Positions 1 through 64,000 of a stretch of DNA of 64,000 bases are shown one piece after another. A model generated the notes under the pieces. The model saw only the letters and a list, made by a program, of their open reading frames with translations, ran no database searches and was not told where the DNA came from. The stretch covers positions 9,593 through 73,592 of the forward strand of contig CAZBLH010000004.1 in assembly GCA_964492775.1 (NCBI GenBank), given 5' to 3'. The position numbers and the translations under genes were made by a program. The first letter of the stretch is position 1, and each line of letters opens with the position of its first letter. Source of the DNA: an uncultured Eubacteriales bacterium. GTDB taxonomy: Bacteria; Actinomycetota; Coriobacteriia; Anaerosomatales; PHET01.

Positions 1-402
1 CCGCTGCTTCATCATCACCTTGCCCGCCGCGCGGGTGACCGCGAACATAGCGGTTAGGTTCGTGGCGATGACAGTGTCCCAATCCTCGTCGCTCATGCGC
101 ACCACAAGCCCATCACGGGTAATCCCCGCGTTGTTCACGACGACGTCGAGTCTCCCGAACGCCTCGACCGCCGAGTTCACCAGGGCAGTGGCCTGAGCGA
201 TGTCGCTCACGTCCGCCTGTATCGCGACCGCCCGACCGCCAGCGGCTTCGATCTCGGAGACCACCCCTTCGGCGGCGGCCTTCGAGCCGGCATAATTCAC
301 AGCGACGGCCGCACCTCGGGCCGCCAAAGTCCTCGCTATCGCCGCGCCGATTCCACGCGACGCACCAGTGACCAGCGCCACCTTGCCGGTGAAGTCAAGC
401 AT
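1..402 (-). CDS. fabG: 3-oxoacyl-ACP reductase FabG, N-terminal part (runs off the window edge)
   Basis: Reverse translation from ATG at 402 gives MLDFTGKVALVTGASRGIGAAIA..., the SDR Rossmann motif TGxxxGIG. Its start overlaps the fabD stop. Confidence 0.85.
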   Translation of the reverse strand, partial: MLDFTGKVALVTGASRGIGAAIARTLAARGAAVAVNYAGSKAAAEGVVSEIEAAGGRAVAIQADVSDIAQATALVNSAVEAFGRLDVVVNNAGITRDGLVVRMSDEDWDTVIATNLTAMFAVTRAAGKVMMKQR

Positions 403-1319
403 CACGACACCTCCTGTGCGACTGCGTCGATGCCAGCAGCCTCGACCGCCAACGCACGCACGCCGTCCACTCGTTTTGCCAGCCCGGTGAGTACGTTGCC
501 GGGTCCGGCTTCAATCACCGTGTCCACGCCGTCCGCTGCAAGAGCGCGCATCGTCTCGGCCCATCTGACCGGGCTGGTCATCTGGCCCAGGAGACGGGAA
601 CGGATGGTCATGGCATCCACGGCCGGAGTGGGATCCGTGTTCTGGTACACGGGTATCTTCGCGTCACTGAACTCTGCGCCGAGGAGCGTCTCTGCGAAAC
701 AGTCCTCGGCCCCAGCCATCGCGGGCGTATGAAACGCGCCAGTGACTGCAAGCGGAATCACCCTGCGCGCACCCGCCTCAGTCAGTTTAGGAATGACCGC
801 AGCTACCGAAGAACCCAGCCCAGAGATCACCACCTGGCTCTCAGAGTTGTCATTCGCAACCCACACTCCCGAAACGCTCGACACGATGCGCGTGATCACA
901 CTTGCGTCCAAACCGAGCACGGCGGCCATCGTTCCGGCTTCACCAGCTACATGTTCCGCCATGCAGCGGCTGCGCTCGATGACCAGCTCCAGTCCAGCCT
1001 CTACGCTGAACACGCCGGCGATCGCAAGAGCCGCATACTCGCCGAGAGAGTGACCCGCCACCGCTGCCGGGACCACACCCTTGTGGAGGAGCGCCCGGCC
1101 CCAAGCCCAGTCCGCGAGATACAGAAGCGGCTGGGCATAGCGCGTCGCGGCGAGCTTGTCGGCAGGGCCCGCGGCAGCGACGCTGGCCAGGTCCAATCCT
1201 GAGAGAGCCTCGGCCGCATCGAGCAGACGCTCCAGTCCCGGTGTCCCCGCAAGCCCGTCCAGCATGCCGATCCTCTGGGAACCCTGGCCGGGGAAGAGCA
1301 GCGCGGTCCGGTTTCCCAT
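402..1319 (-). CDS. fabD: malonyl CoA-ACP transacylase
   Basis: 305 aa with FPGQGSQ and active-site GHSLGEY motifs; lies in the fab cluster. Confidence 0.95.
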   Translation of the reverse strand: MGNRTALLFPGQGSQRIGMLDGLAGTPGLERLLDAAEALSGLDLASVAAAGPADKLAATRYAQPLLYLADWAWGRALLHKGVVPAAVAGHSLGEYAALAIAGVFSVEAGLELVIERSRCMAEHVAGEAGTMAAVLGLDASVITRIVSSVSGVWVANDNSESQVVISGLGSSVAAVIPKLTEAGARRVIPLAVTGAFHTPAMAGAEDCFAETLLGAEFSDAKIPVYQNTDPTPAVDAMTIRSRLLGQMTSPVRWAETMRALAADGVDTVIEAGPGNVLTGLAKRVDGVRALAVEAAGIDAVAQEVS

Positions 1320-1322
1320 CGG

Positions 1323-2273
1323 CTACACTCCGCCAGCGAGCGAGCTCAAGCGCTGCATCACGTCTTCGGCCTCGGATATCATCTCCGAAACGATTGCGGA
1401 AGCAGGCTCGATCTTGCACACCATAGCAGCCGCCTGCCCAGCCATGAGCGACCCCATCTCGATGTCGCCCTGACGCATCGCGGCCGCGAGCTTGCCCGCG
1501 CCAAGCGCCTCGATGTCTTCCGGTCGGTTCTCGCGATCAAGCTCGATGATCTCTTTGGCGAGCTTGTTCTTGAGCACGCGGACCGGGTGACCGGTCGAAC
1601 GTCCGGTGACGACGGTATCGCGGTCCTTCGCCTTGACGACCTGTGCCTTGACGGCCGGGTGGATCGTGCACTCCTCTGCGCACATGAACCGCGTCCCAAC
1701 CTGCACGCCGGCGGCGCCCAGCGCAAGCGCCGCGGCAATCCCTCGGCCGTCAGCAATGCCACCTGCGGCTACTACCGGCACGGAGACGGCATCTACAAGC
1801 TGCGGGGTCAGAACCATCGTCGTGAGCTCGCCGATGTGCCCGCCGGCCTCCATGCCCTCGCCGATGATCGCATCGGCCCCGATGCTTTCAAGTCGTTTCG
1901 CGAGTGCAACGGATGGCGCGATCGGCAGCACCTTGATGCCCTTGGCCTTGAGGGCTTCCATATACTTTCCGGGATTGCCAGCGCCGGTAGTGACTACCGG
2001 TACCCCCTCATCGAGCACGAGCTGCACGAGCTCGTCGATGTGGGGTGTAAGCAGCATGAGGTTCACGCCAAAGGGCTTGTCGGTCGCAGCCTTCGCGTTG
2101 CGCACCTGCTCTCGCAAGAGTTCGGTGGGCATGTGTCCCGCGCCGATGATCCCGAGTCCGCCGGCGTTGCTGACCGCAGCGGCCAGCTCGGCAGTCGCAG
2201 TCCAGGCCATGCCGCCCTGGATGATGGGGTGTTCGATGCCGAGCAGCTTTGTGAGTGGTGTTGCGAGTGTCAT
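1323..2273 (-). CDS. fabK: enoyl-ACP reductase II (FMN-dependent, FabK type)
   Basis: 316 aa, collinear with FabK/nitronate monooxygenase family ([35 protein letters not shown]); sits between fabD and fabH. Confidence 0.85.
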
Positions 2274-3286
2274 GCGGTTGCCTCAGCCCCTTGCTCCGTT
2301 TGCTTCATGGTCCAGCGTACTGTCGCCGAACCCCACGTCAGTCCCGCGCCGAAGCCGGTCAGCACGAGCAGGTCGCCGGGAGAAAGTCGCCCGCTAGTAT
2401 ACAGGTCGTCCAGCGCCAGAGGTATCGACGCCGATGATGTGTTCCCGACTGACCCGATTCGGTTGTAGATGCGCGACTCCTCGACGCCCAAACGCTCCCC
2501 GACCGTGTCGATGATCCGCTTGTTGGCCTGATGCGGGACAAACCAACGCACTTCATCCAACTCGTGCCCGGATGCAGTGAGCGCCTCGATAGTTGCCTGC
2601 GGGATCACTCGGACAGCGAACTTGAATACATCGCTGCCGCGCATCGTCACGAAGTTCAGCCGCTCGTCGAGGGCTTCGGCGTCCACCGGGCGAGCCGACC
2701 CGCCCGCGGGAATCTTGAGCATATCCTCGCCCGTGCCATCAGAGCCGAGCACGATGGCTTCCACACCCGGCTCGTCACCTGCACGCAGCACAACTGCGCC
2801 TGCCCCGTCGCCGAAGAGGACGCACGTCGTTCGGTCGGTGAAGTCTACGAACCGGCTAAATGCCTCGGCGCCGACCACGATGACCGTCTCGGCACGCCCT
2901 GACTCGATCGCGCACACGCCCGAGTGGAGCGCGAACACGAACCCGGAACAGGCTGCAGACACGTCGTAGGCGGGACAGGTGAGCCCCAGCTTGGCCTGCG
3001 TGACGCAGGCCGCCGACGGGAACAGGTAGTCGGGGTTGGTGGTAGCGACGACGAGCAGGTCAACCTCATCGGCGGTGATGCAGGCAGAGTCCATAGCGCG
3101 CGCAGCCGCGCGCGCCGCCAGGTCGCTCGTTGCCTCGTCCTCGGCGATGATGTGCCGCTCGGAAATGCCCGTACGCGAGACGATCCAGTCGTCCGTGGTA
3201 TCCACCATGGATTCGAGATCGGAGTTCGAGAGCACTCGCTCGGGAAGATAAGACCCAACACCGATGATCTGGGCGAATCGTGACAT
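2270..3286 (-). CDS. fabH: 3-oxoacyl-ACP synthase III
   Basis: 338 aa with SNSDLE..WIxxRTGI, the active-site region AACSGF and a C-terminal GFGAGLTWG; 4-nt overlap with fabK. Confidence 0.95.
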
Positions 3287-3336
3287 GCTTGCGGTCGTCC
3301 TTCTGTTGCCGGGCCCCTTCTGATCCTGCGTAGACG

Positions 3337-3361
3337 GCGTATGCGGAACAATCGCATACGC
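3337..3361. repeat. perfect 9-bp inverted repeat with a 7-nt spacer between plsX and fabH
   Basis: GCGTATGCG (3337-3345), gaacaat, CGCATACGC (3353-3361). No U-tract follows on the minus strand, so it is an intercistronic stem-loop or an operator. Confidence 0.5.
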
Positions 3362-3379
3362 TGAGCGTCCTGAAAAGGT

Positions 3380-4396
3380 CTACCGGGTCTCGGGCTCTGT
3401 CGGAATCGCTTCAGCGATGCGTGCAGGCAGGTCTTCTCGGCAGGCACGGGCCGCCACGAGCAGCCCGTTGGAGACGGCACGCGCACGGGAGGTGCCGTGC
3501 GCGATGATCGCGACTCCGTCGACGCCGAGCAGCGGCGCACCGCCGTAGACGTCAGGGTCGAGCCTCTTCTTCACACCAGCGAACGCCGGCTTCAGTACGG
3601 CGGCCGCGAGCTTCCTCGGCAGCGTAGCGGTCATGGCATCCTTGAGCTGCCCGAACAGTGTCTTGCTGGTTCCTTCAAGGAGCTTGAGTGCAACGTTTCC
3701 GGTGAAGCCGTCGGTGACAACTACATCGGCAGCGCCAGCGATGAGCTCCCGGCCTTCGATGTTGCCAACGAATCCATCGATTCGGCTGGCCATCAGAGCG
3801 TGTGCCTCAATGGCGAGCTGCGAGCCCTTCGTGGGCTCCTCGCCGATGTTGAGCAGGCCGATCCTCGGCGAGTCGACACCGAGCACCGCGCGAGCATACG
3901 CCCCGCCCATATGAGCGAACTGCACCAGGTGCTCCGGCTTACAGTCGGCATTGGCTCCCACGTCGAGCAGGACCACCGGGGCGCCAGCGCTGGGGAGCAC
4001 GGTTGCGATCGCTGGCCGGGACACGCCTTTCGTTCGGCCCATGACCAGAGTCGCCGCTGTCATAGCGGCACCCGTCGAGCCCGCCGAGAAGAACGCGTCG
4101 GCCCGCTTCTCGCGGACCAGTCTGCAGCCGACAACGATCGAAGAGTCCTTCTTCGAGCGGACAGCGGCGGCCGGATGCTCGTCCATACCGATGATCTCCG
4201 TGGTCGCAACCGGCTCCACGCGCCCGTCAGGCACTGACGCCGCGAACCGCTCCACTACTTCGGCAGGACCACACAGCGCGATCCGCAGCGCTGGATCGGA
4301 GTCAAGCGCCAAGCGCACGCCATCCAGAATCTCTTTGGGTGCGAAATCGCCGCCGACAGCGTCGACGGCGATTACTACCTGCGAATCAGTTCTCAC
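3380..4396 (-). CDS. plsX: phosphate acyltransferase PlsX
   Basis: The PlsX-like sequence begins at VRTDSQVVIAVDAVGGD. GTG at 4396 is preceded by AGGAGG. The 369-aa ORF-track entry carries a spurious N-terminal extension. Confidence 0.9.
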   Translation of the reverse strand: MRTDSQVVIAVDAVGGDFAPKEILDGVRLALDSDPALRIALCGPAEVVERFAASVPDGRVEPVATTEIIGMDEHPAAAVRSKKDSSIVVGCRLVREKRADAFFSAGSTGAAMTAATLVMGRTKGVSRPAIATVLPSAGAPVVLLDVGANADCKPEHLVQFAHMGGAYARAVLGVDSPRIGLLNIGEEPTKGSQLAIEAHALMASRIDGFVGNIEGRELIAGAADVVVTDGFTGNVALKLLEGTSKTLFGQLKDAMTATLPRKLAAAVLKPAFAGVKKRLDPDVYGGAPLLGVDGVAIIAHGTSRARAVSNGLLVAARACREDLPARIAEAIPTEPETR

Positions 4397-4446
4397 GTGA
4401 CCTCCTGTTGTCGCTTCCGCGAGTGGAGTCGCGTTTCGAGAAGGGG

Positions 4447-4623
4447 TCACTCGGTATCGATGATCTCTTTGCCGTTGTAGTAGCCGCACTCACCGCAGAC
4501 GCGATGCGGGAGCTTGGGCTGATTGCACTGCGGGCACACCGACACGCCAGCCGCGGTCAGCTTGTGCGATGAGCGGCGCGAGTTCGTCTTCGCGCGGCCG
4601 GTTTTCCTCTTCGGGACAGCCAT
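4447..4623 (-). CDS. rpmF: 50S ribosomal protein L32 (Zn-ribbon form)
   Basis: MAVPKRKTGRAKTNSRRS... with CPQC...CGEC; internal ATG of ORF 4447..4749. Confidence 0.95.
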   Translation of the reverse strand: MAVPKRKTGRAKTNSRRSSHKLTAAGVSVCPQCNQPKLPHRVCGECGYYNGKEIIDTE

Positions 4624-4762
4624 GGTCTTCTTACTCTCTTCCTCAAACGTCCTCGCGCCGAAGCGACGCTTCGTCAACACTGGTGCGCCCAACAGGGCGT
4701 CCACACACGAACGGAGATGATAACACGCCGCCGAACACCTGAACAGCACCCGGATTGAAGGC

Positions 4763-5302
4763 TCACGCCTCCGAGGACTCCTCCTCGCCGAGAAGGTCCT
4801 TCAGCGCGGCGAACGGATGCTCCTCGTCCACCTCGTCATGGCACTGGCATTGTCCGGTATTGAGATCGGCCCCGCACTCGGAGCACAGGCCTTTGCACTC
4901 CTGGTCGTGCACGGGCGCAAACGGGGCCTCGACGACGAGCGCCGCAGCCAGTGCGGGCTCCATATCGATCGAACCGTTCGAGTCCACCTCGCCGGTGTAC
5001 TCCTCGCCCTCGACAAGTTCGGCACCCGGGCGTGGCCACATGCCCTCGACCTCTCCGGTGATCTCAGTCTCGAACTCACAGAGGCAGCGCACGCAACTCG
5101 CCGTCGCCCGGGCCGTGATGTTGCCAACGACGACAAGTTCATCGCCGGTGTTACTGATGACGACGTCGAACGATGGCGCCTCGCGCATGACGAACCGCTC
5201 GTCACCTACAACGAGTTCCTCCAGCTGCAGATGATCGGAGACGCTGATGGAAGCACCCACCTCATCGAGGATGCTTCGGACGTCGAGCAGGTACTCAGCC
5301 AT
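4763..5302 (-). CDS. DUF177/YceD-family protein
   Basis: Acidic protein with CVRCLC and CKGLCSECG...CQC motifs, directly upstream of rpmF as in many bacteria. Start chosen at MAEYLLD. Confidence 0.8.
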   Translation of the reverse strand: MAEYLLDVRSILDEVGASISVSDHLQLEELVVGDERFVMREAPSFDVVISNTGDELVVVGNITARATASCVRCLCEFETEITGEVEGMWPRPGAELVEGEEYTGEVDSNGSIDMEPALAAALVVEAPFAPVHDQECKGLCSECGADLNTGQCQCHDEVDEEHPFAALKDLLGEEESSEA

Positions 5303-5327
5303 GTCTTGGGCCCAAGTCTCCCCTGCG

Positions 5328-5783
5328 CTACTGGCGCTGGGTCTTGCCCTGCAGGCGGTCACGGCCGCGCTGCACGGCGGTGAGAAGCTTGCCGAGGTTC
5401 ACCTCAAGGTTGGCGAAGATCTCGTCGGCGTAGTCCTCGGCGCCGAGGCGCACTTCCCGCTCCTGCTGCCGAGCGTTGTCGAGAATAGCGGCGGCCTGCG
5501 ACTCGGCGAGCCTCACGACCTCCTGCTCGTTGGCGAGCGCCGCAGCGCGGTCTCGCGCCTCCTCGAGGATCCGGTTGGCTTCTTTCTCGGCCTCCTCGAG
5601 CATCTCCTGACGCTCCTTCACGATCCACCGAGCCTGCTTCAACTCATCGGGGAACTGAGCGCGGATCTCGTCGATGATATCGTAGACGGCGTCCGGATCG
5701 ACCATCTTCTGGTTCGTGAACGGGACGCCTTTGGCGCCATCCACGATCTCTTCGATTCGGTCGATAAGGGCCATGATGTCCAT
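5328..5783 (-). CDS. hypothetical coiled-coil protein (ATPase subunit b/H-like heptad region)
   Basis: 151 aa, E/A/R/Q-rich helical repeats, co-directional between coaD and yceD. Function unknown. Confidence 0.6.
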   Translation of the reverse strand: MDIMALIDRIEEIVDGAKGVPFTNQKMVDPDAVYDIIDEIRAQFPDELKQARWIVKERQEMLEEAEKEANRILEEARDRAAALANEQEVVRLAESQAAAILDNARQQEREVRLGAEDYADEIFANLEVNLGKLLTAVQRGRDRLQGKTQRQ

Positions 5784-5795
5784 TGCGGATCCTCT

Positions 5796-6287
5796 CTAGC
5801 GGACCATACCCAGCTTCTGGTCGATAGCGTCTTGTACCACATCAGGCACCAGACCACGCACCGACCCGCCGTGTGACGCGATCTCCTTGACCGCCGACGA
5901 GCTCAGATACATGTGCTCAGGTGCGGCCATGATGAACAGTGTCTCTATCTCCGAGTCCAACCGCCAGTTCAACGCCGCCATCTGGAACTCGCGCTCGAAA
6001 TCCGTCATCGCGCGCAGCCCTTTAACGATCACTGAGGCGCCTATCTGCTCGGCGAACCTGACCAATAGCGTATCAAAAGGTCGCACCGAGACGTTATCGA
6101 GGTGCGATGTGACCACCTCGATGAGCTTCACGCGCTCATCCGCCGAGAAGAGCGGTCCCCCTCCTTTGTCCGGCGAGTGAGCGACACCGACCACTACTTC
6201 GTCGAAGAGAGACGATGCGCGTTCGATGACGTCGAGATGCCCGGTCGTGACCGGGTCGAACGTTCCCGGGACAATCGCCCGCTTCAC
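5796..6287 (-). CDS. coaD: phosphopantetheine adenylyltransferase
   Basis: VKRAIVPGTFDPVTTGHLDVIERA... (the T/HxGH nucleotidyltransferase motif). GTG start at 6287, just after the rsmD stop. Confidence 0.93.
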   Translation of the reverse strand: MKRAIVPGTFDPVTTGHLDVIERASSLFDEVVVGVAHSPDKGGGPLFSADERVKLIEVVTSHLDNVSVRPFDTLLVRFAEQIGASVIVKGLRAMTDFEREFQMAALNWRLDSEIETLFIMAAPEHMYLSSSAVKEIASHGGSVRGLVPDVVQDAIDQKLGMVR

Positions 6288-6289
6288 CG

Positions 6290-6877
6290 TCACCCCTTTG
6301 CGAATACCGCGATGTCGACCTCGGTCGACCCGTAGCGCTTGGCTGTGACCACCTGCCACCCTCTTGGCCACGGCACTGTTGCGCCCTCGGCATGCTCCCA
6401 CACCGCACAGGCCCCGTCCTCTACAGACTCACTCGCCTCCAGACGCTCGAGCATTGCGGCGACGTGGCCACCGTCGAGTTTATACGGCGGGTCAAGCAGA
6501 ATCAACGAGAACGGTCCACCGATTCGGCCTCCTGCCAGCGAGAACACGTCGCCAGTCCGGACTGTTGCCCGAACCGTGGCTCCCAGCTTGGCGATGTTGG
6601 CGTTCAGAGCCGAGAGGGCCTTGCGGTCCCGCTCCATAAACGTTGCGTGGACGGCACCGCGCGACAGCGCCTCAAGCCCCAGAGCGCCGCTGCCTGCAAA
6701 CGCGTCCAGTACTTGCGCACCGCCGAGGTCCGCGCCCGTACGGGCACTGAGCGCTGAGAATATCGCCTCGCGCACCCGGTCGGTGGTCGGGCGCGTGAGT
6801 TCACCCTGTGGCGCATCGATACGCCGGCCTCTCCACTCTCCTCCGACGATCCTCACCCTGCGCTCACCCACTTCCAT
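6290..6877 (-). CDS. rsmD: 16S rRNA (guanine966-N2)-methyltransferase RsmD
   Basis: 195 aa with VLDAFAGSGALGLEALSRGA and LDPPY motifs; classic rsmD-coaD pairing. Confidence 0.9.
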   Translation of the reverse strand: MEVGERRVRIVGGEWRGRRIDAPQGELTRPTTDRVREAIFSALSARTGADLGGAQVLDAFAGSGALGLEALSRGAVHATFMERDRKALSALNANIAKLGATVRATVRTGDVFSLAGGRIGGPFSLILLDPPYKLDGGHVAAMLERLEASESVEDGACAVWEHAEGATVPWPRGWQVVTAKRYGSTEVDIAVFAKG

Positions 6878-8929
6878 GCCTCAGTGAACGTGCGCCGAAC
6901 CTCGCGGAGGAGCGGCCCGTGCTCTGGGCCGGCGAGCCCGGGGTCGGCGTCAATGATCTCGAATGCATCCACGCGCGCCTGCTCCACCAGCTCAAGGTCG
7001 CCGGTGAGTGATGCAACACGCAGATCTGGCAGCCCGTGCTGCCGATCACCCAGGACCTGACCCTCGCCCCGAATCTTGAGGTCCTGCTCGGCAAGCACGA
7101 AGCCGTCGGAGGTCGACTCCAGCACACGCAGTCGCTCACGAGCCTCCGGAGAGCGGGCGTCTGACACGAGCCAGACCTCTCCGGGATGCTCGGCACGCCC
7201 GACCCGCCCGCGCAGCTGGTAGAGCTGCGCCAGCCCGAAGCGCTCGGCGTTCTCGACGATCATCACGGTCGCGTTCGGCACGTCGACGCCGACCTCGATG
7301 ACGGTCGTGGAGACGAGCACGTCAATCTCACCATCGCGGAAACGCCGCATCGTCTCCGCCTTCTCGGCGGGGCGCATCCTGCCGGTCAGGAGTCCGACCG
7401 TGAGGCCCGGGTACTCCTCGCAGCTGAGGCGCTCCGCCTCGCGGGTCGCCGCCTTCGCCTCGGCGGTTTCCGACTCATCCACGAGCGCGCACACGACGTA
7501 CGCCTGGTGACCGGCTTTCACCGCGCGACGCACCGCCTGATGCGCCTTGCCCGACCCGGCTATGGTGGTGAGCCGCGTGGTGACTCCGGCGCTACTGTGC
7601 GGCCGCTCACGCAGGTACGAGGTCGCAAGGTCGCCGTAGAGCGTCAAAGCGAGGGATCGTGGTATCGGCGTGGCCGTCATCACAAGCAAGTCGGCGGCGG
7701 GACCTTTCCCGCGCAGCCCCAGGCGCTGACCGACCCCGAAGCGGTGCTGCTCGTCTACGATCGCAAGCGTGAGGTGCTTGAACGCGACGGACTCCTCCAG
7801 TAGCGCGTGAGTGCCGAAGATCACGCCGACCGACCCGTCTGCCACACCAGCGAGCACCTCTCGGCGCGCGCCGGCAGACGTCGAGCCTGTGAGCAGCGCC
7901 CACCGTATGCCGAGCGAATCAAGCAGCGGCCCGACCTTCTCGGCGTACTGAATCGCGAGCACCTCGGTGGGCGCCATCATCGCCGCCTGCGAACCGGAGT
8001 CCGCTGCCGCAGCTAGCGCATGTGCCGCCACCAGCGTCTTTCCAGTGCCGACATCGCCGAGGAGCATGCGGTTCATCGGCTGGGGCTGCGCCATGTCCGC
8101 AAGCACCTCGGTCACCGACCGCTCTTGATCGGCCGTGAGCGGAAACGGCGGATTCGAGCGCAGGGAGGTCAGAGCCGGCCCATCGGTCCTGTGAGCCACG
8201 CCCGCTCGCTCGCGCGTGAGCGCGTGGCGGCGCATCGCCATGTACAGCTGCAGTAGCAGCAGCTCGTCGTAGGCGAGTCTCCTGCGCCCCGCCTCGGCGT
8301 CCGCGAGACGCTGCGGGAAGTGCACTTGCCTCAATGCCGCGCCGAGAGGCATGAGATCACGCTTGATGCGCAGCGCTGCTGGCAGATGATCGACCACATC
8401 GGCGAAGTCGTCGACCGCGGCGGCAATGAGCCTGCGCAGCCAAGCGGTCGTCAGCCCCTCGGTCGTACGGTGCACCGGCAGCACGTGCCCACCGGTTGTC
8501 CGCTCGTCCGAGTCGCCAGACAGCTTCTCGAAGAACGGCGCGCGTATCTGCTTCATCCCGTAGTCGAACTCAATTTTGCCGGCTCTGCACCCAGGGTTGA
8601 TTGAACCAAACGCCGAGCAGCGCGCCTGTTCCGTCAACGATCGCGACCTCGGTGATCGTGAGCCGCGGCTTGGGCTTCTTGACCCGGATCTGGTGGACCC
8701 GGCCGACCACCGTGACCTCGGACCCGATGGCGGCGTCACGCAGGTTCGCCGTCGCCGTGAGATCGAGGTAGCGGAAGGGCACATGCCGAACAAGCTCGCC
8801 GACGGTGATGATGCCAAGCCGGCCCAGCGCTTCGGCTCGGGCAGCGTCTATGAACCGCGCTGAGGTGACGGGCAGATCGTGTGCAGCGAGCCGGAGTACC
8901 CGATCGGCAGGTTTGAGCGGCTCGGGCAT
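6853..8929 (-). pseudogene. recG: ATP-dependent DNA helicase RecG, reading frame interrupted in the wedge domain
   Basis: The N-terminal wedge segment (MPEPLKP...VWFNQPWVQ) is in ORF 8570..9007 and stops at 8570. The remainder (AGKIEFDYG...helicase motifs GDVGTGKT, DEQHRFG, TATPIPR) is in a different frame of ORF 6853..8817. The frame switch lies around 8582-8590. Confidence 0.7.
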
Positions 8930-8951
8930 GGTCGCGAAGCTCGGCCGCTCG

Positions 8952-9806
8952 TCAGGACTTGGGATAGTAGGCGACCCCGATGGCCCCTTGCCCCGTGTAC
9001 GTCCCAATCACGGAGCCGACAAGCCCGATCGACTCGACCTCGATCCCCGCGTCCGCTGCGAGCAGATCTGCCTTGATCGTCTCCGCGATCTCAGGGGAAC
9101 ACCCATGCAAGACGGTAGCGACCATAGGCCCGTTCGCACGCGCGTCCTCGACCACGTGGGCAACGATCTCGCTGATAGCCTTGTTGCGACCTTTCACCTT
9201 CTTGAAGGGCTCGACGATGCCCTCATCATTGATGGTGAGAACCGGTTTGATGTTGAGGAGTGCCGCAGCAAGCCCCTGCGCCTTGCCGGCGCGCCCGCCT
9301 TTGACCAGGTAGTCGAGCGTGTCCAAGACGAAGTAGATTCGCATCGAGTCGGCTACTTCTTGAGCCTTGGAGGCTACGTCGTCCAGCGAGAGCCCCGCAT
9401 CGCGCGCCTCGACCGCGCGGCGAACCACCAGCGCAAGTGCCTGACAGACCGTCTTGGAGTCGATCACATGGACGGGAATCGGCGAGTCCGCACAGGCCAG
9501 CATGGCCGATTCGTACGTGCCTGAAAGCGCGGCCGACAGGTGGATCGAGACGATTCCCTCACAGCCCTCCTCGGCAAGTGCCGTGTAGGCATCCAGGAAC
9601 TCGGCGGGCGAAGGCTGCGACGTCTTGGGCAGCGTCGATGCTGCCTCCAGCTTCGCGTAGAACTCCTCAGGAGCGAGCTCGACCCAGTCCAGATAGGTCT
9701 CGTCACCAAAGAGCACCTTCAGTGGCACCATCCTGACATCCATAGCCGAGAGCTCGGATGGCAGGAGGTCGCACGTGCTATCAGTAACCAGGCCTATCTT
9801 GGGCAT
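8952..9806 (-). CDS. DegV-family fatty-acid-binding protein (FakB-like)
   Basis: 284 aa; IGLVTDSTCDL N-terminus and a DegV fold signature; adjacent to the DAK2/FakA-like gene. Confidence 0.9.
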   Translation of the reverse strand: MPKIGLVTDSTCDLLPSELSAMDVRMVPLKVLFGDETYLDWVELAPEEFYAKLEAASTLPKTSQPSPAEFLDAYTALAEEGCEGIVSIHLSAALSGTYESAMLACADSPIPVHVIDSKTVCQALALVVRRAVEARDAGLSLDDVASKAQEVADSMRIYFVLDTLDYLVKGGRAGKAQGLAAALLNIKPVLTINDEGIVEPFKKVKGRNKAISEIVAHVVEDARANGPMVATVLHGCSPEIAETIKADLLAADAGIEVESIGLVGSVIGTYTGQGAIGVAYYPKS

Positions 9807-9830
9807 TGCGTTCTCCTCCGGTTGTGCGGG

Positions 9831-11489
9831 CTATTCTGCGGACATGATCACCGGGTAGAGCGGCTGCCCTCCCCGATAGGTCTCGAGTTCTACCTCGGGA
9901 AGCTTCTCCCCGATCTTCTCGGCCAGCGCCTCGAGCTGCTCGTCGGAGTACTCGGCGCCGGCGAACAGCGTGACGGTCTCGGCGTCCTCAGCCAGGATCG
10001 TCGCCAGCCTCACTGCGACATCGTCAACCTCGTCGCCAACAACCTCGATCTCGTTGTCGTCGACGATGCCGATCACCTGTCCGGTCAGGATCGGCCCGGC
10101 TGCCGAGTGAGCGTCCTTGATGGCCGTCGTGACCTCGCCGGTGTGCACTTCGGCAGCAGCCAGCGTCATCTTCTCGGCGAGTTCCTCGATGTCGCTCGTG
10201 CCGTCCACGGCAAGCAGTGCCGAGAAGGCCGCCGGTACCGATCTCGTCGGGACAACCGCCGCCGGCTTCGAGGCGTTACTGGCAGCGGCGTTGGCAGCCA
10301 TGATGATGTTCTTGTTGTTCGGAAGCACGATCACCGAATCGGCGTTCGCCTTGCCGATGGCCTTGATGAGGTCCTCAGTCGAGGGGTTCATCGTCTGCCC
10401 GCCGCTAACCACCACATCGACGCCGAGCGACTTCAGTATCTCGGCAAGACCCTCGCCTGCGGCCACCGCAACGAACCCGATGGGCTTGGGGGGCTGCGAC
10501 TTCGCGGCAGATCCGTATCCAGATCCTGCCGCCGACTCCTCGGCTCGCAGCATCTCATCACGATCGTGCGACTGACGGCGCATGTTGTTCACATGCACCT
10601 CGGCGACTTCGCCGAACTGTGTCACATACGACAACACGGCGCCGGGGTCGTTGGTATGGACGTGGACCTTGTACTCGCCTTCGGCACCCACCACCAGCTC
10701 CGACCCGCCGGCCTCAGAGACGTACGCCTCGATAGCGGCACGGTCCACATCGGCACCGAAGAGCAGGAACTCGGTGCAGTACAGGTACTCATCGTCGTCC
10801 CAGTCGTCTACCGGCTCGACGCTCATGAGCGGAGCCTCTGCAGCCTTGATCTCAGCAACATGCACAGACCGGCCGAGCGCCGCCGAGACGAAGCCCTCGA
10901 CCAGGATCGCCAGGCCGAGGCCTCCCGCGTCCACGACGCCGTTCTCCCGGAGTACGGACAGCAGCTCAGGCGTGTGCCGGACGGAATCGAAGGCTGCCTC
11001 GGAAACGCTCTCGAGTGCCTCAGGGAGCGGCATGCTGGCGTCGCGGGCCGCAGTCGCCGCCTCCGCCGTCTGGCGGATGACGGTCAGCATCGTGCCCTCG
11101 ACCGGCTTACGGACTGCCTGGTACGAGACGGTCACTGCGCGTTCAAGCGACGTTGCGAGCAGATCTACGTCGAACGTATCTGCATCAGCGACCGCCTCAC
11201 ACAGACCACGCAGGATCTGGGAGAGGATGACGCCGGAGTTGCCGCGCGCGCCCATGAGCGATCCATGGCTCACCGCCCGGCATAAGTCGGCGATGGAGGC
11301 GTCGGCGCCGAGTGCGGACACCTCTCGCACGACAGTATCCATGGTGAGCGACATGTTGATGCCGGTGTCACCGTCGGGAACCGGGAAGACGTTGAGGCGG
11401 TTTACTTCGTCGATACGCGCCTTGAGCGCTGCAGCTGCCGAGGCGACGAGATCGCGGGCGAGTCGTGTGGAGTCGTATCTAGTCGTCAC
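9831..11489 (-). CDS. fakA: DAK2-domain protein, YloV/FakA-like fatty acid kinase subunit
   Basis: 552 aa with an N-terminal Dak2 motif (NVFPVPDGDTGINM) and a C-terminal YloV-type domain; asp23-yloV-degV-recG synteny. Confidence 0.85.
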   Translation of the reverse strand: MTTRYDSTRLARDLVASAAAALKARIDEVNRLNVFPVPDGDTGINMSLTMDTVVREVSALGADASIADLCRAVSHGSLMGARGNSGVILSQILRGLCEAVADADTFDVDLLATSLERAVTVSYQAVRKPVEGTMLTVIRQTAEAATAARDASMPLPEALESVSEAAFDSVRHTPELLSVLRENGVVDAGGLGLAILVEGFVSAALGRSVHVAEIKAAEAPLMSVEPVDDWDDDEYLYCTEFLLFGADVDRAAIEAYVSEAGGSELVVGAEGEYKVHVHTNDPGAVLSYVTQFGEVAEVHVNNMRRQSHDRDEMLRAEESAAGSGYGSAAKSQPPKPIGFVAVAAGEGLAEILKSLGVDVVVSGGQTMNPSTEDLIKAIGKANADSVIVLPNNKNIIMAANAAASNASKPAAVVPTRSVPAAFSALLAVDGTSDIEELAEKMTLAAAEVHTGEVTTAIKDAHSAAGPILTGQVIGIVDDNEIEVVGDEVDDVAVRLATILAEDAETVTLFAGAEYSDEQLEALAEKIGEKLPEVELETYRGGQPLYPVIMSAE

Positions 11490-11839
11490 TTGGCGCTACG
11501 CACCTTCACTCCCATGACATGGACCTCCACAGAGGCCACAGGGACGTCAGCCACGTCCGTGAGCACGTACCGCACCCGCTCGGCCAGGTTGTGGGACACC
11601 TGGGCCAGCTGCGTGCCGTGTTCGATGATCACGTACAGGTCGACGCTGACACCCTCGTCGCCACTGGAGACCTTCACGCCCTTGCGGAGCTTCTGCGCGG
11701 GCAGCAGCTGAGCGACGCCCTCTCGCAGGGTCGGCGAGGCCATGCCAACGACCCCGTAGCTCTCGAGCGCCGCGTAGCCCGCCAGATCGGCAAGCACGTC
11801 GTTCGCGATGTGTATGGCTCCTTGCGGATGCTGAGGCAT
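11486..11839 (-). CDS. Asp23/Gls24-family envelope stress protein (YloU-like)
   Basis: 117 aa with IANDVLADLAGYAALESYGVVGM; 4-nt overlap with fakA. Confidence 0.85.
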   Translation of the reverse strand: MPQHPQGAIHIANDVLADLAGYAALESYGVVGMASPTLREGVAQLLPAQKLRKGVKVSSGDEGVSVDLYVIIEHGTQLAQVSHNLAERVRYVLTDVADVPVASVEVHVMGVKVRSAK

Positions 11840-11844
11840 AAGCT

Positions 11845-12066
11845 CTACGACTCCTTCTCCGCTGTGGCTGCGGTTTCAGCCTCACGGTTCAGATCTGCGA
11901 TCAACTCATCGAGCGCAACGCCATGCGCTCCGGCTACCGCCGAGAGCGACTCCATGGATGCCGCAAAACACACGCCACAACCGAGATCGTAGCGTTCGAA
12001 CACCTCGGCAGCACCCGGACACTTGGTCAGGACGTCACTGATGAGCATGTCGGGCGTGACCTGCAC
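11845..12066 (-). CDS. DUF1858-like small redox-disulfide domain protein
   Basis: ISDVLTKCPGAAEVFERYDLGCGVCFAASMESL matches my recollection of the hybrid-cluster-associated DUF1858 pattern. GTG at 12066 is preceded by GGAGG. Confidence 0.55.
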   Translation of the reverse strand: MQVTPDMLISDVLTKCPGAAEVFERYDLGCGVCFAASMESLSAVAGAHGVALDELIADLNREAETAATAEKES

Positions 12067-12327
12067 GGGATCCTCCAAGTATCGGCGCCTCTGATGCACG
12101 CGCCTCGTGCATAATCCGCCGGCGAGCTCGCGCTCCCTGCCCGGCGCCCACGCGCGAAGCATTGTCTGTGGCATCCGATAGAGTATAACCAATGCAGGGT
12201 TTGTGACGTCGAACGCGCCGCTTGTAGCGGGCGCACGTAGTGTGTTAGGATTTCACGCGCTTTGTGCTTGAAACGTCAGGCGGTTCCAGTGATGAGGCCG
12301 CTGCTAGTCTGAGGAGACGCGAGAGAT

Positions 12328-12519
12328 ATGTCGAAGGTCTGCGCAATCTGCGGGAAGAAGCCTGCGGCGGGTCGTAACGTGAGCCACTCGCATCGCGTGA
12401 CCCCCCGTACTTTCCGTCCCAACATCCAGAAGGTCACCATCGTTCTGGACGGCCACGTGAAGCGCGCGAACGTCTGCACCAAGTGCATGAAGAAGGAAGG
12501 CAAGATCACGCGCGCGTAA
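12328..12519 (+). CDS. rpmB: 50S ribosomal protein L28 (Cys-containing form)
   Basis: [32 protein letters not shown]...; GAGGAG RBS upstream. Confidence 0.95.
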
Positions 12520-12547
12520 CCGGCTGAGCCGATAGCTGAGTCACCGA

Positions 12548-12580
12548 AACGGTCGCCGATACGGCGGCCGTTCTCATTTG
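12548..12580 (+). terminator. intrinsic terminator after rpmB
   Basis: 11-bp stem AACGGUCGCCG / CGGCGGCCGUU with loop AUA, followed by CUCAUUUG. Confidence 0.6.
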
Positions 12581-12616
12581 CCGAGAAGACTGCCGAGAAA
12601 CCCGGCGCGCTCCGCC

Positions 12617-14365
12617 CTAGACGGCCACTGCCTCCGCGGCCTCGGCCATCTCGATGAAGGCGCGCGCAACCCGCGGGTCGAACTGTGCGCCTGCCTCACG
12701 CGCGATCTCCTCGAGCGCCTCGCGCGGCGACATCGCCGTCCGGTACGCGCGTGGCGAGGTCATCGCGACGTAGGAGTCAACCACAGCGAGGATACGCGAG
12801 CCGAGCGGGATCTCGTCTCCCGCAAGCCCCAGCACATACCCACTCCCGTCCCAGCGCTCGTGGTGGTGGAAGATGATCGGAACCGCGGCAACCAGCGCCG
12901 GCACCTGCGCGAGCGCGTCGGCGGCGATCCGCGGGTGCATCTTCACGAGGCCTTGCTCAACAGTCGTCAGAGGATGCGTACCCGCCGCCGACAACACGCC
13001 GGCCGCTGGCATCCCGATGTCGTGAAGCAGCGCAGCCATCGTGACCGCCTGTCGCTCCTCGTCAGGAAGGCCAAGCCGCTCGGCAAGCTGGCCGACGAGC
13101 TCGTGAGCGCGGTCGACCGAGCCGAGCGAGTACGGGTCCTTCGCCTCGATTGCGACTGCGAGCGCACGCACCGTCTCCAAGTAGCGATCGCCGGACTCCG
13201 AGATATCACGCGCATTGCGCAGGGCCGCCGCGGTCACCTTGCCGAGGACTTCGAGCGCCTCGATAACGCGTGCCGAACGCCGCGCCGTGAACTCGCGGCT
13301 GCCCACGTTGAGCACGCCGACTACACCGGCATCATCGGAGACCGGTACCGTAATCGCGGAAATCACGCCATGACGACGGGCCTGCGGACCCCGGCCATTG
13401 AGGTCCTCGATCACGAGCGACCGGCCGGTCGCCTGCACGACGCCAGCGATACCCTCGCCCTGCCGGACGACGGTGTCGCGGACGACAGCCTCCGGGAGCC
13501 CCCTTGCGGCACGGATGCGCATCGCGCCATCAGGCGCAACCAGCATCACGCTGCCCGTTTGAGCGCGCGACACCTCCATCGCCTTGTCCAGCGCGGCATA
13601 GAGTATCGTCTGAGGGTCGCACAGGTGGACGATCTCAGCGGCTGCCCTAAGCATCGCCTCGGCCGCGGCATACTCGCTCTCCAGCACGTCAACTGCAAGA
13701 GCTGCAGATATCGACGCCTCGAGCCGAGCGGCAATCTCATCGAGAGCCAAACGGTCGGGGTTTTCGGTGCCTAGGTCAACGGCGACCGCGCCGAGAGTGT
13801 CGCCGGCACTTACCGGCACCGCGTACCGAGAGGAGCCGAGCTTCCCTCCGGGAATCTCGTCATAAGCCCCCATCACCGGAGCGCCAGACTCGACGGCCTG
13901 ACCCAGCGCGCCGGATGCCGAGGCGACCGGGTGCAGTGTAGTGGCGTTGTCTCCCACCGAGGACACGGGCCGCAGGGTGTCAGTAGCCTCATCCAGCAGC
14001 CAGAGATGTGCCGATAGAACCGGGGCGACGGAGCGCGCCGCCTCGGCGAAGGCCTCAAGCACCGCCTGAGTGCCGAGTTCGGTGGAGCGTACTTCGCCAT
14101 CGCCATGCTTGGTGGCTGACGAACTTGGGGTGGGCTCGGTTGACTTGCTGCTTGATGGCGCCGCTATCGGCGGTGACATACTCGGACGGGCCGACCGAGA
14201 CGCTTCACGCTTGTCGGCGATTGCGCGGCGGACGAGCGCGACTACCACACCGGCAAGCGCGCCTGCCACAGCTCCAGCACCGATGACAAGTGCCAGCCGG
14301 TTGTCGGAGCTGTTGGCCGCAAGGCCAACAGCAGCAAGGGATGACGTCAGCGCTATCAGTTGCAC
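12617..14365 (-). CDS. membrane-anchored GAF-domain HD-GYP phosphohydrolase (probable c-di-GMP phosphodiesterase)
   Basis: C-terminal HD-GYP signature (LLHDIGM ... HHERWDGSGY), GAF-like central repeats and an N-terminal TM stretch. Start set at GTG 14365 (AGGAG 7 nt upstream), because the longer ORF overlaps thiN. Confidence 0.8.
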   Translation of the reverse strand: MQLIALTSSLAAVGLAANSSDNRLALVIGAGAVAGALAGVVVALVRRAIADKREASRSARPSMSPPIAAPSSSKSTEPTPSSSATKHGDGEVRSTELGTQAVLEAFAEAARSVAPVLSAHLWLLDEATDTLRPVSSVGDNATTLHPVASASGALGQAVESGAPVMGAYDEIPGGKLGSSRYAVPVSAGDTLGAVAVDLGTENPDRLALDEIAARLEASISAALAVDVLESEYAAAEAMLRAAAEIVHLCDPQTILYAALDKAMEVSRAQTGSVMLVAPDGAMRIRAARGLPEAVVRDTVVRQGEGIAGVVQATGRSLVIEDLNGRGPQARRHGVISAITVPVSDDAGVVGVLNVGSREFTARRSARVIEALEVLGKVTAAALRNARDISESGDRYLETVRALAVAIEAKDPYSLGSVDRAHELVGQLAERLGLPDEERQAVTMAALLHDIGMPAAGVLSAAGTHPLTTVEQGLVKMHPRIAADALAQVPALVAAVPIIFHHHERWDGSGYVLGLAGDEIPLGSRILAVVDSYVAMTSPRAYRTAMSPREALEEIAREAGAQFDPRVARAFIEMAEAAEAVAV

Positions 14366-14438
14366 TCGAACACTCCTGTCATCCGCGAAACGCGAACGCC
14401 GAATCGTCGACGAGGAACGTGCTCGATACCTGCTGCTG

Positions 14439-15131
14439 CTACCGATCCTTCTCGGTGGTTCTACGTATGTATCCAGCAGGATTATACTCCCCCACCGCGG
14501 GCGAGAGTACAAGCACCGTACCCTCGTGTACTTCTACTCGTGCCTGCGAGGCGGTGATGATGTTGCTCGTTCCCAGCGAAGACATCGGCTGCAGCTCATG
14601 CCGAACTAGCGGCCACCTGACACCAGAGACGCTCACGATGGCCTGAGCCGGCAGCGCGAGCAGTGATACCGTCGATCCGGCACCCGTGAGCTCGAGGCTC
14701 TCGCCGCTGAACACTACCCAACCCGCGAGACCTGGCTCGCGCAGTGAGACGGCGAACTCAGCAGCCGCCCGCGAGAGGCTGCCCATCGCGACGATGGTGT
14801 GGTCCGCGCGCGATCCCACAACGCCGGTGAGCGTCACTTCTCCGACGCCGAGACGCGCAGCCTCATCGAGCGCCAGGTCGAGGTCGGTCACGTCCTTGTC
14901 GGCGGGGAATCCGACGAGCCGGGCGCCCGCGGCCTCGACCGTCCTGAGATCCGCCTCGGTCGCCGAATCGAAGTCGCCGATGACCACGTCGGGCGCGATG
15001 GCGGCCTCGATGCAAGCGCGAACGCCCCCATCGATCGCGATCACGTACTCGTGCTCGGGCCCGAGCGAGGCAACCAGCTGGGCGACGCCTGGCACCGGCG
15101 CGGCGCCGATCAGGAGCGCTCGCCCTCTCAT
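14439..15131 (-). CDS. thiN: thiamine pyrophosphokinase
   Basis: 230 aa with VIAIDGG...VIGDFDS...FPADKDVTDLDLAL, as in TPK catalytic domains; 4-nt overlap with thiT. Confidence 0.75.
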   Translation of the reverse strand: MRGRALLIGAAPVPGVAQLVASLGPEHEYVIAIDGGVRACIEAAIAPDVVIGDFDSATEADLRTVEAAGARLVGFPADKDVTDLDLALDEAARLGVGEVTLTGVVGSRADHTIVAMGSLSRAAAEFAVSLREPGLAGWVVFSGESLELTGAGSTVSLLALPAQAIVSVSGVRWPLVRHELQPMSSLGTSNIITASQARVEVHEGTVLVLSPAVGEYNPAGYIRRTTEKDR

Positions 15132-15712
15132 CCGCGACGCCCCTCAATGCCAACAGGGACCGCCCGCTCCAGCGCCGGCACCAGGACAGCCGCTGCCGCC
15201 GCGCACGCCACAGCCGACGGCCCCAGGTAGCTTATGTTATAGATCGCCGAGTACAGCCAGACAGGCTGCCCCGCTGGAGCAGCATCCGCGAAGAAGATCA
15301 CGCCCGAGATCAGGTGACTCGCGAAGCGTCCTGCGCCTCCGACAACAGACCAGACAGCCGAGAGCGCCGCCGCGCGCCCCTGCTCGCCCCGACTAAGCGC
15401 TGAGGCGACCAGCGGTCGGCCGAGTCCTGTAATTCCGCACAGCGCAAACGCGAGCGGGTAATCGAAGAGCAGTTGGGCGGGGTGCACGATGTAGGGGTCG
15501 AACAGTAGATCGCCGAAGCCCCACAGCGCACCAGTGACAAATCCGGGAACCAGACCACGGCGAAGCGCGATGATGAAGATCGGCAACATGTCGAGTGCGA
15601 TTCGCCCACCCGCGATGTTCCAAGGCAGGCGTACGCCGATGTAGTTCAGTACTGCCGCCAACGCGACCGCAAGCGCAATCTCGACGATGACTTGGATTCG
15701 TTCGTTTCGCAT
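15128..15712 (-). CDS. thiT: ECF-type thiamine transporter S component ThiT
   Basis: Polytopic membrane protein (MRNERIQVIVEIALAVALA...), preceded by a TPP riboswitch. Internal ATG of ORF 15128..15868. Confidence 0.75.
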   Translation of the reverse strand: MRNERIQVIVEIALAVALAAVLNYIGVRLPWNIAGGRIALDMLPIFIIALRRGLVPGFVTGALWGFGDLLFDPYIVHPAQLLFDYPLAFALCGITGLGRPLVASALSRGEQGRAAALSAVWSVVGGAGRFASHLISGVIFFADAAPAGQPVWLYSAIYNISYLGPSAVACAAAAAVLVPALERAVPVGIEGRRG

Positions 15713-15744
15713 GCGTCCCCCATTCCCTGTTCGTTGGCGTGCGG

Positions 15745-15860
15745 GAAGGGACTGCGTGGTAATCAGCCGTAGTGCTGGCCCCGCATTACCGGGACCGTCC
15801 CTCGGTCGCGACGTCACTCCGTCGCCTCTCAGCCACCTTCGCGGCTCCCGACACGGTCTT
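15745..15860 (-). promoter_or_regulatory. TPP (THI-box) riboswitch
   Basis: The minus-strand RNA reads ...CGGGAGCCGCGAAGGUGGCUGAGAGG...GACC...GGUCCCGGUAAUGCGGGGCC.... It has the CUGAGA and UAAUGC core strings in the correct order upstream of thiT. Confidence 0.6.
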
Positions 15861-15902
15861 GCTGGCAATCAGAGTCGCACGGTACAGGCGACCGCGCAAC
15901 CG

Positions 15903-16916
15903 CTACTCCATCGCGCGCAGATGGGGGTACGGGTTCACAGCACCGCCTCCGCCTGGATGGATCTCGAAGTGCAGGTGCGGCGCATTGGCTGACGCGTTGC
16001 CGGTCGAGCCGACGTAGCCGATGACCTGCCCGGCGCTCACTCGACCGCTTCGCACAGCCCACGAGCTGAGGTGCGCATAGTAGTAGCTCACTCCGTTGTC
16101 GCCCCGTAACCAGATGACTCTACCGCCGAGGCCACCCGTCTTCGAACTCACTGTCCCGCTCGTCACAGCCACGCAGGGCGTGCCGTGAGGTGACATGATG
16201 TCCGTGCCTTGGTGACGACGCCGACCACCGGAGCGCGACGCTCCCCAAGTGTTGGAGTAGTAGTAGGAACCTCGGACCGGAAAGACGAGTCCGTTGGAGC
16301 CCGCGACTGCCCGATAGCTAGTGGACGAGACTCCGCGCTCCTTCGCCCTGGCGGCAGCGAGCCGACTCTTGACCTGATCGAACTCGGCTTGGACGCCTTT
16401 CAGCTCCTTCTGGAGCTTGTCGCGCTGTGCCCGCAACTCCTTCGTCCTCTGTGCGCGCTTCTTCTGCTCGGCGCTCAACCGCTTCTGGTCCTCAAGAAGA
16501 TCGCGACGCAAGGACTTCACTTCGGCGACGACCTCCGCATCAGCGTCACCGATGCGCGCGAGATAGTCCGCACGAGTCACAAGCTCTTCAAACGAGCCCG
16601 AGCCTACGAGGAAGCTGATCACGTCGAGGTTCTGCCGGCGGTAGATGCCACTGACCCGGCCGCCCAGTCGGTTCTGGGCCTCAACGAGCTTGGTCTCAGT
16701 CTCGGCGATGTCCTTCTCGGTACGCTCGAGTGCGACCTCGGTCTCGTCGAGCTCCCAGTACGCCTTCTCGTATGCCGCTCCGGCGCGCTGGGTCTTCTTC
16801 TTGACGGCTTCAAGCTCCTTCTTGAGCTCCGCCACGGTCGCTGCACCGGCACTTGCCGGAAACGCAATACACAGCACTAGAGCTGCGATCGCGATGCGCG
16901 AGATGGCCTGCCTCAT
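15903..16916 (-). CDS. secreted coiled-coil M23 (LytM-type) peptidoglycan metalloendopeptidase
   Basis: Signal peptide, a long coiled coil, and a C-terminal M23 domain with intact HxxxD (HQGTD) and HxH (HLHFE) motifs. Confidence 0.85.
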   Translation of the reverse strand: MRQAISRIAIAALVLCIAFPASAGAATVAELKKELEAVKKKTQRAGAAYEKAYWELDETEVALERTEKDIAETETKLVEAQNRLGGRVSGIYRRQNLDVISFLVGSGSFEELVTRADYLARIGDADAEVVAEVKSLRRDLLEDQKRLSAEQKKRAQRTKELRAQRDKLQKELKGVQAEFDQVKSRLAAARAKERGVSSTSYRAVAGSNGLVFPVRGSYYYSNTWGASRSGGRRRHQGTDIMSPHGTPCVAVTSGTVSSKTGGLGGRVIWLRGDNGVSYYYAHLSSWAVRSGRVSAGQVIGYVGSTGNASANAPHLHFEIHPGGGGAVNPYPHLRAME

Positions 16917-18280
16917 GGCTGCTGCCTCTCCCCGAACGCCTCCCCCAGCGCAGTATATATCGCTTGCGCAACACGGTCTGCCCAGCGGGGATCACCGAAC
17001 GCGGCGACATCGCTCTGAGACGTCAGGACGCCCAAGCCGATACGGACGGAGGGGTATGTCGTCCCCGACAGGACGGGGTCAGTGACGCTGCTCGACTCGA
17101 TTGACGGAGGCACCGAGGAAGACAGTTGGTTCGCGACAACCGATGACAGGCTCGGCCGAGGCGCACCGGTGTTCGCGACCAGACTGACGGTCCGGCCTTC
17201 CTGACCCGTCGCGGCAACCGACAAGCCGATGCCCGCCACTGCGTTGATAGCGCGTGCATTCTGCGCACGCTCGGCATCTGGAGTACTCGTGACAAGCCCC
17301 GATCTCAACACGTGGACGGTCGCGCCGGACGCCTCAAGCAACGAGCGCAGACGCCTGGACACCTCCATGGACGTATCAGACGTCGCACCGGCGGGCGACA
17401 GCGCCGGGTCGATGACGAACGTCAGCCCCTGCAAGTTGAACGGGCGAAGGGTCGCAGATCCGGAGATGGGAGCTGCTACCTGGACGTGGATAACGTCGCC
17501 CGTGCGCACGATCGAGCCCGGCGACGGGATGGTCGCCAGCACCGTGTCGCTGGCGTCCTCGGACGCGATGTACTCGACTTCGATCACAAGGCCGCGGGCT
17601 TCAAGGATTCCCCGTGCGAGCGATAGCCCATCGCCGATAACGTCGGGCATGACCATCTCTTCCGTGCCTGCTGACACAACAAGCTCAACGACCTCGCCGC
17701 GGGACGTCTCTACGCCCGCGCCGGGAAGTTGCTCAAGCACGCGTCCGATCGGCTCGGTACTGAACCGGTTCTCGACGACTCTTGACGTGAGTCCGGCGTG
17801 GGCGATGGTGGCCTGGGCCTCGCCCACCGAACGGCCCACAACATTTGGAACCACGGTACGCGACTCGGCATTGACCATGTACAGCGCGATGCCACCTACC
17901 ACCAGAGCGGCGAGCAGCAACGCACCAAGGACCCACCAGACGCGGGAGACGAGCGGCTCGCGCGCGGGACGCTCACGATCCAGAGCAGGAACCAGTTGTG
18001 ATTCGATCTCATCAGCGGGAGCGGTCTCGCCCTCGGCGTCCGCTTCACCACCGGCGTCAGCGCCGGAGGCGGAATCCTCGGCGTCGTCGCCAACTGTTAT
18101 GGCAGGCTCGGTGCGCGGCAGCAGCTCTTCGGGGGTCTCCATCGACGCGAAATCGAGCTGCTCGGGGGCACGCTCGGCGGAGTCCCCAGGAGCAGCATCC
18201 GATGCGGCATCGCCGGGAACCGCTTCCGGCTCGTCCGGGTGCTCGCGCGGCTCTTCAGTGTATGTGTTCTCTTCATCCAT
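16913..18280 (-). CDS. membrane protein with two PASTA domains and a C-terminal Amidase_3-like domain lacking the metal-binding His residues
   Basis: Acidic cytoplasmic N-terminus, one TM, two PASTA-like units (VPNVVGRSVGEAQATI..., MPDVIGDGLSLARGIL...), then VIDPALSPAG...GLSVAA where amidases carry DPGHGG...SIHxNA. Confidence 0.7.
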   Translation of the reverse strand: MDEENTYTEEPREHPDEPEAVPGDAASDAAPGDSAERAPEQLDFASMETPEELLPRTEPAITVGDDAEDSASGADAGGEADAEGETAPADEIESQLVPALDRERPAREPLVSRVWWVLGALLLAALVVGGIALYMVNAESRTVVPNVVGRSVGEAQATIAHAGLTSRVVENRFSTEPIGRVLEQLPGAGVETSRGEVVELVVSAGTEEMVMPDVIGDGLSLARGILEARGLVIEVEYIASEDASDTVLATIPSPGSIVRTGDVIHVQVAAPISGSATLRPFNLQGLTFVIDPALSPAGATSDTSMEVSRRLRSLLEASGATVHVLRSGLVTSTPDAERAQNARAINAVAGIGLSVAATGQEGRTVSLVANTGAPRPSLSSVVANQLSSSVPPSIESSSVTDPVLSGTTYPSVRIGLGVLTSQSDVAAFGDPRWADRVAQAIYTALGEAFGERQQP

Positions 18281-18386
18281 AGCGTATCAGTTTAGCCTGA
18301 ACGCAATTCTTGCGCCGAATGCGCACTGGCAGGTATTCTGCTTCATTCATGGCAGACCAACAGACGGATCGAGAGGAGCGGTAGCT

Positions 18387-18671
18387 GTGCCGACGTACGA
18401 CTTTCGCTGCACTGAGTGCGACACGACGTTCGAGGTGGTCAGGCCGATGAACTCGACCGCCGACGTCCTCTGTCCCGGCTGTGAAGCGCCGGCCGTGCGA
18501 GTGTTCACTCCGGTAGGCATCGCCTTCAAAGGCTCCGGGTTCCACAACACCGACTACAGAGACTCCAAGCAGCGCACGGGAGCGCCCCCTGCGCCGGCCG
18601 AGTCATGCCCGACATGTCCGGCGGCCGCTTCATCTGGCGGCACCTGTCCGGCAGCGGCAAGCACCGAGTAA
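18387..18671 (+). CDS. FmdB-family putative regulatory zinc-ribbon protein
   Basis: VPTYDFRCTECDTTFEV...CPGCEAP; GTG at 18387 with GAGAGGAG upstream. It is the only credible part of the long ORF 17229..18671. Confidence 0.8.
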   Translation: MPTYDFRCTECDTTFEVVRPMNSTADVLCPGCEAPAVRVFTPVGIAFKGSGFHNTDYRDSKQRTGAPPAPAESCPTCPAAASSGGTCPAAASTE

Positions 18672-18673
18672 CC

Positions 18674-18710
18674 CGAAGGCCCCGCAGATCGCGGGGCCTT
18701 CGCATTTCTT
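18674..18710. terminator. bidirectional intrinsic terminator between fmdB and glpX
   Basis: CGAAGGCCCCGC-AGAU-GCGGGGCCUUCG stem followed by CAUUUCUU on the plus strand. Confidence 0.7.
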
Positions 18711-18773
18711 CGGCGGTCTGACGCAGGCGGGGCAGGACCGCGGGTTTCTCACTCGGTGGCGCGCTGGGCGGAC

Positions 18774-19739
<966 letters not shown>

Positions 19740-19754
19740 TAGACCCCTCCCTCG

Positions 19755-21134
19755 TTATCCTGCCCGCTCCAGACGTGCGACGAAGTGCCCGTCTGCGCCG
19801 CCTGGCTCGGGCAGAGACTGATACCAGCCCTCGGGGCCAACAAACCCCGTCCATGCGCTCGGCATGAGGTCGCCCACGGGCACTGCCGAGAACTCCCTCC
19901 CGGCCTCCGAACGCAAGAACCCCTCGACGACCTCTGCGTTTTCCCGACGCGCGATGGTGCATGTCGAGTACACCACGAAGCCGCCGGGCTTCACAAGCCG
20001 AGACGCCCGTTCGAGCATCATCCCGCCGAGCGCCGCAAGCGCTTCGATCTCTTCCGGTTTCGCACGCCAGCGCCTGTCGGGATGGCGGCGCAGGGTCCCG
20101 AGCCCCGAGCAGGGCGCATCGACGAGCACGCCATCGGCACCGGCTTCGCGCACGCCGACATCGGCTGGAGTCAGTGGGGCGGTGGCGTCAGCAGCCACGG
20201 TCACGATCTCGCCATAGCCGAGCGATTTCGCTGCTCCGGCGAGTCGGCCGAGCTTGAAATCGTGCAGATCGAGCGCCACGAGGCGCTCAAGTGGTCCGCC
20301 CGCGCGCCGTGCCAGCGCAGCAATCAGCAATGACTTGCCACCACGACCGGCGCCGATATCCACAAGAGTCATCCCAGGCCGGGGCTTCATTGCATGCACT
20401 GCCAGCTGCGCACCGGCATCCATCACGAGCGCTCGCTGCTCTCGCAATGCCTCTGCACGGCGCGCGACAGCCGGCCTCCCCGCGACGACAGCGCCGGGTA
20501 GACTGCCGAGCGCGGGCTCGGCGCCAAGGGCCTCCAACCCCGCCGAAAGGCGCTCGGCGGCGTCGGGTGCGGCGCCAAGAGCAGCGAACGTGAAAGGCGC
20601 GGGCACGTTGTTGGCCGCCATGACGCGCGCTGCGGTCTCTCGGCCGAGCTCGGCGACCCAGAGCTCGGCGAGCCAGCGCGGATGCCCGTACAGCCGAGCA
20701 AGGGCTGCGGTGTCGGCGTCCGGATCTCCCCAGGGGAAAGTCTCGGCTTCGCGAGCCACTCGGCGCATGACCGCGTTCACAAGCCCAGCCGACCGCGGGT
20801 GGGACGCCTTCGCCAGCTTGACGGTTTCGTTGACGGCGACCCAGGGCGACGTCTGCTCGAACAAGATCTCGTACGCCCCGAGTGCGAGTACATCCGAGGA
20901 CTGCGGGTGGATGTTGGTGCCCGGGTCGACCACTCGCAGCACGGCTTCGTCCAGCGTTCCTCGGACGGCAATGGCTCCGTAAGCGAGCCGCGTGGCCATC
21001 GCGGCATCGCGGGGCTCGAGCCTCGCGCCACTCAGGACCGCGTCGAGCGTCTCATGCGCGTAAGCGTCGCGCTCCCGTACGCGCGTCAGAACCTCAAGTG
21101 CTACGACCCTCGCGGCCGATGGCTTGTCCGTCAC
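19755..21134 (-). CDS. rsmB: 16S rRNA (cytosine967-C5)-methyltransferase RsmB/Sun
   Basis: 459 aa with an N-terminal NusB-like domain and a SAM methyltransferase core (DxCAAPGGK-type region, DAPCSGLGTLRRHPD); fmt-rsmB synteny. Confidence 0.9.
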   Translation of the reverse strand: MTDKPSAARVVALEVLTRVRERDAYAHETLDAVLSGARLEPRDAAMATRLAYGAIAVRGTLDEAVLRVVDPGTNIHPQSSDVLALGAYEILFEQTSPWVAVNETVKLAKASHPRSAGLVNAVMRRVAREAETFPWGDPDADTAALARLYGHPRWLAELWVAELGRETAARVMAANNVPAPFTFAALGAAPDAAERLSAGLEALGAEPALGSLPGAVVAGRPAVARRAEALREQRALVMDAGAQLAVHAMKPRPGMTLVDIGAGRGGKSLLIAALARRAGGPLERLVALDLHDFKLGRLAGAAKSLGYGEIVTVAADATAPLTPADVGVREAGADGVLVDAPCSGLGTLRRHPDRRWRAKPEEIEALAALGGMMLERASRLVKPGGFVVYSTCTIARRENAEVVEGFLRSEAGREFSAVPVGDLMPSAWTGFVGPEGWYQSLPEPGGADGHFVARLERAG

Positions 21135-22051
21135 AGTTCACACCAGGACCCTGAGTCATCGAACCGAGCGCCGCGAGCCCAGTCGCAGCCGGGCATCTCG
21201 GCCTTCCCGTCCGGCTTGACGCGCTCGACGAGCACGCTTCCGTCGGTGAAGCCGATCACGAGCGCGTGCTTCCGGCATGCCAATCCACCAGGCACAACAT
21301 CCTCCTCGGCCTCGAAGGCTTCGGTCACGGTTGCCGAACGCCCGCAGATGGCGAGGCGCGCCGGCGCCTGTGGCGTGGATGCCCGGACTCGCCGAAGCGC
21401 GTCGGCGACCGAGATATCCGGGGTGAGGGCGACATCCGGCTTCTCGATCTTGGCCGCGTACGTCGCCTGTGATTCGTCTTGCGGAGTCCAGACCACCGTT
21501 CCTGCCTCGATTGCTGCCAAGGCGCGGATGAGCGCACCAGCGCCCTTCTCGGCAAGCTCGGCGGTGAGCTCGGCTGCGGACTTCCCGGCAATCTCGACCG
21601 TCACCGGCTCGGTGAACGGACCGGTATCCAGGCCCTCTTCGATCTGCATGATCACCACACCGGTCTCGATATCGCCCGCGAGAATCGCGCGCTGCACCGG
21701 CGCGGCGCCGCGCCAGCGTGGGAGCAGCGAGCCGTGCACGTTGATCGCGCCGAGCGGCGGGACCGCGAGCACCTCGGGCGGCAGGATGAGGCCGTAGGCC
21801 GCTACGACGATGACGTCAGGCGCGAGTGCGGCGAGTTCGGCGACGGCCGCCGGCTCGCGCAAGGTCGGCGGCTGACGCACCTCGATGCCGAGCTCGGCTG
21901 CGAGCTGCTTGACAGGCGATGACCGCAGGGTGCGGCCGCGCCCAGAAGCGGCGTCCGGGCGGGTGTAGGCGGCGACGACGTCGTGGTGCTCGGCGAGTGC
22001 GCGCAGCGAGGGCACCGCGAACTCCGGTGTCCCCATGAAGACGGCCCTCAT
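21131..22051 (-). CDS. fmt: methionyl-tRNA formyltransferase
   Basis: MRAVFMGTPEFAVPSL..., HGSLLPRWRGAAPVQRAI; internal ATG of ORF 21131..22171. Confidence 0.93.
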   Translation of the reverse strand: MRAVFMGTPEFAVPSLRALAEHHDVVAAYTRPDAASGRGRTLRSSPVKQLAAELGIEVRQPPTLREPAAVAELAALAPDVIVVAAYGLILPPEVLAVPPLGAINVHGSLLPRWRGAAPVQRAILAGDIETGVVIMQIEEGLDTGPFTEPVTVEIAGKSAAELTAELAEKGAGALIRALAAIEAGTVVWTPQDESQATYAAKIEKPDVALTPDISVADALRRVRASTPQAPARLAICGRSATVTEAFEAEEDVVPGGLACRKHALVIGFTDGSVLVERVKPDGKAEMPGCDWARGARFDDSGSWCEL

Positions 22052-22076
22052 GCGCGCTCCGTCCGAATCGATGGCG

Positions 22077-22373
22077 TCACCCTCTGTCTTCCCAGTAGAA
22101 CGGCTTTCTTCTGAAGTGTGCAAGCGCAAGGACCAGAACCTCGTCATCTTCGACGGTGTATGTGACTCCATACGGAAACCTCGTCAATGGTCGCATGCGT
22201 GAGTGTTTGCCTACCACCGGCGAGGACAAGGGATACACGGCGATGACCTGGAGAGCGCGACGCAGGTCCGCCTCGAAGGCTACCGCCAAGTGTCGACCGA
22301 TGGAGTCGTAGTATGCAACGGCCTCCCGAAGTTCCTCCTGCGCGGCAATGTGGACCCGAAAGGGGTGAGTCAC
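22077..22373 (-). CDS. type II toxin, RelE/ParE superfamily
   Basis: About 98 aa ending ...TRFPYGVTYTVEDDEVLVLALAHFRRKP; its GTG start overlaps the antitoxin stop (GTGA). Confidence 0.75.
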   Translation of the reverse strand: MTHPFRVHIAAQEELREAVAYYDSIGRHLAVAFEADLRRALQVIAVYPLSSPVVGKHSRMRPLTRFPYGVTYTVEDDEVLVLALAHFRRKPFYWEDRG

Positions 22374-22594
22374 CGGGATTCCGCGTACGCTTTGGCGAGC
22401 GCCTCCTCCAAGGATACCGTCTCGGCCAGCCCGCGCTGTATCTGCTCGTAGCGCCGGTCGGATTCCTCGATCCACAGTTGCACGTTCTCGTCCTCCGAGA
22501 GCGAGTCAAGGCTTCCGAGCAGGTCGCGCGCGATCTCGGCCCGAACCGACGGCTCCAGCTTCATGAGTTCGGATTTAAGTTCATCGATCGTCAT
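22370..22594 (-). CDS. putative addiction-module antitoxin (small helical, TIGR02574-like)
   Basis: 74 aa, MTIDELKSELMKLEPSVRAEIARDLLGSLD...WIEESDRRYEQIQRG; translationally coupled to the toxin. Confidence 0.7.
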   Translation of the reverse strand: MTIDELKSELMKLEPSVRAEIARDLLGSLDSLSEDENVQLWIEESDRRYEQIQRGLAETVSLEEALAKAYAESR

Positions 22595-22653
22595 CTGGGG
22601 TCACCTCCCCGCGACCTTACCATCGAGGTCTGACTGCGATCTAACACGAATCC

Positions 22654-23172
22654 TTACTCCGTCTCGCCGGGCATCGCGCCGCGTGCCAAGGCATCCCGAT
22701 AGCGCTTCAACGCCTCTCGGCGATCCTCCCGCGTGGCGCGGTCGATGATCAGTAGTCCATCGAGATGGTCGATCTCGTGCTGGAACATGCGTGCGGTGAG
22801 CCCCTCGGCCTCGATTCGCAGCGCCTTTCCGTCGAGCGTCATGCCTTCGACGGTCACTTTGCACGCACGCTCGACCGGCACGGTGATGCCCGGAAGCGAG
22901 AGGCAGCCCTCGTCTTCGGTCTCGCACTCACCGCTCGACTCGAGGATCACCGGGTTGCAGACCGCCGACAGCCCCGTCTTGTCCTCGGTCAGGTCGAATA
23001 CGATGATGCGCTTCATCACGCCGATCTGCGGCGCCGCCAGCCCGACGCCGGGTGCCTCGTACATGACCTTAGCCATCTTCGCGGCAAGCGGGCCGAGCGT
23101 CTTGTCGGTCGCCGGGTCGATCTCGCTCGAGGTCACACCGAGCGTAGGATTGGGATGCGAAAGGATATCCAT
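22654..23172 (-). CDS. def: peptide deformylase
   Basis: Motifs GVGLAAPQIG, EGCLSLPG and QHEIDHLDG; internal ATG of ORF 22654..23223. Confidence 0.95.
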   Translation of the reverse strand: MDILSHPNPTLGVTSSEIDPATDKTLGPLAAKMAKVMYEAPGVGLAAPQIGVMKRIIVFDLTEDKTGLSAVCNPVILESSGECETEDEGCLSLPGITVPVERACKVTVEGMTLDGKALRIEAEGLTARMFQHEIDHLDGLLIIDRATREDRREALKRYRDALARGAMPGETE

Positions 23173-23414
23173 GATTCTCTTCCAGTTGTGTCTTGACGGG
23201 CCGGAGACCCCACACGCGCTCAAGCCCGGTCACTCCATGCGGATTGTCGCGAATATGATACCAGCCTGCTAGCTCACAAACCGACATGCAACTGGTGGTC
23301 AATGCCTCAAGCTCGAAGAAGCTGAGACTGCTCGAACGGATCCGTGTTCAGGAGCGCGCAACAGCGGTATCGTTGCATCAGATTCCCCGCGTTTTCTTTC
23401 GGGTGCGATCAGGG

Positions 23415-24680
23415 CTAGGAATCAGCGTCCAATTGCACTGTCCGCAGTGCAGGGCCATTTTCATCAGCGACCCCTACGAGCACTTCATCTACACCATCAG
23501 AATCAAGATCGGCAGCGACAACAGAGACTGTTGCCGCTTTCTCGATCCACTCTTTAGAAATCTTCATCCGACCTTCTCGGTCCACTCTGACCAAGGCAAA
23601 TGATGCCGGAAAACCCATGTCTCCCGCTTTGGCGTCAGCGGGTTCAATGAGCAGCAGCGACTCGCCGGAACTGCCGTCCACCGAAATAGCATAACTCGCA
23701 TTCGCTCGCACCTCCCCAAGAATCTCCGGCTCTGCAGTTGAGGTCCAGACCGCCACTCTACTGGAGCCTGAACGCACGACAATTTCAACGCCGGGAGCTG
23801 CGCATAAATCGGAGCACGCAAGTACATCGTTGGCCCCTTTTAGACTAAATACTTCTGCTGAGCCAGCTGGGGAAACGAGATGAGCCTCAATGCTCTCGGT
23901 ATGCCGTCTCCAAAGGAGCCACGGCACCTGCTTGTCACCCGTCGAGAGCACACGCCAGTCGCCTTTTGCATCCAGAGACAGGGAGGTCGTCATCTCGCCC
24001 GTAGCCTCGTCCAGAACGAGCGCCTCCACACGTTCGCCGCGCGCTACAAGCAGAAGAACCTTGCCCGGGCCGCCAGGCATACTGGCGACAACGGCCCCAT
24101 CTTCTGACGCGTCATCCGGGTAGGTCCAAACACGCCTCCAGCCGCTCGCGCGCCGCTCAAAGCAGTCGACCCTCTGTCCTCCATCGGTGAGGTCATGCTC
24201 ATCGACTTCCACTAGGACTCTCTGCTGCTCCGTAGCATGCAGTGAGGCCACTGTGCCGTATGTCAACAGAAGCGGCTGGCCGGACACTCCATCGTCGTCA
24301 AAGGACATGGCGACAACTTCCGTATACGACATTCGACCTTCACCTGTTCCCGGTGGTCCGTAATCGGAGCCGGAGCGCCGCATCAGCATCTCATTTCTTG
24401 CATGAACAACACCTTGCGTATACATGCCGAAGACGAGCGGTCGATCGGCCCTGATTGAATAGGATTGTGCAACCGCTGCGTAAGGTCTTAGCCCTTCGGC
24501 AGTGCCCTGCCAGATGCGTTCGCCTACGACCACCAGCGGCTTGTCGCCAGACTTGACCCCAACCAAAGGCACTCCAGATGTAGGAACGGAAGAAATGAGG
24601 AGTGGCTTGTCGCTGCAGCCCGTGAGCGCAAGCACAAGGGTGCACAAACACAAACCCAACCGCCAAACGATGTCTCGCAT
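23415..24680 (-). CDS. hypothetical lipoprotein, beta-rich, with a C-terminal FG-GAP/VCBS-like DxDxDG motif
   Basis: The signal peptide ends in lipobox LALTGC. C-terminal VVAADLDSDGVDEVLVGVADENG. The gene is visibly more A/T-rich than its neighbours (not computed). Confidence 0.7.
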   Translation of the reverse strand: MRDIVWRLGLCLCTLVLALTGCSDKPLLISSVPTSGVPLVGVKSGDKPLVVVGERIWQGTAEGLRPYAAVAQSYSIRADRPLVFGMYTQGVVHARNEMLMRRSGSDYGPPGTGEGRMSYTEVVAMSFDDDGVSGQPLLLTYGTVASLHATEQQRVLVEVDEHDLTDGGQRVDCFERRASGWRRVWTYPDDASEDGAVVASMPGGPGKVLLLVARGERVEALVLDEATGEMTTSLSLDAKGDWRVLSTGDKQVPWLLWRRHTESIEAHLVSPAGSAEVFSLKGANDVLACSDLCAAPGVEIVVRSGSSRVAVWTSTAEPEILGEVRANASYAISVDGSSGESLLLIEPADAKAGDMGFPASFALVRVDREGRMKISKEWIEKAATVSVVAADLDSDGVDEVLVGVADENGPALRTVQLDADS

Positions 24681-24811
24681 GATACCTCACCCCTATCGTC
24701 ACATAGCCACGTCATGTGACTCCTAACCCATTGCACCTCTCGCCTCCGATCTCGACTGTAGCTGTGCACGCGGGTTCACCTCCAACCCACAGGAAGTTGA
24801 GAGCGTCCCCG

Positions 24812-27073
24812 CTACAGCAGATCCATCGGGTCCACGTCGACCGCCACGCTCACGCCGCTCGGGGCCGGCGTGCTCGCGACCGCCTCGCCCAGCGGCCCCG
24901 CGACGTCCGCCCCCGCAGGCGCCTTCACAAGCGCGTGCCAACGCCAGGCGCCCTTGAGGCGCGAGAGCGGTGCGGGGCTCGGCCCGAGCACCTCGAAACC
25001 CTCGCCCACCCGCGCGCGCACCGCTTCCGTGAGAGCCCCGGCGTGCTCGCGCACAGTCGAACCGTCCCTCCCCCACACGAGCACGTTCGCGAGTCTCCCA
25101 AACGGCGGATACCGCAGTTCGCGCCGGGTCTCGGCCTCCTGCTCGTAGAACGTCACCGCATCATGCGCCTCGACCGCGCGCACCGACGGGTGGTCGGGCC
25201 AGTACGTCTGAATCACCACGCGGCCTGGCTTGACGCCGCGACCCGCTCGGCCAGCGACCTGCTCGAGCAGCTGGTAGGTGCGCTCGCCCGCTCGGAAATC
25301 GGGCACGTTGAGCGTGATGTCAGCCGAGATCACGCCCACGAGTGTGACCGCCGGGAAATCGAGACCCTTGGCGATCATCTGCGTGCCGAGCAACACCCCG
25401 CTCTCAAGCTGCGCGAACTCGGCGAGCAGACGCTCGTGCGCGCCTTTGCCGCGTGTGGTGTCGGCATCCATGCGCACGATCGGCAGCTCCGGCAGCAATG
25501 CCGCGAGCTCGGTCTCGACCCGCTGAGTCCCCGAACCAAACCTGCGCAGGTACGGACTCCCGCACTCTGGGCATTTCGGCGGCACCGGACGTGTCGCTCC
25601 GCAGTGGTGGCACATCAGGCGCGAGCCGACTTCGTGATACGTCATCGACGTGGTGCACGAGTCGCACGCCGGCACATGCCCGCACTCGCGGCAGAGCACG
25701 AAGGAGGCGAACCCTCGGCGGTTGAGGAAGAGCACCGCCTTGTCGCCGGCACTCGCAACCTCCTCAAGCGCGGCGATAAGCGGACGCGAAAACATCGATC
25801 GGTGTCCCGCGGCGAACTCGGCAGCCATATCGACGACCTCGACCGTCGGCATCGTGCCACCTGCCACGCGCTCCGGCAGCTCGACGAGTGTCCACTCGCC
25901 GGCCGAGCACCGCGCGCGCGTCTCCATCGAAAGGCTCGCGCTTCCCAACACAAGGGTGGCACCGACCCCCTCGGCCATCCGAACAGCGACGTCACGGGCG
26001 TGGTAGCGCGGCGCCGAGCCCTGCTTGTAGCTCGACTCATGCTCCTCGTCGATGACGATGAGGGCGAGGTTATCGAGCGGCGCAAACAACGCCGAGCGCG
26101 CACCGACGACGATGCGCGCCTCGCCGCGGCGCACCAGGTCCCACTGATCGAACCTCTCCCCTGCTGAGAGCCGCGAATGCAGCACCGCGACGTCGTCGCC
26201 AAAGCGCGACCTGAAGCGCCCGACGGTCTGCGGTGTGAGCGCGATCTCGGGTACAAGCACGCACGCGGTGCCACCCCCTTCAATCGCCTCCTCGATAGCG
26301 CGCAGGTAGACCTCGGTCTTGCCCGATCCGGTCACGCCGTCGAGCGCCACGACCCCGCCGCCAGCGGCGCCCGCTTCGCGGATCGCAGCCAGGGCACGCC
26401 TCTGGCCGTCAGTGAGGTGCTTGTGGCGTGGCGCGGGCTTCTCGGCAACTCCGATGTCGCGGATGCGTCTGCGCCGCTCGATCGCGACCACACCCGCGCG
26501 CTCTAGCCCCCGCAGGCTCGACTCCACCGATCCGAGATCAGCGGCGAGCTCGGCAGCGCGCACCGGACCGGCTGCGAGCGCGTCGATCACAGCGCGCTGC
26601 TGGGTCGCGTTCGCTCGGGGCTTGAACGAGGCTGCCTCCGGCGTGAGTGCCACCCAGCGGTCGTCGACGGGGCCGACGTCCGCTCGACGTAGCGTCCACC
26701 CCTGCTCGCCGTCCTCACCGGCTGCGCGCACGGCCTTGGGTGTGCCGCCAGGCGGCAAGAATAGGCGCAGCGCCTCAGAAAGCGGACAGAGGTACTGGCT
26801 CGCGATCCAGCGCGCGAGGTCGACGCTATCCGCACGGAAGTAGGGACCGCCGAGCACCGCTCGCACGTCCTTGAGCGCAGGACGAGCGCTCGTTTCGGCG
26901 AAGCCGACGACATAGCCCACGACCGGCCGCCCGCCGAACTCGACGAGTACGCACGAGCCGACCTCCACGTCCCCCAAACCGTCGGGGACGCGATAGTCGA
27001 AGTGCGTGTCGAGCGCCCGCGTAGGGACGTCGACGATGATCTGCGCGATTGGCGGGGCTTTAGTGGGTTGCAT
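24812..27073 (-). CDS. priA: primosomal protein N' (replication restart helicase PriA)
   Basis: Walker A GVTGSGKTEVY, DEEHE, a Cys-rich Zn module (CRECGH..CDSC..CHHCG..CPECGS). Start at MQPTKAPP; the ORF could extend to 27130. Confidence 0.93.
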   Translation of the reverse strand: MQPTKAPPIAQIIVDVPTRALDTHFDYRVPDGLGDVEVGSCVLVEFGGRPVVGYVVGFAETSARPALKDVRAVLGGPYFRADSVDLARWIASQYLCPLSEALRLFLPPGGTPKAVRAAGEDGEQGWTLRRADVGPVDDRWVALTPEAASFKPRANATQQRAVIDALAAGPVRAAELAADLGSVESSLRGLERAGVVAIERRRRIRDIGVAEKPAPRHKHLTDGQRRALAAIREAGAAGGGVVALDGVTGSGKTEVYLRAIEEAIEGGGTACVLVPEIALTPQTVGRFRSRFGDDVAVLHSRLSAGERFDQWDLVRRGEARIVVGARSALFAPLDNLALIVIDEEHESSYKQGSAPRYHARDVAVRMAEGVGATLVLGSASLSMETRARCSAGEWTLVELPERVAGGTMPTVEVVDMAAEFAAGHRSMFSRPLIAALEEVASAGDKAVLFLNRRGFASFVLCRECGHVPACDSCTTSMTYHEVGSRLMCHHCGATRPVPPKCPECGSPYLRRFGSGTQRVETELAALLPELPIVRMDADTTRGKGAHERLLAEFAQLESGVLLGTQMIAKGLDFPAVTLVGVISADITLNVPDFRAGERTYQLLEQVAGRAGRGVKPGRVVIQTYWPDHPSVRAVEAHDAVTFYEQEAETRRELRYPPFGRLANVLVWGRDGSTVREHAGALTEAVRARVGEGFEVLGPSPAPLSRLKGAWRWHALVKAPAGADVAGPLGEAVASTPAPSGVSVAVDVDPMDLL

Positions 27074-27191
27074 GATTGCCAGCATAGCGAAGACCGCCGA
27101 CACGAACGCGTCGACGGTCTTCGTCAGCACACGGTTTCAAGCCGTCGTGAGCGGAAGCAAGCGATGCCCTCCGGCCACGACTCCCCACGTC

Positions 27192-28430
27192 CTAGGCCCT
27201 GGCGGCCTCGATCAGCGCCTCGGTGCGGTCAGTGCGCTCCCACGTGAAGTCACGGTCGTCGCGCCCGAAGTGCCCGTACGCCGAGGTCTTGCGGTAGATC
27301 GGCCGACGCAGGTCGAGGTCGCGGATGATCGCGCCCGGACGCAGGTCGAAGACCTGATCCACCGCGCGCTCGATATCGGCGACAGGCACCTTCTCGGTAC
27401 CGAACGTCTCCACCAGCACCGACAGCGGGCGCGCCACGCCGATGGCGTAGGCGAGCTGGATCTCGCAGCGGTCCGCGAGACCGGCGGCAACGACGTTCTT
27501 GGCGACCCAGCGAGCAGCGTAGGCTGCCGAGCGGTCGACCTTGGTGGGGTCCTTGCCGGAGAAGGCACCGCCGCCGTGGCGACCCATTCCGCCGTAAGTG
27601 TCGACGATGATCTTTCGTCCGGTGAGTCCGGTGTCACCCATCGGGCCGCCGATGACGAAGCGGCCGGTCGGGTTCACGAAGATCTCGGCGTTCTCGTACA
27701 CGAGGCCCTCGAGTTCGAAGACGGGCTTGATCACGTGCTCGATGAGGTCGGGCCGCAGCAGGTCCTCGATCTCAACGCCCTCGGCATGCTGGGTGGAGAT
27801 GAGGATCTTCTCGACGGACACGGGCTTCCCGTCAACATAGCGCACGGAGACCTGCGTCTTGCCGTCGGGGCGCAGGTAGTCGAGCACGTCGCCCTTTCGG
27901 ACTGCCGTCAGCCGCTCGGCAAGTCGGTGAGCGAGGTAGATCGGCATCGGCATGAGCGTCGAGGTCTCGTTGCACGCGTACCCGAACATCATTCCCTGGT
28001 CACCCGCGCCGATAAGGTCAAGCGGGTCGACGCCCTTGCCGTGCTGGACCTCGAAGGACTCGTCCACTCCCTGCGCGATATCCGGGCTCTGCTCGTGCAC
28101 GCCGAGGACAACGCCGCAGGTCGAGGCGTCGAACCCGTACTTGGCGCGCGTGTAGCCGATCTCGGCGACAACCTTGCGCACAATCGAAGGGATGTCGACG
28201 TAGGCGTGAGTGCGGATCTCACCGCCGACGACAATCAGGCCGGTCGTAGTGAAGCACTCACAGGCGCAGCGCACGTATTCCGGCGACGCACCCGGGAAGC
28301 CCGACTCGGCAAGCTCGGCCTCACGCGCGATGATCGCGTCAAGCACCGCGTCGGAGATGGCATCGCACATCTTGTCGGGGTGGCCTTCGGTCACCGACTC
28401 TGAGGTGAACAGGTAATCTCGCTCGCTCAC
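27192..28430 (-). CDS. metK: S-adenosylmethionine synthase
   Basis: [45 protein letters not shown] at 28430 is preceded by AGGAG. Confidence 0.95.
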
Positions 28431-28483
28431 GTCTTCTCCTATCTTCGTCACGGCCGCGATTCGGCACCGCTGCCGACTTGTCC

Positions 28484-28520
28484 CGAAAACACAAAACCCT
28501 CTCCTGGCAGAGAGGGCTTC
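28484..28520 (-). terminator. intrinsic terminator of the SAM-I riboswitch expression platform
   Basis: Minus-strand GAAGCCCUCUCUGCCAGGAGAGGGUUUUGUGUUUU. Confidence 0.75.
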
Positions 28521-28553
28521 ACTTCGCAGGCATGACGCACACCGCGACTTCTT

Positions 28554-28690
28554 CCCTCATCTTCCAGGCGAAATGCCTGCCGAGATGTGGCACCGTGCGC
28601 TTCTTTCAGCGTCGGTTGCCGGGGCGTCATAGGGCTCGGTCCCTCGACCCGCTGCAGTCCGCCGGGAAGACAGACCACCTCTAGATGAGC
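28554..28690 (-). promoter_or_regulatory. SAM-I (S-box) riboswitch
   Basis: Minus-strand CUCAUCUAGAG...GAGGGACCGAGCCCUAUGACGCCCCGGCAACC...GGUGCCACAUCUCGGCAGG...CCUGGAAGAUGAGG matches the S-box core; lies upstream of metK. Confidence 0.85.
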
Positions 28691-28737
28691 ACGCACACGA
28701 TATCACCTGAACAGACTTCGCGCCAACCAAGCAGCCC

Positions 28738-29286
28738 GTGTCGGGTACAATTCTCACTGTGACCACTACAGAAAGGAGCGGCTCCTTGCCGTCCGAACCT
28801 GCCGAGAAGAACGAATCGCTTCGCGAGACGATTGAGGCCAAGCGCGAGAGGCGTATCGACCACGCCGCTACACTGCTTGAGGTAGCGGTCGGCTGGGCTG
28901 AGACCGTGGTCGCGCTTGTGCTTGCCATCGTGATTGTCTGCACCGTGGTCCTCGTCATCGGTGCCACCATCGAGCTCATTCGTGATCTGTTTGGCGCTGG
29001 TGCTCGAGAGCAGGTGAGCGCCCTCATCAAGACTGTGCTCGACACCTTCATCATCATTGAGCTCTTCCGGATCACGATCGCGTACGTGCGACACCACGAA
29101 GTCATCCATACCGTTCTTGAGACCGCGTTGGTGGTCGCCGCCAGGGAAATCGTCGTGATCGAGGCCGGCGCGAATGAGCCTCTCGCGGCGGCCGCCGTTG
29201 GTGGCACCCTGCTCGCGGTCGGCGTGACCTGGTACCTACTCAGACGAGGCATCTCGCTGGTCGGCGACGAGGAGCAACACGACTGA
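28738..29286 (+). CDS. PsiE-like (phosphate-starvation-inducible E family) membrane protein
   Basis: 182 aa with four predicted TM helices and an LDTFIIIELFRITIAYVRHHE-type motif; GTG start. Confidence 0.55.
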   Translation: MSGTILTVTTTERSGSLPSEPAEKNESLRETIEAKRERRIDHAATLLEVAVGWAETVVALVLAIVIVCTVVLVIGATIELIRDLFGAGAREQVSALIKTVLDTFIIIELFRITIAYVRHHEVIHTVLETALVVAAREIVVIEAGANEPLAAAAVGGTLLAVGVTWYLLRRGISLVGDEEQHD

Positions 29287-29347
29287 CATCGGAAGCCCCC
29301 GGCGCTCTCCGTCCCACACCACCCACTACTCACAAGGAGCCTACGCT

Positions 29348-30811
29348 GTGCCCGTGACACCTCGCGTCCGCTTCGCCCCCTCGCCGACCGGAACCCTGCA
29401 CGTTGGCGGCGCCCGCACCGCCATCTACAACTGGGCGTTCGCTCGGCGCAACGGCGGCGTCTTCATCCTCCGCATCGACGACACCGACCCGGAACGCTCA
29501 ACCGCCGAGAACACCGCGCAGATCCTGAGGTCGCTCCGGTGGCTTGGGCTCGACTGGGACGAGGGTCCGGAGGCAGATGGCGATCATGGCCCGTACTTCC
29601 AGACCCAGCGCGCCGACAAGTACTCGGCTGCACTCGAGGTGATGCGCGCGAACGGCTCCGCGTACCCCTGCTTCTGCTCGGCCGAGGATCTTGCAGCCAA
29701 GCGAGAGGCTGCGCGCACGTCCGGAGGCGGGTCCGCAGGCTATGACCGGACTTGCCGAACGATCGACCCGACCGAAGCGCAGGCACGCATCGCCGCCGGA
29801 CAGCCGCACGTCTGGCGCCTGAAGGTGCCGCTCGACCGCGGCCCTGTCGTCGTGGACGACTCCGTGCGTGGCTTGACCGAGTTCCCGATCGAGGCGATGG
29901 ACGACTTCGTGCTCGTGCGCTCGGACGGCAGTCCCACGTACAATTTCGCTACCGTCGTCGATGACGCCGACATGGAGATCACGCACGTCATCCGCGGTGA
30001 CGACCACCTCACCAACACTCCGCGCCAGACACTCGTCTTCGAGGCGCTCGGCTACACTGTCCCTCGGTTCGCGCACCTCTCGATGATCTGGGGACCCGAC
30101 GGCAAGAAGCTTTCCAAGCGCCACGGCGCGACCTCGGTAGAGGCCTACGACGAGATGGGCTACCTGCCGGAGGCTCTCCTGAACTACCTCGCGCTTCTCG
30201 GCTGGTCGCTCGACGGGGAGACCACGATCGTCTCGGCCGAGACCCTCAAGGCAAACTTCTCGCTCGACAGGATCAGCAAGAACCCCGCGATCTTCGACGC
30301 CGAGAAGCTCGAGTGGATGAACGGCGCCTACATCCGCGATATGACACCTGCCGAACTCGCCGCGCGCATGCTGCCTTGGCTGGAGCGGGCCGGGCTGACG
30401 GACGCCGCGGACTTCAGCGAGCGTCGCGAGTGGTTCGAGCGACTCGCACCGCTCGTCTCCGAGCGGCTCAAGCGCATGGACGAGGTCGCCGAGAAGGTCG
30501 CCTTCCTCTTCGCCGATCCCGAGGTCGATGAGTCCGCGCGCGAGAAAGTGCTCGCCAAAGAGGGTGCGCGGACTGCACTCAACGCAGCGGCATCGGTACT
30601 GGCCGAGTGCGACTGGAACGCCGCTGCTATCGAGGAAGCGCTGCGCACCGTGCCCGAGACCACCGGTCTGAAGCCGAGAGTCGCATTCCAGGCGCTCCGC
30701 GTGGCAATCACAGGCTCGACCGTCTCGCCCCCGCTCTTCGAGTCGCTGGAGCTGCTCGGCAGGGAACGTTCGCTCAAGCGAATCGAGTGCGCAAAGGCGT
30801 ATGCGGCGTAG
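29348..30811 (+). CDS. gltX: glutamyl-tRNA synthetase
   Basis: RFAPSPTGTLHVGGARTA (HIGH) and KLSKRHG (KMSKS); AAGGAG RBS and GTG start. Confidence 0.95.
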   Translation: MPVTPRVRFAPSPTGTLHVGGARTAIYNWAFARRNGGVFILRIDDTDPERSTAENTAQILRSLRWLGLDWDEGPEADGDHGPYFQTQRADKYSAALEVMRANGSAYPCFCSAEDLAAKREAARTSGGGSAGYDRTCRTIDPTEAQARIAAGQPHVWRLKVPLDRGPVVVDDSVRGLTEFPIEAMDDFVLVRSDGSPTYNFATVVDDADMEITHVIRGDDHLTNTPRQTLVFEALGYTVPRFAHLSMIWGPDGKKLSKRHGATSVEAYDEMGYLPEALLNYLALLGWSLDGETTIVSAETLKANFSLDRISKNPAIFDAEKLEWMNGAYIRDMTPAELAARMLPWLERAGLTDAADFSERREWFERLAPLVSERLKRMDEVAEKVAFLFADPEVDESAREKVLAKEGARTALNAAASVLAECDWNAAAIEEALRTVPETTGLKPRVAFQALRVAITGSTVSPPLFESLELLGRERSLKRIECAKAYAA

Positions 30812-30893
30812 GCGCAACCGCGTCGCGAGGGTCGCGTGAGAACGTCGCTCGCCGAGCAGCAAACGTGGCGACTACGCTTCCTCGCATTGCAGG

Positions 30894-30922
30894 TTGACAT
30901 AGCATGAAACCGCCGCTAGGAT
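30894..30922 (+). promoter_or_regulatory. sigma70-like promoter for the tRNA pair
   Basis: TTGACA (30894-30899), 17-nt spacer, TAGGAT (30917-30922); about 34 nt upstream of tRNA-Gln. Confidence 0.6.
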
Positions 30923-30955
30923 ACGTTTTCGCGCCTCCCGAGGCGCCAGAGGTAC

Positions 30956-31031
30956 AGGGGTATGGTGTAACTGGCAACACGTCGGATTCTGGTTCCGAAG
31001 AGTCTAGGTTCGAGCCCTAGTACCCCTGCCA
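30956..31031 (+). tRNA. tRNA-Gln (anticodon CUG), CCA encoded
   Basis: Hand-folded cloverleaf: acceptor AGGGGUA/UACCCCU, D stem GUGU/ACAC, anticodon stem UCGGA/UCCGA with loop UUCUGGU, T arm CUAGG-UUCGAGC-CCUAG. Confidence 0.9.
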
Positions 31032-31036
31032 GGCGT

Positions 31037-31113
31037 GGCCCGTTCGTCTAGTGGACTAGGACACCGCCCTCTCAAGGCGGAGATCACGGGTTCGAATCCC
31101 GTACGGGCTACCA
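31037..31113 (+). tRNA. tRNA-Glu (anticodon CUC), CCA encoded
   Basis: Hand-folded cloverleaf: acceptor GGCCCGU/ACGGGCU, anticodon stem CCGCC/GGCGG with loop CUCUCAA, T arm ACGGG-UUCGAAU-CCCGU. Confidence 0.9.
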
Positions 31114-31131
31114 AGATTTCTCGCAGGTCAG

Positions 31132-31160
31132 AGGCCACAGAGCTTCTGGCCTGTTTCTTT
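31132..31160 (+). terminator. intrinsic terminator after the tRNA pair
   Basis: AGGCCA-CAGAGCUUC-UGGCCU followed by GUUUCUUU. Confidence 0.6.
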
Positions 31161-31273
31161 CCTGACGGCTACCGGGGGCGCTCGTGTCCCATCTTGGGCA
31201 CATGTGGGTCCCGACTCAGGACCCATCCCTGACCTCCCGTCTCCGCCGCCCCCGCGTGATATCCTCTTGCGTT

Positions 31274-32968
<1,695 letters not shown>

Positions 32969-33037
32969 CGTCCGGGTCTTGCAGCACGGTTCGCGCTGAT
33001 CGCACAGCGTGGAGCGGTATTCGCTGTTATCATCAGT

Positions 33038-33393
33038 GGTGGAGTGGGCCAGACGGCCGCGCGTGCCTCAGGGTACGTGAGGAAAGTCGGGGCTCCGCAG
33101 GGCAGGGTGCCTGCTAACGGCAGGGCGCGGCGACGCGACGGAAAGTGCCACAGAAAAGAAGACTCCCCCTCTGCCGCGAGGCGGCGGGAGAAAAGCTGAA
33201 ACGGTGCGGTAAGAGCGCACCAGCGTCACGGCAACGTGGCGGCTTGGCAAACCCCACCCGGAGCAAGGGCGAATAGGAGCGGCTAAGACTGGCCCGGTCG
33301 ACGCTCGGGTACGCCCGCACGAGGCCGTCGGCGACGGCGGTCCCAGATAAATGGTCGTCCAAGACAGAACCCCGCTTATCGGCCCACTCCACC
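33038..33393 (+). ncRNA. rnpB: RNase P RNA, bacterial type A
   Basis: P1 GGUGGAGUGGGCC / GGCCCACUCCACC. Conserved GAGGAAAGUCGGGGCUCC, GGAAAGUGCCACAGAAA and ACAGAACCCCGCUUA blocks are in the correct order. Confidence 0.9.
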
Positions 33394-33421
33394 CGCCGCT
33401 CGGCTCATTGCCGGGCGCGCG

Positions 33422-35272
33422 CTACCACTGGAACGTGCTGCAGGTGGCTGGCGTCCGCTCATCCTTGTAGGTGCATGTCTCGAAGTAGACGCAGTCCGCG
33501 CAGGTCATCTCGGCGAGATTGATCGGCGACGGCTGATAGCCGAGCGGCTCGGGCTCCGCCTCGGGCTCGGCAGCAGGCTGCGGCTCGGGTTGCGGCGCGG
33601 AGTCGACTACCGCGCTCGGCTGCGCCTCTCTCTCGGCCTCCAGCTGCGGCACGGTCACGGTCTCTGTTTCAGCCTCAGGCTGCGGCACGATCACGAATTC
33701 GGGTTCAGCCTCGGGTTCGGGTTCAGGCTCGGGCTGCGGCTCAACCTCGGTCTCGAGCTCCGGTTCCATCACCGGAACGGGCGGCAGCCACGCCTCCTCC
33801 GTCTCCGGCTCCACTGGATCGGCCTCATGGGCTTCAATCCCGAGTGCGGTCTGAGCTACAACAACGTCGCCCTCCTGCTCCGATACCAGCACCGACTCCT
33901 CGGCGACAACGATCTTGTACGGTTCGTACTCGGGCGCAGGTTCTGGCGTCGGCTCCAGAGCAGCTTCGGGTTCGGTCTCGATCTCCGTCTCGGGCTCAAG
34001 CTCATGCTCTACCAGCTCCGACGCTGCCTCTGGCTCGGTGGCAGACTCCGGTTCCAGTGCTAGCTCGGCATCCAACTCCGGCTCAAGCTCGGGTTCGGAC
34101 TCTGGCTCGTCTGCAACTTCAGACTCGACCTCAGCCTCCGCCTCAAGCTCATTTGCGACATCAGGCTCATTCTCAGATTCAGGTTGCGGTGCCGCTTTAG
34201 CTAGAAGGTCGAAGACAGAGATCACCCCGACCGGACTTTCCTCAGGCGCGGCGTCGGCAGACTCTTCGGCCTCAGCAGCCGTCTCGGCAGAATCGGCCTC
34301 CGGCTCAAGCGCAGGCTGCTCAGGCTCCGAGCTGGTCTCTTCGGGTGACTCGATTGCCGCTTTGGCCTCGCTGGCTTCGATTGGAGATTCCGGCGTGTCA
34401 GGATGCGGCACCGCAACCGGATCTTCACTCGGCTCGCCAGAATCGGATCCTCGGCTGAACAGGCCCTTCACCGTCACCGGAACACGCGTCCATGGCCAGC
34501 CCTTAGGCTCAGGAACCGCATCCGGGTCCAACTCAATGATGTCATCCTGTGCGGGTTCAGGCTCGGTCTCAGGTAGCTCTGCGCATGGCGCTTCAGGCTC
34601 TGCGTTCTCCTGTGCCACCTCTCCCGGCTCGGAAGACTCCCCTTGGAACTCGGCTTCCTCCCCCTCCGACTGCGGCACCTCGTCCGATTCGCCCAGTTCG
34701 ACATCCGCGTCCTCGGCTACGGCCTCCTCAGAGGGTGCCACCGCGATCGAAGTCGCATCTGAGCCTTGCAGGAAGGCCGAGACTCCAGGTTCCACGATTG
34801 CGCGGCTCGGCACCTCATCATCCTCGGCCGCAGACTCAGACTCTTCGAGGGAGGTCTCTGGCTCAACCTCAGGCTCCGGCTCATCGGACGTCGACTCCAT
34901 TTGAGCCTCGGGCTCCGCGGGAAGCGATTCAGCCTCCGGCTCGGGCTCGGGCTCGACCTCGGCCGCTGGCTCCTCGACCGGGACGTCGGCCGACACATGC
35001 TCGGATTCCTCCGAGTGTGCGGCTTCTCCTTCACCCTCGACCTCGAGCTGCGGCTCCACTTCTGCTGTGGGTTCGCCGGCCGGGGTCGGCATGAACAGCA
35101 CCGGCGCGGCCTGATCGAGGTCGACCACGAAGAACTCGACAATCTCGGCGAACTCCGGAGAGGCCGCGAGACCCGACAGCATCTCAAGCGCCTCGGGGCG
35201 ACTTCCGACGGTCTCCGCGGACACCAGCCGCAGCTCCCCGTCCCGTCCCTTGCCTAGCAGGAAGAATGGCAT
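33422..35272 (-). CDS. hypothetical 616-aa highly acidic E/P/A-rich repeat protein with a C-terminal Cys motif
   Basis: Single long ORF with a structured N-terminus (MPFFLLGKGRDGELRLVSAE...) and hundreds of residues of (E/A/V)PE-type repeats. The C-terminus is CADCVYFETCTYKDERTPATCSTFQW. Confidence 0.65.
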   Translation of the reverse strand: MPFFLLGKGRDGELRLVSAETVGSRPEALEMLSGLAASPEFAEIVEFFVVDLDQAAPVLFMPTPAGEPTAEVEPQLEVEGEGEAAHSEESEHVSADVPVEEPAAEVEPEPEPEAESLPAEPEAQMESTSDEPEPEVEPETSLEESESAAEDDEVPSRAIVEPGVSAFLQGSDATSIAVAPSEEAVAEDADVELGESDEVPQSEGEEAEFQGESSEPGEVAQENAEPEAPCAELPETEPEPAQDDIIELDPDAVPEPKGWPWTRVPVTVKGLFSRGSDSGEPSEDPVAVPHPDTPESPIEASEAKAAIESPEETSSEPEQPALEPEADSAETAAEAEESADAAPEESPVGVISVFDLLAKAAPQPESENEPDVANELEAEAEVESEVADEPESEPELEPELDAELALEPESATEPEAASELVEHELEPETEIETEPEAALEPTPEPAPEYEPYKIVVAEESVLVSEQEGDVVVAQTALGIEAHEADPVEPETEEAWLPPVPVMEPELETEVEPQPEPEPEPEAEPEFVIVPQPEAETETVTVPQLEAEREAQPSAVVDSAPQPEPQPAAEPEAEPEPLGYQPSPINLAEMTCADCVYFETCTYKDERTPATCSTFQW

Positions 35273-35384
35273 CGCTCATCCTCGCTCGTCGTTACCGTAC
35301 TCAACCAGACCTAGCGGCCTGTACACACATCCTAGATACGGTATCGGGGATTCCGGTGCGCCACCTTAGAGCCTGTTTGCGCAC

Positions 35385-36251
35385 TCACCCATCGCCACAC
35401 CCTTCACGAAGCCTCTTCAGGCGGTTGAGGTTCTCGGAGTCCTTGAGAGGAGGCTCGCCCGGCATCTCCGTGATTACCGACACGTGCTCGAGCTCCGGCG
35501 CACAGACCATCGCCGAGAAGCCCTCGCAGCCGATCAGCCCGTCACCGATCCATGCGTGTCTATCACGGTGGGAGCCGCGCGCGAACATAGCGTCGTTCGC
35601 GTGGATCAGTCCGAGCCGCTGGAGCCCGATGGTGGCCGCGATTTCGTCGACGGTCTCTCTCCAGCCTTCCGCAGTGTCCAGCGGCATGCCGTATGCGAAG
35701 GCGTGGCACGTGTCGAAGCATACGCCCAGCTTCTCGGGGTCCAACCCGGTCGCCTCGATAGCGGCGGCAAGCTCGGTAAACGTACTCCCGAAGCTCGAGC
35801 CACCACCGGCGGTGTTCTCGAGCAGCAAGCGGGTCCCTGCGGCCGCATCCCCAGCAAGCTCGTACGCGCGAAGAATCGTGTCGGCGGTGCGGGCAGCGGC
35901 CGCCGCAGCGTCTCCTGCGGCATCATTGCCGACGTGTGTGACGACGCCCACAGCGCCGAGCAGCCCAGCTCGCACAAGTTCGTCGGCGAGCGCATCCGTG
36001 CTCCTCGCGCGCAGGACATCATCGGCGCTGGATAGGTTGAGCAGGTATGCGGTGTGGGTGTACACCGGCCCGAACTCCCGCTCGGCGCGCAGGGCCACGA
36101 AATCGGCAGCCGCCTGCGGGTCTACCGCTTTGCCACGCCACTGTCGCGGGCTCTTGGCGAAGAACTGCAGGCACTCGGCACCCACCGAGATTGCGTAATC
36201 CAGTGCCTTCTCATAGCCCCCGGCAACAGACACATGTGCTCCGACCAGCAT
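35385..36251 (-). CDS. nfo: deoxyribonuclease IV (endonuclease IV)
   Basis: 288 aa, MLVGAHVS..., TIM-barrel AP endonuclease 2 family motifs (HTAYLLNL, CFDTCHAFA, IHANDA). Confidence 0.9.
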   Translation of the reverse strand: MLVGAHVSVAGGYEKALDYAISVGAECLQFFAKSPRQWRGKAVDPQAAADFVALRAEREFGPVYTHTAYLLNLSSADDVLRARSTDALADELVRAGLLGAVGVVTHVGNDAAGDAAAAAARTADTILRAYELAGDAAAGTRLLLENTAGGGSSFGSTFTELAAAIEATGLDPEKLGVCFDTCHAFAYGMPLDTAEGWRETVDEIAATIGLQRLGLIHANDAMFARGSHRDRHAWIGDGLIGCEGFSAMVCAPELEHVSVITEMPGEPPLKDSENLNRLKRLREGCGDG

Positions 36252-36346
36252 CTACTCTCCTTGCGCGTCGTGTATGGATGGGGCCGAGCACTTCTCGGCA
36301 AGTCCGTCCATTCTACCGCCGAGAAGGACCGCGCTACACTCTCGAC

Positions 36347-37618
36347 ATGGACCAAAGTGCCCCACATCCCTGCGAAAGCGAGCCTTGGAAAGGCCGAGCA
36401 GTGCTCCACGTCGATCTCGACGCATTCTTCGCCGCAGTCGAGCAACTCGACCACCCGGAGTGGCGGGGCAAGCCGCTCATCGTCGGCGGGGATCCGAACA
36501 GGCGAGGTGTGGTATCGACCGCGAGCTACGAGGCACGCAAGTTCGGCGTGCGCTCCGCGATGCCCTCAGCGAGGGCTGCGCAGCTTTGCCCGGATGCCAT
36601 CTGGGTCTCCGGCAACTACGGGCGCTACCGCGAGATGTCCGAGCGCGTGTTCGAGATCTTCCGCGCCGAGTCCCCGCGCGTCCAGCCCGTCTCGATAGAC
36701 GAGGCGTTCATCGACGTCACCCCCGGCGAGTACTCCCGAGAACACCCCGTGACCATCGCTCGGCGAATCAAGGAGAGGATCTCGGAGCTCGGCATCACGG
36801 GATCTGTGGGAGTCGCGACGTCAAAGACACTCGCGAAGATCGCCTCGGAGGTGAACAAACCCAACGGTCTGACGGTCGTGTGCCAAGGCGAGGAGGGCGC
36901 GTTCCTGGCACCAAGGTCGGTGCGAGAGATGAGCGGCATCGGACCCAAGACCGCCGCGAGGCTTTCCGCGCTCGGCATCAGCACCCTTGGAGGACTCGCC
37001 GAGCTCGACGACGAGACTGCTCGGCAGGTGCTTGGCGCACACGGACCGGAACTCATTGCACGAGCGCGCGGCACAGACCCACGGCCGGTCCACGACAACG
37101 ACCCGGTCAAGTCCGTGTCGAACGAGCGCACGTTCGTTACGGACGTGCGCGACGCCGACGAACTCGAGGCTGTGGTCGGCATGCTTTCCGCCAAGGTCGG
37201 CCAGCGACTACGCCGAAAAGGGATGGCCGGGCGAACCGTCACGGTCAAGCTGCGCTTCAGCGACTTCACCACGCGCACCGTCCGGCGAAGCCTCAACGTG
37301 CCCACCGATGACGAACTCGCCTTCGCGCCCGTCGCGCGCGAGCTGGTCCGCAGCATCTGGACGCCGGGTGTGGGCGTGCGCCTCCTCGGCGTTGGCATCT
37401 CCGGCTTTGACGAGCGCGCCGAGCAGCTCACGCTCATGGAGCCGGCGGCCGAGCCCACTGCCGAGAAGCCCGCGCACGCAAGACGGCGAGGCGACCTCGT
37501 GCGGGGCATCGACGCCGTCCGAGAGCGCTTCGGCGATGACTCGGTCCGCTTCGGCCGCGATCTGTTGCACGGCGACCACATGCGCAAGGCGACCGAAACC
37601 GGTCACGACGAGGACTAG
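36347..37618 (+). CDS. dinB: DNA polymerase IV
   Basis: VLHVDLDAFFAAVEQL, SIDEAF, Y-family palm/fingers and little-finger region; internal ATG of ORF 36047..37618. Confidence 0.93.
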   Translation: MDQSAPHPCESEPWKGRAVLHVDLDAFFAAVEQLDHPEWRGKPLIVGGDPNRRGVVSTASYEARKFGVRSAMPSARAAQLCPDAIWVSGNYGRYREMSERVFEIFRAESPRVQPVSIDEAFIDVTPGEYSREHPVTIARRIKERISELGITGSVGVATSKTLAKIASEVNKPNGLTVVCQGEEGAFLAPRSVREMSGIGPKTAARLSALGISTLGGLAELDDETARQVLGAHGPELIARARGTDPRPVHDNDPVKSVSNERTFVTDVRDADELEAVVGMLSAKVGQRLRRKGMAGRTVTVKLRFSDFTTRTVRRSLNVPTDDELAFAPVARELVRSIWTPGVGVRLLGVGISGFDERAEQLTLMEPAAEPTAEKPAHARRRGDLVRGIDAVRERFGDDSVRFGRDLLHGDHMRKATETGHDED

Positions 37619-37646
37619 GCATAGCGCGGGTGGTTCACCCGGAGCC

Positions 37647-38288
37647 TCAGCTGAGTGTCACAGACCTCGCGATCTCGAAGGTGAGCGCCGTCGGAGTCCC
37701 ATCCACCTTCAGCATGAGCACGCCGCCGATCTCGTCGCGGTCGATGACCTCGACACTCGCTCCCGGCTTGAGCCCCTTTCCGCCGAGGTATCCCAACACG
37801 TCCTCGACCTCGGCCACGCGAATCACGACGCCGGCCTCGCCTACGTCCAAGTCGGCGAGCGAGCGTCCGGTGGCGGCAACGGGAACGGTTCCGTCCGCCG
37901 AAGGGATCGGATGGCCATGCGGACACGAGACCGGGTTGTCCAGGTAGCTCTCGAGCGCGGCGAGTACGCGCGCTGACATCGCATGCTCGAGCAGGCAGGC
38001 GTCCTCGTGAGCGGCCTCCCAGTCAAGCCCGAGAACGTCGACCAGGAAGCGCTCGGCCACCCGGTGCCGGCGCACGATGCCGAGCGCTTGGATCGTGCCC
38101 TGCTCGGTCAGAACCACGTCTGTACCCTCTCGGTCAACCAGGCCGTGGGACTGCAGGCGTTTGAGGGTGGCCGTGACAGTGGGACCCGAGACGCCGATAT
38201 CCTCGGCGATCTGGGAGGGCTTCACGACTCCGTCCCGAGACAGCTTGTAGATGGTCTCGAGGTACTCTTCCAGTGTTGGTGAAGGCAT
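37647..38288 (-). CDS. DtxR/MntR-family metal-dependent transcriptional regulator with a FeoA/SH3-like C-terminal domain
   Basis: MPSPTLEEYLETIYKLSRDG...VSGPTVTATLKRL (wHTH), a metal-site region and a C-terminal LDVGEAGVVIRVAE; internal ATG of ORF 37647..38510. Confidence 0.88.
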   Translation of the reverse strand: MPSPTLEEYLETIYKLSRDGVVKPSQIAEDIGVSGPTVTATLKRLQSHGLVDREGTDVVLTEQGTIQALGIVRRHRVAERFLVDVLGLDWEAAHEDACLLEHAMSARVLAALESYLDNPVSCPHGHPIPSADGTVPVAATGRSLADLDVGEAGVVIRVAEVEDVLGYLGGKGLKPGASVEVIDRDEIGGVLMLKVDGTPTALTFEIARSVTLS

Positions 38289-38482
38289 CTTCCCGCCATC
38301 TCGCGACTTCGCTGGACACCATCGTAGGCCACCCGCGGCGGCATCGCCACCGTCACAGCGCCCGAGCAGTTGGCTGCCGATACCGGTCCGGGTATAGGTT
38401 ACCGTTCGTCGGACACAGACTGCCTTACATCGTTGTTGCCGTACCGTTTGGCTTCTTCTTGTGCAAATTGCCGTCAGACCCG

Positions 38483-38511
38483 TTGACGCGCATATGAGCC
38501 AGGGGTACATT
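38483..38511 (+). promoter_or_regulatory. sigma70-like promoter facing the orphan structured RNA
   Basis: TTGACG (38483-38488), exactly 17 nt, TACATT (38506-38511). The predicted start about 7 nt downstream coincides with the first base of the closing helix. Confidence 0.45.
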
Positions 38512-38517
38512 CAGTTT

Positions 38518-38693
38518 GTCCCCAGAAGTCGGACGCAGCGGTTTCGGAAAGACGGTGTACCGGTAGCTGCCCGAGAGGGATCCGAAGGAAAGCAGCGGCT
38601 GTGAGGTGGCTGCGGGAAGTCGGAGCCTCAGAGGTAAGAATCGTTGGGAAGCCGGTTCGAGTACGAAGACCCGCGGGCGAGGTTTCTGGGGAC
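38518..38693 (+). ncRNA. candidate structured RNA, unclassified
   Basis: GUCCCCAGAA (38518-38527) is perfectly complementary to UUCUGGGGAC (38684-38693). Internal stacked helices are GAGG/CCUC, UCCGA/UCGGA and GCAGC/GCUGC. There is no credible ORF in the 513-nt gap. The strand is inferred from the promoter. Confidence 0.45.
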
Positions 38694-38801
38694 ACTCATG
38701 TTCTCAGCACTTTCGCGCGCCGCCCCCGCCACTCCCTTGGATTCCGCGCGCAGCTCCTTAGACTCAAGCACCCTTGACGCTCGCAGCCGCTCAGGCGGTC
38801 C

Positions 38802-39173
38802 TCACGGCCGGTACACGAGCTTGGCGATCGGCGACTCCCAGACCGCGACCTCTTTGACGGCCACGCGTGGGTCCACGGCCGCACTCAGGCGCTCGCAGAT
38901 CACCCGCGCGAGGTTCTCGGCGGTCGGGCTGATCTCATCGAAGGGCGATACCTCATTGATGAGGACGTGATCGTACTCGTCGAGCACCGCCGCGAGGTCG
39001 GCCTTCAGCGACTTGAAGTCGTAAACGATGCCGATCTCGTCAAGTTCCGGCGCCACCACGGTGACCTCGACGTCCCATGTGTGACCGTGAAGGTTGCGAC
39101 ACTCGCCGGGATAGCCGTACAGGTGATGCGCGGCATCGAAGTGCCCCTTTACTGACAGCTCATAAGTCCCCAC
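38802..39173 (-). CDS. queD: 6-carboxy-5,6,7,8-tetrahydropterin synthase
   Basis: 123 aa with HFDAAHHL and CRNLHGHTW motifs. Confidence 0.9.
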   Translation of the reverse strand: MGTYELSVKGHFDAAHHLYGYPGECRNLHGHTWDVEVTVVAPELDEIGIVYDFKSLKADLAAVLDEYDHVLINEVSPFDEISPTAENLARVICERLSAAVDPRVAVKEVAVWESPIAKLVYRP

Positions 39174-39201
39174 GCGACAGATACCTCCCAGCTACTGGCG
39201 T

Positions 39202-39660
39202 TCAGAAGAGCGCGCCCGGCCCGCTCTCAGAGCCTGGTTCGCATACATAATCGCCGACTGATGCCCGCGCATCCATTGCTTCGTTCGCGAGCGCATCGGC
39301 CAGCTTGTTCTCGGCGCGGGGAATGTGGCGCACCTCGAAGGCGCTGAACTTCCTAAGCAGTGAGAGAGCGCGCAGGAACAGAGGCTTGAGCCCCTCGTTC
39401 TTGACTCGGTAGGCGCCGTTGAGCTGCTTGACCAAGAGCTCGCTATCGGCGAGCACCAGCACCTCGGCGTGGCCTAGAGCAAGAACGTTCTCGAGTCCCC
39501 AGATAAGCGCCTCATACTCGGCGACGTTGTTGGTGCAGGTGCCGAGAAAGCGCCCGCCCTGGCAGATGACCTCGCCGTCGGACTCCACGACGAACCCGGC
39601 GCCGGCAGGACCTGGGTTGCCTCGGGCTCCGCCGTCGCTTCTAAGGGTGACGCGGCTCAC
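39202..39660 (-). CDS. rnhA: ribonuclease HI-family protein
   Basis: RSDGGARGNPGPAGAG..NNVAEYEALIWGLE..ADSELLVKQLNGAYRVKN. The GTG start overlaps the upstream stop (GTGA). Confidence 0.85.
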   Translation of the reverse strand: MSRVTLRSDGGARGNPGPAGAGFVVESDGEVICQGGRFLGTCTNNVAEYEALIWGLENVLALGHAEVLVLADSELLVKQLNGAYRVKNEGLKPLFLRALSLLRKFSAFEVRHIPRAENKLADALANEAMDARASVGDYVCEPGSESGPGALF

Positions 39661-40394
39661 GAGCCCTCCTCGCACGCGCGAACCACGATGAGCCTCCGGC
39701 ACTGCGGGCACACGCCGACGTCCTCGCCCTGCTGCAGGTCGCGAATGCGTTCGGCTGGAAGCGACATATGGCACGCGGTGCAGGTGACTCCCTGCAGAGT
39801 GCCCACTCCGATGCCCCCCTTCGCCTCGCGGGCGCTCTCGTAGCGGCCGAGCAAGACCGCCGAGATGCTGCCGGCGACTCTGTCGCGCTGAGCCTCGAGG
39901 TCAGCGATCTCTTGCTGAACCTCCCCGCCGACCTGCTTGAACCGCTCGACGAGTGAGGCCTCGGTCTCCTTGAGCTTGGCGAGCGCACCCTCGACAGTCT
40001 CTATCTGGGCGTTCGCCTTCTCGATGCGCTCCATGTACTGCAGCGACTCCATCTCGAGCTTGTCGGTCCTGCGCTTGAGGCCGTCCATCTCTCGAGTGAT
40101 CGCCTGTACCTGGCGGTGGTCCGATGTCCCCATCAGGCGCTCCTGCTCATGTGCGATCTTCTCGGCGATAGTGGCGATCTCGTCCTGGCGTGCCTTGAGC
40201 TCCGCCTCGAGCTTCCTCAGTAGCACCCCGGCCTTCTCGCGGACCCCCACCACCTCACGCAGCTTGGCTCGGGCAGCGAGAATGCTGCGCTTCTCCGGCA
40301 GCTCATCGAGCCGCTTGCGGGCACGAATGATGTCGAGATCGATCGATTGAAGCTTCAGAAGCGCAGCAGGCTCAGACATCGCGTCCCTATTCAT
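39657..40394 (-). CDS. COG1579-type coiled-coil protein with a C-terminal C4 zinc ribbon
   Basis: 245 aa with a long coiled coil, then CTACHMSL...CPQCRRLI; conserved partner of Nif3. Confidence 0.8.
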   Translation of the reverse strand: MNRDAMSEPAALLKLQSIDLDIIRARKRLDELPEKRSILAARAKLREVVGVREKAGVLLRKLEAELKARQDEIATIAEKIAHEQERLMGTSDHRQVQAITREMDGLKRRTDKLEMESLQYMERIEKANAQIETVEGALAKLKETEASLVERFKQVGGEVQQEIADLEAQRDRVAGSISAVLLGRYESAREAKGGIGVGTLQGVTCTACHMSLPAERIRDLQQGEDVGVCPQCRRLIVVRACEEGS

Positions 40395-41522
40395 CTATGA
40401 GCTATGAGCGGTCCACCAACGAGGACGATCCGCGAGCACTTCCACGGGACAGTCGGCATCTTCGATGCCCGGAATCCCGCGGACCGTGCGCTCCAGCAAG
40501 CCGACGAGCGGCCACTCGGTCACGTCGTGCCCGAGCTCGATCACACACAGCCCGCGCTCCACGGCGTCCAGCGCGTCATGATAGCGCACTTCCCCGCCGA
40601 TGAGCGCGCGGGCGCCGGCGGCAAGCGCGTCTGGGATCAGCGAGCCGGCTGAGCCCGTGGCGGTCGCGACCAGGTCAATCAGCGTGGCCGGCTCGCCCCA
40701 GACGCGCGGGGCAACGCCGCAGCGCTCGGCGGCACGGCGCGCCAGGTCGCCAAGGGTCACAGCCTCCCCCGCTCCGCCCGGCCTCGCGAGCATGCCGAGC
40801 GCTGCGGCGTTCCGGGAGCGGCGCACCTCCGACACGGTCACGAGCGGCTCTTCGTACGGGTGCGCCGCGACCGCCGCGGCGGCGACCGCGCGCGCCAAGG
40901 GTGGCGGGCATACCATCTCTAGCCTCACCTCGGCTGCTCCAGACGGCTCGCCAGGCGCGCCAATCGCAGGCCGCGAGTCCTCGCTGGGCGTGAAAGCTCC
41001 CTCTCCGGGCGCTGAGAAGCTGCATCCCCGATAATCACCGATGCGTCCGGCACCCGCAGCGATCATTGCTGTGCGCACCTCCTCGGCGTTCTCAGGGGGC
41101 ACGTAGACGGTCACCACACTGACCGGCATGGGTGCCGTCTCGAGCGGTCGCATGGGTTCGAGGTCGAGCCGCTCAGGAATCAGTCGCTGCGCCACTTCGT
41201 CCCGGTCGAGGTTCGTATGCGCGTTGATGAGTGCAACACCGGCGCTCAGGGCGGCAAACACCGCCGCGCCGCCTCCGGACGCATCAGACCTGATGGCCAC
41301 AGGCGGCTCCAGGAAGACGGGATGATGCGTCAAGAGCACGTTAGCGCCTGTGGCCGCAGCCTCCGCTATCGTCGAGACGGTGGGATCGAGCGCGCACACG
41401 ACGCCGCGCACCTCGGCATCGGGGTCGCCGACGAGCATGCCGACGCGGTCCCATGCTTCAGCCCGCTCGTGAGGGAACCGCTCGGCGATGGCTGTGTCGA
41501 TGTCGCGGACCCGTAGACTCAT
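40395..41522 (-). CDS. Nif3-like dinuclear metal centre protein (YqfO/GTP cyclohydrolase 1 type 2 homologue)
   Basis: NIF3 N- and C-terminal lobes (DRVGMLVGD, LLTHHP, GHDVTEWP) with an inserted PII-like domain. The ATG at 41522 overlaps the upstream stop. Confidence 0.85.
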   Translation of the reverse strand: MSLRVRDIDTAIAERFPHERAEAWDRVGMLVGDPDAEVRGVVCALDPTVSTIAEAAATGANVLLTHHPVFLEPPVAIRSDASGGGAAVFAALSAGVALINAHTNLDRDEVAQRLIPERLDLEPMRPLETAPMPVSVVTVYVPPENAEEVRTAMIAAGAGRIGDYRGCSFSAPGEGAFTPSEDSRPAIGAPGEPSGAAEVRLEMVCPPPLARAVAAAAVAAHPYEEPLVTVSEVRRSRNAAALGMLARPGGAGEAVTLGDLARRAAERCGVAPRVWGEPATLIDLVATATGSAGSLIPDALAAGARALIGGEVRYHDALDAVERGLCVIELGHDVTEWPLVGLLERTVRGIPGIEDADCPVEVLADRPRWWTAHSS

Positions 41523-42349
41523 AGCTCGATCCACCTCGCTTCTCCACGCCCGCGCGGCAGGGCCACTCGCTGGTAGCCCGCGGCGCGAAGCGTCTCATAC
41601 GTCGCAGCGATCTCGAACCCGACCTCGCCTGGCTGGTGAGCGTCGGAGCCAACGGTCACGTCAACGCGCCGCTCGGCAAACGCGGCGAGAAGCTCAGGAC
41701 CGGGATAGAGCTCGGCGACAGGCTTGCGCAGCCCGGCTGTCGACACCTCAACGAAGACACCACCTTCCGCGGCGGCACTCGCGGCCTCCGCGTACAGCTC
41801 ACGCGTGTCGAACGAGGGTCGGTGCCCGAACTTCTTCGGCAAGTCCGGGTGGGCCATGACGTCGAACAACCCGCTGCGGGCGGCGTCGCACCAGTGTGAG
41901 AAGTACTCCTCCCACACCGTGTCTACCTCTCTGCGCTCCCACTCTGTCATGTCGTTGGGGTCGTCGAATGCCCATCCGCCAATGAAGTGGACGCTGCCGA
42001 GCAGCACCGTCACGCCCGCCTCGCGGGCGATCGCGAGCTGCGAGTGCGTCTTATCGAGGCACCAGGACAGCCAGTCGGCCTCGGCTCCGAGTACGATCTC
42101 AAGACCCGGACCAGGTTCAGCAGCGACCGCTTCACGCGCCTCGTGCACGCCTGTCGCGTAGCGGGCGAACTCCTCAGGTGACGGAGCCAGGTAGCCCTCG
42201 GGATCGAGATCGAAGGGCAGCGGGAGGTGCTCGGCGAAGACGATACCGACAAGCCCGGCGTTGCGGGTGGCTGCAACTATCTCGGCGACGGAACCGGTGG
42301 CGTGCCCGTTGAACTCCGTATGCACGTGGCAGTCGATCAGCTCGCGCAT
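41519..42349 (-). CDS. PHP-family histidinol-phosphatase-like hydrolase (HisJ family)
   Basis: IDCHVHTEFNGHATG and later His/Asp metal ligands typical of the PHP fold. Confidence 0.75.
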   Translation of the reverse strand: MRELIDCHVHTEFNGHATGSVAEIVAATRNAGLVGIVFAEHLPLPFDLDPEGYLAPSPEEFARYATGVHEAREAVAAEPGPGLEIVLGAEADWLSWCLDKTHSQLAIAREAGVTVLLGSVHFIGGWAFDDPNDMTEWERREVDTVWEEYFSHWCDAARSGLFDVMAHPDLPKKFGHRPSFDTRELYAEAASAAAEGGVFVEVSTAGLRKPVAELYPGPELLAAFAERRVDVTVGSDAHQPGEVGFEIAATYETLRAAGYQRVALPRGRGEARWIEL

Positions 42350-43413
42350 TCGATCACCCCCCCGCCCACGACGACCTCATCACGGTAGCAGACCACGGCC
42401 TGCCCGGGCGAAGCGCCCGACACTGGCGCGTCGAAAGAGACCACAAGCCTCTCCTCGTCCTCGGCATCCTCTACGCGCGCCGTGGCGGTCACCGGCTCCA
42501 TACGGTATCGCACAGCGGCCTTGATCGGCACGGGCACGCCCTTCTCGGCGTGCCACACCACCGAGTTCGCGCGGACCTCAGCAATCTCAAGGGAGGACCG
42601 CTGGCCCACGACGACCCGGTTGCCCGCCGCGTCGAGAGCGACAACGTAGAGCGGCTCGGCAAGCCCACCGATGCCCAGCCCTTTTCGCTGGCCGACGGTG
42701 TAGTGCGCCAGTCCGTCGTGGCGTCCGAGCACGCGGCCGTCCACATCGACGATCTCGCCGGCGACTCCCGCGCCCGGCTCGCGCTCGATTACCACCGGCG
42801 CGTAGTCGCCGTTCTCGGCGAAGCATGCTTCCTGGCTCTCGGCCTTGCGGGCGACCGGCAGGCCGAACCGCTCGGCGAACGCGCGCACCTCGGTCTTGCG
42901 CAGCTCTCCCACAGGAAACAGCGTGTGCTGCGCCTGAGAAGCGGTCAGACGGTAGAGGAAGTAGCTTTGGTCCTTGGTGGCGTCCACCGCCCGAGCCAGG
43001 CGCACCTCGCCGGAGCCGTCGTCGGCAGCGATGAGCCGCGCGTAGTGGCCGGTGGCGAGATACTCGGCACCCTGAAGTGCCACCTTCGAGAGCAGGTCAG
43101 CGAATTTCACGCGATCGTTGCAGGCGATGCAGGGATTCGGCGTGCGACCGGCGGCATACTCGCGCGCGAAGGGGGTCACGACCTCGCGCTCGAATGCTTC
43201 GCGGTAGTTGAGCGAGTAGTGCGGGATGCCGAGCAGGTCGCACACCCTGCGGGCATCGCGTACCGCCGAGACGGAGCAGCAGCCACCCTGCTCATCAGTG
43301 GACGGCCACAGCTGCATCGTGACGCCGGTGACGTCGTGTCCAGCCTCAAGAAGCAGCGCAGCGGCGACGCTGGAGTCAACGCCGCCGCTCATTGCCACAA
43401 AGACGCGCGCCAT
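42337..43413 (-). CDS. mnmA: tRNA 2-thiouridine(34) synthase MnmA
   Basis: VAMSGGVDSSVAA PP-loop, NPCIACN, and C-terminal barrel domains. Confidence 0.93.
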   Translation of the reverse strand: MARVFVAMSGGVDSSVAAALLLEAGHDVTGVTMQLWPSTDEQGGCCSVSAVRDARRVCDLLGIPHYSLNYREAFEREVVTPFAREYAAGRTPNPCIACNDRVKFADLLSKVALQGAEYLATGHYARLIAADDGSGEVRLARAVDATKDQSYFLYRLTASQAQHTLFPVGELRKTEVRAFAERFGLPVARKAESQEACFAENGDYAPVVIEREPGAGVAGEIVDVDGRVLGRHDGLAHYTVGQRKGLGIGGLAEPLYVVALDAAGNRVVVGQRSSLEIAEVRANSVVWHAEKGVPVPIKAAVRYRMEPVTATARVEDAEDEERLVVSFDAPVSGASPGQAVVCYRDEVVVGGGVIECAS

Positions 43414-43449
43414 ACCGCGTTCACCGCCCCAGTGTGAGGGCGGCGACTG

Positions 43450-43917
43450 TCACAGCTCGCAGGCCTCTTCGTGGTCGTGGTCCTCATCGGCATGCGGATC
43501 ATAGTTCGGGTCCGCACTCTTGATCTCGCCGGAGATGGGCTCGCGCCCGTGCTTCTTGAGGTAGTCGTCAACGGCCACCTTCAGCCCGTCGGTCGCGAGC
43601 ACCGAACAGTGCATCTTGGCGGCAGGCAGCCCGCCGAGCTCATCGGCGACCTGCTTCTTGGTGATCGCGGCCGCCTCCTCGAGCGTCATGCCCTTGGCCA
43701 TCTCTGTCACGATCGAGGAGGTGGCGATAGCGGCACCGCAGCCGAGCGTCTGGAACCGGATGTCGTTGATGTGGTCGGTGTCGTCCACCTTGATCGTGAT
43801 CTTCATGATGTCGCCGCAGACGGGGTTGCCCACCTCGCCCACACCGTCGGCATCCTCAATCACCCCGACGTTGCGCGGGTTGTTGAAGTGGTCCATGACC
43901 TTCTCTGTGTAAAGCAC
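43450..43917 (-). CDS. nifU: Fe-S cluster scaffold, IscU/NifU N-terminal type
   Basis: HFNNPRNVG, GNPVCGDIM, TLGCGAAIATSS, and a C-terminal acidic/His tail. Confidence 0.9.
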   Translation of the reverse strand: MLYTEKVMDHFNNPRNVGVIEDADGVGEVGNPVCGDIMKITIKVDDTDHINDIRFQTLGCGAAIATSSIVTEMAKGMTLEEAAAITKKQVADELGGLPAAKMHCSVLATDGLKVAVDDYLKKHGREPISGEIKSADPNYDPHADEDHDHEEACEL

Positions 43918-43981
43918 TTGAGTCGAGTCCCTTCGTCCTGGCGAATCCTGGTTCTGGTCAGCTCACCGACCCTATTGCTTC

Positions 43982-45163
43982 CTAGCCGTTCCCGAACATG
44001 CGCGCGTACACCGGCGACATCGAGCGGAGCCGCTCGACGATCGGCGGGAAGATCTCGAGGAAGTAGTCGATCTCCTCCTGCGTCGACCACCGGCCGAGCG
44101 AGAGACGCAGCGATCCGTGGGCGATCTCTTGAGGCACGCCGCAGGCCAGCAGCACGTGACTCGGCTCAAGCGAGCCAGAGCTGCACGCCGATCCGGTGGA
44201 CACGGCGACACCCTTGTTGTCGAGCTGCAGCAGCATCGCTTCGCCCTCCACGCCTTTGATCAGCAGCGGTGCGATGTTCGGCAGCCGCTCGCCGCCCTGC
44301 GCGGTTGCCTCGGTGTTCTCCAGCCTCGACGTAATTCCTTCGATGAGCTTGTCGCGCAACCCCGACAGGCGGGCGTGCTCCGCAGGCTGCTCGGCAAGCA
44401 TGATCTCAAGCGCGGCGGTGAAGCCGACGACGCCGGCGACGTTCTGAGTGCCGCTGCGCTTCTTGAACTCCTGGCCGCCACCCTTGAGCAGCGGATCGAA
44501 GCGCGTGCCGGCCTTCAGGTACAACCCACCCACGCCCTTGGGGCCGTAGATCTTGTGCGCCGAGAAGGACGCCGCATCTACGCCGAGCTCCACTACGTTG
44601 AAGGGAACCTTGCCGAGCGTCTGCGCGGCATCGGTGTGGAAGAGCGCGCCCGCCTGGTGCGCGACCTCGGCGAGTGCCTTGATGTCGTTCAGCGCGCCGA
44701 TCTCGTTGTTCCCGTGCATGATTGAGACGAGCTTGGTGTTGGCCTTGAGCGCCGCCTTGAGGTCCTCGGCGTGAATGTGGCCGTCGGGGCGCGGCTTCAG
44801 GTACGTGACTTGGTACCCGCGCTTCTCCAGCCAGTGAGCGGGTTCGAGGATCGCGTGGTGCTCGTATGCGGACACGATAAGGTGCGCGCCACCTTCAGGT
44901 GCAATCCGGCTGAGCACGCCGAGAAGCACAGCGTTGTCGGACTCGGTGCCTCCACCGGTGAACAGGACCTCGTTGGGCTTCTCGGCACCGATCGCGGCAG
45001 CGAAGCGCTCGCGATGCTCCTCCAGCGCGCTGTATGCGTCGCGTCCGATTGAGTAAAGCGAGTTCGCGTTTCCGAAGCGTTCGGTGAAGTAGGGCAGCAT
45101 GGCCTCGACGACCCTGGGGTCGACTGGAGTGGTCGCTGCGTAGTCGAAGTACACGTTCTCCAT
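43982..45163 (-). CDS. nifS: cysteine desulfurase NifS/IscS
   Basis: YFDYAATTP, the PLP-lysine region SAHKIYGPKGVG, and the active-site loop SSGSACSS. Confidence 0.93.
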   Translation of the reverse strand: MENVYFDYAATTPVDPRVVEAMLPYFTERFGNANSLYSIGRDAYSALEEHRERFAAAIGAEKPNEVLFTGGGTESDNAVLLGVLSRIAPEGGAHLIVSAYEHHAILEPAHWLEKRGYQVTYLKPRPDGHIHAEDLKAALKANTKLVSIMHGNNEIGALNDIKALAEVAHQAGALFHTDAAQTLGKVPFNVVELGVDAASFSAHKIYGPKGVGGLYLKAGTRFDPLLKGGGQEFKKRSGTQNVAGVVGFTAALEIMLAEQPAEHARLSGLRDKLIEGITSRLENTEATAQGGERLPNIAPLLIKGVEGEAMLLQLDNKGVAVSTGSACSSGSLEPSHVLLACGVPQEIAHGSLRLSLGRWSTQEEIDYFLEIFPPIVERLRSMSPVYARMFGNG

Positions 45164-45172
45164 TCGATGCTC

Positions 45173-45613
45173 CTACTCTGCTGCTGTCTTACGGTTGTCG
45201 AGTCTGTCCTGAACCCCGCCGAGCTCGGCGAGGGTGGTAGAGGCGAATACCTCACGGAGCGCATCGGTTGCACGCGCCCACACAGGTGCGGCTGCGCACG
45301 CACCGATGTTGCCGCATTCATTCCCACGTTCGCTGTCACACACACTGGCGGTCAGCGGTCCCTCGAGCGCCTCGACGACCTGGAGGGTCGTGATTTCTTT
45401 CGGATCAGCCGAGAGGACGAAACCACCGCGCGCGCCACGCACGGCCGTGACCAGCTCGGCTCGGCGCAACGCGACGAACAGCTGCTCGAGGAATCGGGCG
45501 GGTATGGCGCGGCGCTCGGCAATCTCGCGAGCGCTCACGGGTCCCTCACCGTAGCGACATGCGAGTTCGATCATCGCAAGAAGCCCGTATTCGCTCTTCG
45601 CAGTAAGCCGCAT
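45173..45613 (-). CDS. Rrf2-family transcriptional regulator
   Basis: MRLTAKSEYGLLAMIELA... wHTH, with a Cys cluster (CDSERGNECGNIGAC) suggesting Fe-S ligation; first gene of the nifS-nifU-mnmA unit. Confidence 0.88.
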   Translation of the reverse strand: MRLTAKSEYGLLAMIELACRYGEGPVSAREIAERRAIPARFLEQLFVALRRAELVTAVRGARGGFVLSADPKEITTLQVVEALEGPLTASVCDSERGNECGNIGACAAAPVWARATDALREVFASTTLAELGGVQDRLDNRKTAAE

Positions 45614-45654
45614 GAAGAACCACTCCACCGTCAATCCCGACTTGGATGGTAGTG

Positions 45655-45697
45655 ATTATCTGCCCCGAACCTACGCTGGGTCAATGCTTTCTTGACC
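45655..45697 (-). promoter_or_regulatory. putative promoter of the rrf2 operon with an overlapping palindromic operator
   Basis: Minus strand: TTGACC (45684-45679), 18 nt, GATAAT (45660-45655). The -35 element is one arm of the palindrome GGTCAA-N7-TTGACC (45679-45697). Confidence 0.45.
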
Positions 45698-45966
45698 ACA
45701 TTTGTCAGAAATCGCTGGCACTCCCGAAACTGCGCCGACCCGGGCATCTGCGCTCATCGTTGGAGCGCGACCGTCTGTACTTCTCTAGATGCCGTTTGCC
45801 ATTCCTAGGTGCCGCTTGGCAAATCGAACGGTTGTCCGCTTGTGACGGACTCGAGGGCAGGGCTACTATGGGCACCCGCCCTCAGGGGCAGGCAATGTGA
45901 GGAAAGATCCATGGCCAATAGCCACAGGGTGGCGAAGCCCCGCTGGATCTGCCCGCATATAGCGTA

Positions 45967-46001
45967 GAGCCCCGGCTGCCGACAGACGGCGACCGGGGCT
46001 C
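45967..46001 (-). terminator. GC-rich hairpin after ribH (possible terminator, weak U-tract)
   Basis: GAGCCCCGG / CCGGGGCUC 9-bp stem with an inner GCCG/CGGC extension; about 35 nt downstream of the ribH stop. Confidence 0.5.
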
Positions 46002-46035
46002 CGCTTATTCTGGGATCGTGGAATCTTGCGCGCGG

Positions 46036-46503
46036 CTATCCGAGCGAGCGGGAGAGGTTCGCCATCTCGATCGCGGCGAGAGCCGCTTCCCAACCCTTGT
46101 TGCCCGCCTTGGTCCCGGCCCGCTCGACCGCCTGCTCGATGGTGTCGGCGGTGATTACACCGAAGATGACCGGAACCCCGCTGTCGAGGGTGACCTTGGC
46201 CACGCCCTTGCTGACCTCGGCAGACACGTACTCGAAGTGCGGCGTACCGCCGCGGATGACCACGCCGAGGGCTACGATCGCGTCGTAGCGTCCCGTTGCC
46301 GCCAACTTGCTCGCAACGAGCGGAATCTCGAAGGCACCCGGGACCCAGGCGACATCGATATCGCCCTCCTCGATCCCGTGGCGTACGAAACCGTCCTGCG
46401 CGCCCGAGAGCAGGCGTGTGGACAGAAGCTCGTTGAATCGGCTCACGACGCAGGCTACCTTCAGCCCGGTCCCTACCAGATGACCCTCGAATGTCGACAT
46501 CAT
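46036..46503 (-). CDS. ribH: 6,7-dimethyl-8-ribityllumazine synthase
   Basis: 155 aa; VPGAFEIP and GTPHFEYV motifs. Confidence 0.95.
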
Positions 46504-47765
46504 GCAGTCCTCTCTGCCTCGGCCTGCTCGCCATCACGGCTCGGATCCCCGAGCGTCAGCGTGTGGTCGAGCTTGTCCTTCTTCGTACGCAGGTACTCGT
46601 AGTTCGTGGGACACGCCTCGATCTCAAGCGGCACCTGTTCGATCACGTCGAGCCCATAGCCTTCGAGTCCGACGATCTTTCGCGGGTTGTTCGTCATGAG
46701 CCGGATTGACCTCAGTCCCAGATCAGCAAGTATCTGGGCGCCGATGCCGTAGTCGCGCAGGTCCGCGGGAAAGCCGAGCGTCTCGTTGGCCTCGACGGTG
46801 TCGTACCCCGACTCCTGCAGCTCGTAGGCGCGCAGCTTGTTCCCCAGGCCGATGCCTCGGCCTTCGTGACCCACGATGTAGAGCACCACGCCCGCGCCTT
46901 CGGCCTGCACCCGTCTCATCGCCTCGTCGAGCTGGGCTCCGCAGTCGCAACGCAGCGAGTGGAACACATCGCCGGTCAAGCACTCGGAGTGCACGCGCAC
47001 GAGCACTCCCTCCTTACCGGCCACATCCCCTGCTACGAGCGCGACATGGGTGCGCCCGTCCGTCGCCGACTCGTAGCCGTACGCTGTGAACTCGCCGAGC
47101 CGAGTAGGCAGGGTTACCGTCGAGGTGCGCCGAACAAGCCGCTCATTTCGCCTCCGGTAGCGGATCAGGTCCGCGACGGTAATCATCTTGAGCCCGTGCC
47201 TCGCCGAGAAGGCCTCGAGCTCAGGCCGGCGCGCCATCGTGCCGTCGGTATTGATGATCTCGCAGATCACACCTGCCGGCGTCAGCCCGGCCAGTCGAGC
47301 CAGATCGACAGCCGCTTCGGTGTGACCCGCACGTTCCAGGACGCCACCCGGACGCGCCTGCAGCGGGAACACGTGCCCCGGCATGGAGATGTCCTCGGGC
47401 TTCGTAGCGGGGTCGATCGCGGCGAGCACCGTCTCACACCGGTCCGCAGGCGAGATTCCCGTGGTGATCCTCCCTTTTGCGCCGATCGAGACATGAAAGG
47501 CGGTGCCCTGCTCGGAGGTGTTGGTCTCGGTCATCGGCGGTATGCCAAGCGCGTCGAGGCGCTCCTTCGTGAGCGGCAAGCACACAAGCCCACGGCCGTG
47601 CGTGATCATGAAGTTGATGGACTCAGGGGTGGCCTTCTCGGCGGCCATCACCAGATCGCCTTCGTTCTCCCGGTCCTCGTCGTCAACGACCACGAGCATG
47701 CGCCCGGCGGCGATCTCGGCGATGCCTTCCTCGATGGTGACGAACGGATGTGTTGTGTCGGTCAT
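46500..47765 (-). CDS. ribBA: bifunctional 3,4-dihydroxy-2-butanone-4-phosphate synthase / GTP cyclohydrolase II
   Basis: [11 protein letters not shown] and [13 protein letters not shown] (RibB half); [21 protein letters not shown] (RibA half). Internal ATG of ORF 46500..47885. Confidence 0.93.
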
Positions 47766-47772
47766 GCCGGTT

Positions 47773-48447
47773 CTAGCCCTCCGTGAACTCTCTGAGCATG
47801 TCTCCCAGACCGCGCCTGCGGGTCTCGGGGGCGAGCTCGGTGTCAGCATCCGGATCGCCGTAGACCTCGACGAACCGCCGCACATACTTGGCCATCATGT
47901 CGATCTCGATGTTGACCGGGGCTCCGATCGGCTTGTCCTTGAGCGTGGTGGTCGCCTCGGTATGCGGCACGACCGCCGCCGCGAAGCTGTCCCCACGCAA
48001 TTTGGAGACGGTAAGCGAGATGCCGTCGACGGCGATGGAACCCTTCGGGATCACGTACTGCATGAACTGCCCCGGCACCTGGAACTGGTACACGACCGAG
48101 TTGCCCACCGGGTGTCGCAGCAGCAGGCGCCCGACTCCGTCGATGTGGCCGGAGACGAGGTGCCCGCCGAGACGGTCGGAGAGCCTGAGTGCACGCTCCA
48201 GGTTGACCTTCGTGCCGACCTGAAGACCGCCGAGCGTGGTCTTGGCAAGCGTCTCCTCGCTGACGTCGGCAACGAATGCGCCGCGGATGAACTTGGCGAC
48301 CGTCAGACACGCGCCGTCAACCGCGATGGAGTCTCCGAGCGCCATGTCGCGCCCGAAGTCCGGCGCGTAGACCTCCAGCTGCGCCCCGCCGCCGACGCGA
48401 TCCACGCGCGTGATCACGCCCTGCGTCTCGATAAGTCCCGTGAACAT
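47773..48447 (-). CDS. ribE: riboflavin synthase alpha chain
   Basis: MFTGLIETQG..., duplicated lumazine-binding barrels (GDSIAVDGACLTV / GSIAVDGISLTV). Confidence 0.93.
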   Translation of the reverse strand: MFTGLIETQGVITRVDRVGGGAQLEVYAPDFGRDMALGDSIAVDGACLTVAKFIRGAFVADVSEETLAKTTLGGLQVGTKVNLERALRLSDRLGGHLVSGHIDGVGRLLLRHPVGNSVVYQFQVPGQFMQYVIPKGSIAVDGISLTVSKLRGDSFAAAVVPHTEATTTLKDKPIGAPVNIEIDMMAKYVRRFVEVYGDPDADTELAPETRRRGLGDMLREFTEG

Positions 48448-48459
48448 GCAGCCCTCTCC

Positions 48460-49605
48460 TTACTTAGTCGATCCATCGAGCGTGCTCACCGGTCGCCAGG
48501 CTACCACGCAGACGTCTCCTACAATCCCTGTCTCGACCGGCGCAAGCCGGTGCTCGAGCGCGTCGCCGCCTTGCGCACTTACGGCTCCAGCGTACATCGG
48601 CGTCGCACTCGTCCCGCCCATGCCGCCGGCGGTAACCGTGACAAGCTGGTCGATCGTCCCGGCCTCCCACAACGCGTCCATGAGCCGGAAACCCGCCTCT
48701 ACAAGCGCGTCGTTCACACCCCGTGCGCCAAGCGACTCCAGCGCGCCGACGATTCCGCGGGCGGCGTCGTAGCGCTCCACGAGCACCTGCGGCCCTACGG
48801 CCGCGGCCGCCTGCTCTGCGGTCGCAGGTGCGTCGTCGGCGAGAAGCAGCAGCGTCGGCGCGAGCCCATCGGTGAACACGGCCGAGTGCGCCGGCGGCAC
48901 GCTGTGGCGCGCGAGCACCACGCGCAGCGGTTGCCGCTGCGCGTGGACGCCGTCGTCGTCGCGCACGGTAAGCCCGGGGTCGTCGATCGCCACGGTGTGC
49001 GCGCCGACGACGACGGCGTCTGCGCGGGAGCGTAGCTCCCGCGTGACGCGCGCGCCGGCGGTTCCGGTGATGTTGCTGCGCGCGTCCGGCGCGAGAGCGA
49101 CACGGGCGTCCAGCGAGATACCCGACTTCACGGTAACGAACGGACGGCTGTGTCGCACACGCTGCTGCCAGCCCTCGACGAGCGTCGCAAAGGGCGCAGT
49201 CTGCTCGGCGAAGGTGACCTCGATTCCCGCAGCGCGAAGCTGTTCGGCTCCGCCGCCCGCATCGGCACTAGGATCTGAGAGTCCGATGTGGACACGCTCG
49301 ACGCCTGCGGAGACAAGCGCCTCCGTGCACGGGGGTGTCCGACCGTGATGGCGACACGGCTCGAGCGTCACGTAGACGTCAGCGCCGCGGGCAGCCTCTC
49401 CGGCCGCGGCCAGGGCGAACACCTCGGCGTGAGGCTCGCCCGCGCGCGGGTGGAAGCCCTCGCCGACCACAAGCCCGTCACGCACCACGACGCAACCGAC
49501 TGGAGGGTTGGGAGCCGTAGCGGCGCCAGCACGCTCTGCCAGTTCGACAGCACGGCGGAAATACGGGTCTGCGACCCGTGAAGCTACGCTCGCAAGCGCT
49601 TGCAC
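48460..49605 (-). CDS. ribD: bifunctional riboflavin biosynthesis deaminase/reductase
   Basis: The HAE...PCxxxGxTPPC deaminase zinc motif (HAEVFAL, TLEPCRHHGRTPPC) plus a C-terminal reductase domain; GTG start. Confidence 0.92.
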   Translation of the reverse strand: MQALASVASRVADPYFRRAVELAERAGAATAPNPPVGCVVVRDGLVVGEGFHPRAGEPHAEVFALAAAGEAARGADVYVTLEPCRHHGRTPPCTEALVSAGVERVHIGLSDPSADAGGGAEQLRAAGIEVTFAEQTAPFATLVEGWQQRVRHSRPFVTVKSGISLDARVALAPDARSNITGTAGARVTRELRSRADAVVVGAHTVAIDDPGLTVRDDDGVHAQRQPLRVVLARHSVPPAHSAVFTDGLAPTLLLLADDAPATAEQAAAAVGPQVLVERYDAARGIVGALESLGARGVNDALVEAGFRLMDALWEAGTIDQLVTVTAGGMGGTSATPMYAGAVSAQGGDALEHRLAPVETGIVGDVCVVAWRPVSTLDGSTK

Positions 49606-49611
49606 GAAGAA

Positions 49612-49735
49612 GCCCTTCCTTCTCCCGTCCGGACTCTGACCGTCGGCTCCGGAATCACACTGGATCGGCCCCTCGCGGGGTTCGCGGGCTGTAACCGCCG
49701 GTGGGGAGTTTCACCCCGCCCTGAAGAAAGCTTCC
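49612..49735 (-). promoter_or_regulatory. FMN (RFN) riboswitch
   Basis: Minus-strand UCUUCAGGGCGGGGUGAAACUCCCCACCGGCGGUUACAGCCCGCGA...GAUCCAGUGUGAUUCCGGAGCCGACGGUCAGAGUCCGGACGGGAGAAGGA. The 3' P1 strand overlaps the GGAG-type RBS of ribD. Confidence 0.88.
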
Positions 49736-49790
49736 AATTATCGTAGCAGGGTGCCAGCGCTCAAGCCAGACTCGGCGCTGCCCTGGGGCT

Positions 49791-50468
49791 CTACCCTATC
49801 GCGGCCTCTGCGGCTGCGCGGATGTCGGCGATTGCCTGCGTGGGGTCGGGCTGGCAGAACACCGCGTTGCCGGCGACGAGGCACCGAGCGCCTACCGCCG
49901 CGACCCGAGCGGCCGTCTCTGGGTTGATGCCACCGTCTACCTGGATGATCGGCGACACGCCCTCGGCGTCGCACAGCTCGGCAAGCTCGGCGATGCGCTC
50001 GACTGAGCGCTCGATGAAGCTCTGGCCGCCAAAGCCGGGGTTTACGCTCATCACGAGCACCATGTCGACCTCGCCCAAGACGTCGCGAATCGCCATCACG
50101 GGTGTGCCGGGGTTCAGGGTGACCGCGGGCGAGGCGCCACTCTCGCGGACACGGCGCAGTGTGCGGTGGATGTGGGGGGCGGCCTCGATGTGTACGCTCA
50201 CCGAGTCGGCCCCGGCATCGAGGTACCAGTCGATGGTTGAGTCAGCGTTGTCGATCATGACGTGCACGTCCAGCGGCTTGGTCGCGACCCGCTTGAGTGC
50301 CCGAATCACCGGCGGACCGATGGTGAGGTTGGGCACGAAGTGGCCGTCCATGACGTCCACGTGGATGTAGTCGGCCCCTCCCGCCTCGGCGATCTCGACC
50401 GCTTCGGCAAGCCTCGTGAAGTCCGCCGAGAGGATCGACGGCGCGATGAGTATCCGGTCCTCAGCCAC
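49791..50468 (-). CDS. rpe: ribulose-phosphate 3-epimerase
   Basis: IAPSILSADF, HVDVMDGHFVPN, MSVNPGFGGQ. Confidence 0.95.
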   Translation of the reverse strand: MAEDRILIAPSILSADFTRLAEAVEIAEAGGADYIHVDVMDGHFVPNLTIGPPVIRALKRVATKPLDVHVMIDNADSTIDWYLDAGADSVSVHIEAAPHIHRTLRRVRESGASPAVTLNPGTPVMAIRDVLGEVDMVLVMSVNPGFGGQSFIERSVERIAELAELCDAEGVSPIIQVDGGINPETAARVAAVGARCLVAGNAVFCQPDPTQAIADIRAAAEAAIG

Positions 50469-50491
50469 CTGCGTACCCCCGATTCCGTCGT

Positions 50492-51508
50492 CTACTCTGC
50501 AACCAGTCCCATGCCGTGCAGCTCATCGCGGGCCTCTCGGCCCATAAGCAACGCGCCCGCATCGTGCACGCTGGCGCCTTCATAGAGGATCGAGCGCACC
50601 TGGTTCGTGATTGGCAGCTCGATGCCCTCACGCTCGCCGAGCTCGCTCACGGTCACGCAGCTCACGGCGCCTTCGGCGACCATGTGCGTCTTGGCGTAGA
50701 AGTCGTCCATCGTGCCGCCTTGGGCAACGAGCTCGCCGAGCGCGCGGTTGCGCGAGTGGCGCGAAGTGCAGGTGGCGATCAGGTCTCCCATGCCGGCAAG
50801 CCCCATGTACGTGAGGGTGTTCGCGCCGCGGGCTAGTCCCAGGCGGCTCATCTCGGCAAGGCCACGCGTCATCAGCGTGGCCTTCGTGTTGTCTCCGTAG
50901 CCGAGCCCGTCGGACATGCCCGCGGCCACCGCGATGACGTTCTTGGATGCGCCGGCGAGCTCGACGCCGGTGACATCGGTGTTGGTGTAGACGCGGAAGA
51001 ACGGCGTCATGAACGCGTCCTGGAACAGGCGACCGACCGCCTCATCGTGGGCGGCCACCACCGTCGCCGAAGGAATCCCCCGGCTGACCTCCTCCGCATG
51101 GTTGGGGCCCGACAGCCCGGCAATGCGCTCACGCCCGCCGATGACGTCCTCGAGGACCTCGGTCATGAGCATCAGCGTGCCGGCCTCGACACCCTTGCTC
51201 AGCACAACGACGGGCGTAGTCGAGCCTAGGAATGGCTTCATGGCCTCGGCCGTCGCGCGCACCCCCACGCTCGGCGTGACTATCACAACCGCGTCCGAAC
51301 CCGCCAGCGCCTGCTCGATGTCGGGCGTCGCCAAGACCTGCTCGGCAAGCTCGACCTCGGGAAGGTAGAGAGGGTTGCGGTGCTCCGCGTTGATGCCCTC
51401 GGCAATCTCGGCCTCACGCGACCACAGCCGCACATCGAGACCCTTGCCGCCGAGAAGCCAACAGACAGCCGTCCCCCACGATCCTGCGCCGATCACCGAA
51501 ATCTGCAC
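50492..51508 (-). CDS. gpsA: NAD(P)H-dependent glycerol-3-phosphate dehydrogenase
   Basis: ISVIGAGSWGTA Rossmann motif, GASKNVIAVAAG, RNRALGE. Confidence 0.95.
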   Translation of the reverse strand: MQISVIGAGSWGTAVCWLLGGKGLDVRLWSREAEIAEGINAEHRNPLYLPEVELAEQVLATPDIEQALAGSDAVVIVTPSVGVRATAEAMKPFLGSTTPVVVLSKGVEAGTLMLMTEVLEDVIGGRERIAGLSGPNHAEEVSRGIPSATVVAAHDEAVGRLFQDAFMTPFFRVYTNTDVTGVELAGASKNVIAVAAGMSDGLGYGDNTKATLMTRGLAEMSRLGLARGANTLTYMGLAGMGDLIATCTSRHSRNRALGELVAQGGTMDDFYAKTHMVAEGAVSCVTVSELGEREGIELPITNQVRSILYEGASVHDAGALLMGREARDELHGMGLVAE

Positions 51509-51514
51509 GGTAAC

Positions 51515-52189
51515 TCACCCTTCCTTGGACGGAGCAGCGTCACGGGTTCGCTTGCGTTCGATTCTAGCTTCCTGACCCCGGGCAATGCGACCGATGTTGG
51601 ACCGGTGGCGCCAGATCACGAGTCCCGCGAGCACGACCGCTGTCACCTTGAGGGGCAAGGAGCCCGGGTACAGCCAGAACACGAGCGGTGGGTAGGCAAT
51701 CGCGCACATGACCGAGGCGAGCGAGACCATCCGTGAAGCCGCGACGACTCCAACGAAGATCGCGAGTTCGATCAGAACGGCAGCCGGCGTCAGGACGGAA
51801 AGCATGCCGGCCGAGGTCGCCACGCCTTTGCCACCCCTGAACCGTATGTAGGGCGAGTACGAATGGCCGAGTACCGCTGCCGAGCCGGCGGCCACCGCCG
51901 TCCAGTCGGAGACCGCTTGGCCGCAGACCTCCGCAGGCACAACGAACCGCGCAATCGCAGCCGCAAGCGCGCCCTTGCCGGCGTCGAGAACGAGTGTGAC
52001 CACAGCCGCCTTCCACCCGAGCAGCCTCAAGACGTTCGTCGTACCCAAGTTGCCGGAGCCATGCTCACGCGGGTCGATGTCGAACCAGCGCTTCCCGATG
52101 ATCAGCGCCCAGGGAATCCCGCCGAGCACGTATCCGAGCGTGACGACCGCGGCAACGAGCAACCACAGCGGCATGCTGGTATCTGTCAC
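51515..52189 (-). CDS. plsY: acyl-phosphate:glycerol-3-phosphate acyltransferase PlsY
   Basis: Polytopic membrane protein with GSGNLGTTN and FRGGKGVAT motifs. Confidence 0.93.
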   Translation of the reverse strand: MTDTSMPLWLLVAAVVTLGYVLGGIPWALIIGKRWFDIDPREHGSGNLGTTNVLRLLGWKAAVVTLVLDAGKGALAAAIARFVVPAEVCGQAVSDWTAVAAGSAAVLGHSYSPYIRFRGGKGVATSAGMLSVLTPAAVLIELAIFVGVVAASRMVSLASVMCAIAYPPLVFWLYPGSLPLKVTAVVLAGLVIWRHRSNIGRIARGQEARIERKRTRDAAPSKEG

Positions 52190-52197
52190 GGGACTCC

Positions 52198-53505
52198 TCA
52201 GTCCTTCTTCCGGAACTTGAGCTGGACCGGCGTCCCCACGAGGTCGAACTTCTCGCGCAGCCGGTTCTCGATGTAGCGGCGGAAGTTGTCGTCCACAAGT
52301 GTGGGATGGTTCGCGAAGAACGTGAATCCGGGCGGCTTGGTGCGGGTCTGGGTCACGTAATGCATCCGCAGCGTCGCCGACCCCTTGGAGACGGTATGGC
52401 CGAACTCGCGCAGCTCGGAAAGGAACTTGTTGAGCTGGCTCGTGGGGATCTCGCGCGTGTAGTTGCCGTAGACTTTGTCTATCGCATCCCAGATCCGGTG
52501 GGTGTTCTTCCCGGTGAGTGCGCTGATCCGAATCACCGGTGCGTAGCCGACGTAGCCGAGGCGGTCGGAGATACGCTCGACCAGATCTTCCTTCTCCTCG
52601 TCGGTTTCAAGCGCGTCCCACTTGTTGAGCAGCACGATGAGCGCGCACCCGCGCTCCTGTGCGAACCGGGCGACGCGCTGGTCCTGGTCGGTCAGCCCGA
52701 TCTGTGAGTCGATCACGAGCAGCGAGACATCGGCTCGGTCGATTGCCCGCATCGCACGGACGAACCCGTAGTACTCGACGTCCTCGTCAATGAGCGCCTT
52801 TCGGCGGATACCGGCGGTGTCCACAAGCCGGTAACGCGTGCCCTCCCGCTCGATGACGGTGTCAATGGCGTCGCGGGTCGTACCTGCGACATCCGAGACG
52901 ATCGAACGCTCGCGCCCAGCAAGCTTGTTCAGAAGCGATGACTTGCCGGCGTTCGGCCTGCCGATGATCGCGACGTCAATCGCGTCTTCCTCCGTGTGTG
53001 GCTCAAGCTCGGGCAGGGCCGCGACGATCTCGTCCAGCAGGTCGCCGGTCCCGTGACCGTGAGTTGCCGAGACGGGCCACGGCGTGCCGAGACCAAGCCC
53101 CCAGAACTCGTGGATCTCAGTCTCGGAACCGGGCGTGTCGACCTTGTTCACCGCGAGGAACACCGGCTTCTTCTGCCGCTTGAGGATGCGGGCGACCTCT
53201 TCGTCATCGGCGACGGCACCGCTCTTGCCGTCCACCAGGAAGACGATCACGTCCGCCTCCTCGGCGGCCATGAGCGCCTGCGAGCGGATAGAGGACTGGA
53301 ACTGGTCGATGTTGCCGGACTCGATGCCACCGGTATCTATCAGCATGAAGTCCACACCGTTCCAGTCGGCCCGGTGGTAGCTGCGATCGCGCGTGACGCC
53401 GCGCGCCTCGTGAACGATAGCGTCGGTGACCTGGGTTATGCGGTTCACGAACGTGGACTTGCCCACATTCGGGCGACCCACGACCGCGACGATGGGAAGC
53501 GCCAT
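52198..53505 (-). CDS. der: ribosome-biogenesis GTPase Der (EngA)
   Basis: Two G domains (GRPNVGKSTF and GRPNAGKSSL) and a C-terminal KH-like domain; internal ATG of ORF 52198..53634. Confidence 0.95.
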   Translation of the reverse strand: MALPIVAVVGRPNVGKSTFVNRITQVTDAIVHEARGVTRDRSYHRADWNGVDFMLIDTGGIESGNIDQFQSSIRSQALMAAEEADVIVFLVDGKSGAVADDEEVARILKRQKKPVFLAVNKVDTPGSETEIHEFWGLGLGTPWPVSATHGHGTGDLLDEIVAALPELEPHTEEDAIDVAIIGRPNAGKSSLLNKLAGRERSIVSDVAGTTRDAIDTVIEREGTRYRLVDTAGIRRKALIDEDVEYYGFVRAMRAIDRADVSLLVIDSQIGLTDQDQRVARFAQERGCALIVLLNKWDALETDEEKEDLVERISDRLGYVGYAPVIRISALTGKNTHRIWDAIDKVYGNYTREIPTSQLNKFLSELREFGHTVSKGSATLRMHYVTQTRTKPPGFTFFANHPTLVDDNFRRYIENRLREKFDLVGTPVQLKFRKKD

Positions 53506-53533
53506 CAAAGCCTCGTCTCTTGATACGGCGAGA

Positions 53534-54919
53534 TCAGCCGAGTTCTTGTGCCGCGTTCCTGATGCCGTCGAGCAGGCCCGCGGCGTCCGAGGATACCAGA
53601 CGCACGTCAGCGCCGCTCCGCTCCCGGATATCACCGAGAGTCAGATCGTCGAGCGTGATCCCATCGGCGTTCATGACGACATCAGGTATCAGGTAGATTC
53701 TTCCCGAATCATCCTCGGCAGCGCCCAGCCGCTCGAGATCGGCGGTGATCGCGCTTGAGAGGTCCTCCCCCGTCAGCAATCCCGCGACGCTCACATTGCC
53801 GCCGAAGAACCGGTTCGGCACCACGAGCAGCCGCATCCGGCCCACCGCCGCACAGGCTTCGAGCGCACCCGCGATAGACGTCGCAGCCATCACGCCTGTG
53901 ACGACCGTCACAGACTCGGCCTCGGCTGGCAGCTCGGCTATCGCCGATGCGATCTCCTCACGGGCAGCGGTCGCCTCGTCCACGAAGGTGCGCACGATGC
54001 CGATGCCATTCTCGTACTGAGGGAAGCCGTCGTAGTGCTCGGCGGTTGGGAACCGCTCCCGCGCGTTGAGGTAGAACTCGTCGGCGAGATGCACCCAGGT
54101 GATGCCGTCGCGCTCCCGCATGGCAAACTGCCACGGCCGCACCTGCTCGATGATGGCCAGCGCCGCCTCGGAATCGGTATACCCCGCCGAGAAGGTCGTC
54201 TGGTGCCGCGTATAGCCGAGCGGCACCACACCAACGCTGGCGACTCCCTCGCGCTCGGCGAGCCATGTGAGCGTGCTCTGTAGCTCGGGGCCGTCGTTGA
54301 CCCCCGGCACGAGCACGATCTGCACGTGGATCTCGATACCCTCGGAAAGCAACTCGTCGAAACGATTCGTCGCTCTGTCCTCCCGAGCGCACACGAGGCG
54401 ACTGCGAACCTCGGGGTCAACGGCGTGCAGGGACACATACAGCGGCGAGAGGTGCTGCTCGACGATCCGGTCGACGTCGGCATCAGTCAGGTTCGTGAGC
54501 GTGATGAAGTTGCCCTGCAGGAACGAGAGCCGGTAATCGTCGTCTCGCAGGTACAGCGAGCGACGCATACCTCGAGGCAACTGCGTCATGAAGCAGAAGG
54601 CGCAGTCGTTGCGACACGTGCGCACCGAGTCGAAGATCGCGTCGGCGAACTCGAACCCCCAGACCTCGCCAGCATCCCGCTCAAGAACAACGGGACGAAC
54701 CGTCCCAGACTCATTCGCGACCTCGATCTGCACGCGCGGGCCGTCGGCGATCCATCGCCATTCGAGGACATCGCGCAGCGTCATGCCCTCCGCCGAGACC
54801 ACCATGTCTCCGGGACGGAGGCCGGCGCGCTCAGCGGGTGAAAACGGGTCAACGGAGGCAATGAGCCCGCCCTTCTCGGCAGCGGGCTTCGTGCGCGATG
54901 GGGCATAGTCCGCACGCAT
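53534..54919 (-). CDS. PDZ-domain radical-SAM-like protein (DUF512 family)
   Basis: N-terminal PDZ (GLRPGDMVVS), a CRNDCAFCF CxxxCxxC cluster, a C-terminal DUF512-like region; conserved position upstream of der. Start set at ATG 54919 to avoid overlapping ispH. Confidence 0.8.
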   Translation of the reverse strand: MRADYAPSRTKPAAEKGGLIASVDPFSPAERAGLRPGDMVVSAEGMTLRDVLEWRWIADGPRVQIEVANESGTVRPVVLERDAGEVWGFEFADAIFDSVRTCRNDCAFCFMTQLPRGMRRSLYLRDDDYRLSFLQGNFITLTNLTDADVDRIVEQHLSPLYVSLHAVDPEVRSRLVCAREDRATNRFDELLSEGIEIHVQIVLVPGVNDGPELQSTLTWLAEREGVASVGVVPLGYTRHQTTFSAGYTDSEAALAIIEQVRPWQFAMRERDGITWVHLADEFYLNARERFPTAEHYDGFPQYENGIGIVRTFVDEATAAREEIASAIAELPAEAESVTVVTGVMAATSIAGALEACAAVGRMRLLVVPNRFFGGNVSVAGLLTGEDLSSAITADLERLGAAEDDSGRIYLIPDVVMNADGITLDDLTLGDIRERSGADVRLVSSDAAGLLDGIRNAAQELG

Positions 54920-54926
54920 GGTGCCG

Positions 54927-55778
54927 TCACTCCATCGCTTCGATCGCGGCCACGACACCGCGGATCTGGTTGTCGGGCGTGGAGGCTCCCGCGGTCACGC
55001 CCACGGACTGGGCGCCGGCGAACCAGGCGGTATCCAGCTCGTCAGCGGTTTCGACGTGATACACACGGTCGTTGACCGCCCGCGAGATCTCGACGAGGCG
55101 CGCCGTGTTGCCCGAGTTGCGGCCGCCGACCACGACGATCACGTCTACCGAGCGCGCGAGCTCATCGGCCGACTGCTGACGCTTCTCGGTGGCTGCGCAG
55201 ATCGTGTTCATGACGCGCAGGTCGCTCACGCGTGGGAGGAGCGCGTCAACGACCTCGGTAAGGCGCTTGGACGACTGAGTGGTCTGCACGACGATGCCAA
55301 CGCGTCGCGAGGGCAAACGTGCCGGCAGCTCATCGGCGGACTGCACGACGAGCGCATCGCCCCCCGCGTGAGCGAGGATACCCTCAACCTCGGGGTGATC
55401 CGCCTCCCCCACGACGACGATCGAGTATCCCTGAGCACGCAGGGAGCTGGCCGCCTCGTGGGCCTTGGAGACGTGTGGGCAGGTGGCGTCGATGACCTCG
55501 AGGCCCTTGTCGCGCGCGGCCGCGATGACATCGGGCGCCACGCCGTGGCTTCGGATGACCAACGACCCCTCCGAGACGTCATCGAGCGTGTTTGCAACTT
55601 CAACTCCGCGCTCGCGGAGCTCGTTCACCGCCTGGGGGTTGTGGATGAGCGGGCCGAGCGTGTGCACGCAACCACCTTGCTCGGCGGCGTGTTCCGCTAG
55701 CTTGAGCGCCCGTTCGACGCCGTAACAGACTCCCGCGTGTCTCGCGACCTCGACTCGCACGCTCCAGTCCTTCCTCAC
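54927..55778 (-). CDS. ispH: 4-hydroxy-3-methylbut-2-enyl diphosphate reductase
   Basis: GVCYGVERAL, ATCPHVSKAH, NTICAATEKRQ (three Fe-S Cys regions). Confidence 0.93.
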   Translation of the reverse strand: MRKDWSVRVEVARHAGVCYGVERALKLAEHAAEQGGCVHTLGPLIHNPQAVNELRERGVEVANTLDDVSEGSLVIRSHGVAPDVIAAARDKGLEVIDATCPHVSKAHEAASSLRAQGYSIVVVGEADHPEVEGILAHAGGDALVVQSADELPARLPSRRVGIVVQTTQSSKRLTEVVDALLPRVSDLRVMNTICAATEKRQQSADELARSVDVIVVVGGRNSGNTARLVEISRAVNDRVYHVETADELDTAWFAGAQSVGVTAGASTPDNQIRGVVAAIEAME

Positions 55779-56449
55779 GCGCTGGCTACTCGACGCTCGT
55801 CCTCGATGCGCCTCATGATCTCGGCTGTCATCGCCGCAATGCGCTCCTTGCGCGATCCGTCGAACGAGCCAGGGTGAACCGGCTCACCGACACTCATGGT
55901 AACGCGAGCGAACCTCGGCAGCTTCTTGCCCGCAGGCCACGCCTTGTCCGTACCCGCGATTCCCACGGGAATTACCGGAACGTCGGCCCTGAGTGCAAGG
56001 AAGGCAGCGCCACCTTGTGCCTCGCCGAGTTCTCCACCTGCATCGCGCACTCGTCTGCCCTCAGGAAACACGCCGACCAGCTCTGCCGCCTGGAGCAGTT
56101 TAGTCGCCGTCGAGATCGCCTCGCGGTCGGCACCGCCTCTATCGACCGGGAAAGCCCAGAAGTTGTCGAGAGCCCAGCCGAGCCACCGTATCTGCCACAG
56201 CTCCTTCTTCGCCATGAAGTGAGTCGGCCGAGGTGACGCGCACCACAGCAGCGCGGGATCCAGATAGCTCACGTGATTCCCCGCAAGAACCGCCCCCCCG
56301 GTTGCCGGGATCCGTTCGACGCTCAACAGCCGGACCCTGAACAGCGCGAGCAGGAGGCGCCCGACCACAAGCCGTACGAATCGCGCCAGGGCCCATCCCG
56401 GCGAGGCGGGACCCTCCGCGGGGAAACCGCGTTTCTCGGCAGCTTTCAC
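55775..56449 (-). CDS. plsC: 1-acyl-sn-glycerol-3-phosphate acyltransferase
   Basis: NHVSYLDP (HxxxxD) and FPEGRR motifs. Confidence 0.9.
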   Translation of the reverse strand: MKAAEKRGFPAEGPASPGWALARFVRLVVGRLLLALFRVRLLSVERIPATGGAVLAGNHVSYLDPALLWCASPRPTHFMAKKELWQIRWLGWALDNFWAFPVDRGGADREAISTATKLLQAAELVGVFPEGRRVRDAGGELGEAQGGAAFLALRADVPVIPVGIAGTDKAWPAGKKLPRFARVTMSVGEPVHPGSFDGSRKERIAAMTAEIMRRIEDERRVASA

Positions 56450-56451
56450 GA

Positions 56452-57120
56452 TCAGCGAGCCTCCGCGGCGAGCTCAGCGACACGGTCCACGACCTCTTCA
56501 ATGCCCAGCCCGGTCGTGTCGATTTCGACCGCGTCCTTGGCTGGCGTCAGAGGCGACACCGAGCGCGTGGAGTCAGCGTGGTCACGGGCACGGATCGCAT
56601 CGAGTGTCTCAGCGTGAGCGACGTCGTGCCCACCCGCCGAATGCTGCGCGGTCCGACGCTGCGCACGCTCCTCCGGCGACGCGGTAAGGAAGATCTTGAG
56701 CTCCGCCTCAGGAAACACGACGGTGCCGATGTCGCGACCTTCGGCGACGACGTCGTGACCTGCAGCGAACGCGCGCTGCTGCGCCACCATCGCCTCGCGC
56801 ACGCGCGGAAGTCGGGACACCGCCGAGACCGCGGCGTCCGCCTCGGGCGTGCGGATCGCCTCGGTCACGTCCTCATCGCCGAGAAGAACTCGCCGCGGCA
56901 ACGCGTCACCCGGTTCCTGCTCGAACCTGATCCGCTCGTCGAGCGCGATGGCCGCAAGGGCATCCTCGTCATCAGTCGGAATCCCGCCCGAGAGCGCCGC
57001 GATGGCGATCGCTCGGTACATTGCACCGGTGTCGAGATAGCGCATCCCCAGACGTTGGGCGACTGCTTTGGCGACGGTGGATTTTCCCGACCCTGCCGGG
57101 CCGTCGATCGCAATGATCAT
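56452..57120 (-). CDS. cmk: cytidylate kinase
   Basis: MIIAIDGPAGSGKSTVAK..., YLDTGAMYRA; internal ATG of ORF 56452..57390. Confidence 0.95.
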   Translation of the reverse strand: MIIAIDGPAGSGKSTVAKAVAQRLGMRYLDTGAMYRAIAIAALSGGIPTDDEDALAAIALDERIRFEQEPGDALPRRVLLGDEDVTEAIRTPEADAAVSAVSRLPRVREAMVAQQRAFAAGHDVVAEGRDIGTVVFPEAELKIFLTASPEERAQRRTAQHSAGGHDVAHAETLDAIRARDHADSTRSVSPLTPAKDAVEIDTTGLGIEEVVDRVAELAAEAR

Positions 57121-57166
57121 GGGCTGTTTTCTCCCAGAAATGATGGATGGAACAGCGCAGATTGTA

Positions 57167-58480
57167 CTACGCGCCCAGTTCGGCCAGGTCTTCGGCGAAG
57201 CGTGGATAGCTGACCTCGACCGACTCGAACCCTTCGACGGTGACGGGTCCCTCGGCAGCAAGCCCGGCAAGCGCCCAGCACATGGCGAGGCGATGATCGG
57301 CTTGTGCTGAAAGCTTGGCGCCAACGAGCGGCGCCGGGCCGTCAACCTCGAGCCAATCCTCACCACTGCGCACCTGCACGCCGAGCGCACGCAGGCCCAG
57401 CGCGACCGCCTCGAGCCGGTCGGACTCCTTCACTCGCAGCTCGCCCACGCCCTCGAAGCGTGTCGTGCCGTCGGCCTGGGAGGCCACGAGTGCGAGCACC
57501 GGTATCTCATCGACGAGCGAAGGCACCTCGTCCGCGGTGACGGTCGTCGCGCGAAGGCCGGGCGTCCACTCGGCATGCAGGTGGAACGAGGGCTCCGGCG
57601 ATTCGAGGTCGTTCGGCTCCGGCGTGAGGCTCGCGCCCATGCGCATGAGCACGTCCATGAAGCCGAGCCGGGTCGGGTTGAACGAGACGTTCTCGACGCG
57701 CACCGAGCTCGCGGGAACCAGAAGCGCCGCAGCGACGATGAACGCAGCAGAGGACGGATCCCCGGGAACCGAGAAGCTCGTGGCCCGAGGGATGACGGGT
57801 CCGTCGACCCAGACGGTGTTTGTAGCCAAATCGCGGCCGACTTCGACACCGAAGGCCGGCAGCATGCGCTCGGTGTGATCGCGGCTAGGGGCGGGTTCAG
57901 TGACGAGCGTGCGGCCCTTCGCGCGCGTTCCCGCGAGGAGTATCGCCGTTTTGACCTGGGCCGATGCTACCCCGAGAGTGTGTGCGCTCGCGGATAGCGA
58001 ACCAGAGCCGCGCAGAGTGACGGGGAGCGTGCCGGATTCGGTGGTCGCGAAGCGCGCGCCCTTCTCGGCAAGCGGCTCGGTCACGCGCAGCATCGGCCGG
58101 CGCGAGAGCGATGTGTCGCCGATGATCTCCAGCACCAGAGGCCACCCCGCGACAGCGCCAAGGAGGAGACGCGCGGTTGTTCCTGAGTTCCCGCACTCAA
58201 TCGGCGACATTGGGGCCTGCGGCCCTGCCACGCCCCAACCGGTGACCGTGCCCTGGAGCGAGCCTCCGGGACCCGGACGAAAGTCGGTCTTGGCTCCGAG
58301 CGCGCGCACTGCCTCGATGGTGGAGCGCACGTCTGCCGAGTCAAGCACGCCGGTCAGCTGCGAGGTGCCTTTCGCCATCGCCGAGAACAGCACGGCGCGA
58401 TGCGAGATCGATTTGTCACCGGGCACCACGATCGTACCGCGGAGCGGGCCTTCAGGTCGCGAGAATGTACGTTCCATCAC
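57167..58480 (-). CDS. aroA: 3-phosphoshikimate 1-carboxyvinyltransferase
   Basis: VPGDKSISHRAVLF, GNSGTTARLL, KESDRL. Confidence 0.95.
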   Translation of the reverse strand: MMERTFSRPEGPLRGTIVVPGDKSISHRAVLFSAMAKGTSQLTGVLDSADVRSTIEAVRALGAKTDFRPGPGGSLQGTVTGWGVAGPQAPMSPIECGNSGTTARLLLGAVAGWPLVLEIIGDTSLSRRPMLRVTEPLAEKGARFATTESGTLPVTLRGSGSLSASAHTLGVASAQVKTAILLAGTRAKGRTLVTEPAPSRDHTERMLPAFGVEVGRDLATNTVWVDGPVIPRATSFSVPGDPSSAAFIVAAALLVPASSVRVENVSFNPTRLGFMDVLMRMGASLTPEPNDLESPEPSFHLHAEWTPGLRATTVTADEVPSLVDEIPVLALVASQADGTTRFEGVGELRVKESDRLEAVALGLRALGVQVRSGEDWLEVDGPAPLVGAKLSAQADHRLAMCWALAGLAAEGPVTVEGFESVEVSYPRFAEDLAELGA

Positions 58481-59634
58481 CGAGTCGCCTCCTCGTCGTC
58501 TGCCTCGGCGAGCGCCTCGAAGCGCGGCTCATAGCCGCGGTCGAGCAGGTCCTCGCGAAGGGCATCGATATCGCCTTCATCCGTCAGAACCATGACCAGG
58601 AGCGCGCGGCTCTCGGTCTCGTGATCGATCTCAATGCCCTCGATGTTGCAGCCAGCACGCGACACGGCACCGGTCACCTCGGCGACCATGCCGGGCCGGT
58701 CGGGCATGGGCACCACAAGCTCGGTGAGGCGCGCCGTCGCAGGAACCCACTGGGAAGGCAGTGAGCGCCTGACGCTTGCTGCCATCCCGAGCCATCGGGT
58801 CACCGCGTCGCTGTCACCCGCACGCACCATCGCTTCGAACTCGCCGAGCGAGAGCCGAAGCTCACGCAGGCCCGCCGAGACCGCCTCGGCGTTGTCGAGC
58901 AGGATGCCGGTCCAGAGCTCAGGGCTGCCCGCCGCGATCCGCGTCGTATCCTTGAAGCCGCCCGCAGCCAGGCGCAGCAGCTCACCGCTCTTGCCCGAGT
59001 GCGCCCAGGCGACATCACAGAGAGCCGCGGCTGCCACGTGGGGCACGTGGCTGATGATGGCCACCGCCTCGTCGTGCGCCTTGGGCTCCACCGTGATCAC
59101 GCGCGCGCCAACGCTCGTGATGAGCGCATGCAGTTGGCCGTACGCATCAGGATCGGTCTCCGCGCCGGGCGTCAGCAGCCAGAACGTGCCATCGAAGAGA
59201 TCCGCCCGAGCGGCAGCGACGCCGCTTCGCTCGCTGCCGACCATCGGGTGACCGCCGATGAAGCTCGCGGCGGACCCCAGGTGCTTCCGGGCCGCGCGCA
59301 TCACGCCGGACTTAGTCGAGGCCAGGTCGGTCACCAGACCCGAGTATCCCAGCTCGCCGAGCCGAGCGAGCCACGTCTCCACATTATGAGCCGGCGTTGC
59401 GAGCACGACTAGATCGAGCCGGTCGCCGGCGAGCCATGCGTCAGCTTCGGCTGAATCCGCCACCGCTCCCAACTCGATAACGCCGAGTTCAAGTGCCTGA
59501 GCGATCGCGTTGGGATCGGTGTCAATGCCGTACACGGCAGGCTGCGGGTCAAGGGCTCGGCAGGCTGCGGCAAACGAGCCGCCCATCAGCCCTACTCCGA
59601 CCACGCAGATGTTTCTCAAGGTATCGGCAGCCAT
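58477..59634 (-). CDS. tyrA: prephenate dehydrogenase with a C-terminal ACT domain
   Basis: VVGVGLMGGSFA Rossmann motif, a GGHPMVGSE catalytic region, and an ACT-like tail. Confidence 0.88.
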   Translation of the reverse strand: MAADTLRNICVVGVGLMGGSFAAACRALDPQPAVYGIDTDPNAIAQALELGVIELGAVADSAEADAWLAGDRLDLVVLATPAHNVETWLARLGELGYSGLVTDLASTKSGVMRAARKHLGSAASFIGGHPMVGSERSGVAAARADLFDGTFWLLTPGAETDPDAYGQLHALITSVGARVITVEPKAHDEAVAIISHVPHVAAAALCDVAWAHSGKSGELLRLAAGGFKDTTRIAAGSPELWTGILLDNAEAVSAGLRELRLSLGEFEAMVRAGDSDAVTRWLGMAASVRRSLPSQWVPATARLTELVVPMPDRPGMVAEVTGAVSRAGCNIEGIEIDHETESRALLVMVLTDEGDIDALREDLLDRGYEPRFEALAEADDEEATR

Positions 59635-59642
59635 CGGTACCC

Positions 59643-60767
59643 CTACGCGTCCTGCCGCACGAGATCACGCAGCGCGGCGATCATGTGGTCGTTCTCGGCA
59701 GGCGTGCCGATCCCCAGTCGGATCGAGTCACCGCCGAAGTAGCGCACGATCACTCCCCGCTCGATCAGACCCTGATGGAGTCCTGCGGCGTCAGCCGCGT
59801 GCATCCAGACGAAGTTGGCCTGCGAGGGCGCCCACTCAAAGCCGAGCGCGCTCAACTCGGCACATACGCGTGAGCGCTCGCTGGCGTTCTCGGCGCGGCG
59901 CCGGGCGACCTCAGCCTGGTCGTCTAGCGCATGGTACGCGCCAATCTGGGCGACCATGTTGACATTGAAGGGGTCGCGGACCTTGTGGACCGCCTTCACG
60001 AGCGCTTCCGGCAGCACGCCGTAGCCGCAGCGCGCCCCGGCGAGCGAGTACATCTTCGAGAACGTGCGCAACACGACCACGCGCGGGTCATCGATGTACT
60101 CCAGCGCGTTCACGTGTCCGGAATCGGTGGCGTACTCGAAGTACGCCTCATCGAGCACGATCAACACGTTCTCCGGCACCGCCGAGAGAAATCGCTCGAA
60201 CGCCTCGCGCGTGACGATGGTGCCCGTTGGGTTGTTGGGGTTGCAGACGAAGACGATCTTGGTCCGTGGACTGATGGCGGCTGCCATGGCCTCCAGGTCA
60301 TGGGTCTCGCTCGCGTCGAGCGCGACTCGAACGGCTGTCGCGCCGGTGAGCTGCGTCACCATCGGGTAGACGACGAAGCTTGGCCACGCGAACACGGTCT
60401 CGTCGCCTGCCGAGAGCACTGCCTCACCGATCACGCGCAACAGCTCGTTGCTCCCGTTGCTGACGACCACCCGCTCCTCGGCAACGCCCAGATGCTCTGA
60501 GAGCTTGCCACGCAACGCGCGCGCAGCGCCGTCCGGATAGCGGTTCAGGTACGGCAGCACCGCGGTCATCGCGGCGATTGCCGACGGTACGGGCCCGTAG
60601 GGGTTCTCGTTGCTGGAGAGCTTCGTGACCGTCGCGATCCCTGCGACTTCGCGCACGTCACTCGCGCGAAGGCCCGGCGCATACGGCACCATCGGTTTGA
60701 CCTCGTCACGGATGAGTGCGTCCCAGTCCACGTTTCCACCCCTCGGGGTTGCCATTTGTGTGCGCAC
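59643..60767 (-). CDS. hisC: histidinol-phosphate/aromatic aminotransferase
   Basis: LSSNENPYGP, NPNNPTG, the PLP-lysine region RTFSKMYSLAG. The true start may be a few codons internal. Confidence 0.88.
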   Translation of the reverse strand: MRTQMATPRGGNVDWDALIRDEVKPMVPYAPGLRASDVREVAGIATVTKLSSNENPYGPVPSAIAAMTAVLPYLNRYPDGAARALRGKLSEHLGVAEERVVVSNGSNELLRVIGEAVLSAGDETVFAWPSFVVYPMVTQLTGATAVRVALDASETHDLEAMAAAISPRTKIVFVCNPNNPTGTIVTREAFERFLSAVPENVLIVLDEAYFEYATDSGHVNALEYIDDPRVVVLRTFSKMYSLAGARCGYGVLPEALVKAVHKVRDPFNVNMVAQIGAYHALDDQAEVARRRAENASERSRVCAELSALGFEWAPSQANFVWMHAADAAGLHQGLIERGVIVRYFGGDSIRLGIGTPAENDHMIAALRDLVRQDA

Positions 60768-60836
60768 GATTGTCGCACACTCTCTCGCCGAGAGGCCGCC
60801 GGATGCTGCAGGAAGCGCGTACAGGCGACGCGGGCG

Positions 60837-61418
60837 TCAGCCCTGCACGAAGTACTCGAGCATCCCGTGACCGTCGGTGATGCGAACGTGGGCCATCGAC
60901 GCGTTCCGGATGTGGAAGGCCCAGATGTCATCGGGGTCGAGCCCGAGCAGGTACGCGAGCGCGGCCCGGAACACGCCGCCGTGGGTAATGACCGCGAACC
61001 GACCGGGACGCGCGATGAGCTGCTCGGCGAACTCCCGCGCTCGGTCCTCGACCTGACGCCGAGACTCACCACCTGGAGCGACGGGTGCGTCCAGGTTGCG
61101 GTAGTCGAACGCCATTCCGGCCGCTTCGATCTCGGCGAACGTCATCCCCTCGACCGCGCCGAACGCGATCTCGACGAGGCGGTTGTCGACTCGAGGCTCG
61201 AGGCCTGCCGCCCTGCCCGCAACCGAGGCAAGCCTCGCTGCTCGCTCAAGCGGACTCGTCCAGATCTCGTCCGGGTCAAACGCCGCAATCTTCGCGGGCA
61301 GGCGGCGCAGCTGACGCTTCCCCTCGGCGGAGAACGGAGACGGCGAGCGTCCCACGAACCGGCCCTCGACGTTAGCCTCAGTCTCAGGATGGCGAACCAG
61401 CAGCACGTCGGTCTGCAT
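60837..61418 (-). CDS. cobC: histidine-phosphatase-family protein, probable alpha-ribazole phosphatase
   Basis: MQTDVLLVRHPETEANVEGRFVG... (RHG-type motif), with ITHGG later; immediately downstream of cobS. The 315-aa ORF-track entry is an over-extension overlapping cobS. Confidence 0.65.
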   Translation of the reverse strand: MQTDVLLVRHPETEANVEGRFVGRSPSPFSAEGKRQLRRLPAKIAAFDPDEIWTSPLERAARLASVAGRAAGLEPRVDNRLVEIAFGAVEGMTFAEIEAAGMAFDYRNLDAPVAPGGESRRQVEDRAREFAEQLIARPGRFAVITHGGVFRAALAYLLGLDPDDIWAFHIRNASMAHVRITDGHGMLEYFVQG

Positions 61419-61429
61419 GAGATCGGTTG

Positions 61430-62236
61430 TCACGCGATGACCCCGGCGAGACGCAGCACGGCGACGACCAAGAGCGACGAGGCCATCACCGCGGTCTCCA
61501 CGACCATTACGCTCGCGCCCATCGTGTCCCCGCTCACGCCGCCGAAGTGCTCCGCGATCACGTGCGGCACGCCGAGTGCGAACACGACGCCGAGTGACAC
61601 GACCGCGAGCACGGCCACCAGTCCCAGCCCGGATGCGAACGCCATCCATGCACAAGCAGCGAGTGCAGCGAGCGCGGTGACAGCGCCCAAGGCGGTCGGA
61701 GCGCCCATCACCGAGAGCCCGAGCCCCTCTCGCTTGGCCGGCTTGCCCAACCATGCCGAGAAGGTCGCCGCCAGCCGGCCACAAACGGCCGCTACGACCA
61801 CCACCGAGGCCGTCGCCAGCGACGTGCCTACCTCGGTGAGCAGACTCGCCTGAGCCACCGCAAAGAGCGCGATCGCGGTCGCGCCGAACGCACCGATTCG
61901 CGAGTCAGACATGACCTCATGCCTGCGCTCGGGTGCCACAAACCACGCATCGGCGACGTCGGCGAGCGCGTCCCAGTGCATGCCGCGCGTGAGAGCCGCG
62001 ATGCCGATGAGCACCACAGCGGCGAGCGCACCTGAGACGTCGTAGAAGACTCGGATGGACACAGCGAGAACGCCGAACATCAGCATCCCGATCGCCAGCC
62101 CCACGAGCGGAAACCAGCCTGCCACGCCTGAGCGCTCCCCAGAAGCCGGACCCTTCACCTTGATCGGCAGCACCGTCAGCAGGGTCACCGCAAGCGCGAT
62201 ATCACGCCCGATCCCCTTGTTCGCAGAACTGCTCAC
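61430..62236 (-). CDS. cobS: adenosylcobinamide-GDP ribazoletransferase (cobalamin synthase)
   Basis: 268-aa polytopic membrane protein with the LTVLP motif; sits between cobT and cobC. Confidence 0.8.
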   Translation of the reverse strand: MSSSANKGIGRDIALAVTLLTVLPIKVKGPASGERSGVAGWFPLVGLAIGMLMFGVLAVSIRVFYDVSGALAAVVLIGIAALTRGMHWDALADVADAWFVAPERRHEVMSDSRIGAFGATAIALFAVAQASLLTEVGTSLATASVVVVAAVCGRLAATFSAWLGKPAKREGLGLSVMGAPTALGAVTALAALAACAWMAFASGLGLVAVLAVVSLGVVFALGVPHVIAEHFGGVSGDTMGASVMVVETAVMASSLLVVAVLRLAGVIA

Positions 62237-63318
62237 TCGGAGTCCGGGCCGCTCACGCCGGCCTCAGCAAACGTCGCCATCCCCGACATCATCCGGCAGG
62301 AGGCTTCTATGACGGCCATCGCCAGCGCAGCTCCCGTACCCTCCCCCAGACGCATGTCGAGCGCCAGGATCGGCTCCAGACCAAGAGCTGTGAGAACGGC
62401 AGCGTGACCCGGCTCGACAGATAGGTGGCTCGGCAGGATGTACCCGAGTGCCGCGGGGCACATCGCCACAGCGGCAAGCGCAGCTGCACCCGAGATGAAC
62501 CCGTCGACCACGACGGCCACACCCTCCTCGGCAGCGCCGATAACCACGCCAGCGAGCGCCGCGAGCTCGAGCCCGCCCACTGCAGCAAGCACGCCGAACG
62601 CGTCAAGCTCGGCAACTCGGTTGACCTCAAGCGCCCGGCGCACGACCTCGACCTTGCGCGACAGGCCGTCGTCATCGAGCCCGGTACCGCGTCCCACAGC
62701 GGCCTCGACGTCCACGCCAGTGAAGGCGACGGTGAGCGCGGCAGCGGCCGTCGTGTTGCCGATGCCCATGTCGCCGGTGCCGATCAGCTCGAACCCCTGC
62801 TGTGCGGCCTCTCGAGCGGCCTCGATACCCACGAGTGTCGCCTGAGCGCACTGCTCACGCGTCATCGCCGGACCAACCGCCATGTTCGCGGTGCCATCCA
62901 TTACCCGCCGGTCAGTGAGCCCGCTACAGTACGCTACGTCGCTCATCACGCCGACGTCGTAGATGCGCACCTCGGCCCCGACGGTGGCGGCGAGCTGGTT
63001 GATCGCCGCGCCGCCTACGCAGAAGTTGGCGACCATCTGCGCGGTCACCTCAGGCGGATACGGCGAGACCTTCTCGGCAACCACTCCGTGATCCCCAGCC
63101 ATGAGCAGCACGACCTTGCGTACGGCGCTCGGACGCTCGGTCCGCTGCACCACCGCAACGCGCGTGGCGATCTCTTCGAGCTTGCCGAGCGAACCCGGCG
63201 GCTTGGTGAGATTGTCGAGCCGAGCGCGCGCAACTTCGGCATAGGCCCCATCAACGGCCGAGACCGACGCAATCTCGGCCCGTAGCTGCTCTTCGTAGTC
63301 CATTATCTCTCCGCTCAT
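62233..63318 (-). CDS. cobT: nicotinate-nucleotide--dimethylbenzimidazole phosphoribosyltransferase
   Basis: LTKPPGSLGKLEEIA, GDMGIGNTT, EGTGAA motifs. Confidence 0.92.
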   Translation of the reverse strand: MSGEIMDYEEQLRAEIASVSAVDGAYAEVARARLDNLTKPPGSLGKLEEIATRVAVVQRTERPSAVRKVVLLMAGDHGVVAEKVSPYPPEVTAQMVANFCVGGAAINQLAATVGAEVRIYDVGVMSDVAYCSGLTDRRVMDGTANMAVGPAMTREQCAQATLVGIEAAREAAQQGFELIGTGDMGIGNTTAAAALTVAFTGVDVEAAVGRGTGLDDDGLSRKVEVVRRALEVNRVAELDAFGVLAAVGGLELAALAGVVIGAAEEGVAVVVDGFISGAAALAAVAMCPAALGYILPSHLSVEPGHAAVLTALGLEPILALDMRLGEGTGAALAMAVIEASCRMMSGMATFAEAGVSGPDSE

Positions 63319-63322
63319 TCGC

Positions 63323-63931
63323 TCAGTCCTCCGGCCAGTCCACGCTGACTGGCAGCTCTTTCAGATTCAACACTCGACCCGCGACGCAGAAGAACGCCGC
63401 CTGCGCCTCGGCCACGAGCCCGCGGTTGGTCCTGCCGAGCAGGTCTCGGAAGAGACGACCGCTCGCGTGGGTCGGCACCACGCCGCTGCCCACCTCGTTC
63501 GTTACCACGATGGTGTCGCCGGCTCGCAGTGCCAGCGCCCGGACCTGTGCATCCACTCGAGCGGTCACCGACTTGGCCCAGCCGGCCGGCTCCTCGCCGT
63601 CGCCGACGCCCTCTCCGCCCGCCGCAGGCTCCCACTCCTCTTCCATGATCCGACCGATCAGTGTGCCCATGCACTCGACCACGAGCAGCGACCGCTCGTC
63701 GACGTCATCAAGCCAGCCCTGAGTCGAAGCGACCTCAAGAGTCACGAACTCCGCTGGCCGCTCGGCACGGTGCGCCGCGATACGCTCGGCCATCTCGGGA
63801 TCGCTCGGCCTGCCGAACACCGCAACCGTGACGCTCTCGACAGCCCCGGCACGCGCCAGGGCGAGCCGTTGCGCCGCTGATGACTTGCCCGATCGGGCGC
63901 CTCCGGTGAAGACGACCAGTGACATCGTCAC
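63323..63931 (-). CDS. cobU: bifunctional adenosylcobinamide kinase / adenosylcobinamide-phosphate guanylyltransferase
   Basis: The P-loop FTGGARSGKSS and a VTNEVGSGVVP motif. Confidence 0.88.
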   Translation of the reverse strand: MTMSLVVFTGGARSGKSSAAQRLALARAGAVESVTVAVFGRPSDPEMAERIAAHRAERPAEFVTLEVASTQGWLDDVDERSLLVVECMGTLIGRIMEEEWEPAAGGEGVGDGEEPAGWAKSVTARVDAQVRALALRAGDTIVVTNEVGSGVVPTHASGRLFRDLLGRTNRGLVAEAQAAFFCVAGRVLNLKELPVSVDWPED

Positions 63932-63933
63932 TC

Positions 63934-64000
63934 CTCCATCCCGGCCAGCGCTCTGAGCGCCGCCACCTCGACACTATCCAACATCCGCCACTCACCCGAC
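63934..64000 (-). CDS. C-terminal end of an unidentified upstream gene (truncated by the window)
   Basis: The open frame reads ...SGEWRMLDSVEVAALRALAGMEE-stop, with TGA at 63936-63934 just before the cobU start. Too short to assign. Confidence 0.4.

Follow-up and report, generated by a model that had tools for sequence, protein, structure and literature searches.

The gap between the dtxR and queD genes of the window (the whole stretch of DNA that was analysed, 64 kb in length) almost certainly contains a genuine, undescribed RNA gene. It is preceded by a promoter of its own on the plus strand, its product is predicted to fold into a single irregular rod, and covarying homologues of it, ~170 copies in total, were found in Coriobacteriia-like Actinomycetota metagenome-assembled genomes (MAGs) and in metagenomes. 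In our judgement, there is an even chance that the product acts in trans by binding protein, with RNA polymerase first among its likely partners. The coordinates of all the features discussed below are listed in Table 1.

Table 1. Features of the dtxR-queD gap and of the RNA gene that it contains, in window coordinates
Feature	Position	Strand	Details
Gap between dtxR and queD	DtxR-family start (38288, minus) to queD stop (38802, minus)		513 nt
Direct-repeat array	38400..38453	+	3 units, 21 bp apart; ~-118 to -65 from predicted start
Repeat 1	38400-411	+	TACCGTTCGTCG; PWM score 13.9
Repeat 2	38421-432	+	TGCCTTACATCG; PWM score 7.9
Repeat 3	38442-453	+	TACCGTTTGGCT; PWM score 11.4
Promoter, sigma-70/SigA-type	38483..38511	+	-35 TTGACG 38483-88; 17-nt spacer; -10 TACATT 38506-11
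Predicted transcription start	near 38517-38518	+	
Small RNA core	38518..38693	+	176 nt, single irregular rod; covariance model (CM) match 140.4 bits, E = 3.9e-33
P1, closing helix	38518-30 with 38681-93	+	13 bp; 13-14 bp across family
P2a	38538-40 with 38672-74	+	short helix
P2b	38542-46 with 38664-68	+	short helix
Internal loop	between P2b and P3	+	GAAAG opposite GAGUA
P3	38553-56 with 38651-54	+	4-5 bp across family
Central conserved loop, 5' strand	38557..38567	+	GUACCGGUAGC; family consensus GUACCAGUAGC
Invariant CC, 5' central strand	38560-61	+	
P4	38568-71 with 38633-36	+	UGCC/GGUA, covarying
P5	38575-78 with 38626-29	+	GAGG/CCUC
P6	38581-85 with 38620-24	+	UCCGA/UCGGA
P7	38592-96 with 38609-13	+	GCAGC/GCUGC
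P8	38598-600 with 38605-07	+	GUGA tetraloop 38601-04 on top
Central loop, 3' strand	38637..38650	+	AGAAUCGUUGGGAA; family consensus AGAAAYGGGAA
3' linker or tail	38694..38708	+	ACACUCAUGUUCUCA; family consensus ACACCUCUAUUCUC; C/U-rich
Second small structured RNA	~45874-46000		divergent from rrf2-iscS

An earlier interpretation made from the sequence alone (the sequence-only reading) had described the gap as free of credible open reading frames, and this was borne out. The list of open reading frames in the gap includes only short and overlapping ones, none of them credible, and the flanking genes were confirmed by Pfam. By its flanking DtxR protein, the window is assigned to an uncultured Coriobacteriia MAG lineage. 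As assessed by a covariance-model search, the 64-kb window contains one copy of the RNA family. The plus-strand promoter TTGACG-17-TACATT, also proposed at the outset, is the sole promoter-like site between positions 38000 and 39300, a region for which shuffled sequences give a mean of 0.1, and it is kept in the homologues. In these, TTGAC and TAnnnT are near-invariant and spaced by 17 or 18 nt, and the sequence of the spacer is variable. A copy from a low-GC lineage (L087, 40% GC) displays a perfect match, TTGACT-17-TGnTATAAT.

Upstream of this promoter lies a phased array of direct repeats. Alignment of 89 anchored homologues identified a CCGTTCG consensus at 21-bp spacing, 5' of the conserved -35, and the homologues typically display 3-5 such direct repeats, followed by an AT-rich stretch and then by the promoter. 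The array is also found in copies of the gene that are located downstream of dtxR and in those that adjoin gatB. In ~1.4 Mb of related loci, nearly all triple CCGTTCG arrays are upstream of the 176-nt RNA, and the only two others are found before the second small RNA in the window and in L114. The CCGTTCG repeats are probably transcription-factor sites, and the phased array is a putative new regulatory motif common to two small RNAs. Direct, phased, and placed 5' of the -35, the repeats are unlike the palindromic operators of DtxR/IdeR, and DtxR is therefore not an obvious binder. By analogy, their arrangement recalls activator or architectural sites.

The plus strand of the core has a predicted folding energy of -78 kcal/mol (z = -2.9), and the minus strand folds more weakly. 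The two ends of the core form a perfect inverted repeat of 11 nt (38517-27 with 38684-94), which starts ~7 nt past the promoter and is lengthened to 13 bp by G-U, U-G, and C-G pairs, as the sequence-only reading had anticipated for its closing helix. The three inner helices that it had listed, GAGG/CCUC, UCCGA/UCGGA, and GCAGC/GCUGC (P5, P6, and P7), are likewise all present in the minimum free energy (MFE) fold and conserved in homologues. Two further proposals did not stand. A symmetric purine loop, AGGAAA opposite GGGAAG, was not confirmed, the sequence of this region being variable between copies. The helix that was to swap partners with P7 (38535-39 with 38566-70) was found to be 68.1% paired versus 67.8% in shuffles, and the mutually exclusive GCAGC/GCUGC switch was rejected because the alternative helix is no better than shuffles.

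Members of the family are 167-212 nt long (median 176.5; 112 copies), and their apex, formed by P5-P8, is capped by a GNRA tetraloop. The central region between P3 and P4 consists, going inward, of a GUA/GAA loop, an invariant CC/GG that may be paired, and an AGUAGC/AGAAAY loop. Among the 112 copies, positions conserved in at least 97% cluster in P1, in GUACC-G-GC-GC on the 5' central strand (its GUACC, G, GC, and GC all reach this level), and in GAA-GG-AA. Large length variation is confined to the 3' strand of the central loop (columns 197-226 of alignment A2, described below), which is 3 nt longer in the group to which the window copy belongs. In one subfamily the same strand is extended by 26 nt, corresponding to two hairpins that are capped by GAAA and GCAA tetraloops; this subfamily comprises L004, L007-L009, L013, and L022, with L107 and L157 assigned by copy length. 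By eye, three internal loops, GAAAG/GAGUA, GUA/GAA, and AGUAGC/AGAAAY, all of them near-invariant and purine-rich, resemble AGUA/GAA loop-E or sarcin-ricin modules.

Conservation of these helices was assessed in three alignments. Two were produced with MAFFT, one including the promoter (A2, 53 sequences) and one restricted to the transcribed core (A3, 46 sequences). The latter was used to build a model (R1) of 176 positions and 53 pairs, to which 112 copies, 109 of them distinct, were aligned (A5). In A3, 88.7% of the cells are paired, and both partners have changed in 35 of 55 pairs. Its covariation score, 0.351, compares with 0.178 for shuffled columns and is reached by none of 500 shuffles, and control structures in which partners were slid by 1-3 columns score at most 0.11. 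Results were similar with A5, in which 90.1% of the cells are paired, both sides have changed in 38 of 53 pairs, and the score is 0.374 versus 0.177. Covariation of the helices in relatives, which the sequence-only reading had named as a check on its structure, was thus found in both alignments. P3, for example, exists as CAGC/GCUG, CGGU/GCCG, CGGA/UCCG, CGAC/GUCG, CUGU/GCAG, and UAGU/GCUA. P1 also covaries, with G-C, A-U, and C-G all occurring at one pair, and its G-U and U-G pairs are retained in 109/109 and 103/109 of the sequences, respectively. Because the minus strand would have C-A and A-C mismatches at these two pairs, the RNA corresponds to the plus strand of the window. Together with the conserved promoter, this bears out the placing of a structured RNA on that strand.

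The distribution of the gene was determined in two ways. A scan of genomes based on a DtxR alignment defined 80 species-level loci, and nhmmer and BLAST searches with positions 38460-38720 as query detected the element, promoter included, in ~50 of them. These ~50 carriers are all Coriobacteriia/Actinomycetota MAGs, with DtxR identities of at least ~48%. A pattern derived from two invariant stretches identified 120 further metagenome loci, and about 120 more copies were confirmed by covariance-model searches. Eight pattern hits with a shorter spacing (L086, L102, L110, L113, L124, L134, L148, and L149) were discarded as they had no CM match; the conserved stretch in which they lie is unlike the RNA and, by eye, appears to be protein-coding. 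No copies were found in viral contigs.

The usual gene block is nif3-COG1579-rnhA-queD, followed by the RNA on the opposite strand and by dtxR. The RNA adjoins dtxR in the great majority of loci, mostly divergent from it, and this is the case even when DtxR identity falls to ~48%. Exceptions are of several kinds. The orientation is flipped in L017, and a sole or second copy is located downstream of dtxR in L014, L017, L018, L028, L037, and ~14 metagenome loci. Tandem copies are present in L024, L128, and L176. Second copies were found in ~19 loci, some of them flanking dtxR, and one relative (L003) has no RNA at its dtxR site. In a high-GC lineage the RNA is near gatB, and in a low-GC actinobacterial lineage (L087, L203-L207) it is immediately upstream of rarA/mgsA, in both cases with no dtxR or queD nearby. 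The next relative by rarA (63% identity) has no copy of the RNA, and upstream of a more distant rarA (L208) no canonical 6S RNA was found. Across these contexts there is no common protein-coding neighbour, and across the homologues no gene downstream on the same strand is conserved. Considering that the gene changes its position, orientation, and copy number irrespective of its neighbours, we infer that it encodes a trans-acting RNA, rather than being a cis element, an antisense element, or a mobile repeat.

At the 3' end of the gene, a conserved unpaired linker sits between P1 and the terminator, its strong conservation being limited, in the downstream information profile, to ACAC and two U positions. 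Terminator-like hairpins follow in 52/112 copies, ~30-35 of which are strong and have a stem starting 5-20 nt after P1, and a canonical terminator is found in about a third of copies. In L087, P1 is followed by a U8 run. For the window copy, a site scan found no terminator-like site downstream, where the fold has a z of +0.66.

No terminator can be recognised between the window copy and queD, and the RNA converges on queD both in the window and in most relatives. Both observations would fit a cis-antisense function, in which read-through from the promoter at 38483 into queD-rnhA-COG1579-nif3 controls this operon. We consider such a function highly improbable. In many relatives strong terminators lie within 5-20 nt of P1, copies may be inverted or downstream of dtxR (L017, L018, L014, L028, and L037), other lineages have the RNA beside gatB or rarA, and conservation is found in the structured core, not in the overlap with queD. 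The antisense role on the queD operon that the sequence-only reading had suggested is thus not a conserved one, given the terminators in ~1/3 of copies, the flips, and the gatB and rarA sites that have no queD; read-through into queD is possible for the window copy. Scarcely any credence can be given to a cis-acting leader or riboswitch (cobalamin or metal) on either strand, or to a non-functional repeat or mobile element. The purine-rich strings of the core are loosely riboswitch-like, and its ends form the 11-nt inverted repeat. However, there is no Rfam riboswitch match, the RNA has its own promoter and no conserved gene follows it on the plus strand, and on the minus strand the invariant G-U and U-G pairs become mismatches. 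Nor is the element dispersed, as there is one copy in the 64-kb window and none in viral contigs, and copies are beside dtxR in the lineages that have dtxR there and at one fixed gatB or rarA site elsewhere. A MITE or other mobile repeat was rejected on account of the single window copy, the fixed sites, the covarying terminal helix, and the lack of viral-contig hits. The likeness to a cobalamin riboswitch that had been noticed in the sequence extends to short purine-rich strings (GGGAAG and GCUGCC) and was not upheld: there is no cobalamin match at E <= 10, a B12 box is lacking, the motifs come in a different order, and no same-strand gene downstream is regulated or conserved.

Searches for known families were similarly negative. 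With Rfam 15, the whole window gave no match for the RNA at gathering thresholds, and the gap gave no relevant match at E <= 10, with the 6S, cobalamin, and raiA models all silent. No relevant match, 6S and raiA included, was found in nine homologous loci at E <= 5, and the same was true of L087 at E <= 10 and of L203 at E <= 5, the 6S model included. Permissive searches gave only chance hits at the level of snoRNAs. In the reverse comparison, with filters off, our family model aligned end-to-end with Escherichia coli ssrS but at 3.6 bits, which is below a reverse-strand hit. Membership in RF00013 is thus unsupported, since the 6S model is silent and the 3.6 bits for ssrS are not significant. 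No account of this RNA turned up in a literature survey that covered 6S RNA and RNA motifs of Coriobacteriia. Of the options left by the sequence-only reading, that of a new RNA therefore holds, for the window copy as for its relatives.

The closest comparison is with 6S RNA (ssrS; RF00013), an open-promoter mimic that sequesters SigA/Sigma-70 RNA polymerase and that is characteristically syntenic with rarA in Bacillota and with ygfA in Proteobacteria. Like 6S RNA, the dtxR-queD RNA is ~176-180 nt long, has its own strong promoter, and is present in 1-2 copies per genome. Its duplicated copies recall 6S-1 and 6S-2. It is similarly an irregular rod, in which a central loop of ~11 x 11 nt separates a closing stem of ~41 nt per strand from an apical stem of ~70 nt. 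The CC in its 5' central strand could template the GG that is typical of product RNAs. Its 3' central strand has variable hairpin insertions (the +26-nt subfamily). In one lineage it directly adjoins rarA; its neighbours elsewhere are dtxR/queD or gatB. In canonical 6S RNA a hairpin is found opposite the 5' central bulge, and rarA is a hallmark neighbour of 6S RNA in Lactobacillales and Bacillus subtilis (PMC8414754). On the other hand, the central region of the dtxR-queD RNA is smaller and maybe partly paired (CC/GG and the covarying P4), its central sequence is almost invariant, and there is no detectable similarity to RF00013.

The dtxR-queD RNA also has parallels in mycobacterial Ms1 (~300 nt) and in CoRP. 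These two are abundant, structured, lineage-specific RNAs of Actinobacteria that homology searches had missed (PMC11077062, PMC9130861). The dtxR-queD RNA differs from both in being shorter and 6S-sized, in having no sequence relationship to them, and in its genomic contexts. In Actinobacteria, no 6S RNA has been found, and other RNA-polymerase-binding RNAs, namely Ms1 and CoRP, are found instead, with more being predicted (PMC11077062, PMC9130861). The Streptomyces homologue of Ms1 is ~230 nt long, and Corynebacterium CoRP is 516 nt (PMC11077062, PMC9130861). Another RNA of comparable character is the raiA motif, which is likewise a highly conserved, stand-alone structured RNA in overlapping taxa. 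Whereas raiA is more branched and contains pseudoknots, the dtxR-queD RNA is a simple rod, and it gave no Rfam raiA match at permissive thresholds. The raiA motif is a widespread orphan structured non-coding RNA of ~200 nt, found in Bacillota and in Actinomycetota including Coriobacteriia (PMC10861870). Finally, the RNA may be compared with small RNAs that are encoded divergently from their regulators (OxyS-OxyR, GcvB-GcvA, and SgrS-SgrR) and with the iron-sparing RNAs RyhB and MrsI. It is itself divergent from the gene for a metal-dependent regulator, and the intergenic region between the two contains regulatory repeats. Those RNAs are shorter, loosely structured, and conserved mainly in their seeds, whereas the dtxR-queD RNA is a long covarying rod, its repeats form a direct, phased array 5' of the -35, and there is no operator over the promoter.

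On these grounds we propose the following mechanism. A stand-alone gene would be transcribed from a strong promoter, helped or gated by a factor on the 21-bp-phased CCGTTCG repeats, into a ~176-nt trans-acting RNA of a previously undescribed family. Since its internal loops are invariant in sequence, the RNA is expected to bind a protein (or a ligand) and not to act by base-pairing, and the near-invariant loops could serve as protein docking surfaces. RNA polymerase would be the most likely partner, in a 6S-like manner. A short product RNA that starts with A/G-C-U-G-G could be templated by the invariant 5' central strand GUACCAGUA; its GG would occupy positions 4/5 and an adenine would adjoin the start, in agreement with known 6S RNAs. 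A 6S-like mechanism specifically, the best fit among those known, is put forward tentatively, by analogy, and the RNA may be the missing 6S-type regulator of this Coriobacteriia-like group. Several observations speak against it. The Rfam 6S model never matches, and the family model gives only 3.6 bits on ssrS. There is no large open bubble, as P4 covaries and CC/GG may pair. Near-invariant loops are unusual for 6S RNA, and a sequence-specific protein or a ligand would fit them equally well. Adjacency to rarA is restricted to a single lineage of close relatives, and both the tight linkage to dtxR and the sibling small RNA near rrf2-iscS point to metal homeostasis.

The last of these points would be explained if the RNA were a metal- or Fe-S-responsive regulatory RNA under a CCGTTCG-binding factor, possibly DtxR or a partner, and acted either by base-pairing through its C/U-rich linker ACACCUCUAUUCUC, which is anti-Shine-Dalgarno-like, or by titration of a metal protein. 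This explanation, which is the main rival but which we regard as rather unlikely, draws on the position of the RNA beside dtxR in the great majority of loci, with duplicates flanking dtxR, on the conserved unpaired linker between P1 and the terminator, and on the other CCGTTCG arrays, which precede a second RNA divergent from an operon for an Rrf2-family regulator and cysteine desulfurase. It sits less well with the RNA itself, since a covarying 150-nt rod with invariant loops is atypical for base-pairing small RNAs and the linker is strongly conserved only at ACAC and two U positions. No palindromic operator of the DtxR/IdeR type is found over the promoter, whose -35/-10 spacer is not conserved, and the lineages in which the RNA adjoins gatB or rarA have no dtxR nearby. 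The window contains no significant target matches, the linker of the window copy giving 8 in the 64 kb versus 3.75 expected, none of them convincing. There is also no excess complementarity between the two small RNAs, whose predicted duplex is no better than shuffles, 46/300 of which are as good. Judging from the shared arrays, both RNAs may nonetheless answer to one metal- or Fe-S-linked factor.

Two further alternatives leave RNA polymerase aside, and we consider each of them unlikely. The structured RNA could have a different partner or ligand, as a protein scaffold or decoy or as a ligand sensor acting in trans, apart from both RNA polymerase and metal control. The three near-invariant, purine-rich loops that are like AGUA/GAA modules, the GNRA apex, and the lack of Rfam similarity would all fit, and orphan RNAs such as raiA exist in the same classes (PMC10861870). 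This is, however, a residual hypothesis, with no neighbour common to all contexts that hints at a partner. In the other alternative, also doubtful, the RNA would not be a 6S analogue but the founding member of a new class of sequence-specific protein- or ligand-binding rods, forming with the second RNA one small regulon of a dedicated CCGTTCG factor. Such a regulon, beside dtxR and rrf2-iscS, would add an RNA layer to the metal homeostasis of Coriobacteriia-like Actinomycetota.

These bacteria are abundant in anoxic sediments and in the subsurface, and their RNA biology is barely known. The strong conservation and elaborate promoter of the RNA suggest that it probably has a core cellular function. 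If RNA polymerase is its partner, as in the mechanism we favour, the family offers a concrete, testable candidate for the RNA-polymerase-binding class that has been predicted in Actinobacteria (PMC11077062, PMC9130861). With a different partner, the family would count among the few structured RNAs that are widespread yet orphan. In either case, annotation of the RNA in MAGs can draw on the alignment and model.

Departures from the common architecture of the family RNA, the rod-shaped small RNA of the dtxR-queD gap, are seen among its homologous loci (L-numbers). In the copies of one subfamily, which are 205-212 nt long, the central loop harbors a 26-nt insertion in its 3' strand, consisting of two hairpins, one capped by a GAAA and the other by a GCAA tetraloop. 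A truncated variant in locus L119 is devoid of GGUAAGAAAYGGGAAG, the 3' central strand, as well as of the apical domain. Because its -35 element is degenerate, this variant may be a decaying copy.

In L003, a close relative in which DtxR is 73% identical, the queD-dtxR gap (618-693) is just 75 nt and no copy of the family RNA is present within 4.8 kb of locus sequence; the gene is either lost or relocated. In L208, a 274-nt gap (2227-2501) located 5' of a rarA that is less closely related (63% identity) matches neither the family model nor any Rfam family.

The dtxR 5' leader in the window (38304-38318, minus strand) contains UGUCCAGCGAAGUCG, which resembles the 5' strand of the closing helix P1, UGUCCCCAGAAGUCG. 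These two elements form inverted repeat I3, which is 80% complementary, and the minus strand at 38228-38309 matches the family model weakly (13.4 bits). This may be due to chance or may represent a remnant.

Upstream of the family RNA, some relatives (L146, L092, L106, and others) display up to five CCGTTCG units with a strict 21-bp (two-turn) spacing, and this array is absent from the low-GC lineage (L087, L203, and L205). A second orphan small RNA gene was observed on the plus strand of the window (45769-46000), flanked by ribH on one side and by a divergent Rrf2-family regulator and cysteine desulfurase operon on the other. A hairpin-rich transcript of ~90 nt is predicted 3' of its promoter-like site (fold z = -4.4). 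This gene has no match in Rfam and the 18-codon ORF of its locus is not conserved in L114; its core, AUAGCCACAGGGUGGCGA..CCCGCUGGA, is kept in L114, L182, L195, L200, and L159.

Coordinates of variant copies, repeats, and other RNA features (in the window unless a locus is named)
Feature	Position	Strand	Remarks
Truncated variant, 127 nt	L119 1485-1611	-	P1-P3 and GUACCAGUAGCUGCC retained
26-nt insertion subfamily	L004, L007, L008 (3081-3285), L009, L013, L022, L107, L157		L107 and L157 placed by copy length (207-208 nt)
Upstream repeat array	38400-38453		Upstream of family RNA
Three CCGTTCG-like repeats	45769, 45790, 45810	+	21/20-bp spacing; upstream of promoter-like site
Promoter-like TTGTGA-18-TACTAT	45840-45869	+	3' of the three repeats
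Strong terminator	45967-46002	+	3' end of ~90-nt transcript
RNase P RNA class A	33041-33394	+	Rfam, 274 bits
Two tRNAs	30956-31110	+	Rfam
FMN riboswitch	49613-49732	-	Rfam, 105 bits

The RNase P RNA, the two tRNAs, and the FMN riboswitch are ordinary annotations, the last sitting upstream of a ribD-ribH-type operon that ends at 46036.
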